This document shows, piece by piece, positions 1 through 64,000 of a stretch of DNA of 64,000 nucleotides (positions are counted from its first letter, which is position 1; the number at the start of each line of letters is the position of its first letter). Origin of the DNA: Podarcis erhardii (taxonomy: Eukaryota); NCBI GenBank assembly GCA_964252035.1, contig OZ176208.1; one strand, written 5' to 3'. The notes below the pieces were generated by a model. That model made no database searches. It worked only from the letters and a program-made list of their open reading frames with translations, and was not told where the DNA came from. Made by a program: the position numbers and the translations under genes.

Positions 1-3000
1 GATGTCAAAACGTACTCCTGCTACAATTATCAACACATCAGTACTACTGTGGCAACAATCACAGTTACCCAAGAGTTTTAAATGATGCCATTTAAATGGC
101 TGGAATGTGACATCAAGTTAACACATATGTGAGAAAGAGAAGTAAAGACCATATGTAGCTAAATCTATTGTAGACACCAACAGATCAGAACAGTGTTGTC
201 CAGTAGACATTGTGCTGCATTACAAGACAACTGTTCATTTATGGACTACCGGTAATTTTGGGTGAAAAACTTAAGAGCACTTCACACCACTTTTTGTATC
301 TTGCTTCACATACATAAGTACACAAAGATCACTTCAAAATTGACCTCAAGACTTCCAACCACTTCAGCATATTTTCTGTGCCCTGGCATTCCTGTTAATA
401 TTTAATGTTTTAATCACTCAGTTATAATTTATCATTGCAAGCTACCTGAAGTAGCTCTATATTTTGCACTTCAGACTTTGAGTCATCTACACTCAGCTGA
501 TCACATATTTGTGGTATTTTACCTTGAGCTGCCATCTCTCCCCCTTATTACAAAGCTTAGGTTCCAGTCACCCTGGAGAGATTTCTGTTTACGTCTATGC
601 CAAACTCATCCCACGTACAACTTTTCAACCACTTCAGCAACCCCAGATTTGCCGTACTTTATGAATTACTTCATGAATTACTATACCGCACTTCATTGTA
701 ACCTTATGAATCACCCATATTACGTCTGATAAAGCGGGTACTTGGAGTGTACAGACAAGTGTGGAAAGTGGCATTCCTTTAAGGTCAGGAGATTCTAAAA
801 CAACATCCCTTATCAGATATTACAGGGAAAAATTTTAAATTCCACTGAAGGTAAGATCAAGACAGTGACCCCATACACTCTGAATCTAACAGATCCATCA
901 AGTCCAAATCCTATCCTATTGCTCAAACTCAGAAGAACTCAAAGAACTCAAGGTAAAATTTAAGTTGCCTAGATTTCACTCTTAATATGAATGAAGTTTT
1001 AAACTGTAAAGCTCTCTTTTCTTTAAAAAATAAAAATAAAGATCAGGATGTATGTAGAAAATGTTTCACCCTACCAGCCCTTTGTCACTGATGACACAAC
1101 CGTCAAGGAAAGGTGAAAATCAGGAGTAACACGGAAAACTGGATTTGTAGATAAAGATAATACTTATGGGTTGCTTGGACTCAGTAGCCGTATTTTCCAA
1201 AAAGATAAATTGCATCATGTTTAAGCTGTATTTCAGGGGCATGAAAGCTTTAAGTCACATACAGTGTGGAGCTATAGAATCTCAGCTTCTTTTTATGAGT
1301 CATTTTTGCATTGCTCCTGAGTCATTTTTGCATTGCTCAAGCAATTTTAACTTCTAAATTACTGGTTTCTCTTAAGCACACTATTCTCACCTTATTAAAG
1401 GGTTAATTTTAGCCTGAGGGAATTTACCTGTACTGTGCTTTACTAATTACTAATCCCTTGATTAAAGTGAACACAATAAATGACATTTTCTATTTTACAA
1501 CAAGAAGTTTTAATTGTGCCACAAGAGCTATTGAATGGCTACAGCACTGTATGGGAATTGTGACAGGGTTCCTAACACAGTGCCAGTTAGAAACTGGGAC
1601 AGAAAAGCTAGGAGCCAAATGGCTTCTGGGACCTGGGTTGTAGGTGCCAAAACAGAATGTCTAGTCGCCACTGGGGGGCAGTGGTCAGCAACACTTTTTA
1701 TTTATTATTTTGATAAGAATGAATTAATACACAATTCACATAATTGATACATTGTTAATATCACTCTTTTAGCAGAAATTGTTAATACAAAAGAAATTAG
1801 TGTTTACAATAAAAATATTGGTACCATACTTCAGTTTTCAACACACTCTACTCTTTATTGTTAAACTCCTTAACATATTGTATCCTTAACATATCCTTTG
1901 AGGCTTCAAAGCACATGCATTTCAGTAATCCTTGAGTGTCAGCCAGGTGCAAAAAATGGCACCCAGACTTTTTAAAGTGCTCGCAAATAGAGAATCTTTA
2001 GGCGCAAAATGCACCTTGCGCCCTGCTAATTTCAAACCCTGCCATCAACCTACCAATGAACTGATAGTCTAATAAAAAGCACAAGCAATCGTTATGACAT
2101 CCCCTGCAAGCAGAACCAACTAGACATGTTCAGGAATTTATTAATCAATTGTCGATAGGAAAAAATGGAGAAGGAATGTTTTATGTTAACAGAATTTGAA
2201 CTGTTACCATTTGTGAACTTTGTGACAAAAAGTTCACCAAAACCTCTCCACCCCTCAAGGCTGCCAAGAAGTCACAGTGGTCTGAGACAATGAGGAAGGC
2301 TTGTCATCTTGATTGTGCAGTTTGGCAACACTTTAGTCTCCAGGATGCCAAACTGAGCTAAACAAAAACAATGCATTTAGCTCACTCCTTCAACTGAACC
2401 TGCACCAATATTTGTAAGGCTTGCTTCACACTTTAGACTGCAATTGTTTTTGCTGCGGCTACCCTGACTGTTTGTGGCAGCTCATGCACAAAGTGTCAAC
2501 AGAGACAGACATGAAACACTGATAGAATGCACATAACATACCAGTGGCAAGCACACTCCAGTATAAAGTGCAAAGTGGCCCTAAGTACCCTGTGTTTTAT
2601 ACATTATTTAAAATGAATAACTTAGGTAGTACTATATTCTGAAGGATCTCAATGGATAATCCAAGCAAGCATCCTGAAGACCAACAACAAATACAGTACA
2701 CATGGCAGATCTTTGAATTTTCCTCATTGATGCAAGGGAGAAGTTGCCTTGAGGCTTCCTCTTTGACCTGGAGAACAAGACACCACATTTTAAGTCTCTG
2801 AGCTGAACAAGCCTCAAGGCAAGCAATACCCATTGTCTCACCAGAGTATCTATTAAGTAGAGATGCATGCTTTATCCCTGATCTATGCAAGAGATTCACT
2901 AAGAGGACCTGTGATTTAACCACAGATTAAAAGCACAGCGAGAACAGCGAGGCCACAGTGTTTTATGGTTATAAGAATAGGATGGTACCTACACCAGGTT

Positions 3001-5462
3001 ATACCATACAGTACCCTACTACTTTAAACAGTCATGGCTTCCCCCAAATAATTCTGGGACCTGCAGTTTGTTAAGAGTGCTGACAGTTGCCTCACACAGC
3101 TAGTTCGCAGAGTTCGCTGTGAAGAGGGATTGATTGTTAAACAATTCGTGCAGCCTCCTTTGGGCAGTCAGCATTCTTATACAGAGAAAATAGGCTCAGG
3201 AAGTACCGTAAGTGCCTGTCATTTCAAATTATCCAGAAGCACAGAAGTGAGAAGAGCGCAGAAAAGGACCTGAATTTGCTTCTATATGCCAGTGTGTGCT
3301 GCTGCTCCTATAAGACCAAGATTGCACAAAGTAGGGAACTCTGTTGCCCATAGTCAACAGCATTAAGTTGAACTTGCTGCAAGTACAGCAGGGTGCAGAA
3401 ACTTCAGTCCTCCAGGTGTTGCTGAATGACTATTGCCATTGTATCTGACCATTGCCCATTCTGGGTGGGGCTGAAGGGAGCTGATGTTCAACAAAATTTG
3501 AAAGGTCACAGATTCTCCATCTTTGAAATACAGAATAGTTTTGTGCCCTTAAGCAATATTTATGTTAGAAATATCTGGCTGCCATGGTTTCCACATCAAG
3601 CAGGAATACTGTGGAACCAGAACAGCAGCATTTGCTAGAAGTAGAGACATTCTCAAATTATAAGAAAAGAGCGAAACATGAGTGTTAACTACCTAAAAGC
3701 CAGAGGGAACAGAGAAAGGCAATGGAGATTTTCAGGAGAGGTTCAAAGTCAGCTCTCCTCACCCCCATGCCAAGGTAAAATGGAAAAACTGCCTGTCTCT
3801 TTGTGTGACTTCTTCAGGGCAGCAAGCCTCCTAGCAAACAAAGTGGCCAGGCAAGGCTCCTGTGTTGTAGATCATTGCATAATAAGCAGAAGTGCTGCAG
3901 GAGAAGATTTCCACCATCATCACAAAACCTGCCTCCTGGAGAAAAGTTTTAGCATTTTGAATTTCTACTTCCCACCCAGTTTTAAAAGTCACAGCAGCCT
4001 TTCCAGGGAGAGGGATAGCAAAGGGCTGAAATGGTAGGGCATTGAATGAGACAACCTCTTTGAAATTTCCTTACGTAAAGTAGGGTGGAGTCACAGAAAA
4101 CTTCCAGGCAAATTATCCCCCATCCCAATTTTAGTGCAGCACTTCACTATTAATCACTTGCTCCCTACTTAACCACCCTGTTAAGGTCACAGTGGCAAAA
4201 TGAAGTCTACAGTGCAGAAATCAATTTGTGGGGAGGAAAAGTGGGAGGTTCTAATGCACATTAGTGACTGCCAAATAGCAAGTCTCACACTTCTAATACT
4301 TTTAACAGTCACAGACTGCTAGTTTTCAGTAATGTAATCAGAAATAAAATCTGACCATTTAACACCTCCTGCTCCCATTTGTGGCCATGCTCCTTTTGTG
4401 AACAAAGGTATGCAGGTTACATAATTGAGAAAATTCTATGGACAAATGCAACATATGTTCCATTCTCTGTTGAACCATTGCACCCCAACCATGATTTTAT
4501 TGGTAGATATAGGACTCCTATGCAAGTCTAAGCCATAGCACCTTTTTCTTCAAGACTGATTCCTGCTCCCACCTCCCCTGCCAACACTCTGGGAACACAG
4601 TCCACTTTTTCTTCTCGAAACTAAATTTCAAAATTATGGCGATACGATAATCTGATACAATTATGAAATTTTATGCTGGTACTCTGTACCTGATTGTATC
4701 CCTATGGCTTTCAATAAAACTCATTTTAACCATCTCCCAGCCCCATAGATGCATTACCTAACTTTATGAACGAGTCTCTCAGCACAGATGTGGTGGGAAA
4801 CTTTGGCCTTCCAGATGTTGCTCAACTGCAACTCCCATCAGCTGTAGCAAGATTGGCCAGGGGTGATGGGAGCTATAGTTCAACAACATCTGGAGGGCGA
4901 AAGGCCCCCCATGCTTGCCTTAGCAGGACACCAAAGACAGCTCAAAAGTTTATAAAACGTTTGGGTGGAAAGGTACTGTGGTTTTATACATGCACCTGCA
5001 GGCAGACACACAGGCCTGGGGAGGGAATAAGAGGAGCAAAACAGCCGGGTGGAAAGACCACGAAATCCTCGAGTAAACTCATGATGGGGAGGAATAACAC
5101 TCCCTGAACCTGATGAAGTGAAGTCCACCAAGCCTTTCCCCCTCCCCCCTTGCAGCTGCTGCAAGCACGCGTTCACTGAGAAACTCCCCAACGAACACGT
5201 GTCCGAAACGAAGGTTGGCTTCTCCCGTCAGGATCTCTTCCTCTTCCTCATTCCCTCCCACACACACACGAGAGCCACGTCAGGGCTCCGCCAAGGAGCG
5301 GAGAGCGCCCTCCGTTTACCGCGCCCCGAAGAACGTCTCGTGTGAGTGCGCACACACGTGTATTTTTTTGGGGGGGGGGGAAAGGGGAGATGCAGTCGGA
5401 GGATGCTCTGAATAGCCGAAGCCAGCCTCCCTCCAGGCCCCCGAGCCGCCCGCTCCCCTCAC

Positions 5463-5633
5463 CTCGGCCTTGGCCAGCTCCGGCCCTTGCACCGCCGGCT
5501 GCTGAGGCGGCGGCGGCTTCTGCTGCTCCTGCTGAGGCGGCGGCTCCCCCCGGTCCTGGCCATTCTCCGGCTCCGAGGCGGCGAAGGGCGCGGCGAGGAG
5601 CAGCAGCAGCAGGAGCCGCGCGGGGCCCGCCAT
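5463..5633 (-). CDS. TMEM165: TMEM165 coding exon 1 (Golgi Ca2+/Mn2+ antiporter, UPF0016 family): signal peptide and Pro/Gln-rich linker, 57 codons
   Basis: Translates MAGPARLLLLLLLAAPFAASEPENGQDRGEPPPQQEQQKPPPPQQPAVQGPELAKAE followed by the donor GAG|GTGAGG (phase 0). The end resembles human TMEM165 exon 1 (...QPVAVQGPEPARVE). It lies in a CpG island, co-oriented with and downstream of SRD5A3 as in mammals. Later exons were not found in 1-5462. Confidence 0.9.
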
Positions 5634-5656
5634 TCCCGGCGCCGAGTCCTCTCCCG

Positions 5657-5716
5657 CTAACAGGAAGAAGCGCGGCGGCGGCAGCGAGAGCGGAGGCGGC
5701 GCTTCCCCGCCGCCAT
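5657..5716 (-). other. Candidate upstream ORF in the TMEM165 5' leader (MAAGKRRLRSRCRRRASSC*)
   Basis: ATG at 5716 in context gcggctATGG, out of frame with the main ATG; TAG at 5657-5659, 23 nt before the main ATG at 5633. Valid only if the TSS lies above 5716. Confidence 0.5.
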
Positions 5717-6088
5717 AGCCGCTTCCTCCTCCGCGACCCCTCAACCAAACAACGCCGAAGCTGTTCCCTCCGCCACGCCACCGAAGCCTCAGAGGCAGGG
5801 CCCGCCCCCTTGCTCCGCATCCGCCTCTCTGATTGGTGGCGCCGGAACCAGCATGTTCGAAACATCTCCGCTATGCAAAGAGAGAGAGAGAGCTGCGCTC
5901 GAAGGGGGCGGGGCTGGGGAGAGCGAGCGAGCGAACCTATCTAACCCTACCTGGGTCACGTGGCGCTTTCCCCTCCAACCCGCCCCTCCCTCTGGGGCCG
6001 CGCGACTCGTCAAGAATTCTGGTAGTTTAAGTGGGTGGGAAATAAAGAGCCGGGCGTGGAATGTAAATTGTGCACCTTGGGATCCATG

Positions 6089-6754
6089 AGATCATGGCCA
6101 CTGGTCCCATCACCTCCTGGCAAATAGAAGGGGAAGAAATGGAGGCAGTGCGAGATTTTACTTTCTTGGGCTCCATGATCACTGCAGATGGTGACAGCAG
6201 CCACGAAATTAAAAGACGCCTGCTTCTTGGGAGGAAAGCAATGACAAACCTGGACAGCATCTTAAAAAGCAGAGACATCACCTTGCCGACAAAGGTCCGT
6301 ATAGTTAAAGCTATGGCTTTCCCAGTAGGGATGCATGGAAGTGAGAGCTGGACCATAAAGAAGGCTGATCGCCGAAGAATTGATGCTTTTGAATTATGGT
6401 GCTGGAGGAGACTCTTGAGAGTCCCGTGGACTGCAAGAAGATCAAACCTATCCATTCTTAAGGAAATCAGCCCTGAGTGCTCACTAGAAGGACAGATCCT
6501 GAAGCTGAGACTCCAATACTTTGACTACCTCATGAGAAGAGAAGACTCCCTGGAAAAGACCCTGATGTTGGGAAAGATGGAGGGCACAAGGAGAAGGGGA
6601 CAACAGAGGACGAGATGGTTGGATAGTGTCCTCGAGGCTACAAACATGAGTCTGACCAAACTGTGGGAGGCAGTGGAAGACAGGCGTGCCTGGCGTGCTC
6701 TGGTCCATGGGGTCACGAAGAGTTGGACACGACTAAATGACTAAACAACAACAA
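6089..6754 (+). mobile_element. 5'-truncated BovB (RTE clade) LINE
   Basis: ORF 6070-6744 gives the BovB RT C-terminus (IKRRLLLGRKAMTNLDSILKSRDITLPTKVRIVKAM...ELWCWRRLLRVPWTARRSN), ending in gactaaa(CAA)n. Confidence 0.95.
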
Positions 6755-7329
6755 TAGGGGATGGTGGTGCGGACCGTGTAGCAGCACATCATCCCAGGTC
6801 ACTGTTCCTTCTGTCCTGGGGAACAGCAAGCAAGGTGCTTTCTTTGCGGAAAGACAGGTTTACAATACAGATAAGGAACAGCAGGGAAGACAAAGCACCA
6901 TCGTCGGCTTAGGATAGTTTCTGAAAAGTTGCTCGAAGCAGCTCCCCGTCTCGTGGGGAAGCATTGACTCCGCCAGATGTTGTGGAGCTGCATCTCCCCC
7001 ATCATGCCTGGCCATTGGCCATCCTTCCTTGGGGCTGTTGGGAGTTCTAGGATGCTCGGCAACATCTGCATTCAGTTGCCCTGATCCTGTGAAGGAGATC
7101 TGCATCTTGTATGGCAAATAAGAGAAACAGATATTTATGGCAAACTATGGACATAAATGCACCTCTGAATAAGTACCCCGTCTATCAGCACCACACTCTT
7201 TTGCATGGAATGCACATTTTGAGGTGCTTTCAAATATGCATGCAAACAGATGCAGGCTAACAGTTTATTTCTTCGTCTTGGGTTGGGGTATTGTTGAGAG
7301 CTATTTGTTGGAGGGGGTACTGGTGGATT

Positions 7330-7770
7330 GGTCATGATGTGTGGATGCCTGATCATCATCTTCCAAAGCAACTACTCTATTCCCAACTTAAAAATGGAAA
7401 GTGTAATGCTGGTGGTCAACAAAAGAGGTTTAAAGACTGTCTTGAGGCAAATCTAAAAAAATGTAGTATAAACACTGACAACTGGGAAGCACTGGCCTGT
7501 GAGTGCTCCAGTTGGGGAACAGCCTTTACCAAAGGTGTCATGGGCTTTAAAGACACTCAAACTCAGGACGCAAGGGAGAAACGTGCTAAGAGGAAGACAT
7601 GCTTGGAAAATCCACACAGTGATCAACTCCCGCCCAGAAACCAATGTTCCCACCGTAGAAGAATGTGTGGATCCAGAATTGGCCTCCACAGTCACTTACG
7701 GACTCATTGTTAAAACTGTGTTTATGGAAGACAATCTTACTTGGCTATGAGTGATCGCTAAAGAGAAAGA
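7330..7770 (+). mobile_element. 3' end of a second RTE-clade LINE family (non-BovB)
   Basis: MPDHHLPKQLLYSQLKNGKCNAGGQQKRFKDCLEANLKK...CGSRIGLHSHLRTHC is a typical RTE C-terminus with a decayed C2H2 finger. Confidence 0.85.
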
Positions 7771-9632
7771 GATCTGGAAATTGTTCAGTTTGGTTGTGTA
7801 CTTTTTGAAGTTTTGTTTTATTATATATAACTGGTTTTATGTTTGCAGTTATGCGTTTGTTTTTAATATGTTGTAAGCCACCTTGAGCAGTTTTAACTGT
7901 GGAAAGGCGGCATACAAATAAAATGATTGATTGATTCATAACTAGAACTGAATTATATTGCCAGTGAGACTTACCTCATGGTAAACACAGGTTGGTTGGG
8001 CTGCAAATTCTCTTTGGTTACTACTTGTAAGCAGCTACACAATCCATCTGCAAATGTTACTGTTTTTAAACATTGTGCTTAAATTGTGTCCTTGTTCTTT
8101 TAATTGACTTATTACCTAGTTGCTATTGCTTTATATTGCTTTAATTTTGTGTTTGTGTATAAGCGAACCAGAGAGCCCATGTTATGAGGTGACAGTAAAT
8201 CCATCAGTAATACTCTACCTACTCTAAAGTAGCCCCACTGACATCTCTGTCTGTTCATTATTGTGATGAAGTATGCAGTTCAATGAGTGGTCTCAGCAGC
8301 TCCGACATTCTGGCTATGGAGTGCAAAGTGCTACGTTGACATAAGCTTGGTTACTTCAGCAACTTCCCTGACAGTTTATTTTGGAGACATAGAGTCTGAG
8401 TGACAAACTGGATTGTTCACTTACTGCTGCAATACATTTCTGACCAGAAAGGTGGGTGGAGGATCCTTAATTTGTCGATGTCTCGTCATACATCTTTGCC
8501 TGCCAACCTTAGCCAAACAACTTGACAGAATCAGTAATTTTTTTCTGTTTACAAGACTGTTGATTTACACCCAGAAACAGTGCCAGGGATAAATAGCCTT
8601 GAAGCAAAGCCAGGTGTCCTTTTAGGAACGCAGCCCAGTTCTTGTTACTGGAAGTGCCAAATGTAAATGAGAAATAAAAACAAAGCTGGGTTATTTTTAA
8701 AAAGTTATTGCATAGCAGCAACAACAAAACCTCCAACTGTTACTGTTGTTCTTGTGCCATTATTAAGATTACACCACCTTAGACATTTGAGTTTGAAAAA
8801 TAAAGAACGCTTGGAAGCCATCTTGTTTTACTGTGATACTTACATAGAATTCAATAACTGGTTAACCTGAAAATCTTTTGGCTCAGTCCTGTGGCAGAGT
8901 GTCCACATCATAACTGGGTGATGAGCTCATTTGACTCAACTGCATGGTATCGGATGAGCCTATGAGATGGCATAGATTACAGTCTGCTAATCACTAAAAT
9001 ATTTAATAAAATAAAATAAATGGCTTAACCAAACTATACCACATGCATCAACTAAAAATTCCAGGGGAGCATTGGTCTTCAAGTGGTCATTATCACCACT
9101 CTCCATTATTCTAGGAGAGGGAAAGGAAAGGAACAAAGTAGAGTTACTAGGCATTTTGAGCAGAGATTGGAGAACATTGGGGGGTTTTTTTGGACAAATT
9201 TAAGGTATCCACTTGAAATAATAAAATACTGTATTTGAAATAGTTCTGGAATATGTGGAAAGGGCGTGAGTTATTCTAGAGGCCTCAAGGCTCTATCCCA
9301 GCATCCTCATCAGGTCCTCAACCTTTTTAACAGCAAAATCCTTGGCATGTATACTCAGAAGTTCTGTTGAATTCATTGTGAGTTACCACCTTAGGGCACA
9401 ATCCTATGGACATTTATTCAAGCAGAAACGGAGAACCCATGGCCTTCTATGGTGGGTCAGGCTGATGGGAATGGTGGTTCAGCATCTGAAAGGTCACAAG
9501 TTCTCCCCAGTCTTGCATGCAGTGCTTTTTGTGTGTGACAGTATTCACCAGTTCAGGGTACCTGCACCCCCCCCCCCCCCGCTCATGGCAGCCATTTTGT
9601 TCTGGCACCCAACACACTTTATATAGAGTGTA

Positions 9633-9834
9633 CAGTGGTACCTCGGGTTAAGAACTTAATTCGTTCTGGAGGTCTGTTCTTAACCTGAAACTGTTCTTAA
9701 CCTGAAGCACCACTTTAGCTAATGGGGCCTCCTGCTGCCGCCGGAGCACGATTTCTGTTCTCATCCTGAAGCAAAGTTCTTAACCTGAGGTAATATTTCT
9801 GGGTTAGTGGAGTCTGTAACCTGAGGTACCACTG
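9633..9834. mobile_element. Tc1/mariner-type MITE, family A
   Basis: Ends CAGTGGTACCTC...GAGGTACCACTG flanked by TA on both sides; same family at 15882, 39518 and 60457. Confidence 0.9.
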
Positions 9835-10425
9835 TACTGGCACCTCATTTGTTTTTTAAATCAAAAAAGTACTTCCTGTACTGTAGATTAAGTATCTTTG
9901 TCCTGGGAGGCAGTTCCAAGCACAGATTTGAACAAAAGACCGTAGTTAGTTCTCTTTCAACAAGATTCTCACGTTTCTGTCTGCAAGTGCAGTATATTAT
10001 TATTATTAATTAAATTTATAGAAATTCTGTGGGCCTAATAAAATAGCAAGAATGGCAAGGAGTGGGGTAGAAGCCCACACCCATCAGGACTGCTAGCTTC
10101 AAAAGGCAGGGCTTCAGTGGCCTGTGTAACACTTTGCTCTTCCTCATATATAACAAACCAAGTTTAAATTGTGCAATTATATGCAAATTTTTATATAAGT
10201 AATGCTCCTACATGTTGCAGCATTCAGCTTTTCTTAACAGCACTTTCTTTTCCCCACCAGAATCGGCTCACAGCCTTCTGGGTACTCTCTGTATCTATGT
10301 GTTTTTTATAAAAAAAAAATACTTCCTTAAGTACTTTACTCTGCCACGTTACTCTATTGTGGTTGAAGAAAATAAGCAGGACAGTATGTATTTGCTTCTT
10401 TCAAAGCAGACCAGTGGTTCAGGTT

Positions 10426-10431
10426 TTTATT
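10426..10431 (-). terminator. Possible SRD5A3 polyadenylation signal (AATAAA on the minus strand)
   Basis: TTTATT on the plus strand about 1.85 kb past the SRD5A3 stop. Motif only, no transcript evidence. Confidence 0.25.
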
Positions 10432-10757
10432 AAATATGTAAATATTACATTGGGTATTCTACATACAACAGATGGATAAAATAGTACAAAATATACACCA
10501 TCCAGTTTAAACAGTTTTATAAAAACGTAAGTCATTGCTGTACCAGACAAAATTTGATCCTAAGGAAAGTTTGTGAGAACCAAATGTCTTTCCCTAGCTT
10601 TCTTGGGCTTGTTACATTATGAAGAAAATCTTTAAGCCTTTGCTCCCATGAAGTCATATGAAAATAAATAATAAAATAGATGATAGTACAGTAGTTCTAT
10701 ATGTTCAACTACCCTGGTGTGAAAGACATTAACAGGGTTAACCAACATCACATCTTC

Positions 10758-10759
<2 letters not shown>

Positions 10760-10822
<63 letters not shown>

Positions 10823-10839
10823 AAGAAAGAGAAAGAGAG
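10760..10839. repeat. Compound (TG)n(GA)n microsatellite
   Basis: Seen directly in the sequence. Confidence 0.95.
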
Positions 10840-12278
10840 ATATGGTGGGGGTAGAGTACATGTTGTTCAGATTAACAGTACTCAGGAGAGCACTGATGGG
10901 ACACCTGGATTTCCAAAAGCATTTTTTTCAAAACCATTACCAGGGGTTTCCAGACCCTTGTGCAAGGAGACCCACTTCACTGTGAGCTGAAAAAGACAAA
11001 CAGTGTAGCTGGAGTGAGGTAGAGCACACGAACTGAGCTACCCAGAACCATATTTTGTTTGGTTGGAGGAAACACGTATGTGAGGCTATTGGGAAGGCTT
11101 ATTTTATGAAATGTCAATGCTTCTCAAGCATTAACAGGTTGCTGGAAGCATAAGATATTCTCCCCCACCGGCTTCCTTTTTTTTGAATTCAGAATTTCTA
11201 ATCCTTACATCCTTAGGAAATAATTGTGCATGGCCATGGGCCTGCAATGATCTTCCGGCGCTGTAACTTGCAAAGTTGCATTGGGTCAGGAAGCCTGAAC
11301 CCGAAAACTGTTGCATCACATGGCTGCGGTCTCCTGAGTTTTGGATCGAAACCAAGATGTGCAACTACATTTTCTATATTTGCATTGTTCTGAACACCTA
11401 TGCGTTTATCTAGAATGGTTCACACAGTGCAAAGTCTCCATTTAAACATAGGCGTTTGTGAGAAACACGACAATGTTATTCTCTGTACTACAGGGAGCAG
11501 TTCTCACATACAATTTTCTTATAAAGGAATGGCAGCAACCGAGTTATTTAATTTTCTAGGTTGCGCCTTGCCTTCAAGCTTTATAGAAGAAGCTGCAGTC
11601 GAGATTTCTGCTTCTAAATATTCAAACTCAAAATGAAAGGTAGTATAATTTTCAAGTGTAGAAAGGAAAACAGCCAATTTACACATGTGTGGTAATTGTT
11701 CCAAGTAACTATTAGCAATGTGGTTCAAAAGAGTCCATTCACATATGCAACGGCCATTAAAATAATTTTTCACCATTTCGTTATTCAAATGATGTGCATG
11801 AATATGTGAATCGGACTGAAGGTGCAGCAGTTTCTTTCAGTTCTGCTTGCTGCACAGAACGAGTGCAGAAAAATAAATACATGTTCAATAGTACCGCCTT
11901 CACTCTTACTATGTAAATAATTCCTTCTCAATAAGGCCGTATATAACAAATATGGCTTCAGGTTTGAGCATTTGGTGGGGGAGATGGACACACACAGAAT
12001 CTCTTTGTTCACAGTATGATCTTAGAATACTCAGAAGTAAGTTCCGCTGTGTTCAACGGGCTTACCTGAAAGTAAGTCACTTTCAACTCAATGATACTTC
12101 CTTTTGAGTATTCATAAACTGGTTGTTTCCATATACCACAGCAGTTCATTCTAAAACTAAGTGGTAAAAGGATTTCAGACCAATCTGCATCAATGCAGTT
12201 TTAGTCAAATCTTCTGCTTATAACAGCCTCTTGACACCTAGAAAAAGATTTCCATTTCCCCAAGTTAAGATGAACAGC

Positions 12279-12538
12279 CTAAAAAAGAAAGGGTACATAG
12301 GCTTTCCGACACTTTGGATAGTGTTTGAAGTTGCTCAGGTAATATTCATGGCACAAAACGGCACTCACTGCCTGGCTAAAGAACACATAAGTCACAACTA
12401 GCCACCACGTTAAATTGTTAAACCCAAACATGACGGCCATCGACAGGTATATTAGAAGTTCGGCAAAGTAATGCGGACAGGACACAAACTCAAACCAGTC
12501 GCCGAAAGGAATACTGTGGTCCAAATTTAGTACTTTCC
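12279..12538 (-). CDS. SRD5A3: SRD5A3 exon 5 (last coding exon, 260 nt including TAG)
   Basis: Acceptor tttcag|GG; translates [86 protein letters not shown], matching human ...[22 protein letters not shown]...KAFLPFLF. Confidence 0.97.
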
Positions 12539-12753
12539 CTGAAATAGCAAAAAGTAAACAGGTGTTAGCCTTGTCTAGCTGAGGAATAATGTTGAAATAC
12601 ATCCCATTTTCACCAGCACTGATCTAATTTGTGGGTATTAGTGTTGTGGGGAAAGCAACAATACTTGCAAGATTATGGATGTGCAAGGTATTGTAACGTT
12701 TTTTTACCTGCAGGAGCAAAAGCTAGACTAGAACAAACAGCAAAATATCTTAC

Positions 12754-12876
12754 CTGATTTATTTTTTCTAAGATTAGCTAGAATCACATGACATCTATGT
12801 TGATGAACAGAGGCCCAAATGAACATCAAGACTCCAAGGACGTGGTACCAGCAGACAGTCAGTCTGTGATCTTTCC
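12754..12876 (-). CDS. SRD5A3: SRD5A3 exon 4 (123 nt, phase 1-1)
   Basis: attcag|GG AAA GAT...AAA TCA G|gtaaga; translates KDHRLTVCWYHVLGVLMFIWASVHQHRCHVILANLRKNKS (human [35 protein letters not shown]). Absent from the supplied ORF track. Confidence 0.95.
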
Positions 12877-13802
12877 CTGAATTATGCAGAAAGAGGGTAT
12901 GTTTAGATGCTAAAAGAATCAGAATCTATATTTCTTCTAGCAGCTAGCTCAGGCGTTTCTCTCAATTGCATGTCTCATCTTGGATGACCCTCTTAATACC
13001 ATGTTCAAGATACAGGAGTCTCAAATTCTTCTCTACAGTCCTTATTCTAAAGATCTGGCATAAAGTCATGCTTATAGTTTCTATGATATCCCCTACTAAC
13101 ATAAGAGGCAAAAAATTAAGTAGTGTTTGAGCTAGGAGAGCTGGCAAATCAACACATAAAGCAGGAATGAGGAACCTGTGACCCTCCAGATATTTCCACC
13201 AGGTCCAGTCATCATGGCCAATGGTCAGACATGATGGAAGCTGCAGTCCTCCTGGTTCCCCAACCCTGATTTAAAGGAACATTGCACAGAAGTGAAATAA
13301 ATTATGGCATATTTCTATAGATCTGATAACTAATGGGGGAATTTTTCATAAAAGCAAATGAATTTAATAAAGCAACAACTTATAGACACTTACAGCAAAT
13401 TTAATATGCTGTACTTCTGTGATTCATCAACAGGAACTAGTTTAAAATCCCAGCTCTGCAGTATGTACTATCCCAGAACTCACACAGGCAACAGAAATAT
13501 CTCTGTCCCTGCCTGCTCCCAATTCTGTTTGATTTAATTCCCCCCCCCCCCCACAAAAAAAGAGCTAAAGGCATTTTACTTTGGTCTACAATAAGGGAAA
13601 CAAATATTTATAAAAACACTTATGGCATAAATTTGCACAAAACTACATGCAAGTATGTGCCACAAAGTTCTACTTCAGTAACTATTTCAATCCAGTCTGC
13701 AAAAGAGTTCTGCGTAAACTAAAAGCTCACATTCTGATTTGTGAACAGAAGCTTGCCCTAGTAAATGCATTCTTTATTATCCTTGTAATTATGTTTGACC
13801 TG

Positions 13803-14186
13803 CGCCGAAGAATTGATGCTTTTGAATTATGGTGCTGGAGGAGACTCTTCAGAGTCCCATGGACTGCAAAACCTATCAATTCTTAAGGAAATCAGCCCTG
13901 AGTGGTCACTGGAAGGACAGATCGGGAAGCTGAGGCTCCAATACTTTGGCCACCTCATGAGAAGAGAAGACTCCCTAGAAAAGACCCTGATGTTGGGAAA
14001 GATGGAGGGCACAAGGAGAAGGGGACGACAGAGGACGAGATGGTTGGACAGTGTTCTTGAAGCTACAAACATGAGTTTGACCAAACTGCGGGAGGCAGTG
14101 GAAGACAGGAGTGCCTGGCGTGCTCTGGTCCATGGGGTCATGGAGAGTCGGACACGACTAAACGACTAAACAACAACAACAACAAC
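13803..14186 (+). mobile_element. 5'-truncated BovB LINE in SRD5A3 intron 3, antisense to the gene
   Basis: BovB 3' end with (CAA)n tail; 12-bp TSD ATGTTTGACCTG at 13791-13802 and 14187-14198. Confidence 0.95.
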
Positions 14187-14590
14187 ATGTTTGACCTGTG
14201 CTTTCCTACATTGAACAAGTCTCTGCATTGCTAGTATTGGGGAACTAAAAGAAATGGACACCTCAAATTTTAAGGTGAAAAGATACTTATCTCTAATCTA
14301 GACCTATATTAAAAAAACTGAATAAAAATACTTCTGGGGTGGTTTTTCAATGGCAAGCTACATCCCAATGTATCTCAGAGTAAGATGTCCCCAAACCAGA
14401 TCAAGGATTTGATGTTAGGAGTAGTTTGTTACTATGGTTTTCATTTGAAAAAAGGGGGCATTTTAAAATTCTTATAAGTTGATAGCTTTCTATACTCTTA
14501 TGTTCCATTTTGCTGTGTGTTGACCAGGCTTTAGCCCATGAAAAACAAAGAAGCATTATATAAGATACTGATGCTAAATAAGAGACTTAC

Positions 14591-14785
14591 CTTCCTGGAC
14601 ATTGGTTGGCACTTGACATAACAGAGTTAAGCCCAGCAGAACATAGTAACAGAGTCCAAAGCAGTACTGTACAATATGGATGACACCTCCTGAGAACACA
14701 CTGATGTGAAGACACTCTTTTAGCCGTCTACAGCTGTTTAACCAGACAAAGAGGCAAACCAGGAAAACAGACAGGGACTCACCAC
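14591..14785 (-). CDS. SRD5A3: SRD5A3 exon 3 (195 nt, phase 1-1)
   Basis: tctag|GT GGT GAG...GAA G|gtaagt; translates [64 protein letters not shown] (human [31 protein letters not shown]...). Confidence 0.96.
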
Positions 14786-15881
14786 CTAGAAATCCAACAC
14801 AGGTTACGGTGTAAAACAACTGCTCTTTTCGCCAGACATGTCAGATTCTCATTAAAAGGCAGACGAACAGCAGGAGCAAAAGAGAAAGTAAATGCTTGCA
14901 AAAACAAGAACTCAGACACATTGCATTATATTCGCATGCAGAATTCCAAGAACTTAGCAATATCGGTAGAACCATTATTGCATCAGGCACTTTCAAAACT
15001 GTTCATTTACTTTATGAATAATCTGGCTCATCTCATCAGGGCAGCGAATAATGTATTTCATCATAATTGCAAAACATCCACCTACTATGAGATTCAAGTG
15101 CAAGGCTGCTCATCTGAATGATCTAGGTGGCGAATTTCTTGCCTGTGAAAAGCTAATGTGTCTGATACAAGGGTCCCACCCTAGCCATTTTTCAGACATG
15201 CAAGGATTTTCTCTTTTACATGAAGGAACATTCAAACAAAAAAATGCTCCACCTGCATTCTCAAGTGGTACACTTGCAGAAGAACCCAAACCCTGAAATG
15301 TGTGCTCAAGGGAAACTTGCATCTGTAAATGACAGGGGAAAGTAAAGGAAGTCGTTCTACTGCCAGTGGTGCAACTGTGAAGATATGTTAAAAAATTATA
15401 GCATGCACTGATATACATGTTCAGGGGAAATAGTTTTGAGTTTTAAGACACTGTTTAAGTGGAGCAGATAGAGACCTGAGGAAAGGATCCCACAAGAAGA
15501 AAACAGCCTTATATGATGACCTCTGTTGGGAGGGCGTATGGGGAACTGTGACCCTGTTAATTCTCCTCAACCTCTTCATGTGCCACCCCCCTCCACGAAG
15601 GTCTGAAGGGTGGCAACACGAGAATGGGCCTGTTCTGCAATGGCTCCCTGCTTGTGGAATGTTCTCCCCAGGGAAGCTTGTCCAGCACCTTCATTTCATA
15701 TCTTTAGGAACCAGCCAAAAATGTTTCTCTATAACCAGGCCTTTGGCTGATTAAATATTCTATGGCCTTTGAAATATGTGTGTGTGTGCGCTACTGCTTT
15801 GTTTTTATTTATTTATTTTAATGTAGTTTGCGTTCTCATTTTGTCTTTTTAGGTTGTGAACCGCCCTGCGATCTTTGGATA

Positions 15882-16096
15882 CAGTGGTACCTCGGGTTAC
15901 AGACGCTTCAGGTTACAGATTCCGCTAACCCAGAAATAGTACCTCGGGTTAAGAACTTTGCTTCAGGATGAGAACAGAAATCGCGTGGCGGCAACAGGAG
16001 GCCCCATTAGCTAAAGTGGTGTCTCAGGTTAAGAACAGTTTCAGGTTAAGAACGGACCTCCAGAACGAATTAAGTTCTTAACCCGAGGTACCACTG
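15882..16096. mobile_element. Tc1/mariner-type MITE, family A, in SRD5A3 intron 2
   Basis: CAGTGGTACCTCGGGTTA terminal inverted repeats and TA TSD; 45 nt from the exon 2 boundary. Confidence 0.9.
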
Positions 16097-16141
16097 TATA
16101 CAAATTTAATAAATAAATAAAATTCTCAGGAGTCAACACAC

Positions 16142-16293
16142 CTCCATCTTGGTCCTGCGATACTCCATCAAGAATGCTGAGGAAGTCCTGAAGCCAAATA
16201 GGGAAGGGCTTTGACAGAAGGTGGCTTTGGAGAAGCAACAGCAGCACGGAACCGTTCCAGATCACCGACACAACATAGAAGTGGTAGAACCAC
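16142..16293 (-). CDS. SRD5A3: SRD5A3 exon 2 (152 nt, phase 2-1)
   Basis: ctacag|G TGG TTC TAC CAC TTC TAT...GAT GGA G|gtgtgt; translates WFYHFYVVSVIWNGSVLLLLLQSHLLSKPFPIWLQDFLSILDGVSQDQDG (human YFSHFYIISVLWNGFLLW...). The donor was chosen to keep frame with exon 3. Confidence 0.9.
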
Positions 16294-16351
16294 CTGTAGA
16301 AGGAAGCACTGACAGTTTACTGTTTTATTCCATACAACCACATTCCCTATA

Positions 16352-16697
16352 CAGTGGTGCCTCGCAAGACGAAAAGAATCCGTTCCGCAATTCTCTTCGT
16401 CTAGCGGTTTTTTCGTCTTGCGAAGCAAGCCCACTGACAGCTTAGCGGATTAGCGCTATTAGCGGTCTAGCGGCTTTTAGCGATCAGCTGAGAAGCGGCT
16501 TATCAGCGGATCAGCTGAGAAGCGGCTTAGCGCTTAGGAAAAGGGCGAAAAAAACCCGCGGGAACTCACAAGATTTTTTCGTCTTGCGAAGCAACCCCAT
16601 AGACAAATTCGTTTAGCGAAGCGCCTCCAAAACGGAAAACCCTTTCGTCTAGCGGGTTTTCCGTCTTGCGAGGCGTTCGTCTTGCGGGGCACCACTG
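16352..16697. mobile_element. Tc1/mariner (pogo/Tigger-like) MITE, family B, in SRD5A3 intron 1
   Basis: Ends CAGTGGTGCCTCGCAAGACGAA...TTCGTCTTGCGGGGCACCACTG with TA TSD; internal repeats of gcggatcagctgagaagcggctt; related copy at 30730. Confidence 0.9.
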
Positions 16698-17153
16698 TAT
16701 TCTAACCTTCTGTTGCCTTTCCTTCATTTGCCATGGGCGACTCACAAAAATATTTTACCCAATACTCCCTTCCTTCCTTCACTAAACTGCCAGGGTAATA
16801 TGTTCATTACCATCTCAAGTAGCAACTTTCAAAACATCTTTTTGTCATGTTTATTGGCTTTGCCCATTTAACAATAGGAAGCCACGGCACCCACCCAGCC
16901 TAGAATTAATGTTTTAGTTCATGCCTTAATTTCAGAGAGAATGAGATTGGCAAGACCATATACTGAATTGAATGACTATTTCTGGAACAACAGCAGACTC
17001 AAAACATAATTTTAAGTTCGTCCACATTGCTTGGAATGATGCCTTAGATTTTTTTTTCATTATTCTGCTGAATAAGAAATTACAATTCCGATTTTGTTCA
17101 TTTTGTCTAAAACATACTGCATGGGCTGCAACCATATGCATCTTACTCAGGAA

Positions 17154-17929
17154 CAGGGTGGATAAAAATAAATGATTTCAAAATTATTATTTTTTAAAAA
17201 TGGATTAAAATAAATAAATTGGATTTTTAAATATTTAAATTGGATATTTAAAATAAAATGCTTTTGGAGGAAAAGTCTTTCTAAAGATAGTTCTCTATTT
17301 AAGTTACATTATAGTCCAAAGGCTATTCATCAGGAAATAAGGATTTGTTTTAAGTTTTTCATGTGTGCTAAACTCTGTGTAAGGTATTTTTTTTAAAAAA
17401 AAATATTGTAGCACATCAGTTAACAAACATGGATGCATATGCTATGTTATTGTTTTAGTAAAATAGTTTAAATTGTTATTAAGGAAATGATTTTTTCTCT
17501 CCTTTCAGTAAAGTACAGCAGAAAAGTTGTCCAAATATAAATAGTTAACTCATTAAACCCCATCATTTAATAATTATCTATGTATCTCTAATAGTACTGT
17601 ATAACCAAATCAGTAATTTTTGATATAACTGTAAAAACTACTCTGAAAAATTATCATTCCAAAAACGAAACTTTCATCTGGTTGTAAACAGTAAGATTAT
17701 ACCAGGAAAAAAATGAGTCTTTCTGTTAAAAAAAATGATTTAAATCAAGTCTTACTGACTAGTGCTTTATTTTATATATTTTTTCAATTTTTTTAATTGA
17801 TTTTCCAAAATTTTTAAACAAACAAACATACATCTTAACTGTACTTAATCCAATCTTAGTAACACTGTTAAGTGACTTCCTCACTGATTAGTGGTTTAAA
17901 CCGATTTGATGTAAATCAAATCCACCCTG
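17154..17929. mobile_element. AT-rich non-autonomous hAT-like element in SRD5A3 intron 1
   Basis: Termini CAGGGTGGAT...ATCCACCCTG; degenerate 8-bp TSD CTCAGGAA / CTCCGGCA. Confidence 0.7.
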
Positions 17930-17933
17930 CTCC

Positions 17934-17995
17934 GGCATTGCAGGGGGGCCGGACTAGATGGCCCTCGGGTTCCCCTTCCAGCTCTACAATGCCAT
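17934..17995 (+). mobile_element. CR1-type 3' tail of a SINE
   Basis: gcattgcaggggggccggactagatggccctcgggttccccttccagctctac resembles the CR1-derived SINE tails at 34270-34334 and 62481-62550. Confidence 0.55.
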
Positions 17996-18069
17996 GCGTC
18001 TCATCAGGCACTCTGCACATGCCCAGGAACACTGCATTGACCCCCGATTCATAGGGTCGCTTCGGTCAC

Positions 18070-18269
18070 CTCTTGGGCACGTCGAAGACCTGCAGCTGGG
18101 GCGGGCGCGGCTGGCAGCCGCTCTTGGTCTTGCCGTAGCGGAGGAGATCCTGGAAGACCGCCGCCAGGCTGAGCGAGGGGCGCCCGGGAGGGGGCTTCAG
18201 CCGAGGCAGCCGCAGAGCCAGCAGCGCCGCTAGGAAACTGGCGGCCAGCACCAGCCACAGCTCAGCCAT
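18070..18269 (-). CDS. SRD5A3: SRD5A3 exon 1 (200 nt). Full CDS join(18269..18070,16293..16142,14785..14591,12876..12754,12538..12279) = 930 nt, 309 aa
   Basis: MAELWLVLAASFLAALLALRLPRLKPPPGRPSLSLAAVFQDLLRYGKTKSGCQPRPPQLQVFDVPK-R with donor AG|gtgacc. FQDL.RYGKTK and FDVPKR are SRD5A3 hallmarks. An in-frame stop upstream supports this ATG, and all five exons splice in frame. Confidence 0.96.
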
Positions 18270-18700
18270 CTCTCCAGCAACTGCGCAGCCGCAAAAGCTG
18301 TTTTAAAAAACCCTCACACTTCCTTATTCGTTCCCTCCCGTCACATGGTGCGTTTTTTTTTTTTTTAAAGGACCGGCACCAATCAGCTATTGCCCCTCCG
18401 CCAGCCAATAGAAATGAGGGGTGTTCGTCACCTCAAAGACTACATAACTGCCAAATCATCCATTGGGCCCGCCTCTGAAAGCTTTACATTCGCTATTTGT
18501 TTCGCCATTCGGCTTTTAATTGGCGTTCCCATTTGTCACTTAAGGTTCCGGCCGCTCAGCTCATAGAGATAAGTAAAAGTGAAGAGCGGCGTAAGCTGTT
18601 TCCCGTATTTTGAGTGTTTGTGCGCCCGGTGAGAGCAGGATTATTCCGTCTTCATTAAAGTTTGCTTATTTTTAAAAATATTTCAACCCGAGGAAGGAAA
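18270..18700 (-). promoter_or_regulatory. CpG-island promoter of SRD5A3 with four CCAAT boxes
   Basis: CCAAT at 18379-18383 and 18405-18409, ATTGG at 18462-18466 and 18519-18523, E-box GTCACATGG at 18340-18348; no TATA box. Confidence 0.75.
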
Positions 18701-18861
18701 AAGCAACCAACAGCTTACAAAGAGAGCCGGGAAGGTGCCCTCCATCCTTATTTATTTAACCAGACGGCACCTCTTACCTGGTTTACAAGAAGTATCAACA
18801 TTATAAATAAAATCAACGTTTAAAATCAGCATCAACTAACAAGAGATTGAAATGAGTTTCT

Positions 18862-18908
18862 GGATAGCCGCCCAGAGTAGCTGGGGAATCCCAGCCAGAT
18901 GGGCGGGG

Positions 18909-18953
<45 letters not shown>

Positions 18954-18954
18954 T
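18862..18954 (+). mobile_element. L2-type 3' tail ending in a (TAA)n microsatellite
   Basis: gccgcccagagtagctgggg...agatgggcggggtat(aat)n, the same tail seen at 20572-20660, 23600-23712 and 31950-32030. Confidence 0.7.
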
Positions 18955-20571
18955 AGGTTTGCTCAGAAGAAAACGATTTCAGCAGCTGCCAGAAAGAATA
19001 CAGGGAAGGGACCTGCTGGTGTTAATAGGCAGGGAGTTCAAAAGTGTAGGCAGTGCCACGCTAAAGCAAACAAACAAAAACAAACTTTTTTTTCTAAGCG
19101 TAGAACAAGTATTGTGTGCCAGTTCCACAGACTGGTCAAGCAGACCACTCTCCAATCCTACTTTCTGTACTCTGCCCCATAAGTATGATCTATGGGGTAA
19201 GGCACGTGATCCCACATGTTAAATGGATTCCAAGCCACTAAAAGATTTTATGTACCAATAGTAACCTTGAACCTGGCCCCATAACGAATTGACAGCCAGT
19301 GGCGGATCTCTTGAGCACAGGTGTCCTGTGCTGAATGGTCTCAGCCACTGTGATTCTGCATTAGCTGCAGCTTCCAAATCAAGCACAAGGGAAAGCCCCA
19401 GACGAAGTGCATTGCAACAATCTATCCTTCAAAACCCCTACCCATGTTTCTTTACATTTTGCCGGATTGCAACCTGCACTTTAAGTCTTTGTTTTGTAAG
19501 GAATGTGTTTGGAAAAATCAATATTCCTGAGAAGATGGACTATTCCGATCCGCCAGCATTCAATGAGTGGTTCCTGTGCATCTCACATTGTTTTAAATGA
19601 GCCCACTTTCCTTCAGCCTCAAAAGGGAAGTGCTAATAAGTGATAACATTGCATGTGGTATAGACACCTTTTCTTGAGACAGTCCTTGCGGCTGAGATGA
19701 ATGGCGCTTGCAATAATGTACGCTAAAAACAAGTCTTGTTCTGTTGTATGGTGATGCATAAATGACACTACACATTATGCCTCACCACTAGATGGTACCA
19801 AATCCCTGTATTTGAATTTTAAAAGGGAGCTAGTATCTCATAGAGTTTGAGAAATAATTTATTGGTATCTGTTTTCTGGAGTCTAGTTGCTGTGGACTTT
19901 AATTTGATCAGATGATTGGTACAAGCAGTCCTTTGATGGGGCTCATCCATACTTCCTTTTGTTTCTAGGCACAAGTCTGAGCTTTAAAGCTCCGTGTCTG
20001 AACGGTTTTATTTTTCCCCAGGAAAACCTGTGTTTCACTGTTGAATCAGAGCAAACAGCAGGTGGGTTTTCCATGGATGGCTGTCTGCTCCAATTCAGTG
20101 GTAAAACACAGGTTTTTGCAGGGAAAGCACTAGGATAAAAAGAAAAGAAAAACCTTGTGTGGACATGGAGCTTGAAAGTGTGGACTCGTGCCTGAAATGC
20201 ACGGTGCAAAAGGAAGTTTAGGTGAACTTGTGCATTGATTCATCATTAAACACCATAAAATATACTGTTGGCTAAATATTGTTTTAAAACCTTTACTAAA
20301 AACTTTATAGTAGCACAGTCCTCTAAAATACTCTGGCTGGGATCCAAAGAGCCAGTTTGAGCATGACCAATGCAATTTTTAAACTATTTCCCCTGTAAAC
20401 AAGAGATGTCCAGGCATTTGACAAACTGCTTTTGAAACTCTTTTCAATGTCAAATGCGTTTTTCTGTGTGTGACATTGAAGGAGGGGGACTGCTGCTCAA
20501 TATAAAAGCCCCCATAGCAACCTTTGCCAACCAGATGCTCTCCAGATGTCTTGGACTACAATTCACATTTG

Positions 20572-20885
20572 CCTAACAACAACTACAACTACAACAACCA
20601 TTTATTTATTATATAATGCCCATCTGACTGGGTTGCCCCAGGCACTCTGGGAGGCTTTCAGTAAACCACAGTAAAGCATCAAACATTAAAAACTTCCCTA
20701 AACAGGGCTGTTTTCAAATGTCTTCTAAAAGTCAGATAGTTGTTTATTTCCTTGACCTCTGATGGGAGGGCATTCCACAGGGCAGGCGCCACTACCAAGA
20801 AGCCCCAATGCCTGGTTCCCTGTAGCCCCACTTCTCGCAGTGAGGGAACCGCCAAAAGGCCCTCGGAGCTGGACCTCAGTGTCCG
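20572..20885 (-). mobile_element. L2 LINE 3' fragment
   Basis: ORF 20679-20972 (TLRSSSEGLLAVPSLREV...APALWNALPSEVKEINNYLTFRRHLKTALF) is near-identical in style to 40980-41180. Confidence 0.85.
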
Positions 20886-22394
20886 GGTGAATGATGTGGG
20901 TGGTGAGGCTCCTTCTCGTATACAGAACTGAAATTCTGTGAGGGAAGAAAAACTATGTTGCTCTTCTCCCAATATTTATTTAATAATTTCTTACATTTTT
21001 CTTGTAGTTGCTGTAGAAGGAAAACCTGTGTTGTTATCAGTAGGTCAATGGATCGGGAATTTATTTTTTACAACTAGCTTTAAATTATGCAGATTACAGA
21101 GGGCAACTATCTCCCCTTCCGTTACTAATAGCAGTGGAGGTGGAAGGAAGGTAATTGCAGAAACCTCAAGGGGAGATAGCATTAGCCCCTTGCCCCCAAG
21201 CACCCCAGCCAATGCAATTCCTTCCCCCGCTGTTGCAATAAATCTTGACTGCTTTCAAGTTTATATCCAGAATAAAACATAGAGTGATCCAATCATGGGT
21301 CTCATTCCCACCATCAGTTCTAGCTTGGACCACAGTATGAGTCCTTTGGTACTTTACAGATTAACACTGCATCCTAAATTTATGCAGAGAACCTTTAGTG
21401 GAAAAGGGAATTAAATTCTAGCCTGTGGCTTCTTTCCTTGCAGTGCTAGCAGAGACTAAGGATCAAATTAGACATGGTGTTAAAAACTTGCAGGTTTTAA
21501 AAATGCAAATTGCATGGAGGTATAGGATGACAAATGGGATCAGAGCAGGCATGGAGTTAAATTCCCTCTCAATGCCTTCTCTGATCTTATTAATTATAAT
21601 CCCACCCACCTGATGCAATTCCTTTTTTTTTAAAAAAAACAACCCCTGCATTTTAGATCCTAAGATGTATTCAGCAGCCTACGTCCTTGTTGTGGCAAGT
21701 AGCTAGTTTTGGCCTTAGAGTGTCAGGTTGAGTGGTAGTGGGACAAATCCAGTCTTGTTTTCACAGTGACCCTTTGGCAAGTCTATAAGTTACTCCTTTT
21801 CCCTACATACTCACATTTTTACACATACACACCAGTGCATTTGGATCTCCCAAGCACAATTACACAACTGTTTAAAGATATATGTATATACACAAATTTG
21901 TGTGACCACACGTTTATGTATTTACTGTCAGAAACACTCCTTTAACTCTCATGTGAAAGTTGGAGCTGCCATAAGGAGGAGATGTTTAGCTTAGGGATTC
22001 AGAGCACAACTTGATTTATACAGGGAGAGGTGCTGCTCCATTGTGCTGTTATTCTGCTATCAAAATCCACTGACAATACTGACAGAACATCTAGCGACAA
22101 CAACCTAACTCTTTGATTCCTCCTACTTTAAAATTCTGTCTAGAAAGGAGAAGTCTCTGATAAGGGCAGCAGTTCATACACAGAACTGTAAACCTTGTGA
22201 ACTTATCAGCTAGATGCATATGATCCTGCTAATCTTTTTGTGAAATACGGAGAGGCACCAAAAATGTCACTTTCTCCACAAGATGTTGCAATCACTCACA
22301 AAGTCCTTAATTGCATAACCCACCCTTGGCCCCTCTCTGCATATCAGTATGCTTAGTTTTAGCAGCAACAAAAAACTCGATTATGGATCTTTCC

Positions 22395-22530
22395 CAGTGC
22401 TATTTTTCTAGGGAAAAAGGTGCTGGAACGCACCATAAACACCCTGTTTGTTCACTTATAATGGCAATTGCACTCACCTGAGAGGTGCCGGAACTGAGTT
22501 CTGGTGAGTTCTGTCTAAAAAAAAGCCCCT
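22395..22530. mobile_element. Short hAT-like MITE
   Basis: Ends CAGTGCTATTTTT / AAAAAAGCCC(C)T; an inverted copy of the family lies at 42466-42594; approximate 8-bp TSD atctttcc / atcttcca. Confidence 0.6.
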
Positions 22531-22884
22531 ATCTTCCAAATATTTTTCTACAGTTATTGCAGTAAATACTCAGTTTGTCATTCATACATGACATGGATCT
22601 AGACATCTTCCACCAAAGACTATCTTCTGTTGTATGAGTATCTTATTTTCTCAGCACCAAATGAATTTTTTTCTTGCTGGGAGCTTATCAACGGGATTCC
22701 TTTTACTTTGTGTGACCTCTGCCCTGGACACTCAAAAATGACAGTATCTGGTCTTCACAGAATATACAGGGGGAGGAGTGCTAGGGAACTTGCTGCTAAG
22801 AAGGTGGCTTGCTTCAAGTTGATACCTTTGTTGCTGTTTGTGTTTGACAAAGAGAAAAAAAGAGCAAGTACCTTTCCTTCCAGA

Positions 22885-23248
22885 GGGATGCGGGTGGCGC
22901 TGTGGGTTAAACCACAGAGCCTAGGACTTGCCGATCAGAAGGTCGGCAGTTCGAATCCCTGCGATGGGGTGAGCTCCCATTGCTCAGTCCCTGCTCCTGC
23001 CAACCTAGCAGTTCAAAAGCACGTCAAAGTGCAAGTAGATAAATAGGTACTGCTCTGGCGGGAAGGTAAATGGTGTTTCTGGTTCGCTGCTCTGGTTCGC
23101 CAGAAGTGGCTTAGTCATGCTGGCCACATGACCCGGAAGCTGTACGCCAGCTCCCTCGGCCAATAAAGCAAGATGAACGCCACAACCCCAGAATCGGCCA
23201 CGACTGGACCTAATGGTCAGGGGTCCCTTTACCTTTACCTTTTTACCT
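22885..23248 (+). mobile_element. Sauria SINE (tRNA-derived), full length
   Basis: Head gggatgcgggtggcgctgtgg with B box gttcgaatccc, conserved core gtgcaagtagataaatagg and (ACCTTT)n tail. Confidence 0.9.
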
Positions 23249-23668
23249 TTCCTTCCCCAAAACTGCATTTCCTAGAGGTGTGAATGAACAGCTTTGCCCA
23301 ATTTGTTTCTACTGTCAAACACTTAAGAGCCACACTAGATGTAACATGAGGAAGATCTATAATTATATTTCCTGGAAAATTTCCCTTAGTTAAAAGCTGG
23401 TGAGAGGCAAGTAAGGGGGATAAATGATAGAGGTATATGAAATTATGCAGAAACTGTATGGGGAGAATCTCCCTCCCTCTCTCATAATACTAGAACTCAG
23501 AGCCATCCATTCAAGCTGAATGTAGTGCCTGTCTTTTTACCCATCTCCTTTAGCAACTATAAGCAACTCAGAGAGGTACTTCAAGACAGAGGAAAGTGTG
23601 TGTGAGCCACTCAGAGTGCCTGGGAAAACCCAGCTAGATGGGTGGGATATAAATAATAAATGGGTGGG

Positions 23669-23712
<44 letters not shown>

Positions 23713-23801
23713 TTGTATGTGTAAGAATGATTTAATCTTCATGTACACTAACTTGAAACCTATTCACACCTTCCCTTTATGTCCTGGGGAAAGGGAGAGA
23801 A

Positions 23802-24170
23802 GGGGTGGTGCTGTGGTCTGAGCCTCTTGGGCTTGCTGATCAGAAGGTCGGCAGTTCAAATCCGTGTGACAGGGTGAGCTCCCATTGCTCTGTCCCAGCT
23901 TCTGCCAACCTAGCAGTCCGAAATCATGCCAGTGCAAGTAGATAAATAGGTACCACTGCGGTGGGAAGGTAAACGGTATTTTTGTATGCTCTGGCTTCCG
24001 TCTTGGTGTTCCATTGCACCAGAAGCGGTTTAGTCATGCTGGCCACTTGACCCAGAAAGCTGTCTGTGGACAAACACCGGCTCCCTCGGCATGAAAGCGA
24101 GATGAGTGCCCCATAGTCGCCTTTGTCTGGACTTAACCGTCTAGGGATCCTTTACCTTTACCTTTACCCT
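23802..24170 (+). mobile_element. Sauria SINE, second subfamily
   Basis: Same head, core and (ACCTTT)n tail, with the longer ggtttcc...cagaagcggtttagtcatgc internal segment. Confidence 0.9.
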
Positions 24171-24624
24171 TCAGTGGGGTGTGTGTTATGAGACTTGCCA
24201 TGTGGAAACAGTTGTACGGATGCAAGCTCTTCCATGCAGTTTTGAAGCCCAAGATGGGTCACTGACTTCTTCATTCAGTTTAGTTTTTGAGTTCATGAAT
24301 GCCAAAAAATGAAAAAAAGAGATAGCTTCCATCGTGGAGTGGAAGTACACCAGTGCCACACAGAAGTTAGCTCTCGAAGTCATTTGCAGTAGATGAGCAA
24401 GAATTCCCTCTTCCCAAAAACTGAACAATAGCAGCTGCAAGATTACTCCACCTTCCCCCTAAACTCTACTACTGACATGAATAAAGCTTGGTATGTAGCC
24501 ATTTTTGTGTTGTGGGCTTGGTTCAGTCCTGACGCTCAGAACAAATTCCTGGGCTCTGTCTTCTCTAATTCTAACTCTAATCTTAGGTTTTTGCACAACG
24601 CCAAGGCGGACCCCACAAGCTTTG

Positions 24625-24800
24625 GTAGAAGGCCTGAACAATGGCAGGACATCTGCTTTGGATGCAGAAGTTCCCAGTTTTAATCCGCAGCATTTCCAGG
24701 TACAGCTGTGGAAGACCTCTAGAGAGCTGCTCCCAGTAGTGCAGACATTACTGAGTTAGATGGATCAGTTGGTGTGACTCAGTACGAAACAGCTTCCTGC
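24625..24800 (+). mobile_element. Degenerate tRNA-derived SINE (Squam3-like)
   Basis: gacatctgctttggatgcagaagttcccag...gagctgctcccagtagtgcagacattactgagttagatgga...cagcttcct; related fragments at 41281-41350 and 41510-41590. Confidence 0.55.
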
Positions 24801-25435
24801 ATTTCTGTGTTCCCAAGCCTGAAGTCTCCACACCACCACAGCATACCTCAGATCCTGGAGATATTAACAGCAGAAGATGGATACCGCCATTGTGCCCTAA
24901 GTTTGAACTTCCCTGTGACGGCGGTCTGGCCAACATTAGATGGTCAGTGGTCCATTGGCCTGACTCAGCATGGCCATTCTTATGTTCTTAGTCCTTTGGC
25001 TACATGGATCGGGTAAATGCTCCTCATCCACCTCTAGCCTCTGTCCTGATCCCATGAACTTTTGTTCTCCCACCGCTTCCTTTGTGGCTGATCAGCAGAT
25101 AGGAGGTTTGCACTGCAAGTAGTCCTTCCCTTCCTGGCATGGGCCGAATGTTTTCAACCTCTGTCTGCCAAGTACTTGCTTAGGAGTTTATTTTTGTAGT
25201 AGCAGGGTGGGTTTCTCCCCCTGTCTTTCTTATTATTATGCTTTTTATATATATATTAAAAAATCCCCATGTGTTTCCTCTCATGAAATGACTTTGTAAA
25301 TATTTATTGCAAATGTGTGTTGTTGTGGTTTTTGGACGAGGGTTAATATGATTATCAATAAATATTTGCTAACAGTTGTCCTTACTAACCCTTGCAGATA
25401 TTCATTCCAGGCAACAGGAAATAAACCAGCTAGAG

Positions 25436-25573
25436 CAGCAGTTCTCAACCTGTGGGTCCCCAGATATTGTTGGACTACAACTCCCATCATCCCTGAGCTC
25501 TGGCCTTGCTAGCTAGGGGTGATGGGAGTTGTAGTTCAACAACATCTGGGGACCCACAGGTTGAGAAACGCTG
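25436..25573. mobile_element. hAT MITE
   Basis: About 30-bp inverted ends cagcagttctcaacctgtgggtccccagat / atctggggacccacaggttgagaaacgctg; 8-bp TSD AGCTAGAG / AGCTAGAA. Confidence 0.85.
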
Positions 25574-25794
25574 AGCTAGAAGAGGCTTGCAACTGGCTTT
25601 GAGGGGTTGGGAAATATAGGTGGGCAAAGAGCTGAAAGATGTGATGTTCGCAGTTGTTACACAAAGCTTAGAAATGGGCCTGGGCCTCCTTGAAAAATGT
25701 GGATGGATGGATGGATGGATGATTCTGTCTTGTCATCTCAAAGAAATGTGCATGCACACGAAAGCTCATACCAATAACAAAATTAGTTGGTCTC

Positions 25795-26039
25795 TGTTAT
25801 GTACTGAAGTTCTCACCCTGGGCCAGCAGGGGGATACTGTAGATAGTTATGCAAATGAAGGATCGAAAGTGACGTTCAGTGATTGCATAGTTTTAGAAAA
25901 TGGCAACAGTTACATTGTTCTGGAGCTCTATATAAGCAGGCTGACTGAGCTCTTCAGTCAGTTCTGTTCCATCTTACAAATAAAGAGCTGCTTTGGAAGA
26001 ATCGCTGTGTCGTCTGATATGTTCGCCCACAACTTAACA
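25795..26039 (+). mobile_element. Solo LTR (245 bp)
   Basis: TGTTA...TAACA termini, perfect 5-bp TSD GTCTC, internal TATA (ctatataag) and AATAAA; second copy at 38668. Confidence 0.88.
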
Positions 26040-26393
26040 GTCTCTAAGGTGCTACTGGAAGAATTTTTTTAACTGACACCTGGAAGTTTCAATCCATGGC
26101 TTGAACTTCCTTGCATCCAAAGACATTTGTTACATCAGGACAGGGAAGGGTGTGATTTTCCCAAACATCCTGGTGGGCCAATCTCTGAATTCTAATGCAA
26201 CTAATTACACTTATGGAGCAGAGTTTGCTTACCCAATGGTGGCCAGTGGCTTGAATTTAATTAATTAATTAATTAATTAATTAATTTTATAATGAATGAT
26301 TTTAGTGTTGTTTGTGCTGTACATTTGTACTGTTTTATTGTTGTTAGCCGCCCTGAGCCCGGCTTCGGCTGGGGAGGGCGGGATATAAATAAA

Positions 26394-26397
<4 letters not shown>

Positions 26398-26439
<42 letters not shown>
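26398..26439. repeat. (ATT)n microsatellite at an L2-type tail; (TAAT)n at 26256-26285
   Basis: Seen directly; source of the poly-Ile ORF 26277-26486. Confidence 0.9.
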
Positions 26440-26442
<3 letters not shown>

Positions 26443-27624
26443 CCTGACTTAGCCGAAAGGGCTTTTCCTTGTGCAGATAGGGGCACTCAATTTTGGCTTG
26501 TCTCCTCTCCCTCCTGCTGTGACCCTCTGTGCTTTATCCCATTCTATTATCGAGGATCCTGCAAGCTTCAGGAGCCTCTTGGGTGGGTAGATGGGGCTTA
26601 AATGGGTTGGGGGAGAGCTACAAAACCTGCAGGTCCCAACTAACAGGAGTGGAAGCACTTTCTACAATGCCAAAACACAGTGTGTCCTTTTGGTCACACT
26701 GTCGCAAAGATAAATTCAAAATCTTGCTGAAAGAAAAAGATAAATTTGGGAATGGCCTCTTTTATACTTCATAGACACACAATGAAATACTATTCCCATT
26801 GTTTATTCCTGGCATCAACACTGATTTAGCAATGATACGGATCAAATTGTGGCAAGTTTAGTGTTCGTAGGAGCTTTGCTTGAGCCCTGTGTTTATTGTA
26901 AGCCACATTTTTAGCTTTATGAATTTTAAAGCTAGAAAAATAAAACATTCTGGAAAGCAAGGTTGGCTTGTGGTTGGACAGTGATCCTGGGAACACATGA
27001 TTGCTAGACCGTATAGTTTAGATACTTCAAGGAACTCTAGCACTGCTGCCAATTTTGGTTGCGCACAGCTGGGATATTAAAGCGTCTTCTTAGATAGTAT
27101 TTATTAATCGGTATGCACTCAAAACAAAGACTGGGTGTTTCCATAAAGACCTTTAATATGGGATTGGTGCTGCTGGTGCATGTCGGGTTTTTCACAGCAT
27201 ACACTGCAGTCATTGGCATTCAAATGCTAACCTATATCCTCCAGCTCCATTTAAGGGCTTGTCCACTGGGAAAAAAACACTTTTTAGTGCTCAATTGGAG
27301 CAAACAACAATTCGGGTTTTCTCTGGATTGCTGTTTGCTTCGATTTAGCACTAAAGAGCAGGTTTCCCCTGGGAAAGACGTGGGGAAAGGGGGGAACTAC
27401 TTGGACCTGTGCCAATAAAGTGCAAGCCAAGCAGAAAACTGCTCTGATAAGTTAAGAGAACACAACTATGGCCAGTGACCCATTTTTGATGTACGAATGA
27501 TCCGTTCGCAATATTTAGCCCCAGTCTGGGAGCACATTCCATCTATTTAAAATCAGCAGAGTAACACAACAACTTAGACATTGTTGTATTTAATCAGTGT
27601 GTATTTTGGACGAGCAAAAGACAG

Positions 27625-27666
<42 letters not shown>

Positions 27667-28749
27667 ATAATTTGATGTCTAGATTCAAAAGGGTATTGAG
27701 GGGCATGTAAGTAGTGGATAGCTCCAGTTTGTAGCCTATGTGTGGCTACATATAACTATACATTTAAAGCATGTCCCCCTAAGAATCCTGGGGAATGTAG
27801 TTACAGAGCTATAATCCTCAGCACCCTTAACAAACTACAGTTCCCAAGAACCCCTGGGGGAAATCATCTGCTTTCAGTGTGCTTTCAACATATACTGTGT
27901 GTGCAGCCTTAGGCATTAATACCCTGCTTTTCTTTATGAAATAACCTCCAAGCCCCGGGGGCTGCTTCCTCCCTCCTAGACCTAGCCCCTTCTCAAAACC
28001 TCTGTACTTACCATTCTGTCTAGTGTACTGCAAAGCTGGAACAGAATCCGTCAATAAATGGCAAGACAAACTATGGCATAACCAGGCAGCTGGTTAAAGG
28101 CCACTTTTGCCCTTTTCTCTCCTCCTTTTCTCCTTACAACAAGATGTGCCATAACATTTGATTTTCCCCTGCCACGTAACTGCTTTTGTGAGGTGTCCTC
28201 GCAGTAGGAGGATGAAATGGCGCTGCTCCCTGGCGCGTCAATTTGTTCAGCGGCACGAACAATTAGAGCTGACAGCTGTATGAAGTGAGGTGAGGCTCAG
28301 TAGCGGCCTTGATTTATCCTCAGCCACCATCGAGGTCAATTGTGCGTGCTGAGATGCCTTTTGATCTCATTCAGCAGCACTCATATTTCTTGCTCCGAAG
28401 AGACCGACCCGTTCAGTAAAACACTTGACTGAATTAAGCGCATAGCGACGGGTACTGATTTGGTCTGCGTGTGTGCAGATCTATGTGCTGTTTCATGCAA
28501 GGATAGGCAAGAGAGCTGCTTGTGCCACGGCATGTGGGGCAAAGGGGGCAAAAGGGTTGGATAGTGGAAGGCAGTTGACTTTCAGTGCATCTATGATTTT
28601 ATTAACCCAATGGATTTCTGCTTTGGCACACCTACCGAAAAAATCACAGTGCAGTTCTTTGCATGTTTGTTCTGAAGTATGCTGGACTGGCTGTTGGGGT
28701 GGGGCGCTACTACAGAGCCCCATTTCCTACTCTCCCACCTCCATAATTT

Positions 28750-29144
28750 TTATTAAATTTTCTGTTTTACATTTTAGAATATTCACTTAAACAACCTTAA
28801 AATATCAATGACTTCCATCCTTCTCTTTCCATGCTTCATTTTGCATAACATAAATCCATGCATATTTTACATAAACTAAACCATTCAGTATTCCATTATT
28901 ACATCCATCAAAACATATTTACACTGTTGAATTTATCTTAATGCTGCCCATGTTTTTAAATGTACACAATCCCCCCCCATATATTCAATAAACAATTTCC
29001 AATTAAACATATGTTCTTCTTGTTCTCTTATTCTCTATGTTAGGTCCACAAGCTGTGCAAATTCCATCAGTTTAAGTTGCCATTCTTCTCTAGTTGGGAC
29101 TTCACTCATTTTCCATTTGGGGGCTAACAAAACACGGGCTGCAG

Positions 29145-29145
<1 letters not shown>
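28750..29145 (-). mobile_element. L1-like LINE 3' fragment
   Basis: AARVLLAPKWKMSEVPTREEWQLKLMEFAQLVDLT matches the 38330-38611 element; A-rich tail; interrupted by (GT)n at 29146-29181. Confidence 0.8.
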
Positions 29146-29184
<39 letters not shown>

Positions 29185-30729
29185 TATGCAAATTTCAGGG
29201 TGGGGTTCAGGGGGTGAACATGGAGTAAGGCTTGCTCCCAATTGAGCAGTGTGCTTCTGAAAGCTAGCCACTAGGGACCAACAGTAGGCAATATTCTGCC
29301 TCAGTCAGCGGCGGATTTTAGGGTAGTTTGACTGGTTCCCCCCGTACTGGGTGTCAAGCCTAGTGGGTACTGCAGGGTGTCACAACTACAAATGTAGTGA
29401 ACTGAGCAAAATAGAAAGCAAGAGGTGGGGGCACCAAATCTTGACCTTGCACAGGGCGTTGCTGAAAATTGAAAGACCAGAATCTGCCCTTTAACCCAGA
29501 AATTGTGTTATTTGTTGTACAGTGCCACTCTTCTGTTATATACAAAAGAAGGCAGGCAGGCAGGCAGGTCCCGGCTAGGGCAGATTAACTTCCACTGGAA
29601 TAACACACTAACTCGATCTCAAATCTTCCAGGATTTCTACATTTTTACAGAGATCCGTGTGAATCCTTAAGTGCTTCTAGTGCTGTAATGTTATCATGTA
29701 CACCTAATAAATGTGACTAAGAGCTGCTACTGTGAAAGGCTGGGATTTAGGACTTATGAAATCATATCCCAGGAGGTAACCCAATAAATTCAGCATAGTT
29801 AGGCAGCCTAATGAAAGCAAATGCCATATACAGGAGAGAGAACCAAGTTTTTCAGCATCTTCAGATACATTGCGACATAGAAAATGCTCGCATGAAAATC
29901 TTCAAAAACTATTTTGTCATTATAGATCTGGAGATACTATATTGATCATCACAGTCACATGTGAAGCAAAGGTGTTTTTTGTTTGATCACACCGACTTCC
30001 CATTAGCATGCCGACACTGACAGAAAAAAAAGCAACGGAACCTTTGAGATTTCGGTGAAATGTCATAACAAAGCTAAGGCTTAACAGGTTTCTGAAGGGA
30101 TTGATTTCCAGGAAGGAAGTGGTTATTTTCAGAAACTTCAAGCTAATGACACGAATACCATTTCTCCTGAGTGATAAGGTTGATAGATCTATGCCATTTG
30201 TAGGTAGCCTAATCCTTTTGCTCCAGACTTGTGCCCTTAATATAGAGACAGCGAATCTATGCAGTTAGGCTGGTTCCGGTGTAATTTAGGATCTGCTCAT
30301 GACATGTTATGTGACTACTTCGTTCTGGTGTATGCAAAATCTACACTGGGATTGGGGAATAAATGAGTCGTTTTGGTCCTTACACATTTGTGCTTGCCAG
30401 ATCCCCAACTCCCAGGTGTAGGTAGGATGGAGTGGTTCATAAACGCCTATGTAGAGATGTAAGAAATTAGAGAGCATGGTAAAATCAGTTTTGCTTTTCT
30501 CATTGAAGGAAAATTCATTTGAATATTCTTTCCATTACCCCATCCTCTCCAACTGATTTGCTATTCTTGTGCTTACCATCAGTCTTCCCTTCTGGTGTTT
30601 CCCTTGCTGTCAACATTTAAAGTGAAGGGCCCTTGAGGTCAGGAACCTGTTTGCCTTACACTATTCTTTAAAACCCCATGTACACATCTGACACCATATT
30701 GCACATCCGCATTTATCCTTTTGCCCATA

Positions 30730-30945
30730 CAGTGGTACCTCGCAAGACGAATGCCTCGCAAGACGAAAAACGCACAAGACGATTTTCCCTATGGGCTTGC
30801 TTCACAAGACGAAAACGTCTTGCGAGTTTGCTTCCTTTTTCTTAAAGCCGTTAATACCCAGCGAATCCGCGCTCCGCAAGACGAAAAAATCGCAAGACAA
30901 CACAACTCGCGGAACGAATTAATTTCGTCTTGCGAGGCACCACTG
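30730..30945. mobile_element. Tc1/mariner MITE, family B
   Basis: CAGTGGTACCTCGCAAGACGAA...TTCGTCTTGCGAGGCACCACTG with TA TSD. Confidence 0.9.
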
Positions 30946-30973
30946 TATTGGGAATGAAAGGAAGAAACAATTA

Positions 30974-31378
30974 CCGTATTTTTCACCCTATAGGACGCAC
31001 CATCCCATAAGGTGCACCTAGTTTGGTTTTTTTTTGGGGGGGGGAATAAAGGGGAAAAAAGTATTCCCCCCCAGGTGCGGGGCTGGGACAGCAGAAGCCT
31101 GAGCTTCCCCCGACCCCAGCCCCCAGAACAGGCAACTCTCCGCAAGCCGCGGGAGCCCAGCGCAGGGAGAGCTGCGGGAACCCAGCGCAGGGAGAGCTGA
31201 GCACAGCGCACCCAGCCTTTGGCATGCAGGCAACTCTTCGCAAAGCCTGGAGAGCGCACCGACCCCTCTCGCTCTCCAGGCTTCAGCGAATGCCTGCATT
31301 CGCCCCATAGGAGGCACACACATTTCCCCTTCATTTTTGGAGGGGGAAAAAGTGCGTCCTATGGGGCGAAAAATACGG
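30974..31378. mobile_element. Tc1/mariner (Tc2/pogo-like) MITE, family C
   Basis: Inverted ends CCGTATTTTTCACCCTATAGGACGCAC / GTGCGTCCTATGGGGCGAAAAATACGG with TA TSD; GC-rich interior with a tandem ggga(g/a)cccagcgcagggagagctg. Confidence 0.88.
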
Positions 31379-31461
31379 TACATTTTAAACAGCCTTTCAC
31401 TTTGCTTTCTAAGAAAAATAACTTTTTCAAACACACACCTCCTCCTCCATTGTATCTATTT

Positions 31462-31506
<45 letters not shown>

Positions 31507-31695
31507 TGTAATAAGTGAGGGAAAGTCAAGACCAAGACTCCAATCCTGGACAACCCTCAGCTGCTTAACTCCCACTGAAGTAAACATGGAGCAGAATTGC
31601 AGTCAAAAGTCTGCAGTAAAAATTTCAGTGAAGGACGTATGAATATGTTCTTGAAGATTCAAGTATTAGAGCAGCACAGTGCATTATGGGACTAT

Positions 31696-31833
31696 CAGAC
31701 CCTCCAAGTGTCCCTATTTTCCAGGGACAGTCCTGGATTTACAGAAGCTGTACTGGTTTCTGATTTGATCCCGGAATGTCCCCCTTTTCCTTAGGACATC
31801 CTTATTTTCATCGGAAAAAAGTTGGAGGGTATG
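31696..31833. mobile_element. hAT-like MITE
   Basis: Inverted ends CAGACCCTCCAA / TTGGAGGGTATG; TSD not clearly preserved. Confidence 0.6.
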
Positions 31834-31864
31834 GAGTTATGCAACCCCAGAGCCAAGGAGATAC

Positions 31865-32030
31865 AACTTTTAGAAGACATCTGAAGGCAGCCCTGTATTG
31901 GAAAGGTTTTTTTAAAAAAATGTGTAATGTTTTATTCTGTTTTTATATATGTTGGAAGCCTCCCAGAGTGGCTGGGTCAAGCCAGTCAGATGGGCAGGAT
32001 ATAAAACAACAACAACAACAACAACAGAAT
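31865..32030 (+). mobile_element. L2 3' end with (CAA)n tail
   Basis: acttttagaagacatctgaaggcagccctg...gggcaggatataaaa(caa)n matches the L2 3' end at 41130-41250. Confidence 0.8.
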
Positions 32031-32924
32031 AAGGTAGCCCTATTTTCATCAGAGAAATGTTGGAGGATTTGGGATATGCACAAGATGATGAGGTCAAACC
32101 ATGAGGTAACTTTTGCCACAAGTTGTGGAGGAGAAGCAGAAGAATTCAGCATCAGGGTGGGTGTATTTTCAGTGGCAATGCCACATTTTATCATAACATA
32201 AACTTCCACCCTTAATAATACAGGTGTTCAAACTCCTTATCGCTTAAACAAATGTCCATGGTGAAACATCAACCATTATGGGCCTCGGTTATAAATCACT
32301 GCAGCAAGTACATTGTTAAGGACATTATTGGATTACAGATCTCTTTAACTGTAGTTGTTTGACCTTCTTATGCGTTTTGATATGTTTGTAACTGATTGCC
32401 AGAAGGTTCTCATTAGAGAGGAGAAATCAGCAATAAAAAAACATGGTTTTGCCATCTCCAGACACTTCTTAAAGGTCAGGAGGCCAAATAAACAACTTCC
32501 TGCAGCTGTGGCTACATCTGGCACACGACCCACTGCAGAGAGCGTGCTCTGGGAAGATAAACATATCTGCTTGTATCTCCTTGGTCTTCCTATACATTTG
32601 GATAAGGCCAAAAGATTGAACTTGACCCTATAGTTTCACCAGTAATTAACTGGGGGGGGGGTGTCTGTCAGGATGTAAATGAATAAAAAGTTTACTCTGG
32701 ACACCTGGGACTAAAGGTTCGCTTCCCATGATCTTCTTGTATCCGCCTGTGGGTTTTAGATGTTCCACAGGACATAGGGTTGCTACCAATTCCTGGTTTT
32801 GCGAAGACATCAGTCTGGAAAATGGCCTCATAATTTTGAGTAAGAGTTGAGGAAATGTAAATGCCCTGAGCTGTATGGTACAGACCAAAGGTGTGGTGGA
32901 GAAACCCAGGACTGGGAGCTAAAT

Positions 32925-33330
32925 GTGATGTGGGTGGCGCTGTGGCCTAAACCACTGAGCCTCTTGGGCTTGCCAATCAGAAGGTCGGTGGATCAGAAGG
33001 TCGGCAGTTCGAATTCCCACGATGGGGTGAGCTCCCATTGCTCTGTCCCAGCTTCTGCCAACCTAGCAGTTTGAAAGCACGCCAGTGCAAGTAGATAAAT
33101 AGATACCGCTGTGGCGGGAAGGTAAACGGCATTTCTGTGCACTCTGGTTTCCATCACGGTGTTCCGTAGCACCAGAAGCGGTTTCATCAATGCTGGCCAC
33201 ATGACCTGGAAAGCTGTCTGTGGACAAATGCCGGCTCCCTTGGCCTGAAAGCGAGATGAGTGCCGCAACCCCATAGTTGCCTTTGACTGGACTTAACCAA
33301 CCAGGGGTCCTTTACCTTTTACCTTTACCT
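32925..33330 (+). mobile_element. Sauria SINE with a small internal duplication (tcagaaggtcgg x2)
   Basis: Head, B box, core and (ACCTTT)n tail present. Confidence 0.9.
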
Positions 33331-33882
33331 CTCTGTCTGGCTCACAGGACTCTCCCCAGAAACACACCTTCTCCCCCAGACCATCCTTTGCATCTTCCTT
33401 GAGTGTTAATGCTTGGTTGAATAGGTCCTTAATCTCTGATAATGCTTTTTTTGCATGCTTGGATGCAGGGCAGACAGGGATGTGTCAGTGCGCGTAGAAA
33501 GAAACCGACTGTACAAAGGTAAAATTAACATTCACTGCTCTATCCACTTTTGCTTCTGGCTGTGTCCATCACTAGCACACAGGGGTGCCAACTTGAATAA
33601 AATATTTGGGAGGCCCAGGTAAGTCCCCTCCAACATAATTGATCACATGACATGGCACAAAAACACCATTTGAATGGCAATGCCCATTAAATTGTGTGGG
33701 TGTCCCAGCCCCTTCAAATATTTTATTGGAGAGGCGGGCCGGCGAAGGGACCTCAGCCCCTAGGGGTTGGCTCATATACTGGCACATGAGTCCCAGAAAG
33801 TTGCCTAGAAAGGAATGTGGTCCTCAGACTGAAAAAGGTGATAGAAATGGAAGGGACAACTTACTTGGAAGCAGAGAGCACA

Positions 33883-34097
33883 CATAGAATCATAGAATCA
33901 TAGAGTTGGAAGAGACCACAAGGGCCATCGAGTCCAACCCCCTGCCAAGCAGGAAACACCATCAGAGCACTCCTGACATATGGTTGTCAAGCCTCTGCTT
34001 AAAGACCTCCAAAGAAGGAGACTCCACCACACTCCTTGGCAGCAAATTCCACTGTCGAACAGCTCTTACTGCCAGGAAGTTCTTCCTAATGTTTAGG
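33883..34097 (-). mobile_element. CR1 LINE 3' end
   Basis: (CATAGAAT)n, i.e. the (ATTCTATG)n CR1 tail on the minus strand, followed by gagtccaaccccctgcc...cagcaaattccactgtcgaacagctcttactgccaggaagttcttcctaatgtttagg. Confidence 0.9.
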
Positions 34098-34214
34098 ACA
34101 TAATTTAAGTCCCCACTGGTGGTTCACTCAGGATCATTGAACATATGTAAAAAAAAGTTGCCTTTGACTGGACTTAATTAAAGAGAGGAAGAGCTTTGTC
34201 TATGGAGCTGTGGA

Positions 34215-34334
34215 AAAGCATGAGACTCTTAATCTCAGGGTTGTGGGTTTGAGTTCCAGCTTAGGCAAAATATTCCTGCATTGCAGGGGTTTGAAATAAA
34301 TGTGCTCACTTCCACCTCTGCAATGCTATGATTC
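34215..34334 (+). mobile_element. tRNA-Lys-derived SINE with CR1-type tail (degenerate)
   Basis: agcatgagactcttaatctcagggttgtgggtttgagt resembles tRNA-Lys, followed by attcctgcattgcagggg...ctatgattc. Confidence 0.65.
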
Positions 34335-35395
34335 GAAGAAAGGCTTGTCCATCTGTGAGACTGTTAAAGCAATTCTAGAGAGACTGGAGGATCTGTAGAG
34401 TAACTCACATTTCTCAAGTGCATAGGGTGAGCGATTTGTCATGCATCTGGAGGTCTTGGCAGGGCTAAACTACATGAGGAGATCAAGTGGCTAAAGCCAC
34501 TCTGTGATGCTCTGGCTCAAATTAAGTAATTATCCTTTTTTCATGTGTAGCATTAGTGAGCAAGTCGGACCATGCGAAATAATTGCACTGGTAGTGAGCA
34601 TAGTAATTTTTTTTTTTATGATGATGCCAATTTTAATTCTGTTTCCTAGCCAATGAGCTCTGGAAGATGTACTTGGTAGGATGTTTATGCTCTGGTGTTT
34701 TTTAATTAAATTGCTGACTGAACACTTGGTAAGATGACCGAAAGTTTTGTATTTCCTGATTAGCATCTAAAAAACCTGGAAGGGAATCAAGGATGCCTGG
34801 AGGTTGCCACCAGGAAAGACAGAGGAAAGAGCCCACCAGTGGCTGATAAGCCTTAAGGGTGATAAATCACAATCCCTACATCTGATTGAGCATTGCATCT
34901 GATCAGTTGAGTTATCTTTAAGAAAAGAGGAACTGCTATGTTGGGTCTGGCAACTGTAAATGCTAATGTGGCTTTATAGCTGTGTGGACTGATGCTAGAA
35001 GAAAGGTTTGCTGCTACGTGCTCAGGTATTAACTGTTAGCAGGAATTTTCAAACTTACTGTATCTTTCTTGGTGAAGTTTGGCATAACTTGTGGATCACT
35101 TCGCTGTGTTGCCCTGTAGATTTACCAAGTCAGAATATGTTCCTTTAGGCTGGTTCATGCACAGACCCAGAGTAAGGCAGTCTGCATAATAAACCTTTAA
35201 TGTAGTGGTGTGGAAATGTTAAAGGTTTAATATGCAGACTGCCTTACTCTGGGGTAATGTAGTGGTGTGGAAATGTTTTAAGCCCAAGGGATACATTCCA
35301 TTCTGGGCAGCCTCCCAAGGGCCACATGGTGGGTGGGGCCATAGGCAACAGTGGCCGGAGCAGCAAGTGTAAATTTCACCTTTATACAGTGGGCT

Positions 35396-36444
35396 TTGTA
35401 CAATGCGAAAGGCTGGGCTGGATGAATCCCTAGCCGGAATTAAGATTGCCGTAAGAAATATCAACAACCTCAGATATGCAGATGACACAATCTTGATGGC
35501 AGAAAGTGAGGAGGAATTAAAGAACCTTTTAATGAGGGTGAAAGAGGAGATATGGTTTGAAGCTCAACATATTTGAAGCAAATATGGTTTGAAGCTCAAC
35601 ATCAAAAAAACGAAGATCATGGCCACTGGTCCCATCACCTCCTGGCAAATAGAAGGGGAAGAAATGGAGGCAGTGAGAGATTTTACTTTCTTGGGCTCCA
35701 TCATCACTGCAGATGGTGACAACAGCCACGAAATTAAAAGACGCCTGCTTCTTGGGATAAAAGCAATGACAAACCTAGACAGCATCTTAAAAAGCAGAGA
35801 CATCACCTTGCCAACAAAGGTCCGTATAGTAAAAGCTATGGTTTTCCCAGTAGTGATGTATGAAAGTGAGAGCTGGACCATAAGGAAGGCTGATCGCCGA
35901 AGAATTGATGCTTTTGAATTATGGTGCTGGAGGAGACTCTTGAGAGTCCCATGGACTGCAAGAAGATCAAACCTATCCATTCTTAAGGAAATCAGCCCTG
36001 AGTGTTCACTGGAAGGACAGATCGTGAAGCTGAGGCTCCAGTACTTTGGCCACCTCATGAGAAGAGAAGACTCCCTGGAAAAGACCCTGATGTTGGGAAA
36101 GATTGAGGGCACAAGGAGAAGGGGATGACAGAGGACGAGATGGTTGGACAGTGTTCTCGAAGCTACCAGCGTGAGTTTAACCAAACTGTGGGAGGTAGTG
36201 GAAGACAGGCGTGCCTGGCGTGCTCTGGTCCATGGGGTCACGAAGAGTCGGACACGACTAAATGACTAAACAACAATAGGGGATGGTGGTGCGGACCGTG
36301 TAGCAGCACATCATCCCAGGTCACTGTTCCTTCTGTCCTGGGAGTTGGGGGACTTAACCCAGCAAGCAAGACAGGAGTGCCTGGCATGCTCTGGTCCATG
36401 GGGTCGCAAAGAGTCGGACACAACTAAACGACTAAACAACAACA
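35396..36444 (+). mobile_element. Composite BovB LINE with two 3' ends separated by a foreign segment
   Basis: RT YADD region (agatatgcagatgacaca) and C-terminal ORF 35589-36128; first tail ends 36276, second BovB 3' end 36371-36444; 10-bp TSD ACAGTGGGCT at 35386-35395 and 36445-36454. Confidence 0.92.
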
Positions 36445-38149
36445 ACAGTGGGCTAGTTGCGTACCCAGATGCAGCAACCCTTTCCCTGGGAGCCAGGTCA
36501 TTAAGGGTGACATGACAAGACCAGACAACATTCTTTGGGATTAAAATTGGCCACAACTTTAATAATTTCAGAAATAGGTGAACCTTGGCTATATGGGGGG
36601 GACAGAAAACTGCCTGCTTTCCCATTGTCCTAACGGATATTTCTCTACTTCCGATGCACAGACACTCTTGGAAGCAGGAAGGTTCTCTGCCTGAAACCTT
36701 GGGAGTATTGCTTGCCAGTTTTGTGGTTAACCCTGAAATAGCTGTTAGGGTAAATTAGGGAGAAGTGGCTGTGGAAGGGGCTGAAAATATCTACTCATCA
36801 TCCAATAGTTTGCCACTTAATGTCATGATTCTTATAAGGAATAACCAAAGATTATCTAACAGTGTTGCTGTTTCCAACATTTTATTATCTTTTCATGCAG
36901 ATCTGACTAATGGATACTCATTCCCCCCCCCTACAAATGGCCCCTTTGGAGGTAAGTAGCAGCTGTGGTGTATTTTGGGCAGGAAAATGGCATGGGGGAG
37001 GAGAGAGTTAATCTTCTTGTCATGCAATGTAGTCCTGATCTGGATTAGGGCTGTGAGTTGTTGTTGTTGTTGTTTTGGTGCCAAGCATACTTTTCGTAGT
37101 GACCCTTAAAATTGATTACGGAGATGGAAATTGTTCCTTTCTCAGAAACAAGATGCTGTGAAGGAAAGCAATTACTCAGCATTCTGATTCCATGTACTGT
37201 ATATGTTCCTGGGTGTGCAACAAGAAGCTGTAGCTGTGTTAGGCAGAGCCAGTATGGTGCAATGGATAGTGGGTTGGATCGAGGAGAACCCAAGTTCAGA
37301 TCCCTGCTGTCAGCCTTAAACAATCTCACAGCCATATGATCAGGGGGAAAAATGAGTTCATGCATATTGCTACGATCAACTCTGAAGATGCTTGGGATGT
37401 ATATCTTGGTGGTTTGAAAGCTTCTTGTTGTGGTAAGCATTCTCATTCTTTCTGCATGCTAGAAGTCTTCACAATATCAAAAGATGTGAGTGTAAATAAA
37501 CAGTGTCCTGATTTCTGGCCCCAGAATAATGGAGTTTTGCATAATGGAAGGCCAGCTCTAGTGTGAACAAGAGCAGTTGGAAATGGAGGTTACACCATAT
37601 GGCAGGAAGCCATTTATCTGGCTTTGTTGCTGGTGGGAGTGAAAACTGACAGGACAATGCTATCTGCAGGGCTCACAGACAGCCAGTTCCTGCTCATCTC
37701 CCTCATGTGAGGACTTGCATTGATCTTACCGTGACAACTAATGTGGATAAGGTGAATGAGCTTTGTGCCTTTAATTATAAAGGTTCAGTAATTGGCTGTC
37801 CTGGTTAGATCTGTTTCACTGCAGACTGGAAGCCAGGGGATTTCATGGTATAATAAAGAAATGCAGAAAAACCACCAGTGTCAAATTAAAAGAGAGAAAA
37901 CAACTTTGTGTGTGTTCTGCTAGATGCCCCCTTTCTGCAATCTCCGTTCAAAGCAAGGTGTTTGAGTGAATTTTCTGAAGATGTTTAAGCATGAGACATA
38001 GCCAGCCTTCCGAAACACTCAGCTCACTTTGAAGCATCTTTCTCTTCAGCCCCGCTGAGATGATCAACAGCATTTACTTCCATGTAAGTGTGTTTAAGAT
38101 TGCACACATAACCTTTGCAGTGTAAGCAATGTTGACAATGATCTCCACC

Positions 38150-39050
38150 GGCACCATCCTGGTGTGATAAATGTTGTTACCTATTTGTTGTGGGAAATCC
38201 ACATGTCCCACAGAGGGTACGTTCATATGTGGTGGGCCTGTAAAAGGGTAAAAGAGTATTGGGAAATAATTCATAACAAATTGAAAAAAATGTTTAAAAG
38301 TACTTCCCTCAAAAAACCCAGAGTCCTTTTTGTTGGGGATAACTCAGATGGAAATTCCCAGGTGTCAAAAAAGGTTATTTATGTATGCCACTACTGCGGC
38401 CTGTGTTCTGTTAGCCTCCAAATGGAAAATGAGTAAAGTCCCAACTAAAGAAGAATGGCAACTTAAACTGATGGAATATGCGCAGCTTGCTGACCTAATA
38501 TATAGAATAAGAGAACAAGAAGAACATACGTTTAAAGAAGGTTGGAAAATGTTTGCTGAATATATGGGGGGAAATTGTGTGCACTTGAAAACGCTGGCAG
38601 CATTAAGATAAATTCAACAGTGTAAACAAGTTTTGATGGATGTAATAATGGATTACTGAATCGTTTATGTTATGTACTGAAGTTCTCACCCTGGGCCAGC
38701 AGGGGGATACTGTAGATAGTTTTCACTCATGTCCACATATGCAAATAAGGAATTGAAAGTGACGTTAAGTGATTGGATAGTTACAGAAAGTTGTTACTGT
38801 TGCGTTGTAGTGGAGCTCTATATAAGCAGGCTGGCTGAACCCTTCAGTTCTGTTCTGGCCTGTGAATAAACAAGAGCTGTTTAAAGAATCGCTGTGTCTT
38901 AACAGTTTAGTTTATGTAAAATATGCAGGGATTTATGTTATGCAAAACGAACCATGGAAAGAGAAGGAGGGGAGTCACTGACATTTTAAGGTTGTTTAAA
39001 TGAGTATTCTAAATTGCTAACACAAAATTTAATAAAAATTATACACACAC
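38150..39050 (+). mobile_element. L1-like LINE 3' fragment with a nested solo LTR
   Basis: HMWWACKRVKEYWEIIHNKLKKMFK...MYATTAACVLLASKWKMSKVPTKEEWQLKLMEYAQL, the L1 ORF2 CCHC region and C-terminus, with an A-rich end. Confidence 0.85.
38668..38904 (+). mobile_element. Solo LTR, same family as 25795-26039
   Basis: TGTTATGTACTGAAG...TTAACA termini and perfect 5-bp TSD GTTTA (38663-38667 / 38905-38909). Confidence 0.88.
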
Positions 39051-39517
39051 ACACAAAAAGAACTTCTGTTGTGGTGCTTTTGCATTTCCCCCAGGACCCT
39101 GAACTGTCATACAGAGAAATTGCCCTTCCCACACCAGCTACCATAGTTGTTGCAATTGTAAATGATATCTGGAATGAGGTTGCTTGCCGCTACTGCAGAG
39201 CTTTCCAAACCTTTCATGTTGGAGACACACTTTTTAGACGTGCATCATTTCACGACACAGTAATTCAGTTTTACTAGCAACCTGGAGGTTAAACTAACCC
39301 CTTTCCAGCCCCAGGAGGAGTGCAGGGAGCTTTTGTATGACACACCTACACACTGCAGCCAACACACCAACATTTCACGACAGAGTTAGAAAATCCCTGC
39401 TCTATTGGATAGAGCTTATGAAATTACCATCAATATATCAAGGTCCCAGTTATGGAAGGAAGGATCTGCTGGTTTTTATTTTTAAAAATCCTCTTTGGAT
39501 GTCCCCAAGTTCTAGTA

Positions 39518-39744
39518 CAGTGGTACCTCGGGTTAAGAACTTAATTCATTCTGGAGGTCCATTCTTAACCTGAAACTGTTCTTAACCTGAAGCACCGCTT
39601 TAGCTAATGGGGGCCTCCCACTGCCGCTGCACCACCGGAGCACAATTTCTGTTCTCATCCTGAAGCAAAGTTCTTAACCCGAGGTACTATTTCTGGGTTA
39701 GCGGAGTCTGTAACCTGAAGCGTCTGTAATCCGAGGTACCACTG
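39518..39744. mobile_element. Tc1/mariner MITE, family A
   Basis: CAGTGGTACCTCGG inverted ends with TA TSD. Confidence 0.9.
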
Positions 39745-40699
39745 TATTATGAAAGAGGAAGATCAACTTATCCTAATTCACTTTCTCCATATTACGAATA
39801 CTGTAGTTTTATACACTTTGATCATATAAGATATGCATCTTATATTTGGTTTACTTTCATCACAGTTAAGATACGATTTGCATTATTCTGAATTCATTCT
39901 TCCTGGTGACATCCAAGAATGATTTTAAAGAGAAATTAAGGCAGTTATTGGCTTCCTGGTCCCACTCTGAGTTGCCATTGCTGTTTTAACAGGATAATTA
40001 ATTTTAAAAGCTCACAATGGGTTCAGCTCTTTTTCCTTTAGGAACTGACATGATTAATTAAAGAAAAATGTATCTGAAGTGATGAGATATTTGCAGCATA
40101 TTTTATTGTATTTTTATTACAACTCCATGTGCTTTGGGGTGAGGGAATCTATTGTTTTATGTTATCACAGAATTCAATAGGAATTCCCCAAAGAAATGTG
40201 TAATTGGTTGAAAACGTTTTTCATGGTTTGCAAAGAAATAACTGTAGATGGGATAAGATTACGGGGTTAGGAGGAAACAATAAAAAGTTCAGATATTGTA
40301 CTAGGCATGATTTGGTGGAATAATACCAGTTTTTCATTTCCTTTAAAAGTGTTCTTTTCATATCATTATTTCAGGCTTCATATTTCTGCCAGACCTTGTA
40401 GTGTTGGTAAATGGTTTCCATGTATCATGTTACTATAAATTAGACATGCCACACTAAAAATTAACTTATAAAATGAAATTGTGATACTTATAGTATTTAT
40501 AGCTTTCTCTGAGGATAGCATACATGATTACCCCCCATTTGATCCTTATAGCAACCCTGTGAGGTACATTAGGCTGAGAAACTGTGGCTAGGTCACTCAT
40601 GAACTTCATGGCTAAATGGAAATTCTAACCCTGGTCTCGCAGGTCCCCCATCCAACCCAAAATCCATCAGGCCACACTGACTTTCATACTCTTGCCAGA

Positions 40700-41262
40700 G
40701 TGGTGCATGCTCTGGTTATCTTGGACTACTGCAATGCACTCTACGTGGGGTTACCTTTGAAGATGACCCGGAAACTACAATTAATCCAGAATGCGGCAGC
40801 AAGACTGGTGACTGGGAGTGGCCGCCAAGACCATATAACACTGATTATGAAAGACGTACATGGGTTCCCGGTACATTTCCGAGCACAATTCAATTCAAAG
40901 TGTTGGTGCTGACCTTTAAAGCCCTAAATGGCCTTGGCCCAGTATACCTGAAGGAGCGCCTCCACCCGTATTATTCAGCTTTGACACTGAGGTCCAGCTC
41001 CAAGGGCCTTCTGGCAGTTCCCTCACTGCGAGAAGTGAGGTTACAGGGAACCAGGCAGAGGGCCTTCTTGGTAGTGGCGCCCGCCCTGTGGAACACCCTC
41101 CCAGCAGATGTCAAGGAAATAACTACCTGACTTTTAGAAGACATCTGAAGGCAGCCCTGTTTAGGGAAGTTTTTAATGTTTGATGTTTTATCGTGTTTTT
41201 CATAATCTGTTGGGAGCTGTCCAGAGTGGTTTGGGAAACCCAGGGTATAAATAAAAAATATA
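40700..41262 (+). mobile_element. L2 LINE 3' fragment
   Basis: VVHALVILDYCNALYVGLPLKMTRKLQLIQNAAARLVTG...KVLVLTFKALNGLGPVYLKERL is the canonical L2 RT C-terminus; frameshifted. Confidence 0.92.
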
Positions 41263-42465
41263 TTACTGTAATATATTACTGTTTCAATCCCTGGCATCTC
41301 CAGGCAGGGCTGGTAGAGATCCCAGCATGAAACCCAGGAGAGCCAATGCCACGGAGGCTGCATCTACACAGCTATTTAAAAAACGCTATAAAAATGCTTT
41401 GGGAAAAAAAGTTGTAAAGCTCACAATGGAAAATTTCAGAGTTCTGATTTCAGCTCTACACCGCCTTCTGGTGTCACAGTGTTATATCGCATTTATAACA
41501 TTTTATTTTTACTAATGTAGCTGAGTCCTGAGTGTAGATTGAGCTAGACAGTCAATGGCCAATAAGGCAACATCCTATGTTCCTATGATACAAACCATCT
41601 TGTACCAACCTGCTGGTTTTGAACTTTTACCATGGACACAGCCTTCTTGTAACATCAAAGGAGGATCTGTCAACTAGAGGCAAGTCTGCATGTGATCTGT
41701 GGCCATTTGAATCCACTATTAAAAGCTTCAAAACTCTGAGTAGAATCGTACGGTTATTGATGCTGAAAGCAAAACTCCCTTTGACCTCATTAAATCATGG
41801 CTTTGCCCTTTTTGGTGTAAATCACACTCCCACTTTTTAGTCTTGGATCTGAAAAAGATCCTCCTTTTTTCCAAGATAGAAACAAAAATATCTTATTAGA
41901 CCTTCAGTGCTGAACCTTATTTCCCCTGGTCCCATTATAAAAGGAAGTCAAAGGTCAGTTGTAAGCAACAGCTTCTTAAAGTATGTTTTCTTTTTGGAAA
42001 GTGGAGTTTTGACTTGATCTCTAAGTTTCGTTTTGTTCATTGGCCCCTGAAGTGGCTTCAGTTTCAGGGTCAAAGGAGGTCTCCCTTGGAGAGGGCCATC
42101 AAAATAAGATAGGAAAATGATCAACAGTGCAACATGCTTTGAAAGCCAGATGACAAAAGGAAACCAGATGACAATGGCCATTACAGGATCCACCCTCAAT
42201 TCATGTAAAAGTGTGACTGAGGTAAAATATTTTAACTACAACAACAACAGCAGCAGCAGCAGGGACAGAAACTACTTTCATTGGAAAGATTGAAGGACTT
42301 CACCTGTAATACTATCTTCTTTTCCCTCTGTTTGTGTAACTAACCATGTCCATATGAGCAAACATCCTGAGGGGTTCTCCCCTTTTAGGGTATCCCTCAT
42401 TAAGATTTTTCTCTTCTGTTGAATTACACAGGTTTAATGCTAATTGATTCCACCTTAGTTTTCAC

Positions 42466-42594
42466 CAGGGCTTTTTTTCCCAGCTGCAACTCACTGGAAC
42501 TGAGTTCTCCGGTGTGTGCCATTGCCATTGCAAGAGAACAAGAGAGGCGTTCGTGGTGAGTTCCGGCATCGTTTTTTCTAGAAAAATAGCACTG
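42466..42594. mobile_element. hAT-like MITE (family of 22395-22530, opposite orientation)
   Basis: CAGGGCTTTTTTT...AAAAATAGCACTG ends. Confidence 0.6.
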
Positions 42595-44534
42595 GCTTCT
42601 GTCGTCTTATCTGAATCGTGTCCTTTCTGCTGGAAAAAGGCAGATAAATATTTTGGTACTGTCTGTCCTTGGGCCTACCATTTAATGTTCTGTTCTGTCT
42701 GGATGTTCAAAATCCTTGCACATGCATAGAGGCACTGTTGTTCATGAATACTTCACATATTCCAGGACCCAGCCTGGTATTGAAAACAGATCCAAGGGCT
42801 AAATTCTGGGGAACCCTGGCACAGATCTCGTCCTCAATCTTCCTTGCAATGTCCTTTCCCCTGCATGTTCTCTCTCTCTCTCTCTCTGCAAATGTTTCTA
42901 CAATAAACTACCTTAAAATTAGTTCTTTCCCTCTAGGCAGGTCACAGTATCTTCAAATGGTGTGGGCTGCTGGGCTGCACAGCTGGATGAAATTCTGCCC
43001 CGAGCATTGCACATTATTCTTGGGGATGTCTTAAAATCATCATCCCAACCCCCCCCGACACAACCCCCCCCCTCAATGCACAGGAAGACACGCTTGTTCA
43101 CTGGGGACAAACATCTAAACATGAACCATTCTTTGCACGAACAGAACTTCCATATAACTGATTTAATTGTTCAGTCCTACAGAAGAAGTTTCTGCAGAGT
43201 TTCTCGGCTGTTTAATCCAGGTGAGAAATACGGTATATCAGGGTCTGCTTTTTTTGCTTTTAAAAATAGTTATAAAAGCCAATCACAAACAAACAACCAC
43301 ACCCTAGGCCAACCCCAACCTCTCTCACCACCAAAGGAACATAAGCAAATACTAAAGAGAACCTGCACAAGTAACGCTGACACAACCCCCCCCCACATCA
43401 AGTAGAATAGAAACATTGCCACCCGACCCCACCCCCCCTCACCATGGCCTCCTCCACCTCTTTCCCCCTTTTCTTCATAATGTAACACTAATGTCTCAAC
43501 AAATGAAACTGATCTGTAGAAAATGTAACTTGAAAAAAGACATTGCACATACTTTTGTATACCGAGAAATCTTTAATAAAAAAATATGATTTTTAAAAAC
43601 AAACAAACTCATGAAAGCTTCAAATGCGAAAGAAGTAATAAATAAATGAAATAATTATAAACAACAAATCTGCAACGGGGAAAAAAATGTGTCGGTCCAT
43701 TTTGGGAAACTCAGGGAAGCGTCGTCATGAGCAGGAAGACATTTCGGAAGCAACATTCATAACTTTTGGCTCAGCTAGCATCCAGCTTTGTTTCTGACAC
43801 GCAACACATAATCTCCCAAACAGCGCGCTGTGTCTCTTGTCAATAAGCAGTGTCTTATCCTAAACTTATCCTAAACTGTTTACCTAAGAAATAGACATCA
43901 CCATATACCAGCCAAAGTTAAAAGCTACCTTATACTCAGTCAGAATATGGGTCCAGTTAACCCAGCCTTGTGTACTCTGTGGTAGTTAACACGGTGCCCT
44001 CCATATGTTGCACCTGAACTGCCAACAGCTCCAGCCATCATGGCCAGGGATGATTAGAGTTGGAGTCCAACGACAACATCACATTTGCTTTCCCTGATCT
44101 CCACTGACTGGTAGTGGCCTTGGGTGTGTGTGGGGGTGTTTTATTGATTTATTGTGCTTAGGGCAAGAGTGTTTTATAACCTACTTTAATCACACAAAAC
44201 CTAAATTCCCCACTATGCACTTCACTCCCTCCTACAAAATTTTGACAGCCCGGAGGCAACCTAAAACTGACAACTTTTGCTATCTTACAAACCTGATCGA
44301 AATCTCGGTCTCCTTCCCCCCCATCTTGAAGAATGTGGCAATACAGTCAAATTAAATGATTAAATGAGGGGTGGGGGTGGGGAGAATAATGTGTGCCACC
44401 ACCTTGAGCTCTTTGGAGAGCATATGCCAAGCTTCGAATATATTGTGCCCTTACACTCGCTTACATCCTTTACTTGAATATTCTGTAAAACAAAAATGGG
44501 CCAATCGTGTGTGGGAGGGCTGCTGATGTAGAAT

Positions 44535-44624
44535 CATAGCTGTCAACTTTTCCCTTTTCTTGCGAGGAATCCTATTCAGAATAAGGGAATTTCCCTTAAA
44601 AAAAGGGAAACGTTGCCAGCTATG
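44535..44624. mobile_element. 90-bp hAT MITE
   Basis: 13-bp inverted ends CATAGCTGTCAAC / GTTGCCAGCTATG (1 mismatch) and perfect 8-bp TSD TGTAGAAT. Confidence 0.9.
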
Positions 44625-46926
44625 TGTAGAATGGCAGCCTGGGATCCCCACATGGTAAACAGCATGTGCAGGAAGGGAAACATGGTGGGAAATGAATCGT
44701 GACCTTTGTTTTTCATTTACTTTCTATTTTGAGATCTGTAGATGCAGCCAAGATAACTGATCCAAAATAGCAGCTGCTTTTAATTTGGATTACATTTTTT
44801 TTTTTTTTACACCTAGCAATTCTTAAAGCATTGAATAAATTGTGCCTGGAATGTATTAGAAAAGTTTGGGCTCATGACTTCCTCAGGTGCTTAACTGGGA
44901 ACAATAATTTTGAAAGGCCAATGAAGAGAGTTTATGGGAAAATATCTATAAATATTTTGCCATTTGTCTCTCTATATTATTTTCTCATACATATATAGTA
45001 CATGTATAGTGCAATCCTATACTTGCCTACTCAAAAGTAAGCCCCACCAATGGGACTTACTCCCAGGTAAGTGTTCATAGGATTGCAGCATTACTGACCT
45101 TTTTAAACTGTTGAGTATCCTTAATTCTACCTGATGCCACTGAAAATTATAGGCACATTTTACTCTTGGTCATGAAACATTTGCATTTTACACCCAGATA
45201 TACCTTGATACCACAAATTCAACAAATGTTATGACTGGAGAGTTGGAGTTGAAAGCCTGTCCTTGACTCTGTTTCTTCCCTTTAATGTTCTGACTTTTGG
45301 TAGTGGTTTACTACAGGAAGTAATAGCCTAATCAGACTATAAAAGCAGCCAGAAAGAGACGGTGATTTCAGCCACAGACTGTAGCCGATAAAGTCCTTTG
45401 CCTCACTCGACGTGAGAGATAAAAAAGGCGGCATTTTCTTCCTCATTATTCAACCAGTCCTGAAAAGCGTTTGCCTCCACTTTCTTCTTCTCCTTTGCTC
45501 TGCTGAAGTTACATAAACAGTGTAAAGTGTCATGACAAGATGGGGGATGCTGTCAGGGACAACCTATAACTAGAACATTTCCACACCTCAGTCCTAAAAA
45601 GGGGAGGGTGGGTGTCTTTATGCAACTGATCTGTCTTTATAAATCAGAAGATCAAGTCAGTTTCACCTGTCATGAGGGCAGGACTGCAGGCACTAAAACA
45701 ACCGAGGATGTGTTGATGTTTTCCATTGCTACAAAGATGCTCTGCTTCATGTCTAATGTTGTCTCTGGGGCAGCTCCACTAGGGCAAAGGAGGCACTGCC
45801 CCAGTTCCCCACCAATACCAGTCTGCACTTAACCAGCCACACCTCCTTACCTTTGAAGCAGTCCAGGTGGTGGCAGTGGCAGTCAGCTTCCTCTTCCCCA
45901 AGGTTGCCCCATTGTAGAACTTAGCAGGGAGGAAGATGGGGTCCAAACCAGAATGACATTGGCTCTGTGTGTCATTGGCTTTTGGATCAACTTGTTGCAG
46001 ATTATTGATATTGCACAGTTTGAAGCAACTGGAAGCATATGAATGGACTCCTTTGGGAAGAAATCGTTGCCCAGGCCCATAAAAGTATTATTCAAACTTT
46101 TACAGGCTGAGCTCTTCAAAATAAAACAGAACACAGTAAACGATGCATCCAAAACACCCATACAATGTCTTGTGCTATTCAGCACAGGCTCAGCATCTTA
46201 GAAAAGATGAAATAATCCAAACAGACCTAGAAACAGAGATCTGTCTCTCCCCACAACCTGCTTTCCAGCCTCCGTTGTCCTTTGGTTGTTTACTCTCCCT
46301 TCCAGAGAGCTTCCTTTGCATCCTTACTCCACGGAGTTTGGGAGACAAAGACTCAAAGGCAACTCTTTTCAAAATGGAATTTTGCAACTCAATACCTTCA
46401 TCACATGATCAAAGGTTCGCTCTCAGCACAGAGTAGAAAACAATCGACAGTTATTCATTAACCCATCAAGCAGCTTTGGATCCCTTAGAAAACTGGTTGG
46501 GGGCGGAGAAATCCACAATGTTAGCAATACACATTGAACCATTTCTCCCCCTTTTAAACCTTCATTAATACACATACATTTCCCATTTCTGTGTCAATTA
46601 AATCTATATTCCTGCTGATCTCCCTGGCTCCTGCCCTGCCAGTCTGAAGAGGCACCAGCCACTCCCCTGTGGCAGATGAGACTATAAATGGCCCCAATGA
46701 CTAACAGACTATATCCTCCCTCCACTGTGAGAGGCAATATGTCTCCGTATAACAGTTGGTGGGAATCAGAAGGGGGGACAGTGCTGTTTCTCTCAGGTCT
46801 TGCTTATGGGCTTCCCGAAGGCATCTGCTTGGCTACTGTGAGAACTGGAGGTTGACCGAATCCATAGGGGTTCCCATTGGTTCTTACATACTGAATTAGC
46901 ATGCACGCATGATGTCGATGACTAGA

Positions 46927-47576
46927 TGTCATGAACCGGCAAGACGATGGGGAGGAAGAAGAGGATCCCAGCGAGGGGAGTAGCTGGGACTGGGACACAC
47001 TGGGGCAAGCAGGGGGTGGAGAAGGAAGTACTTGCAGGGTGACGGAGGATGGCGAGGGAATGGGGGGTCAGTGCGCAGGAACCAGAGCAGCAGGACCCAT
47101 CACCAGAGATGGAGGGGCCCCTGTCTCCACGAACAAGATGGCCTCTAAGGTATAGGGAGCAGCAGAAGGCACGCTCTAGGAGGCTGGGGCAGGCAAGGGC
47201 CCACAGTCCAGCTCCCTGGTTGGCCAGGTAGGGCTTGCTAGCTCTGGGAGGAGGTGTGTGATTCCTCAGCTGGAGTAGACTTAGAACAGGTGAGGGTCAC
47301 ATGACCCATTAAGCCCAGATGCTGCAATCAGCATGCAAAAGGGAAGCAGAGCTGAGGTGCCTTGTCTGCTCAACTGCCCATGTTGATAGACATGAACCTG
47401 GTTGTTCCCAGATCTCTACAGGACTGTGCTTTGGGTTTTACTCTGGACTGACTGCCGGACTTGGCTACTGGAATTGATCTTGGACTGCGTTTCCTGAACT
47501 TTGGACTTTTCTTGTGTGGATTGCCTTTGGGTTTCGTATAATGACTTGCTGCCAGTTAGGCTAGGGGTTCAGAACA
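46927..47576. mobile_element. Probable solo LTR (Gypsy-like, 650 bp)
   Basis: TGTCATGAAC...GTTCAGAACA termini, purine-rich 5' half and ggact-rich 3' half. Flanks ctaga / ctatt match only partly. Confidence 0.55.
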
Positions 47577-48056
47577 CTATTCTTTGCCTACTCTCTAAGA
47601 AAGGTTGGCTGCTGCAAGTCTTCAGTTTCAGCTTGTTTTACTCTCGCGCTGTTACAATAATAAATACGTGAGTACAACATGGTGTACCTGGAGAACATCA
47701 ACTTGTTAAGTGACTAAGAAGGCTGTGTGAAATCTTTGTTTCCTTCTTTAGCTTGGGAACAGATATGGGCTGTAGTCTTTGGGTGGAGGAAATATTGGTT
47801 CTGTCTCGCTGAAAACATGAACTCCTTAAGGATGCAAGAACCCTTTCTAATTATGGAAGCCAGAAGCTGAGAGTCTGTGTTAAGTGGAAATGAGCACCTC
47901 AGACTTGGCACAAGTGATATGATTCAAAAGATACATGAGGAACTTTGTTGTTGTTTAAATGGGGCTGGGGAAGTAAGGGGGCAGGAGGGGGAGAGGGGAG
48001 AAGAGAACGTTTGAGGAATGTTGCATTGAGTAAATATAGGGAGACATTTTGAAGTA

Positions 48057-48057
<1 letters not shown>

Positions 48058-48110
<53 letters not shown>

Positions 48111-48112
48111 TA
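48058..48112. repeat. (TAA)n microsatellite at a minus-strand L2 tail
   Basis: Seen directly; similar arrays at 23669-23712 and 31463-31503. Confidence 0.9.
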
Positions 48113-48449
48113 ATATTTATACTCTGCCCATCTCGCTGGGTGTTCCCCAGTCACTCTTTAAAAACAAAATTGTGGTCATGAAAAGGCGAATAGAAACTGA
48201 CAATATATCCCCCCCCCCAAAAAAAACCACACCAAAACAAATTGTCTGCAACCCACAGGGGGAAAGCATCAAGAATGATGTATTGACTGTGCCAGTGAGA
48301 TAAGAATGTGAACATTTACAAACTGCAGTAAACCCTAGTGTGGACAAGCCCCCAGTTTATTTGGATTTATCCCATCCATTTCTATGCCCAAGCCTTGATT
48401 CATGACATCCACAGTCTCACCCACATCTGATGGAAAAGAGAGAGAGGAG

Positions 48450-48690
48450 AAGGTAAAGGTAAAGGTAAAGGGTCCCCTGACCATTAGGTCCAGTTGTGGA
48501 CGACTCTGGGGTTGCAGCGCTCATCTCGCTTTATTGGCCAAGGGAGCTGGCGTATGGCTTCTGGGTCATGTGGCCAGCATGACTAAGCCACTTCTGGTGA
48601 ATCAGAGCAATGCACGAAAACGCTGTTTACCTTCCCGCTGGAGCAGTACCTATTTATCTACTTGCACTGCGTTGCTTTCGAACTGCTAGG
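48450..48690 (-). mobile_element. 5'-truncated Sauria SINE
   Basis: (AAGGTA)n tail and reverse-complement core cctatttatctacttgcac. Confidence 0.88.
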
Positions 48691-48849
48691 AGGAGTACTA
48701 GGTGACAAAGGGAGAAGAGAAGCTGGCAAGAAGCAGATGAAAAGAGACCTGAATAAGAAAATTAATTATTATAGCTGTTAATTAACTGATTGCATCAAGT
48801 GCCTTTATGGGTAATAAATGCTCCTACATATAGCACAAAAGGGACTTGT

Positions 48850-50190
48850 TTTTTAAAAAAATATATTTATTAAGGTTTTAGAAAAAGAAAAGGATTACAA
48901 AATAGATGTCGAAAAAATAAGAAAAGATACAAAAGTACAAAGATACAAAAAAGAAGTTAGGAAATACAAAATAGGGGGAAAAAACAATTAAAAACAAATC
49001 CATCTTTTCATAGCTTATACTTCATTTACTTATTTCCCTGACCCCCTCACACCTCCCTTTTCTGTATTCCAATTCACATATTTAGTTCAGCAAATCCTTT
49101 CCCTCTTTGTTTTAATCTTAATCCAATGTCTTAACACATTGTAACTTTATATTTTCATCTGTTATCAATCTATTTTTGCAAATTCATTCTAACCTTATTG
49201 CTAAAACCACTTCGTTTCAATCCAACATCATTTTAACTTTCATTAATTTTACAATATTTCTGCAAATAATCTTTAAATTTCTTCCAGTCTTCTTCCACCA
49301 ACTCTTCTCCCTGGTCTTGGATTCTGCCAGTCATTTCCGCCAATTCCATATAGTCTATTACTTTCATCTGCCATTCTTCCAGGGTGGGTAGATCTTGTGT
49401 CTTCCAGTACTTTGCGATGAGTATTCTTGCTGCTGTTGTGGCGTACATAAAGAAAGTTCTATCCTTTTTTGGCACCAATTGGCCGACCATGCCCAGGAGA
49501 AAGGCCTCTGGTTTCTTCAGGAAGGTATACTTAAATACCTTTTTCATTTCATTATATATCATTTCCCAGAAAGCCTTAATCCTTGGGCACGTCCACCAAA
49601 GGTGAAAGAATGTACCTTCATTTTCTTTACATTTCCAACACTTATTATCGGGGAAATGATATATTTTTGCAAGCTTGACTGGTGTCATGTACCACCTGTA
49701 AATCATTTTCATAATATTCTCTCTTAAAACATGCCGTAAACCTCATACCTGTAGTCCATAACTGTTCCCAGTCAGCAAACATAATGTTATGTCCAACATC
49801 TTGTGCCCATTTAATCATAGCAGATTTATCTTGAGTATTCCATCTCAACAGCAAGTTATACATTCTTGATAATACCTTAGTTTTAGGATCTAACAGTTCT
49901 GTTTCCAATTTTGATTTTCCCACCTGGAAGCCAATTTTTCTGTCCAAATTATAAGCCTCCCTTATTTGATAATAATGAAGCCAATCTCATACTTTGTCTC
50001 TTAATTTCTCAAAGCTCTGCAATTTCAATTTGTCACCTTCCTGTTCCAAAATCTCCCAATACTTCGGCCATTTGGCCTCCATATTAGGCCTTTTCTGAGC
50101 CTTCGCTTCCATAGGTGGCAACCACCTTGGGGTTTTACTTTCAAGTAAGTCTTTATACCTTATCCAGATGTTGAACAATGCTCTTCTAAC
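48850..50190 (-). mobile_element. L1-like LINE 3' fragment (largest in window)
   Basis: ORF 49233-49712 contains the CCHC knuckle KCWKCKENEGTFFHLWWTC; upstream ORFs 49645-49947 and 49987-50178 continue ORF2 with frameshifts or deletions; long A-rich 3' UTR. Confidence 0.9.
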
Positions 50191-52965
50191 AAGGCTTGAG
50201 GCTTAAGGTCTTGTGAACTGCTGAATAAATTGTTACAAGTAGTTTACTATTGCTGCCATAATTTCCAATGGAAGGCATTCCATTTTAGCCTTTGACATTT
50301 TCCGGTGTATCTACCCTGATCCAATGCTTCTGCATATAGAAATATGTCACCCAAACCTTACAGGATATGAAGTAAGAGCTTTGGATGTTTCTCACACAAG
50401 CCCTAACTTCCTATATTGTATCCCTAGGGCGGAAACTCACAAAGCAATAGTTAGTTCCTTCTCTAGTGCATTCATGTGACCAGGATAAGCAAATTTCTCG
50501 CAAAAAAGAATCCACTATTTCATATTTCTTCTTAAAAATGGGAATAGCTTGTACTGAAGTATGAATCTGGTCATAAAACTGTGATTATAAAAAGGGTACC
50601 AGCCCTAATTTACTTTGAATGGGAAGTCTAAATCTAACTTCCGTGGGGGCATCTCAGAAAGACCAGATTTCAAATAGCATTTCTCTGTGCAACTCTGCCC
50701 TGAGAGGCACGTTTTAGACATTTTTTTTAAAAAAAGATTGTTCTGAATTTTAACTGATTTTGTATCTACTACTTTTTGGATTTTTTATGTTGCTATGATA
50801 ATTACTTTTGTTTCTGATGTTTTTGATCTGTTTTATATTTGTTTTTTGGGGGTTCTCTTTTGTAGACTGCCTTGAAAATCTAGATTAATAAAATTATATT
50901 CCCAAAAACAAACAAAAAAACCATTTCTCTAAATAGCCTCTGGCCAATCCACAGTTTGTCTCAAGACAAAAATGTCTCAAAATGATTGCTGTTCAATCTA
51001 ACCTAACATAGGGGTCAAGCTACCTTGACTCACCTCCTTTCTGTTTTCCTTAACACACTGCTCTTTGCTGATAGGCGGTAGGAAAAAGCTACTCTTGGTT
51101 GGATTTAAAAAATCCACAGTTTATGATCTTCTGAAAGTTTTCATTGATACTGAGGTCCACGCACACAGAAAGATACAGATTTTTGGAAGCATTCCATGTT
51201 ATAGCAAACATCCCTGAGTCAACAAAAATTAACCATGCTGCTTTTGAACAACTGATATTCCAACCTTCAAGCGTTCATTTGACGACAAAAGTTCTCTATG
51301 GGTTCTGAACATGCTAAAGTGGTTCTTTGATGTATTTTTATCCCTTAGTTCAACACTTCACCCATTGAAATCTATTTTTCTCCTCCTGGAAGTAAACATA
51401 ACCTTGTTTCCCTGCACTTGGAAAGTCAAGTCTTGTTTTTCTGTGAAGGAATCCTTTTAGAATACTAAAAGAATCAGAGTCACTAAATTCAAATGATAAA
51501 TATAGGACCTTATTTATAAGTTTTTTTCAGATGAACAAACGTTTACAATTTGGCAAATGATTTGTTGGTTGCAAACAGCTTTGGTGACCTTTCATGCACA
51601 CAAAGCAAATACTTGTAGGCTACAGAGAACTACAAACAGAACATATATTATAAGTGGAAGTGGAACAAACCACTTCAGGTTTGTTGTTGGTTTTTTTAGC
51701 TGTTTTAGCTGTAAAATATTAGGCAGCTTTTTTCTTTCTTTCTTTTTGCTGGCCTCTGCTCCGCTCCCCAATCTGCCAACGAAACGTGTGCCCCATTCCC
51801 ACCTCCACCCTTTGATCTACTCCGGATCCCAGAATTTCTGGTTTCATGATCTGGCAGCCGTAGGATCCACCTGGAAACAACAGTTCCACATCCTTAGCAC
51901 AACACCATGTTGTATTTGGGGTGGCGGGGGAGTTTCATAGCAAAGTTTCCAGATTTTGTTGTGTCTGCAGGGACCTTTCGAAGTTCTACTGCTATGTTCT
52001 TCTCGCTGTTTTCAGCAACCTACCTGTAAAAGTTACCCTGACTCAAACCGCTGGAGTTCAAAATGATTGTGGTCAAAGAGCATCACACAGCACAGGATGA
52101 CACCTTTAGAGCCAGCTCTCCAGCTGCTGCCCTTGGAAAAAAAGGCCTCCATCAGCTCTTATAAACTTGCTGAGGTTACCGAATTTTCACTCAACAGGAC
52201 AGGAAACACCCATACCATCCCCTCCTCTTCCTGTGTTCAAATATCTATTCAAAGGCTTTGCTGTGGTTTGGGCAGCACTGGCTATTCTCAGTTTCTCAGG
52301 TTTCTCAGCTCTCCACATCTCCACATCGGTTTGCTTTTTTTAAAAAGTCCTCATGAATATTCCTCAATATTTTAGTGTGTTCTGATTTGGTGTGTAATTT
52401 GCTCTAATATACATGTTTGTCTAAACCAACATATCCTAATACAGTACAGTGGATTTTTGTATGCTGCTTCCTCTTATATATGCATTTCTACACAGAATTT
52501 ACATGTATGCATTCTTGCAGAACTGCACTGCAAAATTCAGAGAAGTGTGAATTTTGAAGGATGCTTGTGCTTCAGTTCTAACACTGTTTTGCAAAATGTA
52601 AAACAGGTGGATTTGCCTTTAAATGAGAACTAAATTCCATCCCCTGCCCCAGTTTTGTATATTGTATTTCAAATTTCACAGGCAATTCAAGTACAAAAGT
52701 CATTCTGATTTTGTGAGTGTGAGAGAATGAGAGTAGCTTGCCAGGTTAAATCCTCATGTAACTTGTATTTGAGCTTTGTTGGGAAACAGAAATGTTCATT
52801 TTGGGGGGGGGGGTTATTCTTAAATATTGATCTACATTTTCTGCTTGGATTTTTGGAACATACAGATATACTTGCTCTAGCCACAATGATACTGTAGATT
52901 GCTTCATAAAGGTAACTTTTAATGCAGCAGCTTTTATCACATTTGAGATGGTCCCAGGTAAATTT

Positions 52966-53322
52966 GGGATGCAGGTGGCACTGTGGGTTAAACCACAGAG
53001 CCTAGGACTTGCCGATCAGAAGGTTGGCGGTTCGAATCCCTGCGATGGGGTGAGCTCCCATTGCTCGGTCCCTGCTCCTGCCAACCTAGCAGTTAGAAAG
53101 CACGTCAAAGTGCAAGTAGATAAATAGGTACCGCTCTGGCGGGAAGGTAAATAGCGTTTCTGTGTGATGCTCTGGTTCGCCAGAAGCAGCTTAGTCATGC
53201 TGGCCACATGACCCGGAAGCTGTACGCTGGCTCCCTTGGTCAATAAAGTGAGATGAGTGCCGCAACCCCAGAGTTGGTCACAACTGGACCTAATGGTCAG
53301 GAGTCCCTTTACCTTTACCTTA
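52966..53322 (+). mobile_element. Sauria SINE, full length
   Basis: 11-bp TSD CAGGTAAATTT (52955-52965 / 53323-53333). Confidence 0.93.
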
Positions 53323-55069
53323 CAGGTAAATTTATCTTAACCTAGCGATACTCTAGAGCTGTTAATCTCTTTAGTAACAGATCTGGATAGATTTCTACCT
53401 TTATCTCAGTATGGAGAAGTTAAATCAAATATTGTTTCTTTAAAAGATTGAAGACAGAATGCAGTACAAAGTCTGCAGTCAATATGTTTGCAATACTTCT
53501 CCCTGGGGTGAACAGTTAATAATGGTGTCCAGGAGAATGGGACTGGTTTTCTAATCAATGTTTTTGGTTTTGAAAAAGTACCCTTCCAACATTTCTTTCA
53601 ATATTAGTTGTTTTCAGTAGCTTCTCGTTAAAGAGGAGGAGGAGAAGGGGAATCCAGGAAACAAAAGTGAAACAGAAATATCTTCAGATAAGCAGAAGGG
53701 TTTAAGACTCCTTTGTCACAGGGTTTCTTTTATGCGTTGTGATATATTTATTAGACCTTGCCTGCTCACTGTGTGAAGGAGCCATTTGAACTGGCGCTCC
53801 CTTTAGGGAAATGAGAAAGAGGAGGGAAAGTCGTGTTTACAGAGAAAATGGTGCTTAATCTCTAGGAGTGACAGGGAAAGATTATGCAAGCTATAGATAA
53901 CTCACCTTATCATAAAAAGTAAACATGCTGAACGTAATGTAAAATAAATACACATTTGTCATTTAAACACTTTCTGCATCAAAGTCCCTTGGAATCCCCA
54001 AAGACAGGCATACAATTTTATACTGCATCCTAATTATTCTAGTCAAGGGGTGTGTGTGTGTGTCACTTACTCAATCAGGTGAATTTGTGTTTTCCTGGAT
54101 GTTTTCCTGGTATTTTCAGTGTGGTTAAAGCAGAACCTTAAAGATCTCAATCTTCAAAATACTTTTGTGGGTGTTTCTACAATGGAGTTGCGCACATGGG
54201 GCTGCCATGTGTAGTAAACTCTCATGCATTGGACAATGTTTGGGTATGTTCTCCATATCCAGAGTTCAGCACATATAAGCTTGATCTGTGGAACTGTTGA
54301 CTATAGTACAGACCCATACTACCATATCTACCTGCATATATATATATATATATATATATATGTTTTTAAACAAATACAAGAACCATGAAACACCTATCCA
54401 CCAGCACATCTAATTGAGTTTGTCCTATTCATTGACATTAGACATAAATTTGCACATTCAACATTCAAACATATTACTTAATGTAACCTCTCCACTGAGA
54501 ATATTGAGTGGTTGGTATAGCAAGGTCTTGATTTGTGTCCTTAACATGGTTCAAGTGTGCTGGCTTGTCCCTATGATTCAGGGGCTGGGAGGGGCTGGCA
54601 CTGTGCGACATGTGTAGCCGTGCATGCACAATGTGCTGATGTCGCGTGATGAGAGCACAATGCATGGCGTGTGCAAATGATGCAAGCATGCTACGTAGTG
54701 CGCACAGAGGGTGCACATGGTCATCACATTTTTTTTGGGGGGGCAGACCCCTCCTTGAATTTTTTTGGGGAGGCATGGCCCCCATCCCCCTAAATAGCGC
54801 CCCTGACGTAGTTAAAGTAAGAGGTCTATGTTTCTTGGAAATTGTCTCTATTTGTTATGGCTTTATTTGCCCTTCTGTGTCTGGTGAGAAGCTCAGACAC
54901 CACTGTATCCCAGATACAATTTTCCCATATGTTCATTTCCACACAACCACCCACTTCTTATAAAGCGCCTACTGGTATTCCTTCCTGCAGACATTAGCAC
55001 ATGAGGAAAGAACACTAATGGTTGTTCCACCGTTATGCAACTCTTCTCCTGGAGATTCATGGGTTCATA

Positions 55070-55419
55070 AAGGTAAAGGGACCCCTGACCATTAGGTCCA
55101 GTCGTGACTGACTCTGGGTTCGTGGCACTCATCTCACTTTATTGGCTGAGGAAGCCAGCGTACAGCTTCTGGGTCATCTGGCCAGCATGACTAAGCCACT
55201 TTTGGCAAACCAGAGCAGCGCATGGAGATGCTGTTTACCTTCCCACCAGAGTGGTACCTATATATCTACTTGCACTTTGATGTACTTTCAAACTGCTAGG
55301 TTGGCAGGAGCTGGGACCAAGCAATGGGAGCTCACCCCGTCGTGGGGATTTGAACCGCCCACCTTCTGATTGGCAAGTCCTAGGCTTTGTGGTTTAACCC
55401 ACAGCGCCACCCACATCCC
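55070..55419 (-). mobile_element. Sauria SINE, full length
   Basis: 13-bp TSD TCATGGGTTCATA (55057-55069 / 55420-55432). Confidence 0.93.
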
Positions 55420-56714
55420 TCATGGGTTCATACCTGACCATATATGCAGTAGCTGTCAGTGGGGAAGGGCAGGTGATACCTATATAAAATGGGTAGCTTT
55501 GAGCACTATGCACCTTGGGTTTAGGGGTTGTTGTTGTTGTTGTTTTGAAGGAGGGGATTTGTAGTTCAACATAAGGCAAAAGAAATAAGGGATGATTCTA
55601 AACATGTGCTAGATTTGCTGAGAGAAGGTCATTTTATTTCCAGGCCACTGAAAACCCTAATTCAACTACTTTCAGTTTCTGGACCTTCCCCCCCCTTTGC
55701 CCCCCTGGCTGCTGACCTTCCTATTTTAATGTGTTTTTTCCCATTTCAACTATGAAGGCTAAATGTCTGCTGTTTCGGGGGGGGGGGTGAAAGTAAAACA
55801 AGGCACAAGATGCTGAAAAAGTCTACCAGATGCTGTGCTATAAAGTGCAAGCGTATGATTTGTGACGTGCCCATAGACCTAGACCTGCAGATTACAGCTA
55901 ATCCACTATCTGGCTGTCTTATCTTAAACCTCTACTTTCTGCTACTGCTCTCCCTCTATGTAAACACAATTAGGGTTTTGCAGATTATATAGTTATAAAT
56001 AAATAAATAGATAAATAAATAAATGGTTTTTTGGTGTGTTTTTTTACTGCAGAGCTGGTGCGCGCTTGACGTAGAGGACATCCTTGGACCATACGCATGT
56101 CTGGCCAACCTAATCATAATGGGCTTCCACCTATCGAGCTGTGCACATTGTACTTGGAAAGCAATAAATCAGTGTCAGTCTTCAAAGAGGGGGTTTATTA
56201 CAATTTCAGGGGATTTGTCATTTGCAGGCTAAGGAGTCGTGAGCATTAGGGTCTGCTGGGTGGCGGGAGACAGGCTTCTTCCACCAGATATGCATCCTCG
56301 CCACAGCTAGCAGGCTGTGTCCGAGCTTTGTCTGGGATCCAGTTCTCACATACAATTGCTTGCATGATAACGGGTTTCCTTCTGCAATAGAGTGGACGCT
56401 GGCCCGACCTGTGTCTCCGCACATGCAAAAGCGTTTGTGTGCAAGAAAGCCCACAATTATAGCTCAGCCGTTGTGTGCCCAGATTGTACACTCATTGAAG
56501 GTTATGAGTATGAGCTTGCAGCTCAATTACGTGTGTGCACAGGCACAAAGACCTCGCACTCACGGAATGTAATGTTGAACAACCTGAGTGGCGCTTGGGA
56601 AAATAAGGCAATGGGTGGAGGAAGTTTCACACAGAGGCATAGCATGGAGTGGGGGCTGCTGGGGCAATGGCCCCGGGAGCATTTTTGGGGAGGGGAGGCG
56701 CTGCTCGTACTGCC

Positions 56715-56942
56715 AGCCCTGTGCAGCCCTGGGAAGCTGGCATCTGACTAGATCCCTCACAAAGTAGTTTGAGGAGGGTAGTGTAAGAAGGATGCCACAT
56801 GCCCTTTGACCCCAACCTTGTCCTCGATGGGCTGGGGTCAAAGGGCACATGGCTGTTGCGTGCTTCTCACGCCACCCTCCACGAGCTGCTTTGCAAGGCT
56901 GGGATCTGATCAGATCCCCGCCTTACAAAGGGGCTCAGGGCT
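56715..56942. repeat. Degenerate GC-rich palindrome, probably the interior of a non-autonomous DNA transposon
   Basis: Central arms atgccctttgacccca / tggggtcaaagggcac and outer arms agccctg...atctgactagatccc / gggatctgatcagat...cagggct. Confidence 0.6.
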
Positions 56943-57285
56943 GGCGTCTCTCCGGTGGCAATGGCAGCACCGAAGGATGGGCTGTGTTTGCCCTCTACAC
57001 CTGGCACCTTGCGCCCCCTCTGGTGCATGTGTGTGTGCCCCAGGCACTATGAAAACTCACTCCGCTGCTGGTTTCACATCTTACACCGGGGTGGAGAACC
57101 TCAATCTGGGGTAGGGGGCTAATTCCTCTCTATCTGGCTCTCAGAAGTCTTCCCCTCTCGGTCCCTGCTTCACAGCTCAAGTGTTTTTACCTAGCTGGAA
57201 TGTGTCCTTGAACTCTGACCCTGACCCTTGCTTCCCTGGATGGAAGACAGAGAGGGGTGTGCAACTGTGTATAGATACTAAAATA

Positions 57286-57640
57286 GGGACGTGGGTGGCG
57301 CTGTGGTCTGAACCACTGAGGCTCTTGGGCTTGCCGATCGGAGGGTTAGTGGTTCGAAACCCCGCAATGGAGTGAGCTCCTGTTGCTCTGTCCTAGCTCC
57401 TGCCAGCCTAGCAGTTTGAAAGCACACCAGTGCAAGTAGATAAATAGGTACCGCTGCGGCGGGAAGGGAAACGGAATTTCCATGGGCTCTGGTTTCCATC
57501 ACAGTGTCCCGTTGCACCAGTAGTGGTTTAGTCATGCTGGCCACATGACTTGGAAAGCTGTCTGCAGAGAAATGCCAGCTCCCTCGGCCTGAAAGCGAGA
57601 TGAGTGCTTAACCCTCCAGGAGTCCTTTACCTTTTTACCT
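57286..57640 (+). mobile_element. Sauria SINE with a 3' internal deletion
   Basis: Head gggacgtgggtggcgctgtgg, core and short ACCTTT tail. Confidence 0.9.
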
Positions 57641-59414
57641 AGAAATTATCCTACTGCAGAAAGGTAAAATGCCCATTTTTTTGCTCCCCCTCTTTCCCCC
57701 CTCTAGTCTCACCCACCACTTGGAAGGCTGTCAAGAAGGGAATGTGGTCTTCTGGGTGGAAAAGGTCTCCCACCTCTGTGCCAAGCCATTTGCATGAGAA
57801 GTTGCTTCGCAGGAAAAGTCTGCCATGTGAGACTGCCTTCTTTACAGTTCAGGTACCTGCCGCATCATTATTCACTTACGTGAACGGACCTTAACTTTAT
57901 TGTCACTTGACCTGCCCAGCTTTCCCTAGCTATGGCACAGACTTCACCTTTTGCCTGAGCCATGTCCTATTGGTGCCAATGTTACTAGTCAGTGTGCCAA
58001 AAATTATTATGCAAATCAAGCGCCAGAGCTCAATTTCACAGGGGCAATGAAAATTTGCACATACGAATGGAGACTGAAATAAAAATGTCCCTGGGTTGAA
58101 AAACAAGACCAGTCTGAAACTGCTGGATTCATTTTTTTATTCCTAAAACGCGAAAACAAACTCATTTTTTTGGCCCAGATATTTAGTTCATTTGCATGGG
58201 AAGGGCACCACGAGCATCAAGCCCAAGGTGAAGGAACCAGAAATCCAATAAATGCCCGCCTGCTGAATAACCAGAGTAGTCCTGCATGGTCATTTTTGTT
58301 GAAATAACAATTTCTGGACATGTGACAGGTACAGGACGTTGTAGTGTTGACAGATCTGAAGCGCAGGTGGCAAGCTTCCCTGCTGAAAAAGCCAACAGGT
58401 CAGGAAACATGTGGATCTAATGGGGAGGAAGTGAAAGGAGGGATTCCCAGCTCATTTTCCTGATGACAGGGCTGTTTAAAAAGAAGGCAAGGGGCATTGG
58501 AAAACGACTTTCACTGATTCGGGACATTACACAGTCATGATGAAACTTTAGTTCATCCATGTCTCGGCAGCGGTGGTCTAACCTCAGTTTTCTTCTGTGG
58601 TTTATTTCTTTCCTCTCCTTTCCTCTAGAAATCCCGCAAGCCACTAATACATGTTAAATTTACAAAGCAAGGGAGTATACTCATGATCATTTAATTGTTA
58701 AAGCATAAGTAATCACTATTAAGTGATCCTATATAATCTTAAGAGTACATAAGCGGCAAGACGCTTGGGGAAATGGCTAAATTTACTTCATACAGTGTAA
58801 TCCTATACATGTTTACTCAGATGTAAGTCGTACTGTATTGAAAGGGGCTTACATTCAGGTCTCTGCATATAGAATTGTAGCCCCAATTGCCCCATAGCAA
58901 ACAAGCTTCTATCACATCCAAAGGTTATTATGTGAAACCCACCTGCTATATTTCCATTTAATAAACCTGTTTATCCATAGCAGTACAGAAATAACATTCC
59001 CCAGACCTTTTTTAGGGCCCATTCCCTTGGGTTGCATAGATTTGTTTCTATTTTTTGCACCATCCATCCTCCAAAGTCAAAATATTTTTGCTGGTTGGAC
59101 CAGGGGAAAAATAATTACATTATCTCCCTTGAATATTATCGCTGCAGGTTGCAAAGCAGCAGTAAAAATATGCATATCTATACTTTAACCTAAGAGCAGC
59201 ACAGATGTAAATCCAGGTGGAAGATATGTCAGCACCCGGATAGCGTATGAATCAAACATGTTTCATGTCCTTTTGCAACACCACTTCTCCCTGTATGAAG
59301 TTATATGGAAGTCCTTTGGAAGCTGAAGCAAGCAAGCCAAAGTCTTCAAGGCAAAGGGGGGGGGGGAAATCCTATTTTCTGGGGTGAGGGGATGACTAGT
59401 ATGACCATGCATTG

Positions 59415-59606
59415 TGCTCTGTCCTAGCTCCTGCCAGCCTAGCAGTTTGAAAGCACACCAGTGCAAGTAGATAAATAGGTACCGCTATGGCGGGAAGGGA
59501 AACGGAATTTCCGTGGGCTCTGGTTTCCATCACAGTGTCCCGTTGCACCAGTAGTGGTTTAGTCATGCTGGCCACATGACTTGGAAAGCTGTCTGCAGAG
59601 AAATGC
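59415..59606 (+). mobile_element. Internal Sauria SINE fragment lacking head and tail
   Basis: 189 of 192 nt identical to 57384-57575; flanked by the 18-bp direct repeat GGATGACTAGTATGACCA. Confidence 0.9.
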
Positions 59607-60456
59607 AGGATGACTAGTATGACCAAAAGCAAATCTCAAAGTCCAAGCAAAACTCAAGCCCTATTGAGTTCCATGGGTTTTACTCCCAAGGAAATGTAAG
59701 ATGCCAGCTTCAGTGGCTTTCACATTCCTCATGCCTCAACAGTTCTGTAACTTCATTAAGTAGGACAGTTATAAGCACAGTACAGAGGAAAGGGAATGGC
59801 TCTACCATTTTTTCTGAGTTCAGAGGGCTAAACAGGAAGCTGTTCATGTTGCCCACAGATGCCAGAAATGATAACGCAGACGGCAAGTTAGGATCTTCTC
59901 TGCCTGGATCTCACTTCTGAACTTGTTGTTTTCAACAATCAAGGAAACAAAAGGCAACTTGTTGTCCTGGGCTCCTGCTGCCTCCTGTCCTGTCCAGACT
60001 CCTTCAACCAGACCCTCCTGCCTGTCTGCACGAGGTGTTTGTGGCAGGTCTGAGGAAGAGAAATCGTGACTGATGCAGAGGAACAGCAGGAGCGGAAGAA
60101 GGGCACTGGGAATGGCTGGGAGGGGTCCGCTCTCCCCTCATTCCCTGCAGAGCCTTCAGAGCAGAGCTTTTGCAAGTTGCGTCTAATGAGATTTGGGCCA
60201 CCAGAGTAGCAGAGATTGAGTTTCCAGTGTTAATGGGAGAGGTGCAGGTCTTTCATTTCTTTTTTTAAACAGACTTAAGTCAAGCTAGAGATCTTGGAAA
60301 TGAGTCTTAAGTAACAAATCTTAACACGCAGGAAGTCACTCCTGATTCCGAGAGCAGGATTAAGATGGTCTCCTCATGCTCAACCAGAGTACAACACTTC
60401 ATGCATTTGATGAGCTGGGCTCTAGTCCACAAAACATTATTTATTATTTTTATTTA

Positions 60457-60698
60457 CAGTGGTACCTCGGGTTACATACGCTTCAGGTTACATACGCTTC
60501 AGGTTACAGACTCCGCTAACCCAGAAATAGTGCTTCAGGTTAAGAACTTTGCTTCAGGATGAGAACAGAAATGGTGCTCTGGCGGCACGGCAGCAGCAGG
60601 AGGTCCCATTAGCTAAAATGGTGCTTCAGGTTAAGAACAGTTTCAGGTTAAGTACGGACCTCTGGAACGAATTAAGTACTTAACCCGAGGTACCACTG
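60457..60698. mobile_element. Tc1/mariner MITE, family A
   Basis: CAGTGGTACCTCGGGTTA inverted ends, TA TSD, internal tandem ttacatacgcttcagg x2. Confidence 0.9.
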
Positions 60699-61479
60699 TA
60701 TTCATTAAAATATTTGTATGCCACAATTTCATTTAAAATATCAAAGCAGGTTACAAGAACCCATACATATATGCAATAAAAAGCAGGCAAAACATTTAAA
60801 CCAGATATCACCCACTGACTAATGTGCCACAATAATTCTGTTGGGCTTCACTAGATGAGGAATGTTTATTTAGCATTCATCCTAATTCTCTTGCATAAAA
60901 TGCGCTGGTTAGACTATGTCCGGTCTATATGGAACATTTGTTTTGATTTGCTTTTAGGGTGTTTATACATCTTCCCATGAATTCATCCCATACTTTTCAG
61001 AATGATTCCCCATCACTTTCTTAACTGCAAACAGTCCCCCTTTTTTTAATGTGCGCTTTGTAGGGTTACCATATTTCAAAAGTGAATATCTGGACACACA
61101 AAAGTTGTTGCAGGTTCCACTTGTAGTCATTCATATATAGAAATATGCTTTTACTGAAACTAGTTTCAGTCTTACTCAGGAAGGTATCAAAACTGCCAGG
61201 GTACAACCTATCAACTGGACTTTGGCCACACAGTTGCTTGAAAACTTTAAAAATAGGTCAGTTTCACACCTCTCTATCCATCACAACGGGGAAGAAGTTT
61301 GCAGAAACATGTGGTTGAACTGCAAGCCAGTAACTTTCGATTTAGTTAGAAAGCAGAACTTTGACACACGTGTAGTCCCAGAGGGAGCTAGAAAAGCGTG
61401 GAAATGAATCTCAGAAGTACACCTCCCAAAAAGGATTTTTATTTTATTTTATTTTTGCCTCTGGGTCTTGCGGCTGAAG

Positions 61480-61906
61480 CTCCAAGAAATGCACCCCAGA
61501 AGAAGAGGGGCGCATTGGGGAGAAACATCAGGGTCGGAGGCGGGGCTAGCGTGTCAAGCCCCTCCTCCGAAGGAGCGCTGGGCCCGGGGATTGGTCAGCA
61601 CGGATTTGCAAAACCCCGCCTGGCGGGGAAGATTCTGGCCAGGCTGCTTGGGTATCGGAGCGCCTCGAGGAGAATCCGCAGAAATATTGTTTCTCTGCCC
61701 CGCCTAAGGAAGTGCGCTTGTCGCGCCTGCTCCGCGGATTTTCTGGCTAGCTGAAGCGGTCGGATCGAAGGCAAAGCGGCTGAGGCTTTGGCCCCGCAGC
61801 TGATGTCTGGACTATAATAGAGATCACCCGGGGTTGGGTAGCTTCCCCTGGACTTGACCTGCTCTGCCACCGCGTTTTGTTGTGGTTCTTGTTGCTCCGA
61901 GGAGAC
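61480..61906 (+). promoter_or_regulatory. CpG-island promoter and 5' UTR of KDR
   Basis: CpG-rich; GC box GAGGCGGGGC (61537-61546), ATTGG boxes (61514, 61590) and ETS site AGGAAGTG (61707-61714). The island continues into intron 1 to about 62700. Confidence 0.75.
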
Positions 61907-61979
61907 ATGGAGCTGGCGGCGGGACTGGGACTGATCCTGGCGCTGTGGGCTGCCGCGGAGCCCGGGCTGGTTGAGGCGG
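61907..61979 (+). CDS. KDR: KDR (VEGFR2) coding exon 1, signal peptide
   Basis: gagacATGG context; MELAAGLGLILALWAAAEPGLVEA-G followed by the strong phase-1 donor G|GTAAGA. A short signal-peptide first exon ending in phase 1, an MEL- start as in bird KDR, and divergent orientation upstream of SRD5A3 all match KDR. Identity rests largely on synteny because only 24 codons are visible. Confidence 0.78.
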
Positions 61980-62480
61980 GTAAGAGGAGCGCATGAGTGT
62001 GTGTGTGTTGTTGTTGTTGTTTATTGTTGGGTTGGTTGGTGGATAACTTAGCCGATCTCCTAGGGGCTCCCCTTCCCTAGGATCCAGGGAATCAGCTCAG
62101 CCAAGCTAGATTGGCACAGATCACACTCACACCCCCCCCACCCGCCGCCTCCCCAGGTGCCGAGGAATTCCCTGGGTTTGGGGGAAGAAATAGCCTGTCG
62201 AAGGATAGATGAATTTGGCGCGCGCGGGGGGTGGGTGGGGGGCTTTTTGCACAAAGAAAGGTGACAAGAACCAGCTGGAAGCGTAGCCCCTTCCACTGGA
62301 ACTAAGCCCCACCGAATTCAGCTGCACTTACTTCCGAGTAGACGTGGCCGGGATTGCTCTGCTGAGCGCCGATGTTCCGCGTTGTCTTGCGCAGCGCCTG
62401 GCGCACGGAGCGAGCCGAATCCAAAATGAGCAGGTGATCTTGGCGACCCGACCCTTCAGCCACATGTTGGCTTCTCTGGT

Positions 62481-62616
62481 CATAGAATCATAGAATTGGA
62501 AGGGGGTCCCGAGGATCATCTAGTCCAACCCCCTGCTATGCAGGAATATGCCGCTGACCCTGACTCGGGGATCGAACCTGCAACCTTGGCGTTGTCAGCA
62601 CCGCGCTCTAGCCAAC
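62481..62616 (-). mobile_element. tRNA-Ile-derived SINE with CR1 tail in KDR intron 1
   Basis: Minus strand gttggctagagcgcggtgctgacaacgccaaggttgcaggttcgatcccc resembles tRNA-Ile(AAT) and runs into ggttggactagatgatc...attctatgattctatg; 5' end of the A box is missing. Confidence 0.85.
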
Positions 62617-63829
62617 GACGGCCAAGGCGGCGACGCCCCGTAGCTGGGAATAAGCCCCATTGAATTCAGGACGAGTGATTTCCGAACAGGCAACGCTTAG
62701 CCTTGTGCTGTATGCACCGGGCTGAGAGAGCTGACTTGAAGCTACTTTGGTTATCTGGATGAGCTGGAGTGGCCCTGCCTTGGGGGCTTTCTCTGTCTCC
62801 CCCCTCCCCTCCGTATTTCAGCTGAGCAAGGATGTGGCTGGCTGAAGGGCTCAAACTCCTTGTTGGGTCTTTTTTAGCAGCAGCAGAGAGAGGCTGAGGT
62901 TGGGGAATAAGGAAGAGAGGATTTAGGGCCCTGGCTCCAAATCTCCTCCTGCCCCTCCAGAAGGATCACCATGGGTTCTCCAAGAAACCCACTTTCAGGT
63001 CCTTTTCACACAAGTGCCCCCCTCCCAATCCTTTTTTGTGTAAGGGTTAAAAAAATTGTAATCGATATTTAGATTCTGTGAACCGCCCTGAGACCTGCAG
63101 GTATAGGCCAGTATATAAATTCAACAGATAAATAAATCTATTTTAATATTTTAAATAGATTTTAACTTTTCTGGGACAGGAGCCCGCCCTCTTTGGCCTC
63201 CCTAAAGTACCACTCACACTGATGGTGCAATATTGACCATGGCACTACGCCATCATTTGCAAATAATGTGCATGTCTGCACATGTTCATGTTGGTATGTT
63301 AAAAAAACAAAACAACGGACCACAGGGAACCACTGTCAATTACAGGGGCAGGGATGGACATGCATGCAGTCTTCACACCATCCTTAATAATTGATGCTAT
63401 TATCACAGGGTTGCTATATTTCAAAAAGTGAAAATCCAGACACAAAAGTTGTTGACCGTTTTTTGGCTAAGTTGGTGAGCTTTTTTGGGAAGGAGGGGGA
63501 CTAAGTTGGTGAGCTTTATCGTTGTTGTTGTTATTATCATCAGTGTGTGTGACGTGCTGCTTTTTATACATCTTTTCCCTGGCTCAGAGGTGACATTCAT
63601 TTTGTGAAATACCTCCCAAAGTCCTTGCCAGTCTTGCTTTACCTAACCCTTTGGGATTATTAACCCATTGACACTGCAACCAGTGATACCAGTAGTGATA
63701 CCACTGGGACCCGGGGCAGGGAGCGTGCAAAAGGCAGGGAGCCCACCAGTAGTAGAGAGAACGATGCAATGATAAATGGAGCCGGAACCAACAACAGGCT
63801 GAGACAATAAATTCTAGATTCACCACCAT

Positions 63830-64000
63830 CCATCTCCCATCTTTAGTTCCACAAAGGGCATCACTGAGACTAAGGATGACAGCAACTAAAACTGATGGAA
63901 TACGCAGAGATGGCGAAACTTACCAGAAGAATAAGTGATCAAGTTGAGAGACTTTTTAAAGAAAACAGAAAATGTGTTGAATATATGAAGACAATTAAAA
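63830..64000 (+). mobile_element. L1-like LINE 3' fragment running off the window
   Basis: caactaaaactgatggaatacgcagagatggcg (QLKLMEYAEMA) matches the elements at 38450-38490 and 49330-49380. Confidence 0.7.

Follow-up and report, generated by a model that had tools for sequence, protein, structure and literature searches.

We show here that DNA lying behind one BovB copy has been copied into the interior of another, and that the copying ran from a locus at 6.7 kb to a locus at 36 kb of the window, by which we mean the whole stretch of 64 kb that was analysed. The recipient is a 5'-truncated BovB at 35.4 kb (35396-36201 and 36368-36444), and the foreign sequence is an internal patch of 166 nt in total (36202-36367), made up of the last 75 BovB bases of the donor with its tail, a 66-mer of donor flank, 17 filler bases and an 11-mer. 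A sequence-only reading of this DNA had proposed the 6.7-kb locus as the origin of copied sequence, either by ectopic gene conversion that ran past the homology or by reverse-transcriptase template switching. The core of this proposal stands, since the 6.7-kb arrangement is the older one and identity between the two loci jumps at the patch. We infer that the copying was DNA-templated and took place after the insertion of the BovB. The locus is one clear example of copying between neighbouring BovB copies by routes already known, and no new kind of element.

Composition of the recipient element

The composite consists of the following parts.

35386-35395 (+): left copy of the 10-bp target duplication, ACAGTGGGCT; the exact 10-mer occurs again at 36445
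35396-36201 (+): body of the recipient BovB, 5'-truncated, with the C-terminal part of the reverse-transcriptase ORF; the translation matches BovB proteins of Podarcis and Zootoca
36202-36276 (+): start of the patch, the last 75 nt of BovB with the tail, of the 6.7-kb type by the variants shared with that copy
36277-36342 (+): the 66-mer, copied from the unique DNA 3' of the 6.7-kb BovB tail, 66/66 against 6755-6820
36343-36359 (+): filler of 17 nt, AGTTGGGGGACTTAACC, at a place where the donor has GAA (6821-6823) in the alignment
36360-36370 (+): the 11-mer CAGCAAGCAAG, equal to donor 6824-6834; its terminal AAG doubles as the first AAG of the next part
36368-36444 (+): 3' end with (CAA)n tail that belongs to the recipient itself and continues its body colinearly
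36445-36454 (+): right copy of the 10-bp target duplication, ACAGTGGGCT

All parts have the same orientation and, as had been described before, one duplication of 10 bp (ACAGTGGGCT at 35386-35395 and at 36445-36454) encloses the whole. The two recipient parts are colinear: with the 6.7-kb copy as reference, 36201 aligns to 6676 and 36368 to 6677. Thus, without 36202-36367 the element would be a plain BovB within its target duplication. This changes how the second tail is to be understood. It is present, as had been stated; however, it belongs to the element's own original 3' end, and only the 166-nt internal patch is foreign. BovB ORF remnants of the window are 88-92% identical to proteins of Podarcis muralis, P. 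lilfordi and Zootoca vivipara, and Sauria-type SINE heads are present in the window, both of which point to a lacertid lizard. The same BovB carries a further insertion of 27 nt at 35550-35576, composed of a 21-nt copy of the adjoining downstream sequence (ATATGGTTTGAAGCTCAACAT) and about 6 filler bases, which disrupts the ORF within the canonical KEESAKYGLKLN of Podarcis proteins.

Between 36277-36342 and 6755-6820 all 66 positions are identical, in agreement with the earlier count, and the exact match extends 8 nt further leftward into AACAACAA, giving 74/74. On the right the identity block ends abruptly (after 36342/6820). The window holds only two copies of the 66-mer. The sequence CAGCAAGCAAG, correctly reported as common to 6824-6834 and 36360-36370, follows the 66-mer after 17 nt at 36 kb and after 3 nt at 6.7 kb; the pair is treated here as homologous, our own estimate for a chance recurrence that near the block end being about 10^-4.

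Divergence from the donor is distributed unevenly along the element. The recipient body differs from the 6.7-kb copy at 33 of 588 sites (35614-36201; 5.6%), whereas the patch differs from the donor by a single substitution in 141 (36202-36342). An upstream difference had been noted before and an identity jump near the 3' end had been predicted, and the jump is found at the boundary defined by the duplication (Fisher p=0.005, binomial 0.003), a boundary that was fixed independently by the duplication and not by the substitutions. An unguided change-point scan of the substitutions is borderline, with p about 0.05. The BovB part of the patch differs from 6677-6743 at 1 of 67 sites, a CpG site (36249 C vs 6724 T), and has one CAA unit fewer; it differs from the recipient's own 3' end at 6/67 sites, and that 3' end from the 6.7-kb copy at 7/67. 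Two variants that the patch shares with the donor, C (36210/6685) and T (36263/6738), have no counterpart in the 13.8-kb copy and in the second 3' end, in line with what had been pointed out for these bases. The left junction lies inside homology (36197-36209), between the last recipient-type variant at 36196 and the first donor-type variant at 36210. The right junction is a 3-nt AAG overlap (36368-36370), through which, as had been proposed, the element re-enters BovB.

Classical LINE 3' transduction shares with this locus that unique DNA 3' of a source tail travels with LINE sequence. We rejected it because the body of the element differs by 5.6% from the donor and extends past the donor's 5' truncation point; on its 5' side it exceeds the donor by 218 nt and hence is not derivable from it. 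In contrast to a transduction, the upstream body is thus not that of the source, and what stands 3' of the transduced piece is the end of the element itself, not just a new tail.

The 17-nt filler matches neither locus, and within the window it has no significant match. A candidate source at 30403-30416 (-) was discarded, since even this best match, a 14-mer (CCTGGGAGTTGGGG), has an E-value of about 0.02 to 0.6 depending on the scoring and is not significant. At the donor, contigs of two related species, B and D, have no indel at 6821-6823. A filler of 17 nt between donor pieces that lie 3 nt apart (6820 and 6824) is unexplained by the repair or the reverse-transcriptase model described below, and is awkward for any.

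Donor locus, copy number and direction of copying

The donor locus has two parts.

6089-6754 (+): donor BovB, 5'-truncated, with a (CAA)3 tail; its 5' junction is also present in contigs of species B and D
6755-6834 (+): donor flank, with the 66-mer, GAA and CAGCAAGCAAG, followed by single-copy DNA to about 6972; one contig per species runs from the tail to 7228

The donor BovB has an intact ORF remnant of 218 codons, and the uninterrupted reading frame over 6070-6744 (+) counts 224 codons, though the remnant is common to three species. A search for a target duplication of the 6.7-kb BovB found none; the 13.8-kb BovB has its own duplication of 12 bp. The donor is located upstream of a CpG-island promoter, at a distance of about 0.4 kb, and faces away from this promoter. 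The CpG island (5001-6500) contains an exon-1-like ORF on the minus strand (5316-5744, delimited more narrowly as about 5440-5630; MAGPARLLLL...AVQGPELAKAE), which we take to resemble the human TMEM165 N-terminus. Judged by this likeness of the ORF, the label of TMEM165 upstream DNA that had been given to the donor flank is plausible. A second CpG island lies at 61501-62500. Neither a UPF0016 nor a kinase motif was found in the window, and the KDR regulatory interval named earlier as the site of the recipient is a putative label.

Some further features of the donor surroundings may be recorded. GATGGTGGTGC, with which the 66-mer begins, is able to form a helix of 11 bp with GCACCATCGTC, situated 125 nt further downstream; the stretch (6757-6905) has no family match. 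A palindromic, MITE-like old repeat occurs on both strands at 6973-7068, 4812-4896, 13180-13246 and 25460-25549 with 64-72% identity, and its copy at about 6973 is placed just downstream of the donor flank. An ORF at 7291-7713 (+), ending in ...SRIGLHSHLRTHC, presumably resembles the C-terminal zinc-knuckle end of another LINE family (CR1/L2-like).

The copy number of the 66-mer was addressed with Logan contigs of four related species (A, B, D and G), placed on 6000-7350 at 95% likeness. Over the BovB part (6092-6781) the summed contig depths are 10^6-10^7, and nearly all of the 21,809-75,057 contigs per run are found there. From 6782, a position inside the 66-mer, to 7228 there is exactly one contig path each in species A, B and D, continuous with the BovB tail, so that in these three lacertid species the 66-mer and the next 400 bases stand on a single contig path per species. 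In species G no contig covers the 66-mer at 95% likeness. Hence, we show a low copy number of the 66-mer, in the sense that many extra copies are excluded while a handful of exactly identical ones is possible, all runs being contigs whose depth is not copy number. A common repeat behind many BovB copies had been named earlier as a case that would undo the proposal; the 66-mer is no such repeat, with a single contig path per species set against 21,809-75,057 contigs per run. For the same reason, one path in A, B and D and none in G, we rejected a transducing or composite repeat subfamily in which the 66-mer would commonly follow BovB tails. A 21-mer taken from the 66-mer gave two chance matches among metagenome contigs, both in GC-rich bacterial contigs.

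These contigs also settle the direction of copying. Species B and D have the BovB 5' junction and the continuity of tail, 66-mer and flank, and differ from the window there by about 2%. Thus the arrangement at 6.7 kb is orthologous in A, B and D, predates their split and is the older copy. At 6813/36335 both copies of species A have G, while species B and D have C, and over 77 unique bases the 36-kb copy shows 0 differences from the 6.7-kb locus of species A. Taken together, the ancestral arrangement at 6.7 kb, the absence of differences over the 77 bases and the G at 6813 in both copies of species A identify the 6.7-kb locus as the donor and the event as recent. The patch is young, with 1 substitution in 141, at a CpG site, and the G of the species-A type.

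In run X1 the contig over the 66-mer begins at 6747, which is the left edge of the 74-nt identity, whereas the contigs of species B and D reach 6735 and 6731. This start fits a second junction with a shorter tail in species A only, an agreement that is suggestive only; X1 may be the assembled individual itself. In species D the contig path breaks within the 66-mer, with a k-1 overlap at 6774-6803 (6774-6804 region), a sign that this species may be heterozygous there or may have another, partial copy of the 66-mer.

Repair and other possible routes to the patch

With a probability of about 60%, we attribute the patch to DNA-level repair that invaded a nearby BovB copy, ran on into its flank and was closed by microhomology. 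A plain 5'-truncated BovB would have inserted at 35.4 kb, giving rise to the 10-bp duplication, and a break or a stalled replication fork would later have occurred about 75 nt from its 3' end (equivalent to 6676/6677). The homologous BovB that lies 29.5 kb away on this chromosome and strand may then have served as pairing partner for the broken left end, which would have been extended along this donor through the last 75 nt of BovB, the tail and about 80 nt of unique flank. Finally, the new strand would have been released and joined to the other broken end by the 3-nt AAG microhomology, the 17 filler bases being added en route. Such an event would belong to one-sided invasion, or to synthesis-dependent strand annealing combined with end joining; an identical structure would also result from template switching during replication, as in MMBIR. 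One-sided invasion and ectopic gap repair are said to have precedents in work by Nassif and colleagues and by Belmaaza and Chartrand, both from 1994 and both in the reference list of PMC4888836.

Several observations fit this route. Given the colinearity of the recipient parts, a single break accounts for the donor-type start of the patch and for the resumption of the element's own sequence alike. The ancestral state of the donor locus and the youth of the patch agree with this route as well. The left junction in homology and the right junction in microhomology with filler form the pattern of coupled homologous and end-joining repair. The patch is near-identical to one donor locus in a diverged background, and one of its junctions is homologous, the other microhomologous, with the recipient colinear across the patch. 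Homology search by DNA is biased towards proximity in cis; template RNA is not known to show such a bias. Only two other BovB 3' ends occur within 30 kb, the donor being one of them, against tens of thousands of BovB contigs per run. We favour repair over switching of a reverse transcriptase because a single break point explains both patch boundaries, and because the nearness of the donor fits a cis-biased search better than a freely diffusing RNA. Known cases of ectopic homology-directed repair, including P-element gap repair, have the same combination of a homology junction with a junction of 3-nt microhomology and filler. There too the donor is unchanged and near in cis, and the copied tract runs from the repeat into unique DNA. 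The present case differs in being a single natural locus at which the break is deduced from the product, and in that the BovB copies are only about 94% alike.

The alternative of most substance is that template switching of the BovB reverse transcriptase made the patch during the original insertion, which we regard as possible, if unlikely. The enzyme would have copied 75 nt of its own RNA, jumped via AAG to a read-through or divergent-promoter RNA of the 6.7-kb locus, copied flank, tail and BovB 3' end from it, and returned by homology to the first uncopied position of its own RNA. This scheme gains from the uniform orientation of every part and from the one target duplication around everything, and double template jumps of LINE reverse transcriptases within one duplication are documented (PMC2104539; 10.1101/2025.02.02.635956). 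The single duplication, however, fits the repair and the reverse-transcriptase models equally. The second duplication-insertion of the element, at 35550-35576, is in keeping with a slipping reverse transcriptase. It may have arisen as another template slip in the event that made the patch, and counts against repair in so far as both changes could stem from one error-prone reverse transcription. At least three switches are needed on this route, and the exact colinear return is a coincidence unless an RNA:cDNA hybrid compels it, which such a hybrid could do. Moreover, the template RNA could originate anywhere in the genome, yet the donor is only 29.5 kb away. The position of the donor offers a source for such an RNA, since it points away from the CpG island with its minus-strand exon-1-like ORF and a divergent transcript would hold it in sense. 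From this position a putative donor RNA in the germ line is plausible only. The more specific version, in which the BovB enzyme jumped onto a nascent divergent transcript of the CpG-island promoter that carried an embedded BovB 3' end, seems to us rather doubtful. Chimeras made by LINE reverse transcriptases, such as the bipartite or tripartite U6/L1 type, likewise have several sources in one orientation within one duplication and the LINE 3' end at their 3' side (PMC2104539). They differ in that different transcripts are placed end to end. Here the foreign part sits inside the element, has homology at one of its borders, and is followed by a colinear continuation of the element. Chimeras of this kind were not found for BovB or other RTE elements in the literature searched.

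Two other readings take the 66-mer or the composite to be something else altogether. If the 66-mer were the BovB 5' terminus, with an HDV-like ribozyme head, both loci would be tail-to-head junctions produced by end-to-end template jumps, or members of a transducing subfamily. The first bases of the 66-mer, GGGGATG, are able to pair with a CATCCC placed 27 nt further along, and 6757-6905 (+) folds somewhat better than shuffled sequences (z = -2.4). A P3 helix next to P1, however, could not be placed by hand, Rfam gave no ribozyme match at either locus, and over the 66-mer there is no non-orthologous contig at 95% likeness in the four species, against a summed depth of 10^6-10^7 for BovB proper. 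We therefore consider this reading very improbable, and the 66-mer was rejected as an HDV-like head of BovB, as neither the nested double-pseudoknot core (P1, P1.1, P2, P3, P4) nor the many copies of such a head were found. A mis-join of reads from both BovB loci during assembly is conceivable in so far as the two share long near-identical BovB sequence. It would not create a tail shorter by one CAA, a 17-nt filler and a microhomology joint, and the contig start of run X1 at exactly 6747 is as expected from a real second junction with the shorter tail, although this last point is suggestive only. An artefact of this sort is extremely improbable in our judgement.

Meaning for dispersed BovB copies

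Being a single locus, the composite leaves general views as they are; the non-coding DNA that was duplicated amounts to about 77 nt, with nothing showing function. Were the jump onto a divergent promoter transcript true, RTE-clade LINEs could pick up and carry off promoter-proximal DNA by way of RNAs that need only include the 3' recognition region of these LINEs, and such pick-up would occur preferentially from spatially close loci. With repair of the DNA as the preferred route, the patch illustrates that dispersed LINE copies tens of kilobases apart can serve as landing pads by which short unique DNA from near a promoter is copied elsewhere.
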